Positions 1 through 64,000 of a stretch of DNA of 64,000 bases are shown here, in pieces; within the stretch, counting starts at the first letter, position 1; each line of letters begins with the position of its first letter. Made by a program: the position numbers and the translations under genes. This DNA comes from a virus. The notes under the pieces were generated by a model, which ran no database searches, was not told the origin of the DNA, and worked only from the letters and a program-made list of their open reading frames with translations. Location of the stretch: positions 45,079 to 109,078 of the IMG/VR virus record IMGVR_UViG_3300034418_006779. One strand, given 5' to 3'.

Positions 1-1284
1 TCAGGTAAGAAGAAAAGTGGATTTATAAGTGGGAGAGTATTAGGAACAGTTGGTCCTATTAACGCAGCTGGATTACCCACAGGAGATTTTATTAGTTTAA
101 CTAGGTCTGACGGAACTGAGATCATCGTACTTGCTCAAGATAAAACAAGAGAGCAGAGCCGAGAACTTCAAATTATTAGTGACTTAGCAGAAGCTCAATA
201 TAGTCTACGTGCCGTAGAGAAGGATTGGACGATTATTGAAAAAGATAAGAACGGAGATCCGGTGGAAAGAAGATACACAATGCTCGCAAGACCCATTGTT
301 TCTGTAGACGATAGCGGTTTAAGTACTGAGACAACTCAAAGTATGACATATGTCAATGTAGAGATTTATGATGAAGACGGAAATTTTGTATCATCTAGAT
401 CATTAGATGATATGGCTAGAGAGATTGAAAACACATCTCCTTATGCTAGAACTGAGAAATTGAACGAAGCATTTACATATCAACGTCAAGGTGATGGTAG
501 AATGGGAGAGCAAAAATATGGAATAAACACTACTCCTCAGTATGAATATTATGATCGAGCATTCATAGAAAGTAGAAGGAGGGCTAATCCAAGATTATTT
601 AAGCCAGAAGAAAGACCTAAAGATAATTTAGGCGATATCTGGATGACTCCTGATCAGAGATATATGGCTAATCGGATGAACCAATCAAGACCCTCATCGA
701 CTCCTAGACCTATTAAACCTATCAAGCACGTTGATGCAGGTAAAGACATGACTATAATGCCTATATCCAGTTTAGATGGAGATAGTTTCACAGGAAAAGA
801 TATTTTAGATGTAAGTTCTGGTGATATAGTGTTTACAATTATTAAACCAGATCAATTTGATAATAAATGGACTGCACTATATAATGACTCTGCAGGTAGG
901 TTACAAAGGATAGAAGCGAACGAGCTCTCAGATATACAAATAAAAATAAGAGGTTTATCGAATAATAAATCTAATAGTATTCCAAGAACTTCCAATGCTC
1001 TCGATACATTAGGTACTTCTAGTACTAGTAATACTTCTAGTTCTAGCAGCAGTTCTGGTAGAACTAAAGGCAAAAACGATTATAAAACAATATCTAAAGA
1101 TGATATTGTTGATAATAAAATTAAGACGACAATTAACGGTGACGATTTAATAATTCATGCACCAGTTGGTGGCGCTTCCAGTGAGCATCCTTATTGGACA
1201 TATGTATGGATTAATGATACTCCTCATTATGTACAAGGTGTTACTCTTGCTGAATTAAAACTACAAATAGAAAAAATAAAATAA
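1..1284 (+). CDS. 5'-truncated putative virion cargo/ejection protein
   Basis: Frame 1 is open from base 1 to the stop at 1284, so the ORF-track start at 262 is probably internal. It lies directly upstream of the vRNAP gene and has a Ser/Thr-rich linker. Confidence 0.6.
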   Translation, partial: SGKKKSGFISGRVLGTVGPINAAGLPTGDFISLTRSDGTEIIVLAQDKTREQSRELQIISDLAEAQYSLRAVEKDWTIIEKDKNGDPVERRYTMLARPIVSVDDSGLSTETTQSMTYVNVEIYDEDGNFVSSRSLDDMAREIENTSPYARTEKLNEAFTYQRQGDGRMGEQKYGINTTPQYEYYDRAFIESRRRANPRLFKPEERPKDNLGDIWMTPDQRYMANRMNQSRPSSTPRPIKPIKHVDAGKDMTIMPISSLDGDSFTGKDILDVSSGDIVFTIIKPDQFDNKWTALYNDSAGRLQRIEANELSDIQIKIRGLSNNKSNSIPRTSNALDTLGTSSTSNTSSSSSSSGRTKGKNDYKTISKDDIVDNKIKTTINGDDLIIHAPVGGASSEHPYWTYVWINDTPHYVQGVTLAELKLQIEKIK

Positions 1285-1291
1285 AATTATA

Positions 1292-4200
1292 ATGGCTGAA
1301 ACAACTCAAAATACAAACCCAGTATTTGATAAAATATTACAGCAAAATAGAGCGCAGGCACTCCACGGAGCGTCTGCGTCTAAAGGTTTAGGAACAACTC
1401 TAGTAGACGGTCCAATCTACACAGGATACGACGATCCTAGAATGAGCCTACTCACCCAATCGGGGTGGGAACAAGCACGGAGAGCAATCGGAGGTGGACT
1501 AACCTTGGGTGCTTTAGGTGCTATGAAGAACACATATCAATTCGCACATGATATTGGTAACTTCTTCGAAACAATGTTTAGTTCTGATAAATCTATGTCA
1601 GATTTATTGGATATGGAACAATACTCTCAATCAACGATCGCAAAGAACTTAGGAGAGATCATTGATGAGAAGAGAGAAGCATTTGCAATCCATAAAGCAG
1701 ATCCCAATGATGTGTTTGATTGGGATGATTCAGGATTTTATTGGCAGTCAGTTCAAGGAATCCTAGACTCAGCGGTACAGTTTGCTCTTCCTGGTGCAGG
1801 GGCAGTAAAGGCTGTAGGGGCTATTCAAAAAATACCTAGACTATTTAGCTACTTCAAGAAAACAGAGAAGTTAGGACAAATGCTTACAGCAAGTAAGAGT
1901 GGACAACAGATCGCCAACTCTGTTGGTTCAGGTCTTTTAAGTAACCATATAGAAGGTACTTCTATGGCTTCAGAGATCTACAACAATACCATGAAGAACT
2001 TTGAGAAAGATATTCAGAAGTATAGAGATAGTGAGGGTAGAGAAGGAATTTCTTTAGAAGAAGCTAAAAGGAGATCAGCATTCTCTGCTAACTCATTTAG
2101 AGAATGGAATAGACTCATGTTCTTTACTGACGCAGTTCAGTTACATGGTCTATTTAAAGGAAAAGGTTTCACACGAAATTTATTAGATGCCAAAGGATTT
2201 AAAGAAAGTGTAGGTAACTTAACTAAGTTCAATACTAAAAACCCAATTTATGGTTTCCTTAAGCAAGGAGTAACAGAGGCCGGGGAAGAGATTGTACAAG
2301 GAATTAGTCAGCGTCTTCATGAAGATATGGCTAAAGGAGTAGACACCCCTATTGGGGAAAGACTCCTAGATTATGTCACTGATTCAGAGTTACTATATGA
2401 AGGATTCTTAGGATTTTTTGGCGGCGGCCCTCAAAAAATAGCCACCCAGTTTGCACAAGAAGGAGATGCAGTTCTTACTGGTAAGTTTTTCACTAAAAAG
2501 TACTGGAATGATAAGAATGCCATGTACAACCAACAGCAGGAAATAATCAAGGAAACTAATGATTATTTTAAAAGCGAGTTAGGAAGACAAATGGTAGGAC
2601 ATAATATTGCTGCCGATGCTGTTATTGCGGGCCGTCCTGAGTTAGGGGAGATTGCCACTAATCGTGAGTTCTCTCGACTAGCTACAATGCATTTTGAAGC
2701 TGGTACAACCGAGGTGTTCGAACAACACCTAGATGACATTGCTAACAACGCAGAGTACCGAAAGGAGAATAAATATAGTGACGATGATGCGGCTAATGCC
2801 AAAGAGTTACTGAAAGAGTTAGATCGTTTAGAGCAGCAATGGATGAAGACATCCCGATATGCTGTTGACGACAAACATCAAGTAAGACTCTTCGAGACAA
2901 ACAATATCATCAATAGCCTAGAGAAGCTGGTTGGATCCCAGCAAGAACATATAGATAAGCTAACGCAGAATCTTAATGAAACTATTATAGACGATGCTGT
3001 TGAAGCAGCCAATCTAAAAATTAGTAATGAGAAGAAGGACGCACTTCGTAAAATCTTATCTATAGATGAGCAAGGCAAGCTTAGAGCTCCAGTAGATGAG
3101 CTGGCTGAAGCTGATTTACATCCTGCTCATGCTAAAGCTGTAGCTGAGGTATTCGATACTCAATCTCAAGTAACAGATTTAAAAGACCAGCAAGCTATTC
3201 TTGATGAAATGAATAGTAAGTTGAGAGACGCCAAAAAAGATAGGGCTAACTATAACTCTTTTGGATATCGTAAATCTTATATTGAACATAAGAAGAGGCA
3301 GGAAAAAAGGCTGAAGGATAAGATTAAAAGAGAGGAAGCTGCTGAAAGAAAACAACGACGTGCAGATAAAAAACTAAAGAGAGCTGAGACAAGTAAAAAG
3401 CTTAAAGGAAAAGCTAAGCAGCTTGCTAAGAAAGGAGAACTTAAGAAAGAAGCTAAGAAGATAATGGATAAGGCTGCTACTAAAGCTAAGCTAGCTCCTG
3501 AAAATAAAAAGTCAGAACCGTTACAGACTGTTGATCCTGCAACTAAACAACCAGTCACACCAACTCAACCTACTCCTAATGAATATATAGGAAAAGAGAG
3601 AGGAACGCTGCTGGCAGAGAGAAGTAAGAAAGAAGCTGTACTGAGTAGTAGCAAACCTGAAGAAATAATGCCTGTACTAGACGTACTAGCAGAGATAGGA
3701 GATGCGCTTGAGGAGCTCAGAGCTCAGCCATTTCAGCATAGTGGTAAATATGAATTTGCCCCACCAGCACATATCAAAGATGCTCTGGATGAGATGATCA
3801 ATAGATCTAAGAGAATTATTCTCAATGAAGATACTAATGAGTATGAGCTGAAAGATGAGAACGGGAAGGTTGTCAGAACTTACAAAAGAGTAAGTAATGT
3901 TAGCAATCCTGACTATGATGATTCTAATAAGTATGCTCATCATGCTACTCAGATTGGTTCAGCACTAGACTTGATTGCTAGAGATTTCTTTTCAGGCAAT
4001 CTCAAGGCTTGGGACACATACTTAGTTGCAGACAAATTCGATAAGACTAAGAGTTATCCAGTGTTTAAAGGCAAGAAAGAGTTTGAACACTATCTTCATC
4101 AACTGGAAGATCTGAAGCTTGTTCTTAAAAGTAAAGGGCAAGTCATTATTGATCCAGGAATTGTAGATGGGAAAACATCTGAGTTTAAATTAGCTGATGA

Positions 4201-7200
4201 TGAGAATGGAGTAGCTGGAACTGTTGACTTAATGACTTATGACAAAGAGGGTAATGTTTATATTTATGACCTCAAGTCGATGAGAAGCAACAAACTAGAA
4301 GGGAATGACTATTACTCCAGAACACACGGGAGAAAGAAATCGGATGCAGAAACTCACCAAGACCAGTTATCACTTTACCGCATTCTGTTAGCAAACAGCA
4401 CTGGACTTTTGGCTGCTGAATTAGCAGTAATTCCAACAGTAGTTGGGGGGTACAATCCTGACGGAGAAGTAAAAGTTCCAAGCACTGTTAACATTCTAAC
4501 CAAAAGATTTGGTCCTGATGTTACTAGTATGGTAGACTTCTTTGTCTTCATGGATCCAAAAGATTCAGTGAGTGGTATTGAACTTAGTCCTTTGAGGACA
4601 TTCATTACAACTCCACCGTCAACTCCTATCCAAGTTCCACCATCTACTCCACAAGCATCTGAAGAGGAAGCAGAGGCAAGAGCTGACTTAGCAGCTGTTG
4701 TAGGTCTTACTAATAAGATTGACGCAGAGCTAAGAAAGATTGATCAAGACCAAGAATTTCATGCGGATGCCGAGGAAGATCTACTTGAAGGGTTGACTAA
4801 GAAAGAGAAGGAGATGCTATCTAAAATTCGTAAGAAGCATTCTTCTTTTTGGGTGGGGTCTAGAGAAGAATTAGCTAAGCTAGTTGGGACTAAACAGAAG
4901 AAGGTTGATGAGTTCATTGAAAAACTCGAACAGAAAGGATTTCTAGAGTTCAACGATGAGACTGTTGTACTAACGCTTTCTGATCTACCGGCACGCTTTG
5001 CTGCTAGGAATGGATTCTCCGCAATCATTGAAGCTGCTGAAGATAACTTCAACGGAGTTATTGCACGAATTAGAAAGAGACTAGAGAAAGGAGAGGATTA
5101 CCAAGTTGAGTTTGCTGATCTTATTAACTTCATTCAGCATCAGTTGGAAGCAGTTAATAGCGCTATCTCCGAAAGACAATATGACATGTATGAGATGCTT
5201 TACTTGCATTATGTATTTGTCAATAAGTCAAGAGACTTCCAGAAACCCCAAATTCCCAGCTACGAAGAGTGGTTAAAGCAATCCATTGTTCCTGGAGCAG
5301 ATGTTAAGATTGATGACCAGTATGATGAAAATACAATAGATGAAGTTAAGAACATGTCTGACTTCATCAAGCGATTCTTTGAACTTCCTGATAAGAAATT
5401 AGGAGAGCAGGGAACGAAGGCTGCTGTAGATAAGGTTGCTTACTTAGCTCGTGAATATTTTAACGAGGCTTTAACGTCAGAGGGATTCAGTGCTCAAGAG
5501 ATTAGTGATAGTCTAAATGAAGGAAAAGTTCACCCGGATGTTTTCAATAGAAAGAAGCTTCTCCCCGGCACAAAGCTCAAGATTAAAGTTAACCATAATT
5601 ATACTGGAGTAACTAAGTATCATCCTGAGCTGATGGGAGACCTCCCTACACAAGAGACGCCTCAAGGAAGAGTAGTGCAGTGGAGCGATTTTATCGCTAA
5701 GTATCCACAAGGTACTTTAGAGTATAACATGTTTGTCCCTCTTGAGATCAGAACTGAAGATGATAGACTGATCGGATGGTACCACACCGTAGGATTTGCT
5801 ACTAAGCATACTATCAAAATCAAAGATGGCCAGACTTCTGATGAAGCGGTCGAGGAAGCAAGAGAAGCAGTGATAGACGCTCGTGACATTATTCTGAACA
5901 ACTTAAACTCTCAAGGAGAATTTGATGCAGGAGGACAATTACAAATTGAAGAGACTAGCATAGGTCAGTTACTTCGACCAGAGAATAAGAATAGAGTACG
6001 TGCTTCAGAAGGAATAGAAGAAGATCTAGACATTGTGGTTGGTCGTATGACTGGTCAAAAAGCTAGTTTGCGTACAGGACCTAGTGATAAGGAAAGGGTT
6101 CAGCAGAACCGTGTCCATAGAATGAAAGGGTTTAAAGTCATTCGCGGCCTAACGTACCTGATGTTCCCAGTAGGAACTAAGGAAATTAAAGTAGGTAAGA
6201 AGAAAACAAAACGAACTGTGACTACATTCGCTCCTGTTCCTTTGTACAAACACAAGATGGGAACAACCAAAGCTAATGAGGAAGATCAATACAGTGATAT
6301 CAGATCGTCCATTGCTAAGGTAATTGAGCTATTCATCGACACTAGTAATGAAAACAACATGCCTCTGATCAGAGAGTTTGAAAAACAAACCGGATATAAT
6401 CTGAGAAAATGGGAGCATGTTAAAAAGTACTTGGAGCAGTTTCTCTATGACAGAACTATTCCAGCTGAGTACACTGAGATTATTGACTTCATCAAAGACT
6501 CTAATCTAGACGATAGTAAAATGGTATTTGCTCTAAAGTTTAGAGAAGACAGTAATGACAAGAGAGCACAGTTAGTTCTTGGAAGTAAATTATCTGCAGA
6601 CGGAAGCCAGTTCATTAATCTTAGAAGAGGAGATCAATTCACAGAGCAGCACAGGGCGCTCATTGAGAAGCACCTTAAAGCTATGTTCTTTAACACATCT
6701 CTTGCAGCAGTTAAAAACAATAAACCAGTCTTTATAATTAAGAAAGGCAAGGTTGAGCAGATCGCCAAAACGTACAAAGAGTTTGTAAAAAGCACATCAG
6801 ATGTTCCTTTTATTGGGATGAAGTATACTGATGAGAATGGTGAAACTCAGCATACATACACAGCACAGAGATTGTTGTTAATGAACTCAGATTCTATCAT
6901 GGACTACACTGCTCCTGAAACATCTGCTACTGAGGCAAAACAGGAGACGGTGGAACAGCAACGTGCTAAGCATGAGCTTACGTATAAGCCTAATCGATTG
7001 AAGCAAAAGATTGATAAGTATCAGTTTGAAAGGATTGCTAAGAGACTTAAAGAACTGCGCTCTAGTGATGCTACGCTTGCTTTATACAATCAGTTAGTAG
7101 ATGTATACAGAGGTATTCATGATCAGATAATCATTGCCAAGAGTCATAATGTTGATGTTGGTAACTTTATCTCAGGAGACTTAGAGACAATGGTTGATCC

Positions 7201-10200
7201 TTACATGGAAGAAGGACTAGATGTTTTCACACAAGAAGAACTTACTGGTTTGATCTCCTATGTTCAAGAGTACTTTGCTGGTACTGAGAAAGCATCTCTA
7301 TTGGATTTGATTGACTACCAGAACAAGATCATTCGCCCTGCTCAAGATGTCGCTAAAGCTGTTGAGACCCGACACGCATATGGTATTGAGTTTATGGATT
7401 CATTATCTTATGAAGCTGCTAAAGAACTTAGCAACTTGGTTAGTGATATGAAGAAAAGGTACAACGAAAACGATGAGGAAATCAAGCCCGATGATGTAGG
7501 TAAACTCGTTATGCTAATGACCAAAGGTCTTAAAACCAGCATAAGTTCTGCCAACATGACTAAGCTTAAGACTTATTTAATAGATGTAATTCATGACAGA
7601 GCAATGTCAGTTGAAGAAATCTATACAGCAACAGAGTCTTATACCATTAGCCCATATGGAGAAGAAGATATTAAAGCAGTGGAGAAAGAGTTTAAGGCAG
7701 AAGAGTCTACCGGGGCAGTCAGCGCCGTAAACCCACCTTCTGACGAACAAGAGGCTGCGGACTTGGCAGAGCTAGATGCTATTAGAGCTATGTTCCCTAA
7801 CTCAGATGATGAATCTGCTAGCCTATATGGATTTACTCCGGCTCAGCAAAAGTTTGTAGACACTCATTATGTTGAAGGAGTTGATGTACTCAATCAAGGA
7901 GCTTTCATTAAGAACATGTTAGCTGAATTGTTTGATAAAGTAATCTATAATCCTAAGGGAGTTAAAGTGAAGTTGGAAGAGTATGTTCCTCAATTAAAGT
8001 ACAATACTGTTAACATGAGGAAAGATCTTCGAAGAAAAGCAGCTGCTATTCATGAGCAGATCAAAAGCAAGTATGATGCGGATACCTACAGTATGCAACA
8101 AGCAGCAAAAGATCCTGATAATGCAGCACAGTTCAGCGAGATTCTTCAGCTTGATGCCAGAGCGAAAAAGCTTGACTTGATGATAGCTGGTTGGGACAAA
8201 ATAGAAGGATTGTTATATGAGAGACTTACTAACACTGCCGGGTTTAAAATGTCAAAGGACAAATCAGCTCGTAAAGAAGTTGACCTAGACACTCCTGCCG
8301 AACATGAGGGAGAGAATGTAAGCTCTGATGAGGAAATGACCGAGTCAGATTTCTCAAAGAAGAAATTTGATTCTCTTGTTGGTGAAGTAGATCCTAAAGC
8401 TAGTGCATCTCCCTTGCTTAAGATGTTCTTGTCCACTATTCCTAGAAGTGAGATTGATCCAGAAACCGGAAAAGCTATTGGAGGATTTAGTTGGTATAAA
8501 GGAACTGAATATGTAGACTTTGATAAGGTGTGGGGATTCTTGAAAGAGACTCTAGCAAACAAGTGGTCTGACCGTAAGGCAATGATTGAGGAGTTAGAAA
8601 ACTATACTACTTCTCATCCGTATGTTCAACACATCATTGACTTGCTACAGCGTGACAAAACTCATGCTGCTACATTACAGCCTAGGATTTTAGCAGAACT
8701 ACAGAACGATCCAGCATATTTTACTAAGTATACAAACGAGCAACTAGAGAAGATGTCTTGGGACCGAGCAAACTATCGGGTCCAGAAACAAATGCAATTA
8801 GCTAGACAGCTTATCGTAGCCGTTCGTTCTACTGCGATCAATATGTACATGGTGATGGCTTACTCCAACTTGACAGGAGGAGACAGCTATAGTAGATATA
8901 AAACTATCCCGGCTAACAGGAATAAGGTGGACAAAAAGGTTAGAGATCAATGGACTATTAACCTAAAACAAACTGCTTTGTACTCTCCTAAGTCAGAGTT
9001 TGATGCTACGTTATATCCTAATACATCTAGAATAGACGCACTGTTTAACAAGTATGATAATCAGTATCGTAAAACTTTAGATCATCTTGTAGGTTTCCTA
9101 TCTGAGATAGGAGTTACTCTATCTGACGAAGTAATAGCTGACATCATTAAATGGGATGGTAACATTCCACTAAGTGGGGGAGAGTGGGTAGAAGCTGGAG
9201 AATTATTGTCAGTATTGCTCAGTGATAAAGGACTTCGTCCTAAAATGGTTAACAATCTACCTCTAGCAGCATCCAACCCTCTTAACGATGGATATATTCA
9301 GAGTCTATCCCGTCTACAAGCTAAGCATGAACAAGGTCTAAGACCTCAGTCAGCAAGGATTAACAATAAATCTATTTATGAGTATACGACTACTCAGTTT
9401 AATGCGGACCATTTAAGAGAGCTACAAGAAGATGGAGATATGATTGCAAACTTCTCAAAGTCTCATTTCTCTGCTAAGTCACTATGGCTTCAAGATTCTT
9501 ATGATCATACAGGAGGAGTAATGATGATCGATGAGGAAACAGGTCAACCTGTATCTACTGGTTTAGGTCTTCATGAAATGGAGTTCTTTACCGTATCGCT
9601 TAATCCATACAAAGAAGATTGGCAAACAAGTTCTGGTAACCCGGTTCCATTACAGGATCGTAATGAGTTACAGCATGAACTTACAAAGATTGCTCACTTC
9701 CAAGAAGGATTTGAAGGCGGTTCCGAGTTTCAAACATATGAAGAAGGAGAACCTGTTAGACGTAGACGCACTAGTCTGTTTTATCCTACTAACTCTAACA
9801 AAGAGAGGGCTACAGGCTTTAGAGGAATCAAGGCTATTGTCAGTTCTTTTTATGGACAAGAGAATCGAATTGTGCTTACAGACGAGACTCTTGATGTCGC
9901 GATGGAACAGTTAGTGGAACCTGAGTTTAACAGAATTGTAAAGATTCAGTCTCTAATTGCTGCAGGGGACACTCCTAGAATTAAAGCATATGCTCACGGA
10001 GGACAGATGTTTCACTTTATTCCATCTCTTAATAATATGGAAGAACTTTGGGATGAATTTGGACAACTGAATACAGAGGCATTAAATGATCCTAAGATTC
10101 AAGAACTAGTTAGAGATCGAGTTAGTAAACATTTAATTAAACTAGGACAGAAGAAATATAAATTCTGGAAAAAGGCTGGTATCGGAGCTACTAAAGAAAT

Positions 10201-13200
10201 CGAAACTAAGAGTGGTAACACTATTAAGAAGCATTTTCAGGGGCTCGACAAGTTCTACATGCACAAGATGTTTGGAGCCAACAAGAACATGACTGATCAA
10301 CAAAGAGAGTTGGCCATTCAGAAAGCAGCTCTTGATATGGAGATCAACTACATGATTGCAAATGCAAACATGTATATGTTATTTATTGGTGACCCAGCTT
10401 TGTATTTTAAACCTAGCATGACTAAGGATCTCATCAAGAAATATCCAGACCCTATTGATTTTATCAGGGCGTATCATTCTGAGGTTAACGATGAGTATAG
10501 AATCAATGTGGTCAAAGATACATTCGATAATGCTGGTAAACGTCTAGCAGGGGATATTGCTCCTGGATATGAGTTAGCAGATACAGCTAACCCAGATTTT
10601 GCAGATGATCTTGAGATTAATTATATGTTCTTAGGCGATGTTAAAATTGCTAGTGTAGAAAAAGAATACTTAAAACGATTAGGATTGGGAGATGCCTATG
10701 ATGGGCTCGAAGGTGCAGATGGTCAGGAGTATACTCACTGGTCAGAGCACTTAAAAATACTATATCATTTGGGTAGACTGACAGATGATGATTATGAGAG
10801 AATTACAGATAAACTAGACAGAGGTGAAGACCTGAATGATTCAGATTTGAAGACTGTTCTTCAGCCAATGAAACCTGTTTATGTTAACAACAGATGGGAT
10901 GAGGGATTAAGTACTTACATCAGAACCTATGTTAAAACGTCTGCATTCCCTCTACTTCCACAGCTGACTCGTGATCTCGAAATAGATAAGCTAACTCAAT
11001 TTTTAGAAGAAAGATACCAAGATCCAGAAGCACTGACAATACATCGCGTTCCTATGATGTCTGGTACTAAGGTTGGTGGATTTAGCGATGCCGTTGAGTT
11101 CATGAATGCAGATGGTACATTTAAGACATCGGAAGAATTGGCAGAGGCCGGAGCCTTTAATCAAGATCTACACGTGATTACTGTACCTCGCCAAGGATTT
11201 AGAATTCAGCAAGATGTTCCTTACAAAGAAGATAAAGATGAGATCAACCGTGTATCGCAGGCTGCTAAACTTTTGGTAGTAAACATGATGGGGCAGAAAG
11301 GATTTGAACCCAAGAGGTTTATTATAGATAATAGAATCTATGACCTCGTTCCTTCTATTAGAGAGTTCTTCATTGATGATGAAGGCAATGAAATAGACCA
11401 TGACTTCTCAGGAGAGGATATGAATAAGATCTATAATGCCATATTCAAATATCTGTATGAGGAAGACATGAGAGGATTCGTAAACGAATTCATGGAAGAG
11501 AATGGAGAAGACCTCGACTGGAATAAAGTAAAGGATGTAATTAGAGACGAGGCAATAGCACGTAACTATCCACCAACAATGGTGGACGCTATTGATATGT
11601 TTGATGATGTAGCATTCTTGAAGTTCTCACCATACGCTCTACAGTTTCAAGCCTTGCTTAACTCTATTGTTAATAACAGAGTGTTGAAGAAAACAATGCC
11701 AGGCCACTCATACGTACTTGGATCAGAGGAAGGATTTAGAATTCAGGAAGGACTTACAGAAGATAATCTTAAGAATACTGAGATTATCTATACTGGTTCA
11801 TTCAATGGTAAATATCTACAACCCGCTAGATACTTGACAGTAGAAAATGCTAATGAAAAAGAAATTGCTGATGCTAGAAAGGAGAACAGAATTCTTAAAG
11901 AGGAGAAAGATGGTGTAGAAGTAGAATACATTGTAACCGAAAAAGGTAAAAAAATTATGAGGGGAGATCAAGTATTTGTAGCTCCTAGATTTAAAATTGA
12001 AGATAAAAACGGGAAAGAGCGTTATATTGATCTTAGAGAAACTTATTCAGATGGTACATATAAGTGGTTGAACAAGGACAAGAACGGAAGGCTTACTCTC
12101 AAGAAGAGTAAATTCTCTAAACAAGCTCTTGAGATGTTTGGAATGCGTATCCCTAACCAGGGTCCTAACTCCACAGCATATATTGAGATTGCAGGGTTCT
12201 TACCTAAGAAGATGGGGGACTTGATTATTGCACCTCGTGACTTCACAGCTCGAATGGGTTCTGACTTTGACGTTGATAAACTGTACTGTTATCAATATTA
12301 CTATTCTGTTAACAAGTCTGGTAAGATTGTGGCTTATAAAGGAAAAAATGATAAGAAGAGATTAAAAAATGCATTGGTGAATGTTCACATGACTATTACT
12401 AGTAACCCGGATGAGAATGTACAGAAAGCTATCAGTACTCCATTGAATGAGTGGAGACTTGGTGAGATTGGTAATACCATATTAGGATTCAGAGAGAAGA
12501 GATTTTCTGAAAGAGATCCTGAGACTGGCGAAGTTATTCCAGCTAATGAATCCTTTAGTGGAATATCCTCTGAGTATCAGAGAACTAAGTATCTCAATGC
12601 TCGTGCTGGTAAGATTGGTGTAGGTGTATTCTCTCAGGATTCAGTATTTAATGCTATGCTGCAGCAGCATAGAGTTACCTTAATGAGACAACAAACTGAC
12701 GATTCTTGGGATGACCATTTCGAAAAGTTTGGGGATCAGGACTCGAAGCTAATGTACACAACGGACACTACTGATGGAACACTAACTAAGATGGAGGTTA
12801 TCTCTGCTTGGCAGTCTGCGGCGGTGGACGATGAAACATTACAGATTCTTTATAAGCTGAATGTTAACTCTACTACTATGCCGGTTGTTAGGTATATGAA
12901 CCAGATTGGTTTTGTTGAGGAGACTCCATGGTTCTTGACTCAAGATGCTATGTTTGACTACTTAGACTTTTTGAACCAAGGTATGAAAAGAGCTGATGCG
13001 GTTAGTGCAGTATTTAAAAAGTACAACATCAAATTTCCTGATGAAGCTGAAAAACTGAAGGAGTTTAAGAACGATTTATATGAAGAAGCTAATGAAATTG
13101 GATTAGATAAACTCAAGCACATGGTTGAGAATGGCCCTGACTCTGATGATTATACTCCAGAAGAGTATGCTAGAATTCAAGGAGCACTGTTCTATAAGTT

Positions 13201-16200
13201 TCTAGACTTCACTAAGAAAGGCGAAGACATTGGAGACTTACAGCGTAGGCTGGGTCGTGATACCAAAACAGTTGGTAAGAACTTGATTGAAACTTTGGAG
13301 ATTCTTAAGCCAGCGGAGAATAAATCTAAGATGTATAAGATGGCTAATGAAGAGAAGTTATTTAATGAGACAATTCCTGGTTGGATTTACATGAATGCTT
13401 TACCATTGGCTCTTAAGTTTGATGATATATTTCAAGTACAGTCACCTCTTATAGAAGAAGTATATTCGTTCTTAGATGACGCTGTACGCTGGACACTACC
13501 CAATGATACTCGTGAGAAAATCTACAAACATATGATTTCTTACTTTTTCTCACTACCTAAATTTGGTATGTTTGATGGAGACGTTGTGTCAGCTAGAGAA
13601 AGACTATTTTTTGACAGCAGGGTAACAAATGGAATGCTGTGGGATAGAATGATCGAGCAACAACTGCAAGGATTGAGAGATAAAATCTCTTCTCGATTTG
13701 TAGTAGGAGAGACTACTGATAATCAAGCTATTGAGTATGTAGCTGCCTCAGATACTTACATTATCTCATCGGCTCTTGATCTAAACGCTGTTACATCTAT
13801 GATGGATAGAGCAGCTATATTTGATGAGAAATCTACTAAGAACAGCTTTATCATTAAGCATTGGAACAAACCTACTAAGAAAGAGCGAAACAAAGCAGTT
13901 AATACAGACGGGAAGAAAGGACGGTTAGAGTCTACTTTTAATAGTGACCCTACTCAACTTCAGAAGTTTGTAGTAGCAGCAAAAATATATTCTTTGGCTA
14001 ATCAATCAGAGAAAATTGAAGCAGCTCATTTTAAGTACGCGTTGAATAACTTCATTAAACTAGCGCAAGCTAGAGATGTGAATCCTGTGAATAATATGTC
14101 ATTGGCATCTATTTTCTCAAATATTATGTCACATGATTATGTTAGGAACAATCCTTTCTTGATTGGTATGACCGCAGACATTAATGAACAAGGAATTAGT
14201 AAGCTAACTTTCAATGCTACCGAAGGAACGTTAATGAACGAGCGAGTTTATAGTGAGGCTTTTCTAAATCTATTTAATGACGTACGCCAACCTGTGTTAG
14301 GAGTATTCAACGGAATACGATATACGCCCAAGTTATTAGGACAGGAATTAATTAAGTATGCTATGCTCTCCGGTGCTAAACAGGAAGCGATTGAATTTAC
14401 TAAATATATTCCGCCAAGTATTCTATACAATCTCCCTCTTGCTTCTCCAGATGGTAGAACAATAGGTGACGAGGTTAGTAACGCTTCACTTAGAGATCTA
14501 GACATGTTCCAGAACTTTAAGTACCAGTTCCTACAGCACATGTCAGAGCATCTGATCAAGGTTAGTTCTTACTCAATGGATCTTGACAACTACGTTAAGA
14601 AAGGTAAGAAGTTTAACCATAAAGAAGACCTACTTCCTGCTGTTATTGATAAGTCCAGAATTAACTTCAAGGATAACAATATCAAAACAGAAGAGGGTGA
14701 GTTCTTCATTCCACATGCTTTTGTTACTGAAGAGGTAGCTACTAAAAAGATGGTAGTATATGTCAGTAACAGAAATAACAAGTACCATAAGGTAGATAGT
14801 CTTGGAGTATTCGGTATGAGAGAGTATGATCCTAGTAAGCAGTTTGCTGCGTCAACAGTGAACCATGCGGCTAATACTACTACTCATGTAAACTTTGCTG
14901 ATAACTATAGTGATGATCTTGTTAAGTGGGAGAAAGCTCAAGTACTCAAACCTATGGAAGTAGAGGAGTTTGAGAGACTCATAGATGCAAACTTAATGAG
15001 TGAGACAGCTACTCCTAGTATGGCCGAAGTTATTACTGCAACTAAGAAGTATACTAAGTTTGACTTTGAAAAGAGTATGCTTGAAACCTACGCTCAGATG
15101 GCAATTCTAACTGGTGTAGAGTTTAGTGTTAATCAACCTGTTGAAGGAACTTCAAGATATGATAATGAAACATATTATGATCCAGCATCTAACAGAGTTA
15201 ACATCAACAAAGACACTCTAGATAAAGTAACTGAGATCTTAGGCTCGAAAGGAGAAGCGTTTAAGTACTTGCTGATGCACGAGCTGGGTCACGCCTTTAC
15301 TAAAATGTTTATTCATAAACATCCTTCACATCGCTTGACCATTCAGATCAAACAACTACAACAAGAGTTTGTTAGAAACTTGGATAAAGAATCTGATGCA
15401 TGGAAAGAATTGGTAGAAGAAAATGCTTACATTGAAAATACTCTTACTGACATTCATGAGTTCATAGCTTACGCTATGAGCGATAACAAGTTCCAGAAAG
15501 TACTTGCCGGGATGAAGAGAAAGAACGAATCAATGTTGAACAAGTTCTTCCGTTTGATCAAAGGGATCATAGGAGATTTGGCTAGAATGTTGGGAGTTAA
15601 AATCAATGACACTCTCTTGGAAATCACATTAACTAATGTAATGCAGATGCAATCTCTGTACGCAGCTTCCGTTTCGGATGTAGATCCGGATACTGGAGTC
15701 TCAGCTTTTGAACAACTTACAGAGGGATCTAATGCAGGAATAGTAATTTATGAGATGGATGGAAAGATGTATGAGTTCACTCTTGATGGAGTAGGCGTTC
15801 CGATTAGTTATCGTAGAGGAACTGATCTAACTAACCTACAAAGTCCTCGTTCGTACACAGGAGATAGATTAGTAGCAAAAACTAAGGAGCTCTATTATGA
15901 TGCTCTCAAAGATGGAGCTATGATTCTAGGTAAGACTACTGAGTCTACTCAAATGAGTTCAGAAATAAGCAAGAGACCTAGCATTGAAGAGACCATTGCT
16001 GCGATGGATAGAGCAGGTAGGATCGAAAGAGATAGCGAAGGAAATTTGACAGATGTTAAAGCACTTAACGGTAAGTCATCTAAACTTTTCCATTCTCTTA
16101 CTGAGATTGTTCCTGACGCTGAGCAAGCTCTTAGAGAGTATGCTAATGTAACAGCGTATAAGGGTGATTGGGATCAACTAGAACTAGACTCCAATGGGGA

Positions 16201-19200
16201 ACCTGATTTGGTTGAACTAAATGACATGGACGATGTTTCGTTCTTTGCTGCTTCTTCTAAAGGGAATAAAGGCGGTGCGGTTACGTATCAGTTCTTTATT
16301 GATAGTTTTAATCGTAGAAAAATTAAGCTTGAGCGTGAGATGAATGTACTCTCTAAGGAGAGAGATCACCATGCCACAGCAATTGATAGAAAAGCATTCA
16401 TTGAACTTCGAGTTCGTCAGATTCAACAGGCAATTAATATTCTTAATGGACGGATAGAGCTCTTAAGACCTTTGACTAAGATTAGGAGTTTGAAAACCGA
16501 ATTGAATAAGGATGTTACTATACTGGAGAATTTAATTGGAGCTAATAAAAATCCAACTCTTCACGATTTAGAATTAGCTAGAGAGATTATTGAGTTTTGG
16601 AAAGTAGTAGGTAACTACTCAGGAGAAGAACATCCGTTCTTTGATGAGTCAGAGTTGATATCTATTAGAGAGCAGAAGCCCCCTAAAGGAAAGCGAATGA
16701 ACGCCATGCAACAAGAGCGCACGAAGCAGACTTTAGATAGAGCTATAAGTAATATGCAGACTTACCAAGGTATTCTACTTAGCAGATACAAAGACATTAT
16801 TGATGATAGGAATAAGAAAACTTATGGAGCAGATCATGATATTAATTGGAATGACTTTATTAAAGATGTATCTGGAGTTGAAGCTCAGTTCTTAGATATT
16901 TCTCAAACAGATAATGAAGTACTTCATCTATTGGGTGAGGCTGTTAAGGATGCTAACTGGAGAGCTAAAGTAGAATCGAATAAGATTGTAGCAGAAGTTG
17001 ATGAAATGTTAGACAAACTGAGAGACTGGGCGAGCACAAGAGATGTAAGTTTGAATGAGGCTTTCGAAAGTTTGGCACAAACATTCTCTAATGACCATGA
17101 TGAAAGAACCGGTAACTTGGTTGAGTTCGCTACATACGAATGGAGAAAAGAATTGCTACGTAAGAGACGATGGGCACAGCGACAAGGTACAATTGACGCA
17201 AGAAGTGCGGCAGAGTTCTCACGCTTTGGTACCACAGGATTTGAAACAGAAAACGTACAGATATTCGACGACTCTCGTTATAGGGTGGAACAAGCCTATA
17301 GAGATAAAATGAATGATTTGTTTGGTGAGGAGGTTGCTCAAGATTTGTCTAACCAGGCTCGGGCATTAAGAGGTGAGTTTAGACGAGCTAAAGATGGATT
17401 TATCAGATTCTTAGATGGATTAACTCTTACTACTGAGCAACGGGATCTTAGAATGAAGATGTGGGAATTTGAAAACGATCCAGAAGTTCATAGGAATATT
17501 TTAAAACACGGATACGTTAATACAATTAAAGCAAACCAAATTGCTAAGATTAAAACAGGGAAGAAGTTTAAGTTGAGAAACGAAAAGAACTTCTTACCTA
17601 TAGTAAGTGGTAAGTTTGTACTGACTGTTCCTAAATCTGCAGATCATGTAGATAAAAACTTCAAACGTTTATATAAACCTGAGAATAAACCTCTCTTGGA
17701 TATGTATAAGTACGCAATAGATAAGATTAATGAAATAAATGATTATCTTCCTGCGTATAAAACTAGGAATCTTCAAGAGAATACTCTCCCTTACATGTTA
17801 CAGACTCATATCAATGAGTTCTGGCACGATCGTAAAAACCATGGTATGATCCATGCGAGTAAGGCTATCTGGGATCGCTTCCTTGTAGAAACAAGGCAAA
17901 GTAATTTTGATGAGGAATCATTTAGAATGAAAGATCCAAACGGCCAGCTGTCTGATGAGATTCAGGTTAGGTATATTAGAGGTAGAAAGAAGATTGATGA
18001 CCATATTGACTTCAAAGTTACCGAATGGTTAGTTAACCAAGGAGATAGGAAGAAAGATGATGCTTATAAGAAAGACTTACAAGAGGTAAGAGCTGCTGCT
18101 GAAAGAGAGATCATAAATAAGTTGTCTGAAAAGCAAAGCTTTGACTTAGGACAAGTACTTAAAGCGTATGCTATTTTTGGTCTTAACTACAAGCACAAGG
18201 CTGCTACTGAGGATCTTGTACGAGCTGTAGGGTATGTTGTTGACAAATCCGATGAGGCTCCTACACTAGATGGAAGTGCCGCACCTGCTGGTGGGCGTAT
18301 GAGAAATATTAAGACTATGGTAGATTCATACAAAGATTCTTTCTTTAACTATCGTCCTATAGACAAAAACTTTGTTAGTAAAAAGAAAGAAGTTCTCACT
18401 CAAGATGAGAAAAAAGAACGTGAAGAGATTAAAGGGTTGATAGACACATTGAAAGATGACATTGTTCAGATGGGTGCAGACATGAAGAACGATAAGCTTA
18501 CTAAGAAAGAGAAGCGTGCATTGAAAAATAAGATTGACGACTATGAAGATAGAATCAGCCGTCTTGAAGATCAGTATGCTAGAATTGGTGGAAAATTTAA
18601 GAGCGCATCTTATATTGATTTGTTACTTAGATACACTCGACTCAAAGGTATGGCGTGGAACGTCCCTGCGGCGTTTAGCAACATTGCTTTTGGACTTGTA
18701 GCAGGCATGAATCAAGCAGCTGATGGACGAGTCTACGGCGACAACGAATACTTCACAGCGCTTTCGATTGCACTCAATGGGGTAGGTAGAAACTGGAGCT
18801 TTGGTAAAAAGACAATATTGCATAAAGCAGATGTTAGCGAGAAGATTAGAAACGCAATGGACCATCTTGATATCTTAAAAGAGACTAAGTATGAGATCTT
18901 TAGTAAGAGTAAAGAAGGTACCAGAAAGTGGGATGATAAGATCAAATTCTTAGACCCATACAATCCTCAAGCTCGTTCGGAGTACTTCGTACAGTCTATT
19001 GATTTAATAGCTACAGCTTTAGCAACTAAAGTTACGCTTGCTGATGGAACCGAAACTAATCTATGGCATGCGATGGACAACAATCTGAATGTACCAGTTG
19101 GAGCAACCATCACTACTGATGCGGCTAGAGATAATATTACTGTTACTGAAGATAATCAATTAGATGCTCAGTTTTATCTTAAACAAAGAGCAGATAAAGT

Positions 19201-20059
19201 GATTAGAGAAAACCATGGTAACTATGATCCTGATTATACTATCAAAGCTAAAAGATCAGTATTGGGTAGGATGGTATCTATCTTTAATACGTGGTTGTTC
19301 GAAGCTGTACAGCAACGCTTCGGTAGAGTTAGAGATGACAAACAATTTGGATTCAAAAGGAAGGGTAGATACCATAGTGGTGTTGCAATGCCTTTCTTAC
19401 CAGTAATGTTTGGATGGTCTAATGAAACTGGAATGGGGGCTATACAACAGAGCTTATTTGCTACTAAATACCTCTGGAACCAACTTGGTAAATCTCTTAG
19501 TCTAGGTAAACTAGACATCAACAAGCAGATTACCGGGCAGGAACTTTCCTTTGAGGAAGCAGGATTTAGTGAAGTAGACGCGGCAAATATGAGACGTAAC
19601 ATTCGTGATGCGCAATTCCAACTTCTGTTGATAGCTATGTTCTATTGCTTCAAAGCAATGGCTACTGGAGACAAAGAAGAACGAGAGGAAGAGGGAATTC
19701 CTTCTCATGAGAAAGGATTTGGCAGTGAGTGGATGAATAATTACATGGCTAACATGTCATTAAGAATCTATAATGAATTGACGCTGTATAACAACCCAGT
19801 TCAAATCTTCTCATCGCCTCAGAATTTTGCAACGCTTGGTCGAACCTTAGCAGACTTCGGTCACTTGATTGACGCTACTTTCGCACAGTTTGGTGAAAAA
19901 CCTAACTATGAACAAGGAGCATTCAAAGGTGTGAATAAACTGTGGGTAAGATCTACAGGCATGATCCCAGGATCTACACCATTCACTTCAGCAATCAAGT
20001 CTGGACATCAGATATACGGAACACCAATATCATCTACATTGGGAACTCGTATGAGATAA
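1292..20059 (+). CDS. Giant virion-packaged DNA-dependent RNA polymerase polyprotein (crAss-like vRNAP) with PD-(D/E)XK nuclease and zincin-like motifs
   Basis: 6255 aa. MRIPNQG...MGSDFDVDKLY two-barrel RNAP catalytic motif (DFDVDK at 12263-12280); GTVDL...IYDLKS...QLSLY nuclease motif near 4210-4390; HELGH...HEFIA zincin motif from 15278. Confidence 0.9.
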   Translation: MAETTQNTNPVFDKILQQNRAQALHGASASKGLGTTLVDGPIYTGYDDPRMSLLTQSGWEQARRAIGGGLTLGALGAMKNTYQFAHDIGNFFETMFSSDKSMSDLLDMEQYSQSTIAKNLGEIIDEKREAFAIHKADPNDVFDWDDSGFYWQSVQGILDSAVQFALPGAGAVKAVGAIQKIPRLFSYFKKTEKLGQMLTASKSGQQIANSVGSGLLSNHIEGTSMASEIYNNTMKNFEKDIQKYRDSEGREGISLEEAKRRSAFSANSFREWNRLMFFTDAVQLHGLFKGKGFTRNLLDAKGFKESVGNLTKFNTKNPIYGFLKQGVTEAGEEIVQGISQRLHEDMAKGVDTPIGERLLDYVTDSELLYEGFLGFFGGGPQKIATQFAQEGDAVLTGKFFTKKYWNDKNAMYNQQQEIIKETNDYFKSELGRQMVGHNIAADAVIAGRPELGEIATNREFSRLATMHFEAGTTEVFEQHLDDIANNAEYRKENKYSDDDAANAKELLKELDRLEQQWMKTSRYAVDDKHQVRLFETNNIINSLEKLVGSQQEHIDKLTQNLNETIIDDAVEAANLKISNEKKDALRKILSIDEQGKLRAPVDELAEADLHPAHAKAVAEVFDTQSQVTDLKDQQAILDEMNSKLRDAKKDRANYNSFGYRKSYIEHKKRQEKRLKDKIKREEAAERKQRRADKKLKRAETSKKLKGKAKQLAKKGELKKEAKKIMDKAATKAKLAPENKKSEPLQTVDPATKQPVTPTQPTPNEYIGKERGTLLAERSKKEAVLSSSKPEEIMPVLDVLAEIGDALEELRAQPFQHSGKYEFAPPAHIKDALDEMINRSKRIILNEDTNEYELKDENGKVVRTYKRVSNVSNPDYDDSNKYAHHATQIGSALDLIARDFFSGNLKAWDTYLVADKFDKTKSYPVFKGKKEFEHYLHQLEDLKLVLKSKGQVIIDPGIVDGKTSEFKLADDENGVAGTVDLMTYDKEGNVYIYDLKSMRSNKLEGNDYYSRTHGRKKSDAETHQDQLSLYRILLANSTGLLAAELAVIPTVVGGYNPDGEVKVPSTVNILTKRFGPDVTSMVDFFVFMDPKDSVSGIELSPLRTFITTPPSTPIQVPPSTPQASEEEAEARADLAAVVGLTNKIDAELRKIDQDQEFHADAEEDLLEGLTKKEKEMLSKIRKKHSSFWVGSREELAKLVGTKQKKVDEFIEKLEQKGFLEFNDETVVLTLSDLPARFAARNGFSAIIEAAEDNFNGVIARIRKRLEKGEDYQVEFADLINFIQHQLEAVNSAISERQYDMYEMLYLHYVFVNKSRDFQKPQIPSYEEWLKQSIVPGADVKIDDQYDENTIDEVKNMSDFIKRFFELPDKKLGEQGTKAAVDKVAYLAREYFNEALTSEGFSAQEISDSLNEGKVHPDVFNRKKLLPGTKLKIKVNHNYTGVTKYHPELMGDLPTQETPQGRVVQWSDFIAKYPQGTLEYNMFVPLEIRTEDDRLIGWYHTVGFATKHTIKIKDGQTSDEAVEEAREAVIDARDIILNNLNSQGEFDAGGQLQIEETSIGQLLRPENKNRVRASEGIEEDLDIVVGRMTGQKASLRTGPSDKERVQQNRVHRMKGFKVIRGLTYLMFPVGTKEIKVGKKKTKRTVTTFAPVPLYKHKMGTTKANEEDQYSDIRSSIAKVIELFIDTSNENNMPLIREFEKQTGYNLRKWEHVKKYLEQFLYDRTIPAEYTEIIDFIKDSNLDDSKMVFALKFREDSNDKRAQLVLGSKLSADGSQFINLRRGDQFTEQHRALIEKHLKAMFFNTSLAAVKNNKPVFIIKKGKVEQIAKTYKEFVKSTSDVPFIGMKYTDENGETQHTYTAQRLLLMNSDSIMDYTAPETSATEAKQETVEQQRAKHELTYKPNRLKQKIDKYQFERIAKRLKELRSSDATLALYNQLVDVYRGIHDQIIIAKSHNVDVGNFISGDLETMVDPYMEEGLDVFTQEELTGLISYVQEYFAGTEKASLLDLIDYQNKIIRPAQDVAKAVETRHAYGIEFMDSLSYEAAKELSNLVSDMKKRYNENDEEIKPDDVGKLVMLMTKGLKTSISSANMTKLKTYLIDVIHDRAMSVEEIYTATESYTISPYGEEDIKAVEKEFKAEESTGAVSAVNPPSDEQEAADLAELDAIRAMFPNSDDESASLYGFTPAQQKFVDTHYVEGVDVLNQGAFIKNMLAELFDKVIYNPKGVKVKLEEYVPQLKYNTVNMRKDLRRKAAAIHEQIKSKYDADTYSMQQAAKDPDNAAQFSEILQLDARAKKLDLMIAGWDKIEGLLYERLTNTAGFKMSKDKSARKEVDLDTPAEHEGENVSSDEEMTESDFSKKKFDSLVGEVDPKASASPLLKMFLSTIPRSEIDPETGKAIGGFSWYKGTEYVDFDKVWGFLKETLANKWSDRKAMIEELENYTTSHPYVQHIIDLLQRDKTHAATLQPRILAELQNDPAYFTKYTNEQLEKMSWDRANYRVQKQMQLARQLIVAVRSTAINMYMVMAYSNLTGGDSYSRYKTIPANRNKVDKKVRDQWTINLKQTALYSPKSEFDATLYPNTSRIDALFNKYDNQYRKTLDHLVGFLSEIGVTLSDEVIADIIKWDGNIPLSGGEWVEAGELLSVLLSDKGLRPKMVNNLPLAASNPLNDGYIQSLSRLQAKHEQGLRPQSARINNKSIYEYTTTQFNADHLRELQEDGDMIANFSKSHFSAKSLWLQDSYDHTGGVMMIDEETGQPVSTGLGLHEMEFFTVSLNPYKEDWQTSSGNPVPLQDRNELQHELTKIAHFQEGFEGGSEFQTYEEGEPVRRRRTSLFYPTNSNKERATGFRGIKAIVSSFYGQENRIVLTDETLDVAMEQLVEPEFNRIVKIQSLIAAGDTPRIKAYAHGGQMFHFIPSLNNMEELWDEFGQLNTEALNDPKIQELVRDRVSKHLIKLGQKKYKFWKKAGIGATKEIETKSGNTIKKHFQGLDKFYMHKMFGANKNMTDQQRELAIQKAALDMEINYMIANANMYMLFIGDPALYFKPSMTKDLIKKYPDPIDFIRAYHSEVNDEYRINVVKDTFDNAGKRLAGDIAPGYELADTANPDFADDLEINYMFLGDVKIASVEKEYLKRLGLGDAYDGLEGADGQEYTHWSEHLKILYHLGRLTDDDYERITDKLDRGEDLNDSDLKTVLQPMKPVYVNNRWDEGLSTYIRTYVKTSAFPLLPQLTRDLEIDKLTQFLEERYQDPEALTIHRVPMMSGTKVGGFSDAVEFMNADGTFKTSEELAEAGAFNQDLHVITVPRQGFRIQQDVPYKEDKDEINRVSQAAKLLVVNMMGQKGFEPKRFIIDNRIYDLVPSIREFFIDDEGNEIDHDFSGEDMNKIYNAIFKYLYEEDMRGFVNEFMEENGEDLDWNKVKDVIRDEAIARNYPPTMVDAIDMFDDVAFLKFSPYALQFQALLNSIVNNRVLKKTMPGHSYVLGSEEGFRIQEGLTEDNLKNTEIIYTGSFNGKYLQPARYLTVENANEKEIADARKENRILKEEKDGVEVEYIVTEKGKKIMRGDQVFVAPRFKIEDKNGKERYIDLRETYSDGTYKWLNKDKNGRLTLKKSKFSKQALEMFGMRIPNQGPNSTAYIEIAGFLPKKMGDLIIAPRDFTARMGSDFDVDKLYCYQYYYSVNKSGKIVAYKGKNDKKRLKNALVNVHMTITSNPDENVQKAISTPLNEWRLGEIGNTILGFREKRFSERDPETGEVIPANESFSGISSEYQRTKYLNARAGKIGVGVFSQDSVFNAMLQQHRVTLMRQQTDDSWDDHFEKFGDQDSKLMYTTDTTDGTLTKMEVISAWQSAAVDDETLQILYKLNVNSTTMPVVRYMNQIGFVEETPWFLTQDAMFDYLDFLNQGMKRADAVSAVFKKYNIKFPDEAEKLKEFKNDLYEEANEIGLDKLKHMVENGPDSDDYTPEEYARIQGALFYKFLDFTKKGEDIGDLQRRLGRDTKTVGKNLIETLEILKPAENKSKMYKMANEEKLFNETIPGWIYMNALPLALKFDDIFQVQSPLIEEVYSFLDDAVRWTLPNDTREKIYKHMISYFFSLPKFGMFDGDVVSARERLFFDSRVTNGMLWDRMIEQQLQGLRDKISSRFVVGETTDNQAIEYVAASDTYIISSALDLNAVTSMMDRAAIFDEKSTKNSFIIKHWNKPTKKERNKAVNTDGKKGRLESTFNSDPTQLQKFVVAAKIYSLANQSEKIEAAHFKYALNNFIKLAQARDVNPVNNMSLASIFSNIMSHDYVRNNPFLIGMTADINEQGISKLTFNATEGTLMNERVYSEAFLNLFNDVRQPVLGVFNGIRYTPKLLGQELIKYAMLSGAKQEAIEFTKYIPPSILYNLPLASPDGRTIGDEVSNASLRDLDMFQNFKYQFLQHMSEHLIKVSSYSMDLDNYVKKGKKFNHKEDLLPAVIDKSRINFKDNNIKTEEGEFFIPHAFVTEEVATKKMVVYVSNRNNKYHKVDSLGVFGMREYDPSKQFAASTVNHAANTTTHVNFADNYSDDLVKWEKAQVLKPMEVEEFERLIDANLMSETATPSMAEVITATKKYTKFDFEKSMLETYAQMAILTGVEFSVNQPVEGTSRYDNETYYDPASNRVNINKDTLDKVTEILGSKGEAFKYLLMHELGHAFTKMFIHKHPSHRLTIQIKQLQQEFVRNLDKESDAWKELVEENAYIENTLTDIHEFIAYAMSDNKFQKVLAGMKRKNESMLNKFFRLIKGIIGDLARMLGVKINDTLLEITLTNVMQMQSLYAASVSDVDPDTGVSAFEQLTEGSNAGIVIYEMDGKMYEFTLDGVGVPISYRRGTDLTNLQSPRSYTGDRLVAKTKELYYDALKDGAMILGKTTESTQMSSEISKRPSIEETIAAMDRAGRIERDSEGNLTDVKALNGKSSKLFHSLTEIVPDAEQALREYANVTAYKGDWDQLELDSNGEPDLVELNDMDDVSFFAASSKGNKGGAVTYQFFIDSFNRRKIKLEREMNVLSKERDHHATAIDRKAFIELRVRQIQQAINILNGRIELLRPLTKIRSLKTELNKDVTILENLIGANKNPTLHDLELAREIIEFWKVVGNYSGEEHPFFDESELISIREQKPPKGKRMNAMQQERTKQTLDRAISNMQTYQGILLSRYKDIIDDRNKKTYGADHDINWNDFIKDVSGVEAQFLDISQTDNEVLHLLGEAVKDANWRAKVESNKIVAEVDEMLDKLRDWASTRDVSLNEAFESLAQTFSNDHDERTGNLVEFATYEWRKELLRKRRWAQRQGTIDARSAAEFSRFGTTGFETENVQIFDDSRYRVEQAYRDKMNDLFGEEVAQDLSNQARALRGEFRRAKDGFIRFLDGLTLTTEQRDLRMKMWEFENDPEVHRNILKHGYVNTIKANQIAKIKTGKKFKLRNEKNFLPIVSGKFVLTVPKSADHVDKNFKRLYKPENKPLLDMYKYAIDKINEINDYLPAYKTRNLQENTLPYMLQTHINEFWHDRKNHGMIHASKAIWDRFLVETRQSNFDEESFRMKDPNGQLSDEIQVRYIRGRKKIDDHIDFKVTEWLVNQGDRKKDDAYKKDLQEVRAAAEREIINKLSEKQSFDLGQVLKAYAIFGLNYKHKAATEDLVRAVGYVVDKSDEAPTLDGSAAPAGGRMRNIKTMVDSYKDSFFNYRPIDKNFVSKKKEVLTQDEKKEREEIKGLIDTLKDDIVQMGADMKNDKLTKKEKRALKNKIDDYEDRISRLEDQYARIGGKFKSASYIDLLLRYTRLKGMAWNVPAAFSNIAFGLVAGMNQAADGRVYGDNEYFTALSIALNGVGRNWSFGKKTILHKADVSEKIRNAMDHLDILKETKYEIFSKSKEGTRKWDDKIKFLDPYNPQARSEYFVQSIDLIATALATKVTLADGTETNLWHAMDNNLNVPVGATITTDAARDNITVTEDNQLDAQFYLKQRADKVIRENHGNYDPDYTIKAKRSVLGRMVSIFNTWLFEAVQQRFGRVRDDKQFGFKRKGRYHSGVAMPFLPVMFGWSNETGMGAIQQSLFATKYLWNQLGKSLSLGKLDINKQITGQELSFEEAGFSEVDAANMRRNIRDAQFQLLLIAMFYCFKAMATGDKEEREEEGIPSHEKGFGSEWMNNYMANMSLRIYNELTLYNNPVQIFSSPQNFATLGRTLADFGHLIDATFAQFGEKPNYEQGAFKGVNKLWVRSTGMIPGSTPFTSAIKSGHQIYGTPISSTLGTRMR

Positions 20060-20076
20060 TCAAGATAGCTTGTAGG

Positions 20077-20127
20077 TAAAAAAAAGCCTAAGCAGTCTAA
20101 ACAGATGTATAAAAAAAAGCCTAAGCA
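20077..20127. repeat. 18-bp direct repeat TAAAAAAAAGCCTAAGCA, two copies
   Basis: Copies at 20077-20094 and 20110-20127; duplicates the left arm of the terminator. Confidence 0.8.
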
Positions 20128-20160
20128 TCCCGTAAGGGGTGCCTAGGCTTTCTTGTTTTT
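20116..20160. terminator. Bidirectional intrinsic terminator between convergent transcription units
   Basis: Hairpin aagcctaagcatccc-gtaa-ggggtgcctaggctt flanked by an A-run and a T-rich run at the strand switch. Confidence 0.75.
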
Positions 20161-20172
20161 AAACCGTTAGGT

Positions 20173-20475
20173 TTAGAGCTCGATCAGTCTAAGAATATCT
20201 GTCTTAGTCTGTCGCTCATGTACTTGAACTAGTTGTGCAAAGTTGATATCAACATCAACACTCATTTCTTCGGTTCCTTTCTGGACAATAACACGGACTT
20301 CCTCTTGGTCAGGTAGTCGGTGAATGCGATAGCTGCTACCTTTATGAGAAAAAGAGTACAGACCACCATGAATAGCTTCATTATATGAAACTTCAATGTT
20401 ATCATCGTCAACGATGTTAAGGAGTTTGTTAAGGGTTGATTCAACAGTTACAGGGGTTGATGTTAGTTCTGACAT
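20173..20475 (-). CDS. Hypothetical protein
   Basis: Start moved to MSELTS; the longer ORF-track version runs through a tRNA-like gene. Confidence 0.6.
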   Translation of the reverse strand: MSELTSTPVTVESTLNKLLNIVDDDNIEVSYNEAIHGGLYSFSHKGSSYRIHRLPDQEEVRVIVQKGTEEMSVDVDINFAQLVQVHERQTKTDILRLIEL

Positions 20476-20492
20476 ATGTAAAAATATTTTAG

Positions 20493-20567
20493 GTGCGGGG
20501 GCCTGACTCGAACAGACGGTCTCTGGGTCTGAGACCCAGCGAGATACACCAACTTCTCTACCCCGCA
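20493..20567 (-). tRNA. tRNA-fMet-like body with aberrant anticodon loop (UCA at 34-36)
   Basis: TGCGGGG TA GAGA AGTTGGTGTA TCTC G CTGGG TCTCAGA CCCAG AGACC GTCTG TTCGAGT CAGGC CCCCGCA C; no encoded CCA. Confidence 0.8.
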
Positions 20568-20575
20568 GGAGGAGC

Positions 20576-21781
20576 TCAGATGTCATCAACCTGATATGGT
20601 GATTCAATCCAATGGGATTTGGGAATCACCCATCTGAGCTTTGCTTTACTAGTCTTCCTGTTTTCCTTGTATTGCTCATGAGTATAAGCACCGGCAGGAG
20701 GCATGTGTATGACCGAGTCATATTTCCTCGGTATTTTTTTCTTGTTTGTGTCCTTCACAAACTTACGGTAGCGTCTATTAGATGGAGCAATTGCTTTCTT
20801 GAATGGGATAGTCTTGACATACACTTCCACATCAAGATGATATGTTCCGGGCATATCTCTGTACTCTGGTATGAGCTCCTTGTCTATCCACTCAACAACG
20901 ACTCTCTGATTAAAGTCTGCTAAGATAGCTTCGTGGTTTTTCTTCTTGTGCCAACTAGGAAAGTCAAAATATTTCTCCTCAGAGAATATCAACCTCTCGT
21001 TGTCATACACATTAGCCACTACTTTATTCCAATTTTGCCAACCGATATATATTTCATCGAACTCTCGTTTGGATGAATAAATGTCGATCTCAAATCCATT
21101 ATACTCAATGTGATCTGCCCAACACTTATGTATACCCATATTCTTACTCTCCTCATCAATGTATCTTTTAAACATGATGAAGATACTTCTACCCATTACT
21201 CTTGATCGCTTTCTACAGCGATAGGCAATGGGATGGAGTATACCATCGTCATCCTCTGCGTACAGACGTCCGTGACTAATTTGCTTAGTCCCTTCCTCGA
21301 GTTCAATGGTTTGAGTAAAGTTATTTACATGGTTTAAACGAAAGCTCCAAACGCTACGAGCTTCTACCTTCTTATTAATCTGAATAATGACTTCTCTGCT
21401 GAGAATAAACCCAGCGTCTTCATGATTAACAAAGGGAGTAGGTACTCTACTTTCAAATTGTAATGTTTTAGGTAAAAAGAATGAAATGTCTCCTTCGACA
21501 AGGTTCTCTACTACTTGTGAGCTAGTATAGCCTCCAGCATTAGCGATTTGAATGTCGATAGGAACGAGCTGGTCAATATCATATGCTTTTTCACACGCTG
21601 TGAGGTAATCCTCTAGCTGCTTAAACATCTCGACTGCTTCCGCTCGATCTTCTCCAAGTCGTAGAGTTATTTTATCTGCCAACTTGAGCAGATCTTCTAA
21701 GTCCGCAAACTTGGACAAGTCTAGTTCACTATCGAAGCCGAAGAACACGGCTTCATAGCTAAGTTGTGGAGTAATACTCAT
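20576..21781 (-). CDS. Hypothetical protein
   Basis: 401-aa ORF in the co-oriented gene run; no motif recognised. Confidence 0.7.
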   Translation of the reverse strand: MSITPQLSYEAVFFGFDSELDLSKFADLEDLLKLADKITLRLGEDRAEAVEMFKQLEDYLTACEKAYDIDQLVPIDIQIANAGGYTSSQVVENLVEGDISFFLPKTLQFESRVPTPFVNHEDAGFILSREVIIQINKKVEARSVWSFRLNHVNNFTQTIELEEGTKQISHGRLYAEDDDGILHPIAYRCRKRSRVMGRSIFIMFKRYIDEESKNMGIHKCWADHIEYNGFEIDIYSSKREFDEIYIGWQNWNKVVANVYDNERLIFSEEKYFDFPSWHKKKNHEAILADFNQRVVVEWIDKELIPEYRDMPGTYHLDVEVYVKTIPFKKAIAPSNRRYRKFVKDTNKKKIPRKYDSVIHMPPAGAYTHEQYKENRKTSKAKLRWVIPKSHWIESPYQVDDI

Positions 21782-22289
21782 CTTCAGGAGTTATTCTAGA
21801 GTCAAGCTCTTTAATCATCTCATTAAATTTATCATACTCACTAGCGTATGTACGCTTGTCCACAATAAATGATTCGATTAGAGTTCTTTTGAATTCTTGA
21901 TTGATAGTCATTACATCTATGATGTGACCATCATGCCAGTATAGTTGAAATACTCTAGTACATATTTTACTGTACTCTGACCTTATAAAGGCTGATACAT
22001 CAACAAACTCTGGTAATTCGCAAGTAACAAAAAGCCTACCCTTACTGTACTTAATTGATTTAACAAAGATGGATTTTTTTAGGTCTGCTATTGGCACATA
22101 TAATGGTGCCACCATAAGAATTCCATTCTCTATTGGTCCGTCTAATCCTTCTTGGACATAGTCAATACCTAAATAGAATTGAATAGAATCTCTGTAAGTG
22201 TCTATAATATTTCTCATAGACTCGTCAGTCTTCAGGAACGGAGCTAGATAGCTCGCGGTTCTGTTTTTCTTTAAGGGTTTTAAGTTCAC
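21759..22289 (-). CDS. Hypothetical protein
   Basis: ORF tiled with neighbours; start uncertain. Confidence 0.6.
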   Translation of the reverse strand: MNLKPLKKNRTASYLAPFLKTDESMRNIIDTYRDSIQFYLGIDYVQEGLDGPIENGILMVAPLYVPIADLKKSIFVKSIKYSKGRLFVTCELPEFVDVSAFIRSEYSKICTRVFQLYWHDGHIIDVMTINQEFKRTLIESFIVDKRTYASEYDKFNEMIKELDSRITPEDEYYSTT

Positions 22290-22623
22290 TGATGATATCG
22301 AAGTAGTGATCTTCAGGCATCACTACCAGTTTAGTTGACTTTCTCCTCCCATCTTTGGTATGAAATATCACGATGGGTAAATCCGCATATTCAGTTTTTT
22401 TCGTCAGCTTTTCCATATCTTCAATTAACTTACTATATGATAGTCCTCGGTGTGCTCCGTATTTACATTGCACACGGTAGGGTATATTCATTAGATCAAG
22501 CTTACAATTATCTAGAAAGCGTGATCCGTTTCGCGTCGTTAGACATGAGTCATAACCTAGATCTTTGAAGCGCTTCATTATACGCCTCTCAAAGTTATGA
22601 CCTCGGGTTCTTTGGTTTGCCAT
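22225..22623 (-). CDS. PD-(D/E)XK nuclease, Holliday junction resolvase-like
   Basis: GHNFERRI...KLDL...VQCK pattern typical of Hjc-like phage resolvases. Confidence 0.7.
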   Translation of the reverse strand: MANQRTRGHNFERRIMKRFKDLGYDSCLTTRNGSRFLDNCKLDLMNIPYRVQCKYGAHRGLSYSKLIEDMEKLTKKTEYADLPIVIFHTKDGRRKSTKLVVMPEDHYFDIISELKTLKEKQNRELSSSVPED

Positions 22624-22640
22624 ACCGTAAGGTACGACAT

Positions 22641-22973
22641 TTATTCTATAGAGTCAAGGATCTTTTTGAGCCGTCTCTCATAGACTTTATCTTCTAGAGA
22701 TTCAGTAATGAATTTAAGCATCATGTTTGCCTTACCGGCATCGAAGGTGTCTAGCCATTCGTCAACAATCCTTGCTTGTTCCTCCGTAGAGAATTCTGAA
22801 CAAAGTAACTCAACCATTCCTTTGATCGAAGATCCCTTACCATACTTGTGATTCCAAGCACGAAAGATCAATCTAGGAACCATCGAACGGAAGATAGGGT
22901 TTTGAATCCATCTCTTGATTACTCCTTTCTGAAACCTCTCGGGGTCGAATAGAAATGATTTAGGTTTTTTCAT
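22641..22973 (-). CDS. Hypothetical protein
   Basis: Likely start MKKPKS, downstream of the hairpin at 22982-23000. Confidence 0.6.
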   Translation of the reverse strand: MKKPKSFLFDPERFQKGVIKRWIQNPIFRSMVPRLIFRAWNHKYGKGSSIKGMVELLCSEFSTEEQARIVDEWLDTFDAGKANMMLKFITESLEDKVYERRLKKILDSIE

Positions 22974-22981
22974 AGAAAGAT

Positions 22982-23000
22982 GGGGGTCCGAAGACCCCCT
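22982..23000 (-). terminator. Hairpin/terminator with cUUCGg loop
   Basis: GGGGGTC-TTCG-GACCCCC followed by ATCTTTCT on the - strand. Confidence 0.55.
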
Positions 23001-23016
23001 TTTCAATATTCAGAAG

Positions 23017-23556
23017 TTAGGCAGCAGCCACAAATTTGTTCACCAATTTCTTGGCCTCAGCTTTGTCGCTGAAAGCCTTGGTGATTTCCTCATCCGTCGG
23101 CAAAGCCTTGCCATGATTGATATGGTTCATCGCCATAGCAATCTGAGCACGAAGCTGTGCTCGATAAAGCTGCTCATTCTCTTCAGGAATAAGCTGCTCA
23201 GGCAAAGACTTATAGTCTATCTCGTCATCCCAGGATGAGGTGTAGACTCCGGGTGCGCCAAGAGCATCTAACGTATTGTCAGAATTACTCCAGGTATTCA
23301 AGGTCACATAGACATCCAAAGCTTTCACAATGGTGTCATTTTCAGGCTTGTACTGGCCATTACAGTCAGAGTCACGATAGAATCGTGAAGTAATGCCGGA
23401 ACAATCGTCATTTTGTTTTGAGCGGTAAAGGCTCATGTCCAATACGTATGGACGCAGCGGACTCTCATTGGAGTACGCCGATTTATCGCGTGTGTTTCTG
23501 TTGAAAGAAACACTAGTGATATTTATGATTCGGTTTTGATTTTTCTGAGTTTGCAT
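23017..23556 (-). CDS. Hypothetical protein (C-terminal AAA)
   Basis: 179-aa ORF with A-rich leader. Confidence 0.7.
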   Translation of the reverse strand: MQTQKNQNRIINITSVSFNRNTRDKSAYSNESPLRPYVLDMSLYRSKQNDDCSGITSRFYRDSDCNGQYKPENDTIVKALDVYVTLNTWSNSDNTLDALGAPGVYTSSWDDEIDYKSLPEQLIPEENEQLYRAQLRAQIAMAMNHINHGKALPTDEEITKAFSDKAEAKKLVNKFVAAA

Positions 23557-23596
23557 AATTTTCTACTTAAAAAAGTTTGATAGGTTTAAGAACGGT

Positions 23597-23794
23597 TTAT
23601 CCTGTAACGACGGAAAAGCCGAGCGGATGCTCTTTGTAGAGCTCATCCTCCACTGAGATGTACCTGACTGGTTCACCATCATCTCCTATGCCGATATTCA
23701 CTAGGAATACGTCTTGGGAAAGTGGGGAGCTCGCCTCGCAACGAGGCATTGGGAATGACAGATCGTCATTCAGATAAGTAAATCGTTTATCCAT
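23597..23794 (-). CDS. Hypothetical small protein
   Basis: 65-aa ORF overlapping the end of the UDG gene. Confidence 0.45.
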   Translation of the reverse strand: MDKRFTYLNDDLSFPMPRCEASSPLSQDVFLVNIGIGDDGEPVRYISVEDELYKEHPLGFSVVTG

Positions 23795-24492
23795 TGTATT
23801 TTTTCTTCTTCTGGTAATTGTTGGTTTATCTTCTTAAAATGTTCGGTTCCATAAAAGCCTCCTTTACCCCCTCTATATATCTCGTTCATCGGATGGGGGG
23901 ACTCTAAGATTGCTTTAGATTGTGATATGTTTTTCTTGTAGCTCTTGGCATAGTTGCCCCAGAGCACCCATATCAAATCAGGTTTCTCTTCGCTGAGTTT
24001 TGTTATCAGATCAAGAGTAAAGTTTTTCCAGTGATCTAGGTGAGATCCTGCTGCTTTCTCCTGTACTGTCAGCGCTGTGTTTAGTAATAATACTCCTTGT
24101 CCAGGTAGATGCTCCCAATTTCCCGCTGAAGGGTGTTTAACGAGCTCCTCAAAGCGTTCTTCTTGCCCTGCGTTAGTCAGCATCTCCTTTAAAATAACGC
24201 GCATAGAGGGCGTCATAAAGGTCTCTGGGAGGCTGAAGCAAAGGCCTTGTGCTACATCAGGTGTAGGGTAAGGGTCTTGACCAAGAATAATTACTTTAGT
24301 ATTATCAAAATCGCATTCTTCAAATGCACGAAATCTCTTTTCTTTTGTTGGGTAAGATTCAATCCCAAGTTCCCGAGCTTCTGCAATCTTATTGCTTAAC
24401 GCAACTAGATCTTCCTTATTGTCCTCAATTATAGGGTATAAAAAATCAGCCCACCTCTCTGAGGTACGCTGTTGCAATTGCTCTTTTGTCAT
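23770..24492 (-). CDS. ung: Uracil-DNA glycosylase (family 1)
   Basis: GQDPY, GLCFS, GVLLLNTALTV, LWG and HP motifs. Confidence 0.95.
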   Translation of the reverse strand: MTKEQLQQRTSERWADFLYPIIEDNKEDLVALSNKIAEARELGIESYPTKEKRFRAFEECDFDNTKVIILGQDPYPTPDVAQGLCFSLPETFMTPSMRVILKEMLTNAGQEERFEELVKHPSAGNWEHLPGQGVLLLNTALTVQEKAAGSHLDHWKNFTLDLITKLSEEKPDLIWVLWGNYAKSYKKNISQSKAILESPHPMNEIYRGGKGGFYGTEHFKKINQQLPEEEKIQWINDLLI

Positions 24493-24499
24493 GTAAAAG

Positions 24500-24958
24500 T
24501 TAGTTTGAAGAATTCACTTTTTTGATTAGGTATGCTCGATCTTCATCATTTAAGTTGGGTAAACTTTTGATAGTTCGTTCATACATTGCTTTGGTATTTT
24601 CGATTTGCTTCTTCTTTCGCTCACGTTCGTAATCAGCTTTTAAATCCGCCAGGATATGTTTGTCAATGATTCCAAACTCAATCAAGTCATTTATATAATA
24701 TGTATTAGCTAATGAGCTAACACAGAATTGTTGTCCAGATTCATTGGACTCCAATAGATCATATGGATAGTTAGAATCATACTCTATATAATCATCGCTT
24801 CCATAATGACATCGATTAAGTAAGACAAATTCATCATTGCGTTCGAACAATGCAGCAAAATCGGTACCATCCTCTAGTACTTTGACTAGTTGCATTCCTG
24901 CTACATCATCAAAGTCAGTAGTACTTGTGAGTTTTTTTCTAAACAAATTCATAGCCAT
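24500..24958 (-). CDS. Hypothetical protein
   Basis: 152-aa ORF in the tiled run. Confidence 0.65.
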   Translation of the reverse strand: MAMNLFRKKLTSTTDFDDVAGMQLVKVLEDGTDFAALFERNDEFVLLNRCHYGSDDYIEYDSNYPYDLLESNESGQQFCVSSLANTYYINDLIEFGIIDKHILADLKADYERERKKKQIENTKAMYERTIKSLPNLNDEDRAYLIKKVNSSN

Positions 24959-25482
24959 TCAATATCTAAATTATAGTATGGTCTACAAAGACGGAGTTCC
25001 ATATCCTCCTCATCATTTAACTCATCGAAGTCACAACTGTCATTTGTCAACCACCAGTACGTGTAGAACTTGTCTCCATCAGTCACAACAATGTGGTTAG
25101 ACACATCACCATGCTCCTCGTGTTCATATTTACAAGTCACGTACTCAAATTTTCTATTATATTTACGAGACAACGCAATACAGGCAGTGAAACCTATGTC
25201 ATCCGCATCAAATAATCCATTCGCAAACGCTACTTGATTCCAATGACTATATCCATGCTCCCGTTCATATGTTTGAGCAGCTTGTCCAAAGTCATCAACA
25301 GTGACGCATAAAGTATCTGCTTTCAATCTGTCTAGAAATGTCAGCTTATGCTTTTCGGCTGTCTCTTCCATGATTACATTAGCCTTGTCTACGAGCTCAG
25401 TCAGCTCTTTTTTCAAAGATTTGTGGTCCTCTAACATAGGCTGAATCAATTTCGGTAGAATCTCTACCTTCAGTTTTCGCAA
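24949..25482 (-). CDS. Hypothetical protein
   Basis: ORF in the tiled run; start uncertain. Confidence 0.6.
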   Translation of the reverse strand: MRKLKVEILPKLIQPMLEDHKSLKKELTELVDKANVIMEETAEKHKLTFLDRLKADTLCVTVDDFGQAAQTYEREHGYSHWNQVAFANGLFDADDIGFTACIALSRKYNRKFEYVTCKYEHEEHGDVSNHIVVTDGDKFYTYWWLTNDSCDFDELNDEEDMELRLCRPYYNLDIEWL

Positions 25483-25639
25483 GCTGTATAACGTCTTGCT
25501 TGTTCACATACATAGTATCACCATCCCAATTAGGATAGTATACTTTCTTGGGCGTCCAACCAAGGTTTAGTATGGATAGAAAAATGCCTAGACATAAGCC
25601 TAGGCAAGACGCAAGTAATAATTTAAAATCTTGGTTCAT
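25397..25639 (-). CDS. Small membrane protein
   Basis: N-terminal hydrophobic helix LLLASCLGLCLGIFLSIL. Confidence 0.55.
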   Translation of the reverse strand: MNQDFKLLLASCLGLCLGIFLSILNLGWTPKKVYYPNWDGDTMYVNKQDVIQLAKTEGRDSTEIDSAYVRGPQIFEKRAD

Positions 25640-25670
25640 CTTTTCATAAAAATTCTGGGAAATAAATTTA

Positions 25671-26726
25671 CTATATACCGCTTTTTACCAGCTCTGAAAT
25701 CACCTTTTTTGTTTTTTCAGTACCGTATTTCTCAATAAATTCGGCAGCATCTTTACACCCAAATCTAGGATCTAACTCTATTTGAGTAAGACCGTACTTT
25801 TCAGCTAGGATTTTACCAGCTACTCGACCCGGCTCATCATTGTCAAATAGTATATAACCATTTACCTCGATATTCGGTTCACACCCTTCATTCTGAAAGG
25901 CAATAACATTAAAACCAAGCTGTTTTAGAGCAACTCTATCCTTCCAGGATTTTGTTACTATAACAGGAGAATCTGGGTCATAGTCATGCTGACCAAAAAT
26001 ATCGTCAACAGAACAGTTCGTGAAGAACTTCTTTTCCTTTTCCTGTGGGAAGGGGGTGTAGATTTTGAACTTGTTAGTATCCTCAAAGTAAAATGCAAAG
26101 CATAAGTTACTAGGAGTTACTTGGATCCAAGCTCCGGAACGATCAGTATAGTAATACGTCACGACCTCATAAATCTTCTCGTTTTCTGTGTTAGCATTGA
26201 ATTCAGCTGGGTCAATACCAAAGGTATGCCAGTAATCCATTGCTTTTTCGGAGAAACCATCCAGACTTCTGATTCTGATATCTGGAGCAGATGCACCGTA
26301 GTGTATCTTGGTTTTTTGGTAGGTTCGGTCTTTGTGATCGATGATTGTCTGCTGACTTCGTCCTAATCCTAAGCCATATCGTTCATTTACGACTTTTAAA
26401 CATTCAGAGAATGTGCGGATTGGGCGTACGTCATTTTCAGACTTTAGCATCAAAAGATCGAAACAAGAGCAGCGATTGTACTTCTTAGCTGCGAAATCGA
26501 CAAGGCGAATGATCTCATCTGCATCGCCAACAACAAATTGGCACGATGGGTTCTGTTCACCACGTAGAGTATTCAAGTATTTTGTTCCATCGGTAGTTAT
26601 TTCATACCCCATGACATCTTGGATAATGTCAATCTGAACATAGTACTTGTCTCCGTAAATCTCCTCAGACTTCTTTAATATGTTCTGCCATGTGCAGGGC
26701 AAGTATGTCGAGGTAGAAATGTTCAT
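25671..26726 (-). CDS. DNA primase (TOPRIM, crAss-type)
   Basis: R-x-E-x-NPS N-terminal segment; TKSWKD, FDNDEPG and KDAAE TOPRIM motifs; within the replication module. Confidence 0.85.
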   Translation of the reverse strand: MNISTSTYLPCTWQNILKKSEEIYGDKYYVQIDIIQDVMGYEITTDGTKYLNTLRGEQNPSCQFVVGDADEIIRLVDFAAKKYNRCSCFDLLMLKSENDVRPIRTFSECLKVVNERYGLGLGRSQQTIIDHKDRTYQKTKIHYGASAPDIRIRSLDGFSEKAMDYWHTFGIDPAEFNANTENEKIYEVVTYYYTDRSGAWIQVTPSNLCFAFYFEDTNKFKIYTPFPQEKEKKFFTNCSVDDIFGQHDYDPDSPVIVTKSWKDRVALKQLGFNVIAFQNEGCEPNIEVNGYILFDNDEPGRVAGKILAEKYGLTQIELDPRFGCKDAAEFIEKYGTEKTKKVISELVKSGI

Positions 26727-26772
26727 AATAGAAACAAGAAAAGCCTGCCCCCGTAGAGGCAGACTAATAGAT

Positions 26773-27363
26773 TTATATCTGTACTTCGTCTACTGATGCG
26801 TCACCAGTAGGCTGATTAATAGTAACTGTTTTTGTGGGTACCTGTACTTGTGTCAGTCTCTTCTGAAAATCATCTCCCCATGATAGAGGTTCAGATTCAG
26901 TGGACGGATCACGGAACCAACGTTTCCCAACGAGCTCCTTACGGTAACGGTTTTCGCTAGCCACATTAAGATAGGTTTTTCCTTCTTTATTAGGCTTGCC
27001 ATAACACATTACGACTTCCAGGTTTTTTGTAGTAAAATCTTCAGGTAAAAGTTGATTAAATTTCGAAATCATATCTTCAAAAGAAGAGAATTCTTGTCCT
27101 TCCATTTGCTCAAGTGGGATGAAGAGTTCATAGACTTCCATGATCTCTCTTGCCATCTTAGAGGCTAGTTCGTCAACAGTAGCCCACGAAGTAGGTTGTT
27201 GGGGGATGAACCATGAAGCATCCTTAGGATAGTCTGCTCCTTTAGTATAGAAAGGGATTGATACCATTTTATAGGCTCCACGCATACCGACGTATGGCTT
27301 ACCCATGGTTACATTATTGATTCCTGCTTTTGGAGTTACGATTTTGTTAGTGTTAATTTTCAT
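26773..27363 (-). CDS. Putative single-stranded DNA-binding protein
   Basis: Between Sak4-like ATPase and primase, with an acidic C-terminal tip; call is mostly positional. Confidence 0.45.
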   Translation of the reverse strand: MKINTNKIVTPKAGINNVTMGKPYVGMRGAYKMVSIPFYTKGADYPKDASWFIPQQPTSWATVDELASKMAREIMEVYELFIPLEQMEGQEFSSFEDMISKFNQLLPEDFTTKNLEVVMCYGKPNKEGKTYLNVASENRYRKELVGKRWFRDPSTESEPLSWGDDFQKRLTQVQVPTKTVTINQPTGDASVDEVQI

Positions 27364-27381
27364 TTAAGCTTTCAATTTGTC

Positions 27382-28116
27382 TCATTGTTGGGTTGTATCC
27401 GTAGTATTTTCTTCAATGTTGACAAATATCCTCGACCAGTCGAAATCGAATACATCTACTAGATGATCAAATCTCGAACCAGCTTCAATGTCATCCGAAG
27501 CCTTAAAGGAAACTCTAAGTTCGCCTTCATCTCCTCGGAACATATAACCAATAGCATCTGCATCTGCGCAAACAACGTTTTTCAACTTACCAGACAAGTC
27601 CAGTGAGCTAACGTTAACTTCGACAGAATCAGTACCAATCAGCGTCTTCTTTCTATGACCAATCAGAACAAGGTGATCGCAACAATCTTTCAGATGGTTG
27701 ATCACGTTCATGACCTTCTCTCTAACTAATCCGTAGCCCTTACCAAAAGCAAGGTCTCCGATTGACTCTACTTCATGTGTTTCGCAAACAAGTTTTTCAA
27801 CCCATTCAACAATAACATCGAGAGTATCTAGTACGAGGAAGTCCACTTTGTTCTTCTTTCCATGTGCAATATATGCTTTCAAATCATTCAGACTTTGAAG
27901 GTTTGTAGCCCTCTTCTTCTGTTTGATAGGAGCAGTACCTTTCTCTGTATCGAGAATCATGGAGGTCATATTCGGTTTGTGTTTCTTCAACCAGTTTTGG
28001 AATTCAACAATTTGAGTTGTTTTCCCGACTTTAGTTGCACCGAATAATATCAAGAGGCGGGGGTTATGTACAGTAGCTTCGGTCCACTCATCGGGACCAG
28101 GAATATGGAGATTCAT
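27382..28116 (-). CDS. AAA_24/Sak4-like ATPase (ssDNA annealing)
   Basis: Walker A GATKVGKT, LDTEKG, Walker B LVLDTLD, GKGYG, LIGH. Confidence 0.85.
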   Translation of the reverse strand: MNLHIPGPDEWTEATVHNPRLLILFGATKVGKTTQIVEFQNWLKKHKPNMTSMILDTEKGTAPIKQKKRATNLQSLNDLKAYIAHGKKNKVDFLVLDTLDVIVEWVEKLVCETHEVESIGDLAFGKGYGLVREKVMNVINHLKDCCDHLVLIGHRKKTLIGTDSVEVNVSSLDLSGKLKNVVCADADAIGYMFRGDEGELRVSFKASDDIEAGSRFDHLVDVFDFDWSRIFVNIEENTTDTTQQ

Positions 28117-28127
28117 AAATTAGCGAT

Positions 28128-29273
28128 TCATGACGTTGATTGTTTATTAGATTTTACTGTCAACATATGTTTCACTTTCTCCTGTTGTTCTGAATACGTC
28201 AGAGACGAATCTGTCAGAACATCGTAAATTGGCTGCATTTCATCAGCCTTGGGTAATTCATGGAAGAAGTCTATAGCTCCATCGAAATAGAGAGGCATTT
28301 TCACATTTGGTATTCCGTCTCGATCCTTAATAATCTTTAGCATCCTAAAATGGTTGCCAAGAATATTAATATCGTATTTACCATAGCTTCCCAAGTCGTG
28401 TCGGGAGGCATCGAATAACCCTAGAATGACATTCGCATTCCTTCCAGTCAGCTTTGAATCGCCGAGACCGTCCATACTAGGCTCTAATTTCTTAGCCTTG
28501 GCACGTTCTACTGATTCTTGGGCTGCTGATTGTTGCTGTACGTCTATTATTGTACAGCCATAAAAGTCTCGTAGTTTAAGAGCAAGTGTGTCAGACCAAT
28601 AATTCATAGCTTCTCTATCCGATTTCTTTTTGGCCCGGATTAAGCTAGCATGGTCAACCACTACTAGAGTGTATTGCTCTGGATCATTAGGAATGTACTC
28701 ACTTTCAAATGAAATTTCCTCATACTCGTTAGTATCAGAATTATACTCTTCTCGAGTCTCCATTTTAACAGTTCCATTCCTGAGCAAATATGCTCTAACG
28801 ATGTTAAACATCCTATCAGGATCTCTAATATCGTCAATAATCGTTACATTATCAAAAAATTTATTTAGTCGAGGCGTTGTTTGTTCAAGCTTACTAATGG
28901 TATCATGACTGATAGTATTAAATCTACCAACCGATAGGAGCTCTCTCGTATTCTTACGAATTTTAAAACGAGTGTAGAGCTCCCTGCTCATTTCTGTAAG
29001 CTCAAACTTTTGTCGACTTTCTTCAAAAGAAAAAAGGAAGACTTTGATTTTCTTCCCATTCTTAATTGCCCAATCTACAGGGTGATGTACAAACATACTA
29101 CGCATAAGCTTGGATTTACCAACGCCTGAGTTTGCAGTTACGATGTAATAGGTTGATTGCATAATTCCTGGAATGAATTTCTCAATCTTACCTAACCCCT
29201 CAAAGGGTATACAGTTATAGTTCCCCGACTCCCAATTTTGTTTGTTCTTTTTTATCCTTTCGAGAGTCGTCAT
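28128..29273 (-). CDS. DnaB-like replicative helicase
   Basis: ANSGVGKS, FSFEES, VVVDH, QQ, ANVILGL and KDRDG motifs. Confidence 0.85.
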   Translation of the reverse strand: MTTLERIKKNKQNWESGNYNCIPFEGLGKIEKFIPGIMQSTYYIVTANSGVGKSKLMRSMFVHHPVDWAIKNGKKIKVFLFSFEESRQKFELTEMSRELYTRFKIRKNTRELLSVGRFNTISHDTISKLEQTTPRLNKFFDNVTIIDDIRDPDRMFNIVRAYLLRNGTVKMETREEYNSDTNEYEEISFESEYIPNDPEQYTLVVVDHASLIRAKKKSDREAMNYWSDTLALKLRDFYGCTIIDVQQQSAAQESVERAKAKKLEPSMDGLGDSKLTGRNANVILGLFDASRHDLGSYGKYDINILGNHFRMLKIIKDRDGIPNVKMPLYFDGAIDFFHELPKADEMQPIYDVLTDSSLTYSEQQEKVKHMLTVKSNKQSTS

Positions 29274-29287
29274 AGAGTATAAAGATA

Positions 29288-29791
29288 CTAATTTTTTCGG
29301 ATATTCTCCTTAATTTGTTGACTTATTTCATACACTTTTTCACATACACAAACAGTGCTAGTGTTGCGATATAAGCATTCAGGAATCCTCTTACTGCCTT
29401 TACAAATCTTCTTACGTCTGTTAAGAGTAATCTTAAAGCATTCAGAAGAAATTCGCAGTCTTCGGATGTTCCATCTTGAAAAGTCAACAACAGACCAATC
29501 AGGATTCATCGTAAATAAGAAGCCGAAGCTACCTATATATTGATGACTTGACATGAATTGTCTGTATTTGCTAGAGGACGTAATAATGTCCAAATGCTCG
29601 TTAGATCTTTTCGGGATGAGCACTATATCAACCTTTTTCAAGCTTTCGATTCCTTGTTTAGCATCAAACCAACCATCTTTGGTGATGTAACATAGGTAAT
29701 TTCCTCTTTCTTTCTGAGGCATATGACCATAGAATTTGTTGATAGCATTGAAAATGACTCTAAATGTTGTGAAGTAAGTCAATTGAATCAT
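29288..29791 (-). CDS. Hypothetical protein
   Basis: 167-aa ORF with ATGA overlap to the upstream gene. Confidence 0.6.
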   Translation of the reverse strand: MIQLTYFTTFRVIFNAINKFYGHMPQKERGNYLCYITKDGWFDAKQGIESLKKVDIVLIPKRSNEHLDIITSSSKYRQFMSSHQYIGSFGFLFTMNPDWSVVDFSRWNIRRLRISSECFKITLNRRKKICKGSKRIPECLYRNTSTVCVCEKVYEISQQIKENIRKN

Positions 29792-30243
29792 ATCCAGTTG
29801 TCCGTTGTGTTATTTGTGGATTCAGTTTCTTCAGTCTCTAAATATTCAAGCAATCTGCTTGAGTGAGTGCCGTCTTCATACAATTTCTTGATGAAGTTAT
29901 CAGCTCTCATGATCATATCAGGGGCATCGGAATCGAGCCTATCCTGAACGTAGCGTTTGGCCGCATCAACGATCTCAGTCCACTCATAATCTGGATTTAC
30001 CAGAAGGAACCACTCTAGGAGAGCAGTAACATGGGCGGTATCGCTCATTAAGCCTTTCTTGAAGGTTGTTTTCTTGGAGAAAACCTGTCTAAACTCCTTT
30101 ACGTGTTCAGGAGTCAGATCAAAATCAAGAATTATAGGAGTATCTTCAATTATTCCTAATCTCTTCAGCTCTTGATATATTTTGCGGGTTGTCCCGCCTT
30201 GCAGACCGAAATCACGGTCTACCTTGAGCATTTGAAGATACAT
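29788..30243 (-). CDS. Hypothetical protein, possibly replication-related
   Basis: 151-aa helical ORF upstream of the helicase. Confidence 0.6.
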   Translation of the reverse strand: MYLQMLKVDRDFGLQGGTTRKIYQELKRLGIIEDTPIILDFDLTPEHVKEFRQVFSKKTTFKKGLMSDTAHVTALLEWFLLVNPDYEWTEIVDAAKRYVQDRLDSDAPDMIMRADNFIKKLYEDGTHSSRLLEYLETEETESTNNTTDNWI

Positions 30244-30246
30244 TGA

Positions 30247-30729
30247 TCAAATTAATTCGTACTTAAATGACCCATTCTCTTCGGCGAGATAAGTCATAAT
30301 AAGCTTTTCTTGGACGAGTCCTTGCCCGTCATTATAATATATAAAGGAATAGTTTCCTAAAGGAAGTCGGCGACATACATCTCTAATGAACGCAGTCTTC
30401 ATCTTCTGACGCAAATCTTTCTTGTTGTAAGAAGCAAGAGTTACGTATCTGATGGGGGAATCCTGTGCAACTCCTTGTACGACTTGAATACTTTCAAACA
30501 TGCATGGAGATAGTTGATTCTCATTAACGATATGATATGCATAAGTAATAGAGCTATAATAGTCCATAACAATCTTTCGACTAACATTTATAGCACTCTT
30601 ATACATTATATCAAGCTTTCGGTAGATGTCTAAACCCTTCTTAAAAGAAGGAGCAGAATTATTCGTTATCTTATACAAGATAGCGTAGAAATGTTTTCCA
30701 GATTCGTAAAATACAACTGTGTAATTCAT
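30247..30729 (-). CDS. Hypothetical protein
   Basis: 160-aa ORF ending in TGA, in frame with the next gene. Confidence 0.6.
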   Translation of the reverse strand: MNYTVVFYESGKHFYAILYKITNNSAPSFKKGLDIYRKLDIMYKSAINVSRKIVMDYYSSITYAYHIVNENQLSPCMFESIQVVQGVAQDSPIRYVTLASYNKKDLRQKMKTAFIRDVCRRLPLGNYSFIYYNDGQGLVQEKLIMTYLAEENGSFKYELI

Positions 30730-30738
30730 ATGAATGAA

Positions 30739-30762
30739 GGAGAGTAGGTTTCCCTACTCTCC
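30739..30762 (-). terminator. Hairpin/terminator
   Basis: ggagagtagg-tttc-cctactctcc inverted repeat. Confidence 0.55.
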
Positions 30763-30773
30763 AATTATAGCGT

Positions 30774-31856
30774 TTACCTTGATGTCAAAGTCTGGCGGTC
30801 ATAGCCAGCTCGAGTCGGAACAACAATGAGGCTATCGTTAGATATCTGTAAGCTAACCTCAACGAACATTCCGTTTGCTTCGATGATCTGTTTCTGATCT
30901 TCTTGAGCAAGAATTCTCTCGAGACGGTATGTGTTCACCTTATGGGTTATAAGGCTCTCCTGAAGGGTCTCGTTCATTTCAGAAATAACTTGATAATCTC
31001 TCTGGAAATTTTGAAGGGTTTGAGTAGCTTCCCGGGTTTGCCGGTTAGCATCACGAACCTGAGACTGTGAAGCATTCAGGTCAACCTGAAGCTGATAGTT
31101 CTCTTCTTCCAGGTTATCAATGATACCAATTTGGTCACTAATAACGGCAGAGTCCTGAGCAATGATGTCTTTTTGGGACAGGATGACGCTGTCTTTGACA
31201 ATCATCCGCTCATTAAAGTCATTCTGAAGCCGGTCGATCTCTTCGTCCATTTGCTCTTGCATTGTGGCGCTAAGAGCTCTCAGACTACTTTTGAGTTGAA
31301 CCTGAAGAACCAGGAACAGGGCGATGGCAATAACGCCAGCAGGGATTAACCGGGCACCAATACTGTTCACATTGATCTTGGGAGACCAATTAGCCAGGTT
31401 TGGCTTCCAGGTAGTGGGCCAGGTCCACAGAGAGAAATTCATAGAGTTCTTCACTCCGGCAACGATAGGATCATCGTCTGCTTCCTCTGGAGGTCCGTTA
31501 CGACCATTCAAGCTACCGTCCTCTTTGCGAGCCATAGGGATCCCCCCTACTTTGCTGTCAGGATGAGGCTTCTGGTTCTCAGCTTCCTCTTTCTCCTTAG
31601 CTTCTTTCGCAGCAGCGATCTCGTCCTTCATGGACTCAGCTACATCGGTGGCGGTTGCCATGTTTTTCTGGATCTTATCCAGGTTGGTCTGAACCTTTTT
31701 GCGGCTTTCAGCCATTGCTTTCTCAGTGGCCTCCTTATCTCGCTTCTCACGAGCTGCAGTTTCAGCAGCTACCTTCTCTGCAGCTTCCTTAGCGATACGA
31801 GCGGCTTTTTGTTCCTGAGTTTCTTTGGGGTTGTTTTTTAATTTGTTGTCTGCCAT
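30774..31856 (-). CDS. Membrane-anchored coiled-coil protein
   Basis: Charged N-terminal helix, central TM segment (LIPAGVIAIALFLVL), long heptad region. Confidence 0.7.
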   Translation of the reverse strand: MADNKLKNNPKETQEQKAARIAKEAAEKVAAETAAREKRDKEATEKAMAESRKKVQTNLDKIQKNMATATDVAESMKDEIAAAKEAKEKEEAENQKPHPDSKVGGIPMARKEDGSLNGRNGPPEEADDDPIVAGVKNSMNFSLWTWPTTWKPNLANWSPKINVNSIGARLIPAGVIAIALFLVLQVQLKSSLRALSATMQEQMDEEIDRLQNDFNERMIVKDSVILSQKDIIAQDSAVISDQIGIIDNLEEENYQLQVDLNASQSQVRDANRQTREATQTLQNFQRDYQVISEMNETLQESLITHKVNTYRLERILAQEDQKQIIEANGMFVEVSLQISNDSLIVVPTRAGYDRQTLTSR

Positions 31857-31864
31857 TTGGCTTC

Positions 31865-33028
31865 CTATTGAATATTGAAATAATTAATAGTTGTGCGTTG
31901 AAAGGCTTGGATGGCCTTCCTAAACCAAACTTCATCTTGAGTACCCTTGCTCACAAAAATGTAAACATTGGCCTCTTGGTCTCCGTCCTTACGGACAGCG
32001 CGACCTACGCGTTGAGTCAGATTTAATTTCTTAGAATCTAAACTCATTACAACAATAGTTTTGAGATGTGGTAGATTAGCGCCCTCATTGAGGCCGTCTA
32101 CCACTGCTAGTCTTTTTGACTCCCCAGAACAGAACGCGTCGAGATCACTTGAATCTTTCTTCTTGGAATGGAACGTACCCATATCAAGTTGATTGATTGC
32201 GTCTATGCGTTTCCCATAAACTAATACGGGTTCATCGTCGGGGAGAGTGAGTAAAAATTTCTTCGCGGCTCGAATCTTAGATGGTAGATTATATATGAAG
32301 TTTGATCGTCTTCCTATCTTACCAAACCAGAGTTGTTTCTTTTTCTCTGTTGGATCCGAGAAATATACATGTTTATATTTTTCTACTTCCTTAGTGTAAT
32401 ACTCATACTGACGCTTTTCAGTAGTCCAGAAATGATGGTCTTTAGTCTTTACCTCTATGTCTTTTGTTTCATCTTCTAGAGATGTGTAACAGACATGGAT
32501 ATTAACCTTCTTCACTATTTCATCGTCAATAGCGTCTTCAATAGAATAAGTGAATCTAATAGGAGCAAGTCGTTGAATTAATTCAGCTTTAACTTCATCT
32601 TCAGGGAACGTAGCAGTCACGCATACTAACCTCTTGATATCGTTATTAAAAATGAATTGAATATTGTTCTCTGTAATATGATGACACTCATCAAATATAC
32701 ACAGATCAAACTCTTCTCCTCTAAGCTTAGTTAGAGAACTATAACATATGAATGTTGTATTCTCTTTCTCATCTTTTGCTTTCCATTTATCAAATTCAGC
32801 TGGAGCATCTACATCTCTAAGGCGTTCTGTCGGAGTAACCCATAATACTCTAGGAGTACCTTCTAAGTACTTACCCAATGCCTTGATCGTGTCGATCGCA
32901 ACTTTGGTTTTCCCCGTTCCAGTACCCATGAGTAGGGTTCCCGACAGAACATCCTTATCTTTGTCAAGCAAGGAGCCAACCGCGTCCTTTTGGACTAAGT
33001 CGATTACTTGCTTCTGTTGTTCTTCCAA
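31865..33028 (-). CDS. Superfamily 2 helicase
   Basis: GTGTGKT, DECH, TAT, EGANLP and QRVGRAVR motifs. Confidence 0.92.
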   Translation of the reverse strand: MEEQQKQVIDLVQKDAVGSLLDKDKDVLSGTLLMGTGTGKTKVAIDTIKALGKYLEGTPRVLWVTPTERLRDVDAPAEFDKWKAKDEKENTTFICYSSLTKLRGEEFDLCIFDECHHITENNIQFIFNNDIKRLVCVTATFPEDEVKAELIQRLAPIRFTYSIEDAIDDEIVKKVNIHVCYTSLEDETKDIEVKTKDHHFWTTEKRQYEYYTKEVEKYKHVYFSDPTEKKKQLWFGKIGRRSNFIYNLPSKIRAAKKFLLTLPDDEPVLVYGKRIDAINQLDMGTFHSKKKDSSDLDAFCSGESKRLAVVDGLNEGANLPHLKTIVVMSLDSKKLNLTQRVGRAVRKDGDQEANVYIFVSKGTQDEVWFRKAIQAFQRTTINYFNIQ

Positions 33029-33603
33029 AAGATTTCTAAATCTTCATCACGGTCCTTCCTTGTCTTAATCTGATAATCAATATCGCGAATAAGATCCTCT
33101 TTGCTGTAATCATCAGGTGTTTGCCTAATACGACCGCTAAGAGCTCTCTTAAACTCACTAAGAGCTTGAGGGAAAGGTGACCTCGGTTTGCTTTTGTATG
33201 TACCTTCGAGATGGTAGGATACATAGTCTGCCACATACTGGTTGAATCTAGGAAATTGCTTTTCCAGATAACCGAAGTTAGTGTCAAATTCGGTATGGTG
33301 ACTAAGAGTGTATAAAACATCTCCAAGATTCACAGCTCTGTTTCCTACTGTTTTATCAAAGGTAAATTCCGTTACGTGGGGCAAGGCCCAAGATATCACT
33401 GCTGCCATCCACTTTGAACCAACTCTCCATTTAGCTCTCGCCACATTATCCATTTCGGCCCCTTTATACCTAGATGGATTTTTCTGAAAGTGTTTCCTGT
33501 CATCTTTGGCTTGTTTGATTAAGTCCTCGGTTGAGTACTTAGCCATCCAATCCTCAATGTCAGGGTATGACTTCTGCTTTTTAGTGATGTAGAGCAAAGG
33601 CAA
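33004..33603 (-). CDS. Hypothetical protein
   Basis: About 200-aa ORF; start uncertain. Confidence 0.6.
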   Translation of the reverse strand: MPLLYITKKQKSYPDIEDWMAKYSTEDLIKQAKDDRKHFQKNPSRYKGAEMDNVARAKWRVGSKWMAAVISWALPHVTEFTFDKTVGNRAVNLGDVLYTLSHHTEFDTNFGYLEKQFPRFNQYVADYVSYHLEGTYKSKPRSPFPQALSEFKRALSGRIRQTPDDYSKEDLIRDIDYQIKTRKDRDEDLEIFWKNNRSK

Positions 33604-33647
33604 CAGAATCTCAAGATCATCTTGAACTTCCGACGTTATAGGCGGAG

Positions 33648-34547
33648 TTAGATTACTCCCCCCTTCGGTCGATTCTTCACCTTGCCCGTCTTCTTTCCCG
33701 AGCCACTTCCTCCACCGCCTGAATTACCACCTCCAGATCCACCAGAGTTAGGTCGTTTTTTAGGTTTCTTAGTTCCGCCACCTCCTTTACTAGAGGAAGC
33801 AGACGCATTTTTTACAAGCAGTAATACATCACTATTCTGTAACAATAGGATGATTAGAAGTGCGTAATGGAATACCACACTACCGAACGGAGCCGGTAAA
33901 AACGGGTTTGCGGATAGAACATCAACCCAACAATTCGTGTTGAGCCACCATCCACATTTTTCAGCAGCTTCGACAACAAGAGTTGCTCCATTGGGGAATA
34001 GCATTCCCGTATACTGGTCTACTCCTGTTGCCATCGATGAAATCAAATTGAACAAGGTCCATGGACCTTTATAGGTGAATAGTCCAGCTACAATCACCGC
34101 TATAAATAACGAGGACAGCCGGATGAACCCAACAATCTGATTTTGTTTATTCTTTTTGTCAATTTTCTGACCCAACTCAATCATCTGCCTAATAATTGAG
34201 AAGAAAGCGATGGAGAAAAAGATACAAGCAAATGCCTGTGTCGAGTGAACTCCAACTCTAATCAAACTAGGTACGCCAAAGTGACTTCCTAGATAGGCAG
34301 CATACAGGGCTTCGAAGAAGAACATCGCAAAGACGACTACCTCGACCCAGTATTTTAGGTAGGTGGCGAAATTGACATGAATCCGAACTACTGTTGGATC
34401 CTTTTTCTTTTTCTCGTCACTCATTGTTTGTTTTCTTACTTCTTCACTTTTTAGCCGAGCTATTTGTTCGGCCTGTACCAGATCCATCGACACTGTCGTT
34501 AGGTCGATTAGACGATCCGTCAGGTCTTTTGGGGTTATCTGGGTCAT
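33648..34547 (-). CDS. Multi-pass membrane protein with Gly/Lys-rich tail
   Basis: About four hydrophobic segments and a GGSGGG/K-rich C-terminus; true start may be MSDEKK. Confidence 0.7.
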   Translation of the reverse strand: MTQITPKDLTDRLIDLTTVSMDLVQAEQIARLKSEEVRKQTMSDEKKKKDPTVVRIHVNFATYLKYWVEVVVFAMFFFEALYAAYLGSHFGVPSLIRVGVHSTQAFACIFFSIAFFSIIRQMIELGQKIDKKNKQNQIVGFIRLSSLFIAVIVAGLFTYKGPWTLFNLISSMATGVDQYTGMLFPNGATLVVEAAEKCGWWLNTNCWVDVLSANPFLPAPFGSVVFHYALLIILLLQNSDVLLLVKNASASSSKGGGGTKKPKKRPNSGGSGGGNSGGGGSGSGKKTGKVKNRPKGGVI

Positions 34548-34887
34548 GAATTAAAAATTGTAAATGTCTTCCTTGTAATGAGGGCCCATAGCACTCACAT
34601 TTGATTCGCAAACTTACAACCTCACCGTTCGTTCCCTCCATCTCCACAAGCGCAACACACATGGGGTTGGGAGTATCCGGCTTAGCATTCGGATCCAGGG
34701 GCGTTACATTCTTGACAACCCATTTGTTATCAATAGAAATGTCCAAAGTCTTGGCCCCTAAGATAGGACCTTGTTGCCTGCCTTGAACCGTCTGGTTTTG
34801 GGCAGAACTCATCGGGCTTCCCCAGTCATCGCAAGAACCGAAGAAAAAGAAGCTCAAGATGAGTGCTATCGTTAATGCTCTCTTCAT
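34444..34887 (-). CDS. Putative lipoprotein
   Basis: MKRALTIALILSFFFFGS-C signal peptide and lipobox. Confidence 0.65.
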   Translation of the reverse strand: MKRALTIALILSFFFFGSCDDWGSPMSSAQNQTVQGRQQGPILGAKTLDISIDNKWVVKNVTPLDPNAKPDTPNPMCVALVEMEGTNGEVVSLRIKCECYGPSLQGRHLQFLIHDPDNPKRPDGSSNRPNDSVDGSGTGRTNSSAKK

Positions 34888-37800
34888 TAGAATAAATCGT
34901 TAAAAGATTCAACGGACTGAATAAGTTTGTTAGCCTCTTTAATGTAGTAATCATAATTGATCTCTACGTCTTCTAACTTCTCATCAGTAATAAGATTGAA
35001 ATCCGATAAAAGATTTCCTACATAGACTCCTATCTTACGTCCATCGGTGAACCGCTTATACATCGGCACTCCTGATTTCGATACGATTAGCCTATTGATC
35101 CGCTGCAGAGGGGAATCCTCACCATCTAATTCGTGGCAAAGCATGGACGTTTTTTTACACCTAACGAATACGAAGAAGTCTTCGACTTTATCGTGGTTCC
35201 GTATAGTGACTTCGACCGGCGTGCCATTCTGCACATACTCTTGTACGGCAATGGGCACAACGCGTTTGCTGTGGTCTTTATTTATCCATTTATTAACCTC
35301 GAACGCACCCTTTTGTTTAAGCTTTCCAGACGTCGTGATCGCACAGTAATTATTTACGTTTGCTACAAACATCTTTCTATATGTTTCATACTCAAGGGTA
35401 AGGTTGGTGAGAGACTCCCACTCCTCGCAGATCTTGATGATGGCGTCGTAATCGACTTTCGAGATTATACACTCGAGACCATCAGTGTTGGCCATGATGA
35501 CCTGGGCTCCTGCTTTTGTAAGCTTTTCAGCTAACATGGCTAAGAGCAACTGCCCATTAATGGTAATGGACATTGTAAATTGGCGGTCATATAGGAATGA
35601 CCATTTGTCGTTGGATTTACCGTAACAGCATAATCACATATTTCTATGTGGGCTGGACTATATCATCATCCCATAGGGATGGAGGACGCTCTAGCTGGTT
35701 ATTAAGAACACTATAGTTCTCCAGTAGTCTCTGCACGTTCCTGAAGTGTACCTCAGGCTTCGCTCAGGATTGCCATACCTTTCGGCTTAGGTTTCCCTGA
35801 ATTCATCCTCTGCTAACTCAACTATTACTAGCTGAGAGGGCTTACTGAAAATAGTAATCCTTTGTAAGGTTTTCCAGTTTTAGTTGCTTTATTCACATTA
35901 GGCGCACGTAAAATATGAGCAGGTAATCCGTTTCTCCCGTTAGGGTTTCGAAGAATCATGTGATCAATTAATTCAAACGATTTTTTCAAGGATTGTCGCT
36001 CAAGCTCTGCCGCAGAAGTATACTTACCAAGTAGAGTTTTAGATTGGTTATACACATAAACATCAGGCACTCTAGCTGAGAATGCTTTTTGTCTTTGTTT
36101 ACGTCCTTTCTGACTAATCTTTCTTGTTTTCGCTGCCGCAGAAAGCTTTTTATTATGCGCTTTCGACATTTTCTTTCCTGTATTCCATACGGGTTTCAAC
36201 CACTTAGAAACCTGCTTTTGGTATTTTTCGGGAACGTCTTTTAATCTAAGTTTAGACGCCTTCACTTGTTTAAAGTATTTTCGAGCTTTCTTGTTGAATT
36301 CTCGAAGACTTTTACCTCTATCTTGTAATTGCTTAGAGGTTAAATGAATAGAATCTGTCGCTAATGGATTAATATTAAATAACATATTCCAATCTCTAGA
36401 ATCAATATACTTTTGCTCGATAGCAAGACATTGATTCTTTGGAACACGTTGTAAAATACTAAATTCAAAGGCTTCATAACCATATTTATCAAAAGCATTC
36501 TGAAGATGCTTATTCTTATGAGTTTTATTCTCTAACGATAAAAAATGATGATAGATCCTTTTTGCAAAACTAACTCTGGTAGACCCTATGTAGGATTTAC
36601 CATTCTCTTTGCACTTTATCTCATATATTCCTGTATTCATAATAATCATAATTTAATATAATATACTATAAACCACAGTTAAATACAATAAAGATTGCTG
36701 ATTTGTGCAAAATCAAACCGAGTTTAACGCAAGCTTGTACGCCCCGTTTCTCGGATCACTTTTGGGAATAGACTTCCGTAGCTTATACAAGTCCTCGTAT
36801 ACATCACAGAACTTCTCTGAGAGATGCTCGGGAAATAAACGATTTTTGATTGCTAGGTTCGGGTAGTATGAACTTCATACCTGTTAATCTTCAGTTTCCT
36901 GAAGTGTCGGACTATATCTTTAGTTCTTTCTTCCAAATAAATTGCCTATAATGAGGTTTATACCCATTGCAAGCATTATATATGCTGGAAGCAGTAAAAG
37001 TTGGATTTTTTTCTAGAATATCCTTCATAGAAGGATAAGTATTTAACAAAGTACCTGATGAATCATATTGATGAAAAATGTATTTCTCTTTACTTTTTGA
37101 AAGTTTTCTCTTCATTACTTCTTTTTTTTCTGGGTTGTCTTCCCAGAATTTCTTGAAGAATTTAGATACTTTTTCTCTTTCTTTTGGGTCAGAAAAACGA
37201 CGTTTGCCACTTTCAGATAGAAGGTCTCTAGTTTCTTGAGCAGGCATTAATCCTCCTTCAGAATCTAGTCTAAGATTATAACCATGCTTTCTGTCTAAAG
37301 AATTAAAACACTTCATCCAATATAGTTCTCTTTTAGAGAGATCATCATATTCTGCGTATTCAATAACGAAATATTCAAAATTAGACTCTCCATGCTTATG
37401 CCAAGAATTGATTAGATAACGATTCTCATCCTTAGATTTCCTATTTAAAGATGATTTATGAGCTTGTATTCTTCTATAGACATCTACAGATTTACCAATA
37501 TATACTTTATTAGTTATTTTATTTCTGATACAGTAAATACCAGATTTTTCCTTGTGTTGTAATTGAGCTTTCATACCTTAATATAAGGTATTATTCTCAT
37601 AGTTACAACTTATTACCCAACTAATTGAACTACCGGACGCTTTTTCACACAAGCATTACCATGTGCTACTTCCTGTTATTAAGCCATATCGCTATAGCTC
37701 AGGTAGTCTCTGAACGTTCCCGCTCTGCGGGCTTCGCTGCTGATTGCCTTATTTTATAACTTAGGTTTCCAGCAATTCATCCGGTTAGGACGCAAGTTCG

Positions 37801-38773
37801 TTTTTACGTCCACACTTAGGATCATCTGGTGATCTTCTGGTTCATGAGTTCCAGCCACAACAGCGTGTAATCCGCCGAGGGCAAAAGTATAAACCATACC
37901 GCCAAATGCTTGGTCGATAGAGACTTTATCTTTCGGCCCTAACAACATCTCTCGATATTGATCAAGGACTCCCTGAAACTCTGGCGCATCGAATTCTACG
38001 TAATCCAGAATTATATCATTCACGATGATTTGATCTCGCTCCGTTTTCCACTGACGTAGAACAGAAGGAGGGAGATTTAATGCTTTCGACATGTAGTCGA
38101 GGAAAATCCGTTCCCCGATTGAGGAATTTGACGCATTGAGGAAGTTATAATGGTATTCCTCCATTAGTACCTCACGCAACTCAATCATAGCTTGTGTATC
38201 TTCCTGTACCTCAGGCTTTTTAAACCAGAGGAATTTTTTTGTAGCGTTGACATCATTCCAACAGTACTCAATTAAGTCGTTGGCCTCCTGCTCAGAAACA
38301 AATTGACCGGGGTCAATCGGAAGCTCCTGAATATTGTGGAAGCCAATCGCAGCCTCAACGGCTTTGAGTGACATCGATCTAGCTCTGTTGTTAAAATGCC
38401 ATAATCTCCATAGGTCCAAGGAATAGAATACGCGATCAGCATCGGAAACCTTCCTAACTTCATTATTAATAATTCGGTCAGATAGTTCCTTCAACGTCGA
38501 GCAAAATTCTTTTGGAGAACTACCCATAAGATCTAACGCCTTGTGGAGAATAATATCATCGTAACCGACGCTATTAAAGCCCACAAAGAAATTGTCTTCA
38601 GCTAAAAATTTCAGCAGTTCAAGAATTTCGTCAATAGGTTCATTTTCATCAAAAGGATCGTACCAAACAGTAAACTGCCGGGTGTCCTCTAACGACTCCT
38701 CTGCCCTAACAAAGTTAGCACAGAAGAAATTATGATATACTTCTATATCATAAACCCACTGAGTTAGGTCCAT
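34887..38773 (-). CDS. Family B DNA polymerase, three exons (37806-38773, 36717-36875, 34887-35625), about 621 aa spliced
   Basis: Exo motifs YDIEVY, GFNSVGYD, YCWNDV. Splicing restores DVSSYYPN (motif A) and KLALNSVYGKSN (motif B); NTDG is motif C. Exons sum to 1866 nt, in frame. Confidence 0.92.
35626..36716 (-). mobile_element. Group I intron 2 in polB
   Basis: P AATTCAGGGAAA, Q AATCCTGAGC, R GTGCAGAGACTAC, S ATGATATAGTCC. The IGS GTTGAGTT downstream of the ORF pairs with exon AACTCGGT; terminal G. Confidence 0.88.
35828..36649 (-). CDS. GIY-YIG homing endonuclease (intron 2, in L1)
   Basis: TGIYEI...SYIGST...RIYHH...EQKYID; NUMOD3-like PVWNTGKKMSKAH. Confidence 0.92.
   Translation of the reverse strand: MIIMNTGIYEIKCKENGKSYIGSTRVSFAKRIYHHFLSLENKTHKNKHLQNAFDKYGYEAFEFSILQRVPKNQCLAIEQKYIDSRDWNMLFNINPLATDSIHLTSKQLQDRGKSLREFNKKARKYFKQVKASKLRLKDVPEKYQKQVSKWLKPVWNTGKKMSKAHNKKLSAAAKTRKISQKGRKQRQKAFSARVPDVYVYNQSKTLLGKYTSAAELERQSLKKSFELIDHMILRNPNGRNGLPAHILRAPNVNKATKTGKPYKGLLFSVSPLS
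36876..37805 (-). mobile_element. Group I intron 1 in polB
   Basis: P1 GGACGU/GCGUCC with U.G at the 5' splice site; P AATTGCTGGAAA, Q AATCAGCAG, R GTTCAGAGACTAC, S AAGATATAGTCC; terminal G. Confidence 0.9.
36912..37574 (-). CDS. GIY-YIG homing endonuclease (intron 1, in L8)
   Basis: SGIYCI...KVYIGKS...R...H...E and GYN motifs; NUMOD-like C-terminus; stop codon overlaps the S element. Confidence 0.92.
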   Translation of the reverse strand: MKAQLQHKEKSGIYCIRNKITNKVYIGKSVDVYRRIQAHKSSLNRKSKDENRYLINSWHKHGESNFEYFVIEYAEYDDLSKRELYWMKCFNSLDRKHGYNLRLDSEGGLMPAQETRDLLSESGKRRFSDPKEREKVSKFFKKFWEDNPEKKEVMKRKLSKSKEKYIFHQYDSSGTLLNTYPSMKDILEKNPTFTASSIYNACNGYKPHYRQFIWKKELKI

Positions 38774-39111
38774 AGTTGATGAAGTTCGTTAACTGATAGA
38801 GCCCATACGGGCCTTGATTTATTACGCTTAAAGGCTTCCCATGTCTGAAGCAATTTCTTGCCTGCATCAGTGATGCGAAATGGGCCTTGGTTCGTGGAAT
38901 AATAATTCTCTTCCATGAACCCCTTCTGAAGAAGGTCTTTCACACATTTGGTGATAGTCCTATCATAGGACGAACCACCAAATAAGACGCGATACCCTTG
39001 CTTCTCTGGCTCAGCTTGGAACAAAAGAAGAGTTCTTAAGTGCCTAGCGGCGAGCTTTCGATGCTTGAGTCGCGACAGGAACAATTTATATGATGACATG
39101 ATTAGATACAA
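38764..39111 (-). CDS. Putative winged-helix protein
   Basis: LLQKGFM...FRITDAGKKLL wing pattern. Confidence 0.5.
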   Translation of the reverse strand: MYLIMSSYKLFLSRLKHRKLAARHLRTLLLFQAEPEKQGYRVLFGGSSYDRTITKCVKDLLQKGFMEENYYSTNQGPFRITDAGKKLLQTWEAFKRNKSRPVWALSVNELHQLWT

Positions 39112-39151
39112 ATAAGAAAGGACTGCCAGAGACAGTCCTTAGGTTATTTTT

Positions 39152-39733
39152 CTATGCAGCTCTGGCACGGTTTTGAACCCATTTGCCTAGCTGTATAATG
39201 CGGTCTCCAGTTTTAACCACCAGTGACCTGATTTTGTTATCAGGTTCGGGGGGAAGAGGTTCTTCGATTTGGACTCGTCGAACCGGCCTTGGTCTGGGAA
39301 CTACCGCAACAGGCCCAACATCTGATGAGGGCCGCTCTTTCTTTCGTTTTCGAACTACTGTATCGAAAGACTCAATGCCCATATCCGCTGTGGGATCAAG
39401 AAGGGTATCGAAGTTCTTTCCAGTAAGTTCAAGGATGGCATCCTTAATGCCGTTGAAGGCAATCGTATCGTGCTTGGTCTTCGGTGGATGCTCAGGGAGC
39501 AGTTCTACCACTGCTGTAATACAATTCTCTATTTCAACGACATCTCTGTCGTCCTCCATTAAGTCAAGTTGATCATTGAAGAAATGAAGGACAACTTCAT
39601 AAGCACGAAACACTTTGGGTTGATTCAAGACCTTAGTCTTGTAATCTCTCTCAATGCGTTGAAATTCCTTGAACTCCTCAGGAGACATAGTCTCTCGATA
39701 AGGATCGAAATATGGTTGCTTATTCATGATCAA
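39152..39733 (-). CDS. Hypothetical protein (C-terminal AA)
   Basis: 193-aa ORF followed by a hairpin at about 39119-39140. Confidence 0.65.
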   Translation of the reverse strand: MIMNKQPYFDPYRETMSPEEFKEFQRIERDYKTKVLNQPKVFRAYEVVLHFFNDQLDLMEDDRDVVEIENCITAVVELLPEHPPKTKHDTIAFNGIKDAILELTGKNFDTLLDPTADMGIESFDTVVRKRKKERPSSDVGPVAVVPRPRPVRRVQIEEPLPPEPDNKIRSLVVKTGDRIIQLGKWVQNRARAA

Positions 39734-39750
39734 TAATTAAAGTATAAGGT

Positions 39751-40011
39751 TTAGTCCTCTTCTACAGGAACCCCCTTGTCTTTACACACCTTTTTGTACT
39801 CTGCATAAAACTTTTCTTGCACCTTTTCAGGAGCATAATCGTCCAGTTCATGTTTTTCCATTAAGTCCATGTAGATACCACAACGAAGCAGATTTTCATA
39901 TTTTTTCTTCTCTACTACGTGGTAATTAGGGGCTTCAAAATTCTCATTATAGAAGTCAATGAGTTCTTGTATTCCCTCTGCGAAATCATGTTCTTGCTTT
40001 TTCTTAGCCAT
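39751..40011 (-). CDS. Hypothetical protein
   Basis: 86-aa ORF. Confidence 0.6.
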   Translation of the reverse strand: MAKKKQEHDFAEGIQELIDFYNENFEAPNYHVVEKKKYENLLRCGIYMDLMEKHELDDYAPEKVQEKFYAEYKKVCKDKGVPVEED

Positions 40012-40017
40012 AATTTG

Positions 40018-40392
40018 TTAGATTTGTATTTGGAACAGCTCGTCGTCAATGACTTCCAATACGTCAGAATAATTCTTTTGTAGGTTGCTTAATTCTTTTT
40101 CGTATTTCTTTTTTCTGAGCTGTAGTTGTTCAATTCTTTTATTATATTCGGAATCAGTTTCTAATCTCTTGGTTGTTATAATAAGGTTGGCATCATCGAT
40201 ATCATAGTCATCCATGAAATAATCATATTCAACGTCTATTTCACACGACGTATCTTCACCATGTTTTTCAATCAACTCATTAATGTAATCTCTGAAGCTT
40301 CGTAAAGTCCAGTCACCAATAATAGAAACCGAGATTTCCTCGTCAATGTAAATTTTTTCAGTCATAGTTATATAAATAAACCCCCAAGACAC
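40018..40392 (-). CDS. Hypothetical acidic protein
   Basis: Probable start MTEKI. Confidence 0.6.
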   Translation of the reverse strand: MSWGFIYITMTEKIYIDEEISVSIIGDWTLRSFRDYINELIEKHGEDTSCEIDVEYDYFMDDYDIDDANLIITTKRLETDSEYNKRIEQLQLRKKKYEKELSNLQKNYSDVLEVIDDELFQIQI

Positions 40393-40422
40393 ATTACATG
40401 CCTTGAGGGTGTTTTTTATTTC

Positions 40423-41121
40423 TTATTTTTCTGCTATGGGGTTTTGAGGGTTAATATCATCAATGAATACATACTTTCCGCTGTTGGGATCAACAGGTTC
40501 ATACTTCAACGTTTCTTCGTTGAACTCGTGGATCTCATAATGAAGATGTGTAGCTGTCGAGGAAGTCCCCGTACTGCCTATAATACCAAATACTTCAGCT
40601 GCGTTGATGAAATCACCGCGCTTAATCGCTTTCGTCTTACCTGTCGTAGTGGATGGGTTATAACGTAAGTGCATGTACTTGATAATTATGTTGTGTTCTT
40701 CATTGTGTATTGCAACTGTCCAACCACTTTTCTTGTAGTATTTTACAGAAATGATCTTACCGTCTGTTGACGATCGGATTGGGTTCAGTTTATTGGTACT
40801 ACCAAAATCTAAACCTTCGTGATTTCTTCTGACTTTATATACAGGGTGGACCTGTAAGCCAAAGGGACGAGTTGTATATGCTTTATCCACCTCTTTCAAT
40901 GGGTGAATAATAATTCGACTTTTCAGTTCAGCTAACTCAAGACGTTCCATCTTTACACTGTCTTTCAACGCTTCGATTTCTTGGTTAGCTTGGGCAGTTT
41001 GCTGTTGATATTCAGCTTTCACCTGCTCAAGTGCTTCCTCGTATTGACTACTATTCCAGTAGAATACGCCTCCAACACTTGAACTCAGGAGTAAGCTAAT
41101 ACTCAGAACAAGTGCTTTCAT
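40423..41121 (-). CDS. M23-family peptidase with N-terminal anchor and coiled coil
   Basis: HEGLD, YMHL and G.IGSTG.S.A.HLHYE motifs. Confidence 0.9.
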   Translation of the reverse strand: MKALVLSISLLLSSSVGGVFYWNSSQYEEALEQVKAEYQQQTAQANQEIEALKDSVKMERLELAELKSRIIIHPLKEVDKAYTTRPFGLQVHPVYKVRRNHEGLDFGSTNKLNPIRSSTDGKIISVKYYKKSGWTVAIHNEEHNIIIKYMHLRYNPSTTTGKTKAIKRGDFINAAEVFGIIGSTGTSSTATHLHYEIHEFNEETLKYEPVDPNSGKYVFIDDINPQNPIAEK

Positions 41122-41264
41122 ATGTATGATTTGTGCTACTCTGAACGTCCAGAGCGCGGGGTTGGAGGAACTACCTACTGAGGTAGGTAACTAGCTGTTC
41201 GGTAATTCCCGAACACGATTCTGTGTTCATTTGTTTAACGACTGAGAACGTTTCAGTCGACCGC

Positions 41265-41753
41265 TTATTGAAGCTTAGACATCTCTAGCTTAGACCGAAG
41301 CTCGGTCATTGTAGCAGGAGATTGACTAATACCAGAAGAATTTATCTCCTGGATTCGTTTCTTCAACACTTTCAAGAGGTGCTCAACGGTTCCGGTTGTG
41401 AGGTGTCGTGACGCCTCCTCTAGGAACCCCTCTCGCTTCGATGCGAGGTTAAGCAGTCTGGATATGAATGATCCAGCTCTTTCTACGGAGTTACGAAGAA
41501 GTGTGTTGATAAAACGAACAAAGTTCATTCTGCCAACATTATATGAATTATCCATCATAGATAATCCTTTCTCTGTAAGTCTAAACGGGTTTTCAGAGTC
41601 GATATAACCCTGTTCTTGGAGGAACGCTAGTTCATCCTTGAAAACTAAAAGAGTTTCTTCAATTTGGTCTCGGTTTTCTATCTTGTAGAAAATCATCTTC
41701 AGGAGACCTTCGTAAAATTTGGTTTGGTAAAAGGTTAAGTTAACTTCGTTCAT
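41265..41753 (-). CDS. Hypothetical protein (possible winged-helix N-terminus)
   Basis: LQEQGYI...FRLTEKG pattern. Confidence 0.55.
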   Translation of the reverse strand: MNEVNLTFYQTKFYEGLLKMIFYKIENRDQIEETLLVFKDELAFLQEQGYIDSENPFRLTEKGLSMMDNSYNVGRMNFVRFINTLLRNSVERAGSFISRLLNLASKREGFLEEASRHLTTGTVEHLLKVLKKRIQEINSSGISQSPATMTELRSKLEMSKLQ

Positions 41754-42357
41754 CTAATTCATCTTCATTTGAGATTTTAGTTTCTATAAAATCCGGATGA
41801 AGGGGGTATCTCTCTTCAACTGGTTTGCTATACCAGCTCATGAAAGATTCACCATTATACCATCTAACTTTAGTAAGCTCTTTATCGAGGTTTATTTGTA
41901 CCACGTCAAGAGGCTTCTTCTGTTTAACAGGCTCGTAAGTTCTATCGAAAGAACGAGTAGCTGAGACCTCAAGAATTTTAACATTCTCATCTTGGTCTGG
42001 GACAGTAATGTTCAAAGAGTCATCTACAAACTCCACACTGTACGAATCTTTGAAACGTAGTGGCTGTCTGTATCTGGTCTTTTTTCCATCTTCTTCAGTT
42101 TTTTCAAACAAAGCAATGACTTTGCTAGTATCATTGGTAGGTCTGAATGTCCGATTATGCAGAGCCCAGTCAGAGGCGATTCTTTGATCTTCAATGACTT
42201 TTCTCTTTTGTGCGGAACTTAATTTTCTCCACTCATCCGGTGAGTGAGATTTTCCATCATTCAAGTTATTTAGCCAAGCTAATACTTGACGGATAGAAAA
42301 ATTCAAGTTGTTGTGGACTATCTCGTAGTCCTTAATAGTAGGTTCAGTAAATTTCAT
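41740..42357 (-). CDS. Hypothetical protein
   Basis: Likely start MKFTE. Confidence 0.65.
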   Translation of the reverse strand: MKFTEPTIKDYEIVHNNLNFSIRQVLAWLNNLNDGKSHSPDEWRKLSSAQKRKVIEDQRIASDWALHNRTFRPTNDTSKVIALFEKTEEDGKKTRYRQPLRFKDSYSVEFVDDSLNITVPDQDENVKILEVSATRSFDRTYEPVKQKKPLDVVQINLDKELTKVRWYNGESFMSWYSKPVEERYPLHPDFIETKISNEDELDERS

Positions 42358-42393
42358 TTTGTCTTCAGTTAAGGGTAAAAAATAGTAAAAGAC

Positions 42394-42429
42394 GATATAA
42401 GATAGCAAAAAGTTGGAACAAAACCAAGA
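42394..42429 (-). promoter_or_regulatory. Bacteroidota-type promoter candidate
   Basis: TTTG ... TTTTTGCTATCTTA resembles the -33 TTTG / -7 TAnnTTTG consensus. Confidence 0.35.
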
Positions 42430-42483
42430 AATTCTTGGCTTTGCTCCTCACGTCTTTATTCAGGTATCATGATTCTACAGGGA

Positions 42484-42780
42484 TCAGGCAGGCATCCCCC
42501 CTGAGGGGAGAGTTCCAACAACTACAAGTCGTCGGAGGCGCTGGCTAATATCAACTAAGGCATCCTCTGGGAGCGTAGCTACCAAAGGAGGTGTATGCAA
42601 GACCTTAGGAGGATTCTCCCAAGGTGGAATTGCAGGGGAAACGATTTCCGTAGCTGTGATAAGAGGGGGATGGGATGTGTCTTGGGTTGGGGGTCTTGCG
42701 ATCCCCAGACTGAATGCCATCAGCAATGCTAATAGCAAAATTTGTAATCTTTTCATGTCAATCACTTGTTCAGTGTTCAA
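42484..42780 (-). CDS. Small secreted Pro-rich protein
   Basis: MKRLQILLLALLMAFSLGIA signal peptide. Confidence 0.5.
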   Translation of the reverse strand: MNTEQVIDMKRLQILLLALLMAFSLGIARPPTQDTSHPPLITATEIVSPAIPPWENPPKVLHTPPLVATLPEDALVDISQRLRRLVVVGTLPSGGMPA

Positions 42781-42959
42781 ATTTCTTCACAGTGTTGTAT
42801 CGGGGTCGGTAACGACATTAACCGATCTCTTCTACTTAACTCTCAATTCGGCATCGTAAGGGGTAATGCAGCTTGATCCGCAGATCTTCTGCATCCAGCC
42901 TTCGTAATCACTTAGAGAGTGGTGGGACAAAGTCCAGTACATTTCCGCAAATTAATGAA

Positions 42960-43439
42960 TCACGCAGCCTTTTTCGTCTCGTCAAGACTAGCTTCCGCAA
43001 GCTGTTGCTCGCGCTCCCTAGCCTGCTTTTGCTGCTCCAGCCTTACAATCTGCTTCCGGTAAAAGGGTTTGTTCCCCCCTGCACGAATATTACGTCTCCT
43101 GCTAGCACGGTTTTCATCGAGGAGAGAGACGAACTTCGTACGATTCTGCCGTAAAAGAGCATTACGCTCGGCATCATACACAGGAGTTTCGATTGGGACA
43201 ATCTTTACATTCCGGTTCGCCTTGATTCGAGCTCGCTGAGCAGCCCTTCGCTTCAGCTCTTTCTGATGAGCCTCCTCTGCTGCTAATTTATTTTTTCTGT
43301 TCTCGAGCTTAGACTTACTCCTGTTACTCATACGAGCAAATAGGAGAAGTTGGTCAATAAACTTTTGAGATCTCGTCAGGAGATAATTACCTCGAAATCG
43401 AGGTCCGCTTTTCTTGCGTTCAAGTCGTGATTTACGCAT
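42960..43439 (-). CDS. Highly basic hypothetical protein (C-terminal AA)
   Basis: Arg/Lys-rich 159-aa ORF. Confidence 0.65.
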   Translation of the reverse strand: MRKSRLERKKSGPRFRGNYLLTRSQKFIDQLLLFARMSNRSKSKLENRKNKLAAEEAHQKELKRRAAQRARIKANRNVKIVPIETPVYDAERNALLRQNRTKFVSLLDENRASRRRNIRAGGNKPFYRKQIVRLEQQKQAREREQQLAEASLDETKKAA

Positions 43440-43486
43440 TAAATAAATTGTTTAACGGATTAAAAGAAAACTTAAAAGTAAAAACG

Positions 43487-43659
43487 GGCGCGAGTGAGTG
43501 ATTCACTCTAACCGGAGGTTCTACCCTCTGGGGCCCTTACCAGTTACGGGTTTTTAAACTGGCGCAGCCCAGGACTCACACATCTTATCAGAGTCACCAA
43601 CACTCCAAGAAAAAGAATATTGTCCCTCCAAACGCAATGGCATCGGTTATACTCGCGCC
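43487..43659 (-). ncRNA. Structured intergenic RNA candidate
   Basis: 9-bp closing helix ggcgcgagt/actcgcgcc with internal hairpins. Confidence 0.4.
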
Positions 43660-43684
43660 GGTATCATTGTTCAATAAAAAGAAG

Positions 43685-44110
43685 GGGGGCTATGCCCCAA
43701 TAAGTCAGATGTTCTATGACGACTTCGTCCAGCTCCCTTTCAGGTTTTCCCACTCCACAAGGAAGTGTTGAGATAGGCGAAACTCTCTCGAGCAAGTCGT
43801 ATCAGGATGCTCGTCTTCTGTCCATTCCGGACCTGTTCAGTACGTCAACATATAACTCCTGCATGATTAGTACAGTTTGCCCCCTATCGCCGCTCTACCA
43901 GATTGGCGTACTCCTAAATAGGAGAGAGGATTCGAACCTCCACATCGACATTGTAATTAGCCGACTCCACGATATTTTAAGCGCACGGCGAGTTCATAAC
44001 GCTCGCGCCCCTTGCGGGGAAAATACAGTCGTCAGTCCGGGACGTGACCTGCCTACGTACGCCGATCCCGAGGATCCCGCCCTGGCTTGCGCTCAGAGCT
44101 TTCGAGAATT
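43685..44110 (-). ncRNA. About 420-nt structured RNA candidate containing a permuted tRNA domain
   Basis: Long-range helix TGACGACT/AGTCGTCA, GCAA tetraloop hairpins, terminator-like hairpin plus T-run at the 3' end. Confidence 0.55.
43885..43950 (-). ncRNA. Circularly permuted tRNA-like domain (T arm - closed acceptor stem - D arm)
   Basis: TGTCG ATGT GGAGG TTCGAAT CCTCT CTCCTAT|TTAGGAG TA CGCC AATCTGGTAG AGCG G CGATA. Confidence 0.8.
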
Positions 44111-44115
44111 TCTCT

Positions 44116-44346
44116 TTATACTCTACGTCCAACATCAAGTCGAGCGTAGCGTCTTGAAGCCAATGAATGGCCTCGACCTTGCGAAATCATAGAATTATAA
44201 TCCCCTCTACGAGGATCTGACTTTCTCCAATAAGTATTGGATCGTTCTTTACTTTTAGCTCTGCCAATCAGCGCCAACGTAGTGAGAATAAGTGCCATGG
44301 AAAGTACATAGTTTCCAGGCATTCCGAATATTGTGAATAATAACAT
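44116..44346 (-). CDS. Small membrane protein
   Basis: Hydrophobic N-terminus, basic tail. Confidence 0.45.
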   Translation of the reverse strand: MLLFTIFGMPGNYVLSMALILTTLALIGRAKSKERSNTYWRKSDPRRGDYNSMISQGRGHSLASRRYARLDVGRRV

Positions 44347-44464
44347 GGTTTCGATCTTTTGTGGTTAAAAGATAAAGGGGCCGTCTCATCGAGACGTACC
44401 CCAGTACCTTGCGCGTTAAACATCAGAAGTAAGATTCCGGGGGTTGGATAGCCACGCTGTCGGG

Positions 44465-44764
44465 CTATTCGGGAGCGTCATCGAACTCCGCGCTTCCGTA
44501 AAGTATTCGAGACATGAATGGTTTTACGGATCTTTCCTCTTCTTCGTTCTGTTCTTGCACGTATATGTCGTTTTCGGAAGGAGTGATGCTATCACCACCT
44601 AACAGCCAGATACCGACTAACATTGATATACTACCGAGGGCGGAAAACAATGATGGTCCGCCAGTCATGATATCGTTCATTATGAATTTTAAGCGATCTG
44701 GGAAAATTAGGCTAGCGGCAATAGTTGCCATTACCAATCCTATTCCGATTAATTTCCTTTTCAT
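44465..44764 (-). CDS. Small two-TM membrane protein
   Basis: Two hydrophobic segments, acidic tail. Confidence 0.6.
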   Translation of the reverse strand: MKRKLIGIGLVMATIAASLIFPDRLKFIMNDIMTGGPSLFSALGSISMLVGIWLLGGDSITPSENDIYVQEQNEEEERSVKPFMSRILYGSAEFDDAPE

Positions 44765-44769
44765 GGATT

Positions 44770-45130
44770 ATTAGCTAAGGTGCTCTTGTCATGATCAGAT
44801 ATTATCTGCATGAAATCTCAAAGAAATAATTTCTGGAATCTATCCTTGATAGATCCTCCAAGTAGTCTCAGTGGACTACACTCTTATAGTAATTCGAATA
44901 AGCGGCCTCCTACCAACTTTCGTTTTCAAAGGGAGGGAACTTAGCGCCCTAACGGGCATAGACGCCTGTACACAAGCCATCTCTCTGTCTACGTCCTTAC
45001 TAGATTTCACCTAGTAGGACTTATATCAAATTACCAAGAATACGTTCGCGCATCTTACCATAACAGTGTACTTAATCTCAGCCTTTGGACAGCTATATTG
45101 ATAAGTTCTTATCATGGGGATACTGGGGGT
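44770..45130. ncRNA. Hairpin-dense intergenic RNA candidate
   Basis: At least six inverted repeats in an ORF-free stretch. Confidence 0.35.
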
Positions 45131-45260
45131 GTTTTTGAATCGTCTTTTGTTCGTGAAAGATAAATTAAAGGGTAAGAACGGCCTCTTATCTGAATGGACC
45201 AGCTCTCAAAAACAAACATTACAATGTGATACCGGGCTAAGGTAAGAAAAGACGTGTATC

Positions 45261-45869
45261 TTAAGCGGCTGACCGCTTAGTATTCTTTTTTTTGACCCAA
45301 CAATTGTTGTTAGGGTCGAAGGTGTGCAAAGCATTACCAATGGATGCTCTGACTGGATGGGAATCCAGCTTAGAGATTGATAATGCAATAGTTTTTGGTA
45401 TGGAAAAATTCGCCATTGTCATTTTTGTGCGGTTAATTGAAAACAGGTTAGGACTAACCCCCTCAGTGATTACCGCCATACCTTTTGCGTCGAAGAACTG
45501 GGTTCGTCGTGCATTGGGTAAGAAACCAAATTTGTGAAACTCAGAAATGAGAATCGACATTTTGGTGCTCCCGTTTGGAGTACAAAACATTTGAATCCGA
45601 TCTCTATGAAATCGAAAGTTTGCTGAGCAATTTGGGAAAATTATCTCATTCTCTCCTACAAAATGGTATTGCGGAGGCTCCTCCATTGCTTTGTCATTAT
45701 ACATAACGTGCACTGGAAAATTGTTGACTATCAAGTCAAACATTCCGTTCGGGGCACTCACCTCAGAATTGAGGGTCCCCGAGATGTAATTTAGCGATAT
45801 CATCGTTTGTCCATTCGGGTTCGTCGTTGAATAATGATACGAGAGATGGTTTGTTATTCCCATTCTCAA
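45261..45869 (-). CDS. Hypothetical protein (C-terminal AA)
   Basis: Start uncertain. Confidence 0.6.
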   Translation of the reverse strand: MRMGITNHLSYHYSTTNPNGQTMISLNYISGTLNSEVSAPNGMFDLIVNNFPVHVMYNDKAMEEPPQYHFVGENEIIFPNCSANFRFHRDRIQMFCTPNGSTKMSILISEFHKFGFLPNARRTQFFDAKGMAVITEGVSPNLFSINRTKMTMANFSIPKTIALSISKLDSHPVRASIGNALHTFDPNNNCWVKKKNTKRSAA

Positions 45870-46413
45870 GTATCGAGATGAATTTTCTTTGCTTCAACCT
45901 GTTCAGCTCCTCTTTAACAACTCTCTTAGGTTGAGGCAAAAGCGTATACCGAAAGAGTTCGACAAAAATATCAGATGATATTTTTTGCTGGTACTCACTT
46001 CGATCATGAATCATAGCGACATTATTAAGTACATTAATAATCGCTGCCCGCGCACTATCTGTATCTATCACAACTGTTTTATTTCTGACATTAGGAAGTT
46101 GTACACGAACGTACTCAATTTCCTTTTTTGTCAAACACATGATATCTACAGTCTTCTCATCAATTAATCGTCCTGACCCATAAACATTTCCTTCAAACAA
46201 AGCAAGGGCCGCAAAGTTGACACTTAATAAATAAGTCGCCAGCTCTTGCTTCGTTTGAACTTCCAATAAGGTCTTAATAAAAGGACTCTTTCTGATGATT
46301 CGGTATTTTTCTGGTTCCATGAAAAGATCGTAAGATCTTATGGATCCAAATGATCTCTTTACTCCTCTACGGAGAACAGGAATTTTGTGATCTACGATAA
46401 ATTTATTCGCCAT
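45763..46413 (-). CDS. Hypothetical protein
   Basis: 216-aa ORF. Confidence 0.65.
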   Translation of the reverse strand: MANKFIVDHKIPVLRRGVKRSFGSIRSYDLFMEPEKYRIIRKSPFIKTLLEVQTKQELATYLLSVNFAALALFEGNVYGSGRLIDEKTVDIMCLTKKEIEYVRVQLPNVRNKTVVIDTDSARAAIINVLNNVAMIHDRSEYQQKISSDIFVELFRYTLLPQPKRVVKEELNRLKQRKFISILENGNNKPSLVSLFNDEPEWTNDDIAKLHLGDPQF

Positions 46414-47072
46414 GTCTTCTTTTTTGCTCCGCGTTGTACGGAATAGATTTGAGAAAAATAATGTTGAAATAAGCCATGTTCAATGAGATACGCAATCGCT
46501 GTAGGAGTACGCAAAATCTCATGGGGAAACAAGGTGAACTTGTCATTCACATCTCGTACCCAGGTTTCAATTGGGTTGAGTCTGAACCAGCCGTGGTTGG
46601 GGTAACGCTTCTTAAGCGCTTCCATCTCTAACCCGGCCGATTTTTCAATGTACTCGATAGCCTCTAATCTTTTGATTCCTGTCTTCAAGAGACCTTCCTC
46701 ATAAGCTAACAAACGGATGTTAGAGGCTATGTAAGAATTGTAAACTCCTAAGTAGAAGTCTATAGGCATTTTCCGAGGACTAAGCTTTACACTAATGTCT
46801 TTCGGTTCCAACGGGTATTGTTCCTCAAGAATCGTAGGATAACACTCTAAAATAGGAGTGTAAATTCCTGCTCCTTGTAGATTAAGAAAAGATCGAACAG
46901 TGCCGATAATTTTCTGGTTAAGTTCCTCGATGCTTTCAGCTTTCATGAACAAGTCATAGTGGTGAAGATCTTGGTTCTTTTCCAAAAAGTTGAACAGCAT
47001 TGCGTAAGCATTATATAAATGCTCTTGTTTGAGATCAGCCAAATGACTGAGTACGCCTTCCTTTGTGATCAT
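46392..47072 (-). CDS. Hypothetical protein
   Basis: 226-aa ORF. Confidence 0.65.
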   Translation of the reverse strand: MITKEGVLSHLADLKQEHLYNAYAMLFNFLEKNQDLHHYDLFMKAESIEELNQKIIGTVRSFLNLQGAGIYTPILECYPTILEEQYPLEPKDISVKLSPRKMPIDFYLGVYNSYIASNIRLLAYEEGLLKTGIKRLEAIEYIEKSAGLEMEALKKRYPNHGWFRLNPIETWVRDVNDKFTLFPHEILRTPTAIAYLIEHGLFQHYFSQIYSVQRGAKKKTWRINLS

Positions 47073-47100
47073 TGAAAATAAATTTGTTTGTTTAAAAATG

Positions 47101-47144
47101 CTGGATGGAGAGGAATCGAACCTCTCTTAAGACCGTCCATCCAG
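47101..47144 (-). ncRNA. tRNA minihelix-like element (acceptor stem plus T arm only)
   Basis: CTGGATGG ACGGTCTTAAG AGAGG TTCGATT CCTCT CCATCCAG. Confidence 0.7.
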
Positions 47145-47282
47145 TGTCGGGCACCATGCTTCCCTATTCAGGTTAGAATCATGGCCGGGGCGGTAACTGC
47201 GTCACCACTGTCTTGCACAATAGCTCTCCTTTCGGAGGGGAATCCAAAACTTTCTGTTCCCTAGACCCGTTGCCCTTGGTTG

Positions 47283-47630
47283 TTACATTGATTGTACAAT
47301 TTTCTTTACGAATTCCTGTTGATGTGGTTGAAGGGTTTCTAAATAAGTTTCCCATTGCGATTCAGAGACTTTTGATGGATTGACTAGTCTAGCCCAATCC
47401 AAAGTATCTGCTCCCGCAAAAACTAAATCCCTTTCTTGTAACATAACAGGGTCGACCAGATAAAGATTTCCTAACAAGTGACTAAACGCAGTCATATTAT
47501 GAGGATTCTCTGCACGATCTAATGTTAGCAATCCGTTTATCAAATTAAACTTGATAAACTCTTGCTTTGAAAGAACTGCTTTCATGGTTGTTGAATTTAA
47601 CGTACTGTAAAAACGAATAGGGGCGATCAT
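47283..47630 (-). CDS. Hypothetical protein
   Basis: Probable start MKAVL. Confidence 0.6.
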   Translation of the reverse strand: MIAPIRFYSTLNSTTMKAVLSKQEFIKFNLINGLLTLDRAENPHNMTAFSHLLGNLYLVDPVMLQERDLVFAGADTLDWARLVNPSKVSESQWETYLETLQPHQQEFVKKIVQSM

Positions 47631-47774
47631 CGATCACGTCAGGAGATGAACCCGATAAGACACCCGTGTAGGTACCCTTCAGGTGTCTCAACCCTATTCA
47701 TTAAATTACCCCTAAAGGTTCCGAGGAACACACCCCTCTACCAAGATGAAAACTATGGCGAGGGCAGTAGGGGT

Positions 47775-48488
47775 TTAAGGCATGACATAAATTTTATGCC
47801 ACGTATCTTGTCGGAGCATCGCATATAAGGTATTTGCTTGCAAGTAATCTGCATGCATTAACCCTTGTTGCGTGATCCGATACAGGTCAATTTGTGGAGT
47901 TTCCGGTTCAACTTCAGCGAAAGCTTGAGAGATGATTCTCCCGTCGAAATCGATTTCCCGAATCTCTACTAATCGACAATGAGGATTTGAAGTACTATAC
48001 CCCATCTCTTGAGTTATAGCCTCGAATTCCCCATCAAGGTATATTTCGTAACATTCTCCTTCGAGTTCTCCGCCCCAGTTGAGATATATAAAGTTACCTC
48101 TCCTTTTGGCTTCAAGACTTGATTTATTAATAGAGAACGCTGAACAATTTTGAGCATAGATTTGACTCAAATGGAATATAGCAATGCCTGTAGGTCCTCG
48201 CATCAAAGTAACCGAGAAGGTCACAAATTGATTGGGAGCTGTAGCAAATTGAAATCTGTAAAGCTCTCGCTTTTGATTATCAATCGGTACATAGACATTG
48301 CCGAAGAACGCAGATTGGGCGACGAGCGTATCGCCTACCTGAACCTGCGCTGTATCAACCTCAACCTGTATATATTGTACAGGGAGGCCATTTACGCAAT
48401 CAGACCCCAACAGGGTGACTGACTGAATCTGTGCTGACAACGGCACCAAGGCCAAAAGCAGCATGAATAGTAGCATTAGCTTCTTCAT
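47775..48488 (-). CDS. Secreted protein resembling Bacteroidota T9SS cargo
   Basis: Signal peptide MKKLMLL...LSA-Q; L.W...E...YEI...DG.F...EIDFDG Ig-like module; KIYV-type C-terminus. Confidence 0.55.
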   Translation of the reverse strand: MKKLMLLFMLLLALVPLSAQIQSVTLLGSDCVNGLPVQYIQVEVDTAQVQVGDTLVAQSAFFGNVYVPIDNQKRELYRFQFATAPNQFVTFSVTLMRGPTGIAIFHLSQIYAQNCSAFSINKSSLEAKRRGNFIYLNWGGELEGECYEIYLDGEFEAITQEMGYSTSNPHCRLVEIREIDFDGRIISQAFAEVEPETPQIDLYRITQQGLMHADYLQANTLYAMLRQDTWHKIYVMP

Positions 48489-48705
48489 GACAGTACGTAA
48501 TGGTTTTGTTGTTATTAATATGACAGAAGATTGCATTAATGGTGGTCGCTGCTTCTTCTGCGGTAAGAAGTTTGATAGAATACCCAACGGTATCCATAAA
48601 CAATCTGCGTATCTCAGCCTTTGTCAGAGCGAGTTCATACAGAAAATGGAGCGCTACGTCTTCGACGAAACACGCAATATTATCTTTCGTTTGCTTAGTA
48701 TGCAT
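48400..48705 (-). CDS. Hypothetical protein
   Basis: TGATG coupling to the upstream gene. Confidence 0.5.
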   Translation of the reverse strand: MHTKQTKDNIACFVEDVALHFLYELALTKAEIRRLFMDTVGYSIKLLTAEEAATTINAIFCHINNNKTITYCHEEANATIHAAFGLGAVVSTDSVSHPVGV

Positions 48706-49031
48706 CAGTTATCACTATAAGAAAATGGAAAAGATGAGAATAAAGTCTGCTCAAGTGGGCCGGTTGCTAACATTCCTGGAAACGTAATCCTAGGAAATAA
48801 GAAAGGTTTTGGTTTATACTCTTTAAATAACAACCGTCTTTCGTACTCCATCTCCACACAATCTTTGGTGAATTTTTGAAGTGCTGGATGCATTGCGTCT
48901 ACGCGTATACCGTATCTACGATATATAGTGTTATAATCACTGACCTCATACAACGGATTCGTAATTATCTCGTCCGCTGCCATCGGTGCGTAGACATTTA
49001 TCACTTGTATAATAAATGCTGTATTGAACAT
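48705..49031 (-). CDS. Hypothetical protein
   Basis: TAATG coupling to the upstream gene. Confidence 0.55.
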   Translation of the reverse strand: MFNTAFIIQVINVYAPMAADEIITNPLYEVSDYNTIYRRYGIRVDAMHPALQKFTKDCVEMEYERRLLFKEYKPKPFLFPRITFPGMLATGPLEQTLFSSFPFSYSDN

Positions 49032-49222
49032 TACTCTATATAATAATCATCTTTCTCATACTTGCCCATCACTCTGATGAACCATATGAACGAAAGAATG
49101 GTAGCTCCAAGAGGCCAGCGAAGTTGAATATCAAAGATATCAAATATGCTAGCAGCCAGGAGGGCGGCACTGAAAAGGAGTGCGGCCATACTAATAAAAA
49201 ATTGAATGTCAGTTCTTTTCAT
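49031..49222 (-). CDS. Small two-TM membrane protein
   Basis: Two hydrophobic helices. Confidence 0.55.
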   Translation of the reverse strand: MKRTDIQFFISMAALLFSAALLAASIFDIFDIQLRWPLGATILSFIWFIRVMGKYEKDDYYIE

Positions 49223-49284
49223 GACTTAAGTGTTAAAGAGAAGGACCCCGAAGGGTCCAACTCAACATGGCGAAAAAAGGATTC

Positions 49285-49779
49285 TTAGAAGTTGCTTGGG
49301 TCAAAAGCAACATCGCGTGCGTGAGCACGAGTGTATTTCCGGATCATCATATAGATCTCACCGAGGTTACTATAAAATTTCTCTTGCTGAGATTCTTCAG
49401 CGAGAGGACCGGGGCGATCCATACCTATGATGGTGATACGGAAGGAGAATTCCTGCTTTGTAGGCTCGGGTACTCCAGGTACAAATACAATGATCTCAAG
49501 ACCTTTGTTTGCGGCCTGGATTTCAGGGATAACAACGTCTTGCAAGAAATTGCGATATTGACTGTCATTCTCAAAAGGGTTTTCAATGAACGTCCCCTCG
49601 GGGTTCGAATCATTTCCTTTTGTCAGTCTGAGATGGTCCTTGAGGAGGACGGGTTTCTTAACTCCGAAACATGGTTTGCCTTCGAATCCAAAGCTGCCAA
49701 AGCGGCCTTTAAGGGACTCTCTGCGAATTTCGGTGTTAATAGCATTGTCTTGGTCGACGGGAATCACTTTTGATGTCAT
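49285..49779 (-). CDS. Hypothetical protein
   Basis: Likely start MTSKVIP, after a terminator-like hairpin at about 49818-49844. Confidence 0.6.
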   Translation of the reverse strand: MTSKVIPVDQDNAINTEIRRESLKGRFGSFGFEGKPCFGVKKPVLLKDHLRLTKGNDSNPEGTFIENPFENDSQYRNFLQDVVIPEIQAANKGLEIIVFVPGVPEPTKQEFSFRITIIGMDRPGPLAEESQQEKFYSNLGEIYMMIRKYTRAHARDVAFDPSNF

Positions 49780-49863
49780 GATTGAGAAAATTAAATTAAT
49801 TAATAATGATAAAAGATATAGGGTGGTCCGAATGACCACCCTATGTAAAAAAGAACTAAAATT

Positions 49864-57449: not shown

Positions 57450-57712
57450 CGGTAACCGTCTTTAAACTTATAACGCTTGTTGCGCTTATATGTTTTGCCT
57501 TTTAGGTTACATGATGTAAGGCATTCGTTGATTCGAGAACACACCTTCTTAGGTATGTTCTTTTTGATGTATCCTCCTTTACGAATAAGCTTATGTGCTT
57601 TCTTTTTAGAGAGACCTGTAATCTCTATAATAAGATGCACTTGCTTCTTTGTTGGCTTAGTGGATACTATCTTGAGGTGGAAATGATGTCCGGGGTAATT
57701 TTCCATGATCAT
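57446..57712 (-). CDS. Divergent bL12 C-terminal-domain-like basic protein
   Basis: VHLIIEITGLSKKKAHKLI...IKKNIPKK...INECL matches the bL12 CTD helix pattern. Confidence 0.5.
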   Translation of the reverse strand: MIMENYPGHHFHLKIVSTKPTKKQVHLIIEITGLSKKKAHKLIRKGGYIKKNIPKKVCSRINECLTSCNLKGKTYKRNKRYKFKDGYR

Positions 57713-57947
57713 CAAGTAATCTTTGGATTCTAATTTCTTGAGCCTGGATCTGGTTTTCCAGACGAGCGATAGTCTTACCTGCTTCTTGAATGATATCATC
57801 CTTGATCCATTGCTCCAGTCCGTATGATAACGAGAGGAAACCAAGGGCTATGAAGCAACAAAAGCCGGTGAACTCGGGTTTATAGAGAGTAAAGACAATC
57901 AAAAACACCGCAGTCCAAATAGATATGGTGGATATTCTATTTTTCAT
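57657..57947 (-). CDS. Small membrane protein
   Basis: Two TM segments plus a coiled coil. Confidence 0.55.
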   Translation of the reverse strand: MKNRISTISIWTAVFLIVFTLYKPEFTGFCCFIALGFLSLSYGLEQWIKDDIIQEAGKTIARLENQIQAQEIRIQRLLDDHGKLPRTSFPPQDSIH

Positions 57948-58144
57948 AAAGCCTTAATACTTTTGATCTTTTTCAGGATTTGTTTCACTTCTTCTAGGGC
58001 AAACGCGATGTCCTCGCCTGTATGGTCATTGGACACGGTAAGAGTTACTAGTACTTCACCATCAGTATCGGAGTAACAGAGCTCCTCTATTCGAGGATCA
58101 TGCTCTTTCATCATTGATGAATCGTAAAGGAATTTTACTTTCAT
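57944..58144 (-). CDS. Hypothetical protein
   Basis: 66-aa ORF. Confidence 0.55.
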   Translation of the reverse strand: MKVKFLYDSSMMKEHDPRIEELCYSDTDGEVLVTLTVSNDHTGEDIAFALEEVKQILKKIKSIKAL

Positions 58145-58217
58145 GATAATTAATTGATTAAGAAAGAGCGCGATGTCGGGGAGACACCACGCTCAATACA
58201 AGCTGATAATCCAAAAC

Positions 58218-58601
58218 TTACTTCTTGGGGTCACTAGGCTTTGCAAGCCATGACATGAGTCTTCCTGCTCTTGTAGCGTTGTCTGCGAGAAACTCAACAT
58301 CTTTCTTTGAAAGAAAGAAGAGAGAATAATTACCTTTAACGTCTCTTGCTCTCAGAACACACGCTGATGGTGATTCATTTGTGATCATCGCAGCTACATT
58401 AGGATGTTCTGCTTGATGAGTGAGATAAAGACAATAGAGGTGATCATGAATCTCATCAAGATCAGGAGCATTAGTGGGATTGTTAGCAACAGTAGTTACA
58501 ACAATAGCATCGATCTCATCTCGATACTGGTCATACCAGTCTGTGAAGTTGAGAGTTTCTGCGTTTTTTGGGTACTTGATTGGCCGGTAATTCTGTGCCA
58601 T
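58218..58601 (-). CDS. Hypothetical protein
   Basis: 127-aa ORF with A-rich leader. Confidence 0.6.
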   Translation of the reverse strand: MAQNYRPIKYPKNAETLNFTDWYDQYRDEIDAIVVTTVANNPTNAPDLDEIHDHLYCLYLTHQAEHPNVAAMITNESPSACVLRARDVKGNYSLFFLSKKDVEFLADNATRAGRLMSWLAKPSDPKK

Positions 58602-58966
58602 GATAAAAATGTTTGTTGGTTGAACATGTGGGTTAAAAACAGCAGGAGGGGAAAAACATAAAACCCCTCCCTTAATTTGCTGTCTTCTAATAGCCCTAAT
58701 AGTAAAAACGAAGGGAGTTCTGGGCTCCCACCATTAAGAGGATTAGTACTCATTGAGTACTTTCATACCGTGGGGATCATCCTCATTAGAATCCTCCACA
58801 ACTTCTTCGACAGCCACTATTCTCATCTTTGCGGAATTAAAGTGGGTCTCCGAGAAGATGACCCACCCCTCTTGCTTGGGGTAGGCATCTCTGATCATCT
58901 AAACAAAAATACTAAAGGACTGATCAATTTGACCAGCCCTAAAGTCACTATGTGATTTTTGAGCGA

Positions 58967-60091
58967 TTATTGCTCAAGCTGATGGGTTACATCAGTTACG
59001 TTGTCCATTGACTGGGTGAGAGCTGCTTTTCTTGCTACCAAGTACTTCCGAGCACTACTGTTTTCAGGAAGCTTTGTGAGCTGAGCATCAATCAGGTTCA
59101 GTTGATCAATGGTTGAGCTGATCTGGACTTTACCGAGCTTACTGGCTAATGCCAGCTGAGCATTTACTTTGGACATGTTGTCCGCGTGGTTGATCTTGAT
59201 TTGAGAAGCTGTGCTACGCTGAGCTTTACGCTCCTCTTTGTAGCTCTCCTCTGCATCAATCCAATCGGTAGCCTCACACCACTCCAGTGAAGGGATGTTC
59301 ACGTCGAAATCGATTCTGGATGAATCAATGATCTCAATGGTGCCTCCTCCGTGAAGTGGACGCTCTGACGTGGTGATTCCTGGCACTTGGCATGTAGCCA
59401 TAGCTTTCAGGTATCCACCTGAGTCGGGGAGCTTCTTCATCAGGAGCGTCATCAGGGTATCCTGACGTTGGTAGGTTGCATCAGCGGCCTTCTGCTCATC
59501 CTCCATTTCTTCCTGCTTTTTCGGTAGGTTTTCGTGGATCCACAGGTCTTTGGTTGTACGAATGATTCTGGCTGTGCCGTCATCATCAGTTTCACCAATT
59601 ACCATGGCTTGGATGAGGAAGTTTTCCGATCCTGCTTTAGGGCGAACCCAAGCGAACTGACCAGTTTTGCGCTTGATGACCTTCATGGTTACTTCAGTCT
59701 CACGACCACGATTTTGGACTTCGGCTTCCTGCACCTCGTAAGCTGGGCTTTGAGGATTGGTAGGCTGGTAGTACAGGCGACCATTCAGGCGCTTAACTGT
59801 TCCGGGTTTGTGGTCTCCCATGTCAGGATTCTCTTCAGAGGGCGTCTCTGGGTTGAGAGCTGTCTGAATGTCATCAATCAAATCCATGAGAGAATCGTGA
59901 TCGGTTTCATCGTACTGGTCCATTTGCAGGCCAGTGGTAGTACCTTCTGAAAGGAGAGCCATAAGAGCTTCAGCTTTTGCGGCTTGCTCCTCTGCTGTGG
60001 AGGTATCGTCTGCCATGAGGGCTACTTTGAGTGCCACAAGCTTGTCTTTCTGCTCCTGAGTGGGTTGTGCAACTAATAATTCGGTAAACAT
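58967..60091 (-). CDS. Hypothetical protein
   Basis: 374-aa ORF; no motif recognised. Confidence 0.75.
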   Translation of the reverse strand: MFTELLVAQPTQEQKDKLVALKVALMADDTSTAEEQAAKAEALMALLSEGTTTGLQMDQYDETDHDSLMDLIDDIQTALNPETPSEENPDMGDHKPGTVKRLNGRLYYQPTNPQSPAYEVQEAEVQNRGRETEVTMKVIKRKTGQFAWVRPKAGSENFLIQAMVIGETDDDGTARIIRTTKDLWIHENLPKKQEEMEDEQKAADATYQRQDTLMTLLMKKLPDSGGYLKAMATCQVPGITTSERPLHGGGTIEIIDSSRIDFDVNIPSLEWCEATDWIDAEESYKEERKAQRSTASQIKINHADNMSKVNAQLALASKLGKVQISSTIDQLNLIDAQLTKLPENSSARKYLVARKAALTQSMDNVTDVTHQLEQ

Positions 60092-60138
60092 GTTTAATAA
60101 GGATTAAATGAATGATAAAAGTTTGCAAAAGAACGTGT

Positions 60139-60363
60139 CTATCTATTTCTGATTTTCAAAAGGAATAGAAAGAATGATATCATGACTGCAATTGCAGGTA
60201 TGACTCCAATTATTTCAGGCATATGTAGGATAAAGTGTCCTATACGTGCCCAAATATTCCCGCTAATAGATGGCAGGGCGTACCCTAACGCTATTAAAGG
60301 GATGATCAAAAAGGGTATACTTTTTTTATCCATGGTTTTTACGGGGTTTGCGGTTAAGGGCAT
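60139..60363 (-). CDS. Small membrane protein
   Basis: Two TM segments. Confidence 0.5.
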   Translation of the reverse strand: MPLTANPVKTMDKKSIPFLIIPLIALGYALPSISGNIWARIGHFILHMPEIIGVIPAIAVMISFFLFLLKIRNR

Positions 60364-60584
60364 AAATGTAAGCTATGATACATGCCACAACAATAATAGT
60401 CATAAGTTCTATTTTAACGGATTGGATGATCAGCGCATCTAAATGAACGGAGTGACTTAACAGCATTCCCGTGCGCCAAAAGCGGGAATAACCCAACCCT
60501 GCTATGAAAGCGAAGGGAAGAAGTCCGTATTTAACGAGGGTCCTGTCGGGAGTAGGCGTAATTAACGTCTGCGGCCCTAAAAAA

Positions 60585-60600
60585 AGGGGCCGAAGCCCCT
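60585..60600. terminator. Hairpin/terminator
   Basis: AGGGGC-TTCG-GCCCCT followed by a T-run on the - strand. Confidence 0.7.
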
Positions 60601-60606
60601 CCTTAA

Positions 60607-60900
60607 TTAAACTTTTGATATTGCCTCTGCAGGCAAGAGTATTTCAGGATACCCATCCTCGTGTTTCATTATGACGTCTTTACCATCATAAGTCATTCTT
60701 GCAAGCTTCTCCATGATTACATGGAAGCGATCAGTGCTAATCATAACCACTGTACCACCACCCCAATCACGGCAATGCGCGTCAATCCACTCTCTCGACA
60801 CGGTGTTTACTACTTCACCATTAGAAAGACATAGATACTCTCCAGTCTTTTTTATGGGATAGAATACAAAACCTTTACGGTAATCAATAATTAGTTTCAT
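60607..60900 (-). CDS. Hypothetical protein
   Basis: 97-aa ORF. Confidence 0.6.
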   Translation of the reverse strand: MKLIIDYRKGFVFYPIKKTGEYLCLSNGEVVNTVSREWIDAHCRDWGGGTVVMISTDRFHVIMEKLARMTYDGKDVIMKHEDGYPEILLPAEAISKV

Positions 60901-60932
60901 AGTTTTATAGTTTAAATGTTATTTCCTCTTGA

Positions 60933-61145
60933 TTAGCTAAGACTATGCAGACACTGATGGTGTGTCCAAAATCTTACACTCCGGATACCGTTATGCTCAA
61001 GCCTCATATTATGCTTTTCGCAAAACTTACATAGCTTCTCTAGGTCATCTACAGATGATAGTCTAAACTCATCAGGTGACCCCGGCTCAAAGTACTCACA
61101 TTGTACCTCAAACACGTCTGTTTTCATTATGAATTTTAGTGTCAT
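60933..61145 (-). CDS. Hypothetical protein
   Basis: 70-aa ORF, ATGA-coupled. Confidence 0.5.
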   Translation of the reverse strand: MTLKFIMKTDVFEVQCEYFEPGSPDEFRLSSVDDLEKLCKFCEKHNMRLEHNGIRSVRFWTHHQCLHSLS

Positions 61146-61357
61146 AAGTCTAAATGCTGGTCTAATATTTCAGCACATTTCTTATCTTCATCGTACTCAA
61201 GTATCTCAGGCGATACATCGTGGTCAATCTCAGTGTGTTTATCAGTACACAGTCTGTGCTCCTGATAAAATGGCATGAGTGTTAATCCTTCCTTACCTCG
61301 TAAGTGTTGGATCTGTAGCTTACACTCATTACAAAAGCTTACCATGATTGGTCCCAT
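61142..61357 (-). CDS. Small putative zinc-binding protein
   Basis: CNEC...HRLC motif. Confidence 0.5.
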   Translation of the reverse strand: MGPIMVSFCNECKLQIQHLRGKEGLTLMPFYQEHRLCTDKHTEIDHDVSPEILEYDEDKKCAEILDQHLDL

Positions 61358-61363
61358 ATTAAA

Positions 61364-62059
61364 TTACTTAAAAAGTATCTCGTCAAATTTACTTTCAAGT
61401 ATAGATATACACATCCATACATTACCATCATCCTCTTCCTTAGGTCCGCACCACTCTAAATGATGCAGTCCGGTCTCATTAGCCACAAACTTACGCCCTA
61501 GCTTAGATAACTGCTGAAGCATGTTCCCATACTTCTTATCAGTTAATGGGGCAGCAATAGATATTTCCACATCACCACTGCGCAGTTCCTTTCGTTCAAT
61601 TACCCAGCTCTTGTTCTTCTTGATATCAATAGAAGGTTTAAGATCTAGCCTACTAATACCGTAGAGTGTCCGATCCTCTACCGCACATATTCTCACCTGC
61701 TTTCGTTCGTATAAACACTCAGCAGCTCTCTCATTAAGTTGAGCAAACTGTTGATATGAATACTTAACAAACCGTTCAGGGTTAACAACGAAATCAGGAA
61801 AGCACTCATCCCCAATATCACCCTTTCTGCTGATACCAATATACGTGCCCTTATTTCTACCCTCTTTCTGAAGATAATAAATGTTGGCATTGTACCTGTC
61901 TACTAATACTTCTGGTTTTATCATGATTATAAATGGTTGTAGAGCCCCTCCGAAGAGAGGCTCTGGGTTAAACTTATTTAGGTAATACTCCGTTGTCCAT
62001 CCAATAGACATAGTCTTCTCTTTGTTTGGTAGGAGTACATGGTCCAAGCTCACGCTCAT
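61364..62059 (-). CDS. Hypothetical protein
   Basis: About 215-230-aa ORF. Confidence 0.65.
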   Translation of the reverse strand: MSVSLDHVLLPNKEKTMSIGWTTEYYLNKFNPEPLFGGALQPFIIMIKPEVLVDRYNANIYYLQKEGRNKGTYIGISRKGDIGDECFPDFVVNPERFVKYSYQQFAQLNERAAECLYERKQVRICAVEDRTLYGISRLDLKPSIDIKKNKSWVIERKELRSGDVEISIAAPLTDKKYGNMLQQLSKLGRKFVANETGLHHLEWCGPKEEDDGNVWMCISILESKFDEILFK

Positions 62060-62474
62060 GCCAAGCTACATACTCGTGGTAAGTATGTTCTATGGTACAG
62101 AATGCACCATTTGGGATAGCAGTATGAATACCTACTTGCTCTACTGATTCATGACATATACTTTTCCACGCATCTCTCCATTTGTCCTCATCGAATTCCC
62201 CATTGTATACAAATTCATCATGATTCAAGTATAGCGCTTTCATGCTTCGCTTACTCTGTCCAAGGACATCACACCAATGATCAGCATAGTCAAGGCGCTT
62301 CAGTCTCTCAATCTCAATCTCTTGCCACCTTTCCATCTCTTGATCTTCTTCAGACATAGCCCAGAAGTCTTGACCAGCTTCATCACACTCGTTTTTTTCT
62401 CCCTGACAAGTATAACACAGGGTTGTTTCGAAACCTTCTAAAGGCTCGCCACAATTTCTACATTTGTCACTCAT
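61974..62474 (-). CDS. Zinc-finger hypothetical protein
   Basis: CRNCG...CYTC N-terminus. Confidence 0.65.
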   Translation of the reverse strand: MSDKCRNCGEPLEGFETTLCYTCQGEKNECDEAGQDFWAMSEEDQEMERWQEIEIERLKRLDYADHWCDVLGQSKRSMKALYLNHDEFVYNGEFDEDKWRDAWKSICHESVEQVGIHTAIPNGAFCTIEHTYHEYVAWHERELGPCTPTKQREDYVYWMDNGVLPK

Positions 62475-62479
62475 AATTA

Positions 62480-63826
62480 TTAAAATGGTAATTCTTTATA
62501 CGTCCAATAGTCACATACATTCTCTTCAGTAACAATATCTGCATGATCACACATCCAGTCATCAATTGCAGTCTCAGTTAACTTTGAGAATATTGGGGTG
62601 TTGGGCCACTCTGCTTGAGGAAGCCTGACTCTCCAATCCTCATACCTCCACACTACACTAGGTAGATTTGGTCCAAACATCGGTTGGGTCTTCACTAACC
62701 AATTGCGATAAGCAATCTTAGAGGCCTCAATATCACAGTATGACCCCATAGGCAAGGAGTGCTGCCAAGGACACTCGTGTAAGTCCCATCTACTATTATC
62801 ATACAGCGCACTGTCCCAGAACGCCTCGTTATCTTGAGGGTTCCATCTCACATAGCCGTTATAGCATATACACAAATCCTCATGAAAATCAGGAGGACAT
62901 GGAGCTATCTCATTGACTGGAGGTCCAACATAGAGCGTTTGACTCATTGCGGCCTCTTCACATCTATGGCAACAACAGTCTGGTTCATCAGTACATGGAC
63001 CTCCTACTGCCTTTTGCTCATTAATATATTCCCACATGTGTTCATCCATAGGTGGAGCTAGGATAGCATCAGGCTGCGTGTCCTTCCAGTCTTGTTCAGC
63101 TGAAAGCTGCTCTAAGTACATGTTGTTACACTCACTAGAGCATAACTCATAAGGGTCACATGGTTCTTCATCAGCCACATCAGGATCTTCTCCATGATAG
63201 TAAGCCTCTAATCCTCCAGCATCAATGATGGCTTGTTCTATTCTTGCTTCCCTCATCATCTTAGGTACATCATACATCTGCTTGAATAGATCTAGTACAT
63301 CACTACGAGTTGGTTCATGAACATTGTGTCTTTCAGGCGTAGTCACCAAGCTAGCTGAGTAGCTGCCTGGGTCTATCTCAACACAATACAGTGCTCCAAG
63401 ATACTCTACTGTTGGTAAAGGTCCCCAGTATTTCTCCTTCTCAGTCATGTCTGCTTCCATGGCTTCCTGAACTTGAGTATAAAAACTATCAGTGTTCTCC
63501 TTCCAGACACAATACAGTGCTTCCCATGTTATCTCCTTTATGGGGATGTTACAGTAGCTCATAGCTAGTTCAATAAAGCGAGTGTCTCCAAACTCTTGGT
63601 CAAGGAGTACCTTAAATTGCACCATCTCCCAAGGACTGGTCTTCTCAGGTACAACAAAGTCTAGACCTACGCCCATCTCTAGCTTACGTCTGCCGTCCTC
63701 ATTCTCCCACAGTTCATAGTGGCGATCCTGGAACTTACCCCATGTCTCATCAATACTGTTCCAGACTTGCTGAGGCAGTCCAAGATGAGCAATTACAAAT
63801 ACGAATGGTTTGAATGAATTTTTCAT
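62480..63826 (-). CDS. Acidic Cys/Trp-rich hypothetical protein
   Basis: 448-aa ORF with several Cys clusters. Confidence 0.7.
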   Translation of the reverse strand: MKNSFKPFVFVIAHLGLPQQVWNSIDETWGKFQDRHYELWENEDGRRKLEMGVGLDFVVPEKTSPWEMVQFKVLLDQEFGDTRFIELAMSYCNIPIKEITWEALYCVWKENTDSFYTQVQEAMEADMTEKEKYWGPLPTVEYLGALYCVEIDPGSYSASLVTTPERHNVHEPTRSDVLDLFKQMYDVPKMMREARIEQAIIDAGGLEAYYHGEDPDVADEEPCDPYELCSSECNNMYLEQLSAEQDWKDTQPDAILAPPMDEHMWEYINEQKAVGGPCTDEPDCCCHRCEEAAMSQTLYVGPPVNEIAPCPPDFHEDLCICYNGYVRWNPQDNEAFWDSALYDNSRWDLHECPWQHSLPMGSYCDIEASKIAYRNWLVKTQPMFGPNLPSVVWRYEDWRVRLPQAEWPNTPIFSKLTETAIDDWMCDHADIVTEENVCDYWTYKELPF

Positions 63827-63874
63827 GTCTTCTGTTTAAATGGTTTATATTGATTTGATTAGTTACTAAAGAAA

Positions 63875-63890
63875 GAGCCCCGAAGGGCTC
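63875..63890 (-). terminator. Intrinsic terminator
   Basis: GAGCCC-TTCG-GGGCTC followed by TTTCTTT. Confidence 0.7.
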
Positions 63891-63898
63891 CTTAGACA

Positions 63899-64000
63899 TT
63901 ACTTGTCAGCTTCTACGTTAGCCAATGCTTCAGCCAACTTCTCCTCTGATTCTACAAGCTCAACCTCGGGCTTTGTGTAGGTCACCTTTTGGGTCACCTC
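63899..64000 (-). CDS. 3' end of a truncated CDS
   Basis: Open frame EVTQKVTYTKPEVELVESEEKLAEALANVEADK* running off the window edge. Confidence 0.55.
   Translation of the reverse strand, partial: EVTQKVTYTKPEVELVESEEKLAEALANVEADK

Follow-up and report, generated by a model that had tools for sequence, protein, structure and literature searches.

The closest described counterparts of the element reported here are the YrlA RNAs (RF02553), i.e., the tRNA-mimicking Y RNAs that accompany Ro60 (Rsr) in bacteria and mycobacteriophages (Chen et al., 2014; PMC4201824). In that work, a four-arm layout was drawn for YrlA and a Ro60-binding motif, GNCGAAN0-1G, was placed near its 5' end, while the published YrlA genes lie within 4 kb of the Ro60 (TROVE) gene. 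RNase P cuts the M. smegmatis YrlA, and a 7-bp acceptor has been linked to this cleavage (PMC4201824). YrlA-type mimics are known in print as Ro60 partners, and the role of their tRNA-like half is a standing question. Here, we report a module with the same tRNA-like half in a non-coding gap of a phage record in which no Ro60 gene was found.

The window analyzed, i.e., the whole stretch of DNA, comprises the last 64 kb of a 109,078-nt IMG/VR record that is rated 61% complete. Pfam matches to crAss tail ring proteins 2 and 3/4, together with ORFs of 2,181 and 6,255 aa and group I introns, identify the source genome as that of a crAss-like phage. Given that the known host range of crAss-like phages is Bacteroidota, the host is probably a member of this phylum. 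A related phage is represented by a Logan contig of 109,877 nt, suggesting that the record may be nearly whole despite the 61% estimate. From 20.5 kb onward in the window, the genes are oriented on the minus strand. The two group I introns map within the DNA polymerase gene or next to it, at 35634-35865 (minus strand; 92 bits) and 37632-37786 (minus strand; 59.9 bits).

The module lies in an untranslated gap with the following surroundings:

44346-44116, minus strand: upstream 76-aa ORF with a hydrophobic N-terminus and no family match
44115-43440, minus strand: untranslated gap of 676 nt between the 76-aa and 159-aa ORFs
43686-44115, minus strand: candidate RNA of about 430 nt, untranslated, from the stop of the 76-aa ORF to a terminator-like hairpin
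43439-42960, minus strand: downstream 159-aa ORF, strongly basic

The 676-nt gap is non-coding. Translation of the minus strand under table 11, table 4 or with TAG read as Q gave no ORF that spans it, and a hidden gene under either of the latter two codes was rejected on these grounds. Codon-usage log-odds trained on the long ORFs of the phage were negative in every frame of the gap; among the neighbors, six of seven genes scored between +0.09 and +0.22, and the seventh scored 0.00. A plus-strand ORF of 158 aa (43716-44192) also had a negative codon-usage score and no family match. Its sole database relative, P0003, is a 100-aa protein that is 99% identical and covers residues 50-149 only. P0003 is a gene call on another, near-identical contig, a read-through of 43863-44162 with identical sequence across the tRNA-like module. 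As this ORF scored negatively and only part of it is called as a gene in the near-identical contig, we rejected it as a real gene.

Reading of the minus strand, folding of the isolated core and a partial YrlA match together gave the following anatomy:

43974-43885, minus strand: four-arm tRNA-like module (direct reading, isolated fold, partial YrlA match)
43974-43969 with 43890-43885, minus strand: closing stem UAUCGU/GCGAUA (fold of the isolated core)
43965-43944, minus strand: V hairpin (fold of the isolated core)
43950-43946 with 43889-43885, minus strand: alternative closure UGUCG/CGAUA (direct reading)
43941-43925, minus strand: T arm GGAGG-UUCGAAU-CCUCU, five of five pairs, preceded by AUGU (direct reading)
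43924-43911, minus strand: sealed acceptor CUCCUA-UU-UAGGAG, position 72 joined to position 1 (direct reading)
43910-43909, minus strand: UA, corresponding to U8-A9 (direct reading)
43908-43888, minus strand: D arm CGCC-AAUCUGGUAGAGC-GGCG (direct reading)

The permuted T-acceptor-D module is real. A sequence-only reading of this DNA had listed, in order, the anticodon-stem 3' strand, the T arm, an acceptor fused at positions 72 and 1, the D arm and the anticodon-stem 5' strand, and direct reading of the minus strand confirmed this arrangement. The 72/1 junction contains neither a spacer nor a discriminator base. Since a two-base loop cannot form, the acceptor is effectively a 5-bp stem with an AUUU loop. 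The nucleotides that make tertiary contacts in tRNA are in place (U8, A14, A15:U48, G18, G19, A21, U54, U55, C56, A58 and G53-C61), with seven such contacts kept, and the helices are intact (five of five pairs in the T arm, five to six of six in the acceptor, and five to six in the closure). The intact helices and the seven kept contacts argue against free decay. When folded alone, the 101-nt core adopted the four-arm layout, in which the UAUCGU/GCGAUA closure was thermodynamically preferred and the UGUCG strand formed part of the V hairpin upstream. The earlier assignment of UGUCG/CGAUA as the anticodon-stem closure therefore holds as a possible pairing, but not as the favored one. In the predicted fold, the GG of the D arm can dock on the T loop, the T arm stacks on the sealed acceptor, and the whole protrudes from a 5-6 bp closing stem at the site of the anticodon arm of a tRNA. 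The module has no free 3' end, CCA or anticodon; with its acceptor sealed by the T-acceptor-D permutation, it was rightly described as an unchargeable tRNA elbow. The 72/1 junction is unlikely to be an assembly chimera, as the independent assembly that encodes P0003 has the identical sequence across it.

The sequence-only reading had further placed the module within a single structured RNA of about 420 nt, nested inside an 8-bp long-range helix. The flanks comprise about 165 nt on the 5' side and about 190 nt on the 3' side, with the following predicted structures:

43980-44099, minus strand: 5' cluster of G+C-rich hairpins, pairing probabilities 0.69-0.99
44099-44079, minus strand: hairpin with a GCAA loop (thermodynamic prediction)
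44076-44064, minus strand: hairpin (thermodynamic prediction)
44063-44056 with 43987-43980, minus strand: stem closing a three-way junction that contains CCCC-GCAA-GGGG (44019-44008)
43699-43884, minus strand: 3' flank as a long irregular hairpin (purely thermodynamic prediction)
43676-43698, minus strand: terminator-like hairpin GGGGC-AUA-GCCCC (43698-43686) followed by CCUUCUUUUU (consensus scan)
43470-43672, minus strand: second untranslated domain, a 9-bp G+C stem (43659-43651 with 43495-43487) enclosing about 155 nt, then a U run

Several of these parts had been seen correctly. The GCAA-loop hairpins are present, one at 44019-44008 and another with its loop near 44090, as is the terminator-like hairpin, with its U run, at the end; the flanks, judged much larger than a Y RNA stem, likewise show no evident stem of that kind. 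The complement that makes up the long-range helix (44034-44027 with 43724-43717) does exist; however, about 1.4 such complements are expected among site pairs in 430 nt, and the helix competes with local hairpins that have pairing probabilities of 0.84-0.90. Moreover, a 491-nt fold (44130-43640) was no more stable than dinucleotide shuffles (z = +0.26). Because the fold equals its shuffles and the long-range helix is expected by chance, a joint structure of flanks and module as one RNA of about 420 nt is unproven. The 5' domain folded alone gave z = -1.13. The 3' flank holds GACGAAG (43729-43723) as well as the 3' arm of the 8-bp helix, and pairing of GGGGGC (43884-43879) with the terminator 3' strand (43690-43685) has an ensemble probability of 0.96. 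Only the 43470-43672 part of the gap stands out in folding energy (z = -2.71, with three of 200 shuffles folding as well). This domain, about 190 nt long and directly upstream of the basic 159-aa gene, matches no Rfam family.

The Infernal search with the YrlA model that had been proposed as a check aligned model positions 30-81 with 43942-43891 at 19.1 bits, with E-values of 0.73 in a search of 1.8 kb and 0.0105 genome-wide. The alignment reproduced the T-acceptor-D core exactly, but the whole-model score lies far below the gathering score of 69 bits. No other Rfam family, and neither tRNA nor tmRNA, was matched at the module. With a phage YrlA whose record also encodes Ro60 (L005), the model aligned over its full length at 35 bits. 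The reported absence of a Ro60/TROVE gene from the window extends to the whole 109-kb record at E-values up to 10, and RtcB, DUF2828 and Band_7 are likewise absent from these 109 kb, bearing in mind that the record is rated 61% complete. GNCGAAN0-1G was not found 5' of the module. The sole GNCGAAG is the GACGAAG at 43729-43723, which lies 3' of the module, i.e., on the wrong side for YrlA, with about 0.3 occurrences expected by chance. There was no match to GGTTACTTCG between 43000 and 45000 at up to two mismatches. As for a long terminal stem, the closure of 5-6 bp is the only one seen, and the long-range pairs are thermodynamic predictions.

To place the module among other phages, we surveyed sequences in which a T loop is followed by a D loop within 18-27 nt. 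This pattern gave at least 115 matches; among those listed, about 18 were true T-acceptor-D modules, making this class a common one in phages, and the rest were adjacent tRNAs. TROVE is encoded in 13 of the 18 module-bearing phage records, and in four of the five that are at least 90% complete, among the matches listed, so that the module as a rule accompanies Ro60. A 5' motif, G(G)UUACUUC(G), is common to the Ro60-linked phage copies and also precedes arrays of two to four Y-like RNAs beside Bacteroidota TROVE genes. Since the flanking stems of these phage RNAs did not align in MAFFT, they were compared by counting this handle rather than with a covariance model. Using a script that scored UAC(U/C)UC within 60 nt upstream of a T arm, we obtained the following:

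T arms in Bacteroidota TROVE loci: handle in 27 of 30
modules in TROVE-positive phage records: handle in 11 of 12 (among the matches listed)
modules in TROVE-negative phage records: handle in none of five (among the matches listed)
random 60-nt windows (background): 5.8%
676-nt gap of the present phage: none throughout its length

Phages and Bacteroidota taken together, 38 of 42 Ro60-linked elements carry the handle, the phage part being counted among the matches listed. This rule may help to sort YrlA-type RNAs in other genomes. In the Ro60-linked Y-like RNAs (L151-L162 and viral loci L014-L120), the handle reads roughly GUGYYGUAGA ... UUACUUCG, often with a 3' GUUACC, and two Bacteroidota TROVE regions (L148 and L149) had no Rfam YrlA match in a first pass. 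Amongst 301 sampled Bacteroidota, 19 (about 6%) carry TROVE. Given the lack of the handle, of a 5' GNCGAAN0-1G motif and of TROVE, as well as the small number of Bacteroidota with TROVE, we did not classify the element among the Ro60 Y RNAs; it has their tRNA-like half, and the Ro60 half is missing. In the literature, we did not find YrlA-type modules without Ro60 described in crAss-like phages.

Other known systems were also considered. ARAGORN was negative for tmRNA, also at relaxed settings, and three-frame translations contained no tag-like ORF, so that a tmRNA was rejected. The third acceptor pair of the module is A-U; the tmRNA identity element is G3-U70. The comparison with tmRNAs and algal permuted tRNAs made in the sequence-only reading thus survives as an analogy of permutation, but not in the spacer, CCA and anticodon, all of which are missing here. 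A permuted tRNA gene found no backing either, there being no anticodon-loop halves, no 73/1 spacer and no match to the tRNA model at E-values up to 10. Group I intron halves flanking a permuted exon were rejected since the region gave no Rfam match at E-values up to 10 and does not resemble the phage's own introns. An ACAGCAA handle does not occur between 41006 and 58676, its window-wide count being that expected by chance, and PF11443 (DUF2828) had no match in the 109 kb. None of the 30 ORFs scanned against Pfam, which included all neighbors of the gap, encodes DUF7873, and only one permuted module folds in the gap when it is examined as a two-headed RNA.

Searches for relatives returned little. 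The DNA of 43400-44400 had no homologue among 50,697 phage records by blastn, and the basic neighbor protein had none in the same records by tblastn. This protein has P0001 (a 99% twin) and P0002 (58%; encoded on the 109,877-nt Logan contig) as its sole relatives, and neither the protein nor its alignment led to related loci in viral or metagenome contigs. The DNA polymerase exon led to none in viral contigs, and its closest GenBank phages are only about 33% identical. The DNA pattern of the module retrieved a single dimeric tRNA from metagenome contigs, and one dimeric tRNA plus a Bacteroidetes locus (L134, see below) from genome contigs. BLAST of the 430 nt against 401 Bacteroidota genomes yielded essentially T-arm matches only; blastn and nhmmer against the 115 viral loci listed with similar modules detected no similarity beyond the T and D arms; and no paralogue of the module exists within the phage genome. 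The two near-identical contigs differ too little to inform on conservation, and the one diverged relative is known from its protein, P0002.

At least seven T-arm elements, of which several are non-canonical, occur in the early region of this phage. Two otherwise well-formed tRNAs (53090-53164 and 56551-56626, both minus strand; Rfam tRNA 55.8 and 40.1 bits) have six-base anticodon loops, CUGGUG and UUGGUA (YUGGUR), for which ARAGORN reports a two-base anticodon, 'gg'. A minihelix at 47101-47144 (minus strand) consists of an 8-bp acceptor-like stem and a T arm nearly identical to that of the module, with a 12-nt linker containing GG and no D or anticodon arm. Two oversized tRNA-like genes, at 50784-50902 (minus strand; 119 nt) and approximately 52925-53085 (minus strand; about 160 nt), have intact acceptor and T arms and long insertions around the anticodon/variable region; the latter was missed by ARAGORN, and a 7-bp stem joins its ends, CGGGGCC and GGCUCCG. 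An orphan T arm, GAAGG-UUCGACU-CCUUC, is located between genes at 55495-55513 (minus strand) with no recognizable acceptor partner. A further tRNA (20492-20567, minus strand) has the anticodon UCA, which would read UGA and is assigned to SeC by ARAGORN; it sits immediately behind the 6,255-aa ORF, where the late and replication gene blocks meet, and the long ORFs are open under the standard code. No TAnnTTTG, the Bacteroidota-type promoter, was found near the gap, nor was there a recurrent intergenic motif other than the T arm or a conserved promoter motif.

Outside this phage, the Bacteroidetes locus (L134; MAG WGMZ01000024) contains a YrlA-type module that scored 51.5 bits on RF02553. It lies in a 720-nt gap (2314-3035) with a divergent WYL-WCX regulator gene on one side and a Band_7 - RtcB operon on the other. 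The gap also holds a second T arm and further tRNA-like pieces. The genome assembly had no TROVE match, and the module has no UAC(U/C)UC handle. A general link to RtcB was rejected, as none of 20 other Bacteroidota RtcB loci of the same subtype had a module within 4.5 kb. BLAST with the L134 gap retrieved relatives that resemble it over no more than the 80 nt next to the regulator gene, none of them with a YrlA match. Other unusual arrangements were observed as well. In a phage record that is rated complete and has no TROVE (L023; IMGVR_UViG_3300015263_000597), positions 11350-11470, approximately, read D arm, T arm, sealed acceptor, D arm, T arm; this double unit is enclosed by an outer GGCUG/CAGCC stem, with an anticodon arm in neither unit. 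At approximately 1390-1530 of L145 (Bacteroidota genome G219) lies a tRNA-like gene of about 130 nt with a CCA end and a long internal insertion, on which ARAGORN was silent; across the T arm and the 3' acceptor strand, it agrees with the phage module at 24 of 25 positions. In several other Bacteroidota genomes, the T-arm query segment matched in pairs about 500 nt apart.

We tentatively interpret the element as a Ro60-independent, handle-less YrlA-type tRNA mimic in the early, minus-strand region of a crAss-like phage, a reading in which our confidence falls somewhat short of even. With the same reserve, we suggest that it could be a functional RNA that presents a tRNA elbow to a host factor or stabilizes its own transcript. 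Function is favored because the helices are intact and the lack of the handle tracks the lack of Ro60, whereas confidence is held down by the other odd tRNA-derived pieces nearby, next to which the module may be a further by-product of tRNA gene turnover. Being built on a single sequence, the whole case is a lead, not a result. If the interpretation holds, the RNA would be transcribed with or just after the 76-aa ORF and would end at the hairpin at 43698-43686. Its elbow might then be offered to a host protein or RNA that reads tRNA shape, e.g., enzymes that modify the T loop or D loop or other elbow readers, and could act as a decoy or docking site; alternatively, the elbow may be a nuclease-resistant core that stabilizes the transcript. 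A bolder extension, which we consider rather improbable, is that handle-less modules form a distinct, Ro60-independent class of tRNA elbows, of which this phage would make one early in infection, the roughly 430-nt scaffold serving to trap or misdirect a host reader of tRNA shape. Its target might be a sensor, for instance, or an enzyme with which Bacteroidota respond to tRNA damage and repair it. More generally, a well-preserved crAss-like phage copy that has neither the Ro60 gene nor the docking handle would demonstrate that the tRNA-like half is able to work alone, and would provide a simple system for finding its binder.

A serious, if doubtful, contender is that the module is a non-functional relic, i.e., a rearranged piece of a tRNA gene that still looks intact, such as a tandem duplication that lost its outer halves. 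The abundance of T-arm elements in the early region, several of them non-canonical, is in keeping with such an origin, as are three other loci (L011, L129 and L133) at which tandem copies of one tRNA mimic the module layout. A relic of this kind is harder to reconcile with the absence of any flanking tRNA remnant (neither an acceptor 5' strand before the module nor a T arm after it, and no tRNA match at E < 10), with a 72/1 junction that is exact and has no discriminator base or spacer, and with the fact that every helix and tertiary nucleotide is intact. It is unlikely, to a slightly greater degree, that the module is a cis-acting element of an early transcript, i.e., a processing or stability signal, or a leader governing read-through into the basic 159-aa gene. 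Two terminator-like structures do lie between the module and that gene, the GGGGGC after the module can pair with the terminator 3' strand at a probability of 0.96, and the tRNA minihelix and other T arms occupy neighboring gaps. Pairing of a G run with a C run, however, arises cheaply by chance, and the searches gave no conserved promoter motif. Cleavage of the M. smegmatis YrlA by RNase P would provide a precedent for processing, but the sealed acceptor of the phage module, at 5-6 bp, is shorter than the 7 bp tied to that cleavage (PMC4201824).

We consider it very unlikely that the element is a true Ro60 Y RNA which uses a host Ro60 or a phage Ro60 encoded in an unassembled part of the genome. 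TROVE accompanies the module in 13 of 18 phage records among the matches listed, the present record is rated only 61% complete, and some Bacteroidota (19 of 301 sampled) do have Ro60. Nevertheless, the element is missing the handle present in 38 of 42 Ro60-linked elements (the phage part among the matches listed), GNCGAAN0-1G on the 5' side and an evident long terminal stem; the 109-kb record contains no TROVE, as opposed to a distance within 4 kb for published YrlAs (PMC4201824); and, of the Bacteroidota sampled, only some 6% carry Ro60. The least probable of the explanations, and one to which we give hardly any credence, is a decayed form of a two-headed tRNA-mimic RNA of about 360-400 nt that is linked to DUF7873. 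The comparable length and the terminator at the end recall such an RNA, and in three loci (L134, L023 and L105) a second T arm follows the D arm at 9-17 nt, that of L134 aligning weakly with 43874-43857 in a pairwise comparison. In the phage gap, however, only one head folds, DUF7873 is absent from the 30 scanned ORFs, including all neighbors, and there is no similarity beyond the T and D arms to the 115 viral loci listed.

In the module, as in two-piece tmRNAs and the permuted tRNAs of algae and archaea, the acceptor 5' strand is encoded after the T arm and the 3' acceptor strand; the module differs from these systems in having no excisable spacer, CCA, G3-U70, tag frame or anticodon. The L134 locus is similar in that it belongs to the phylum of the likely host, occupies a gap of similar size and lacks both handle and TROVE. 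Its D loop, AAUCUGGUAGAGC, is identical to that of the phage module, and its acceptor comprises 6 bp and a tetraloop. By contrast, L134 has a second T arm 13 nt after the D arm and is linked to RtcB, which the phage lacks, and the flanks of the two modules share no similarity beyond a few bases. The differences from YrlA are that the phage has no Ro60 gene in 109 kb, no Ro60-docking motif and no evident long terminal stem, that the module scored 19 bits against a gathering score of 69, and that its flanks measure about 165 and 190 nt versus about 30 in YrlA. With YrlA, the phage module nonetheless has in common the T arm, the loop-sealed acceptor, the UA, the D arm, the short closing stem and the optional V hairpin 5' of the T arm, as well as the tRNA tertiary nucleotides, including the A15:U48 Levitt pair, and an acceptor of less than 7 bp, as in the YrlA of S. 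Typhimurium.
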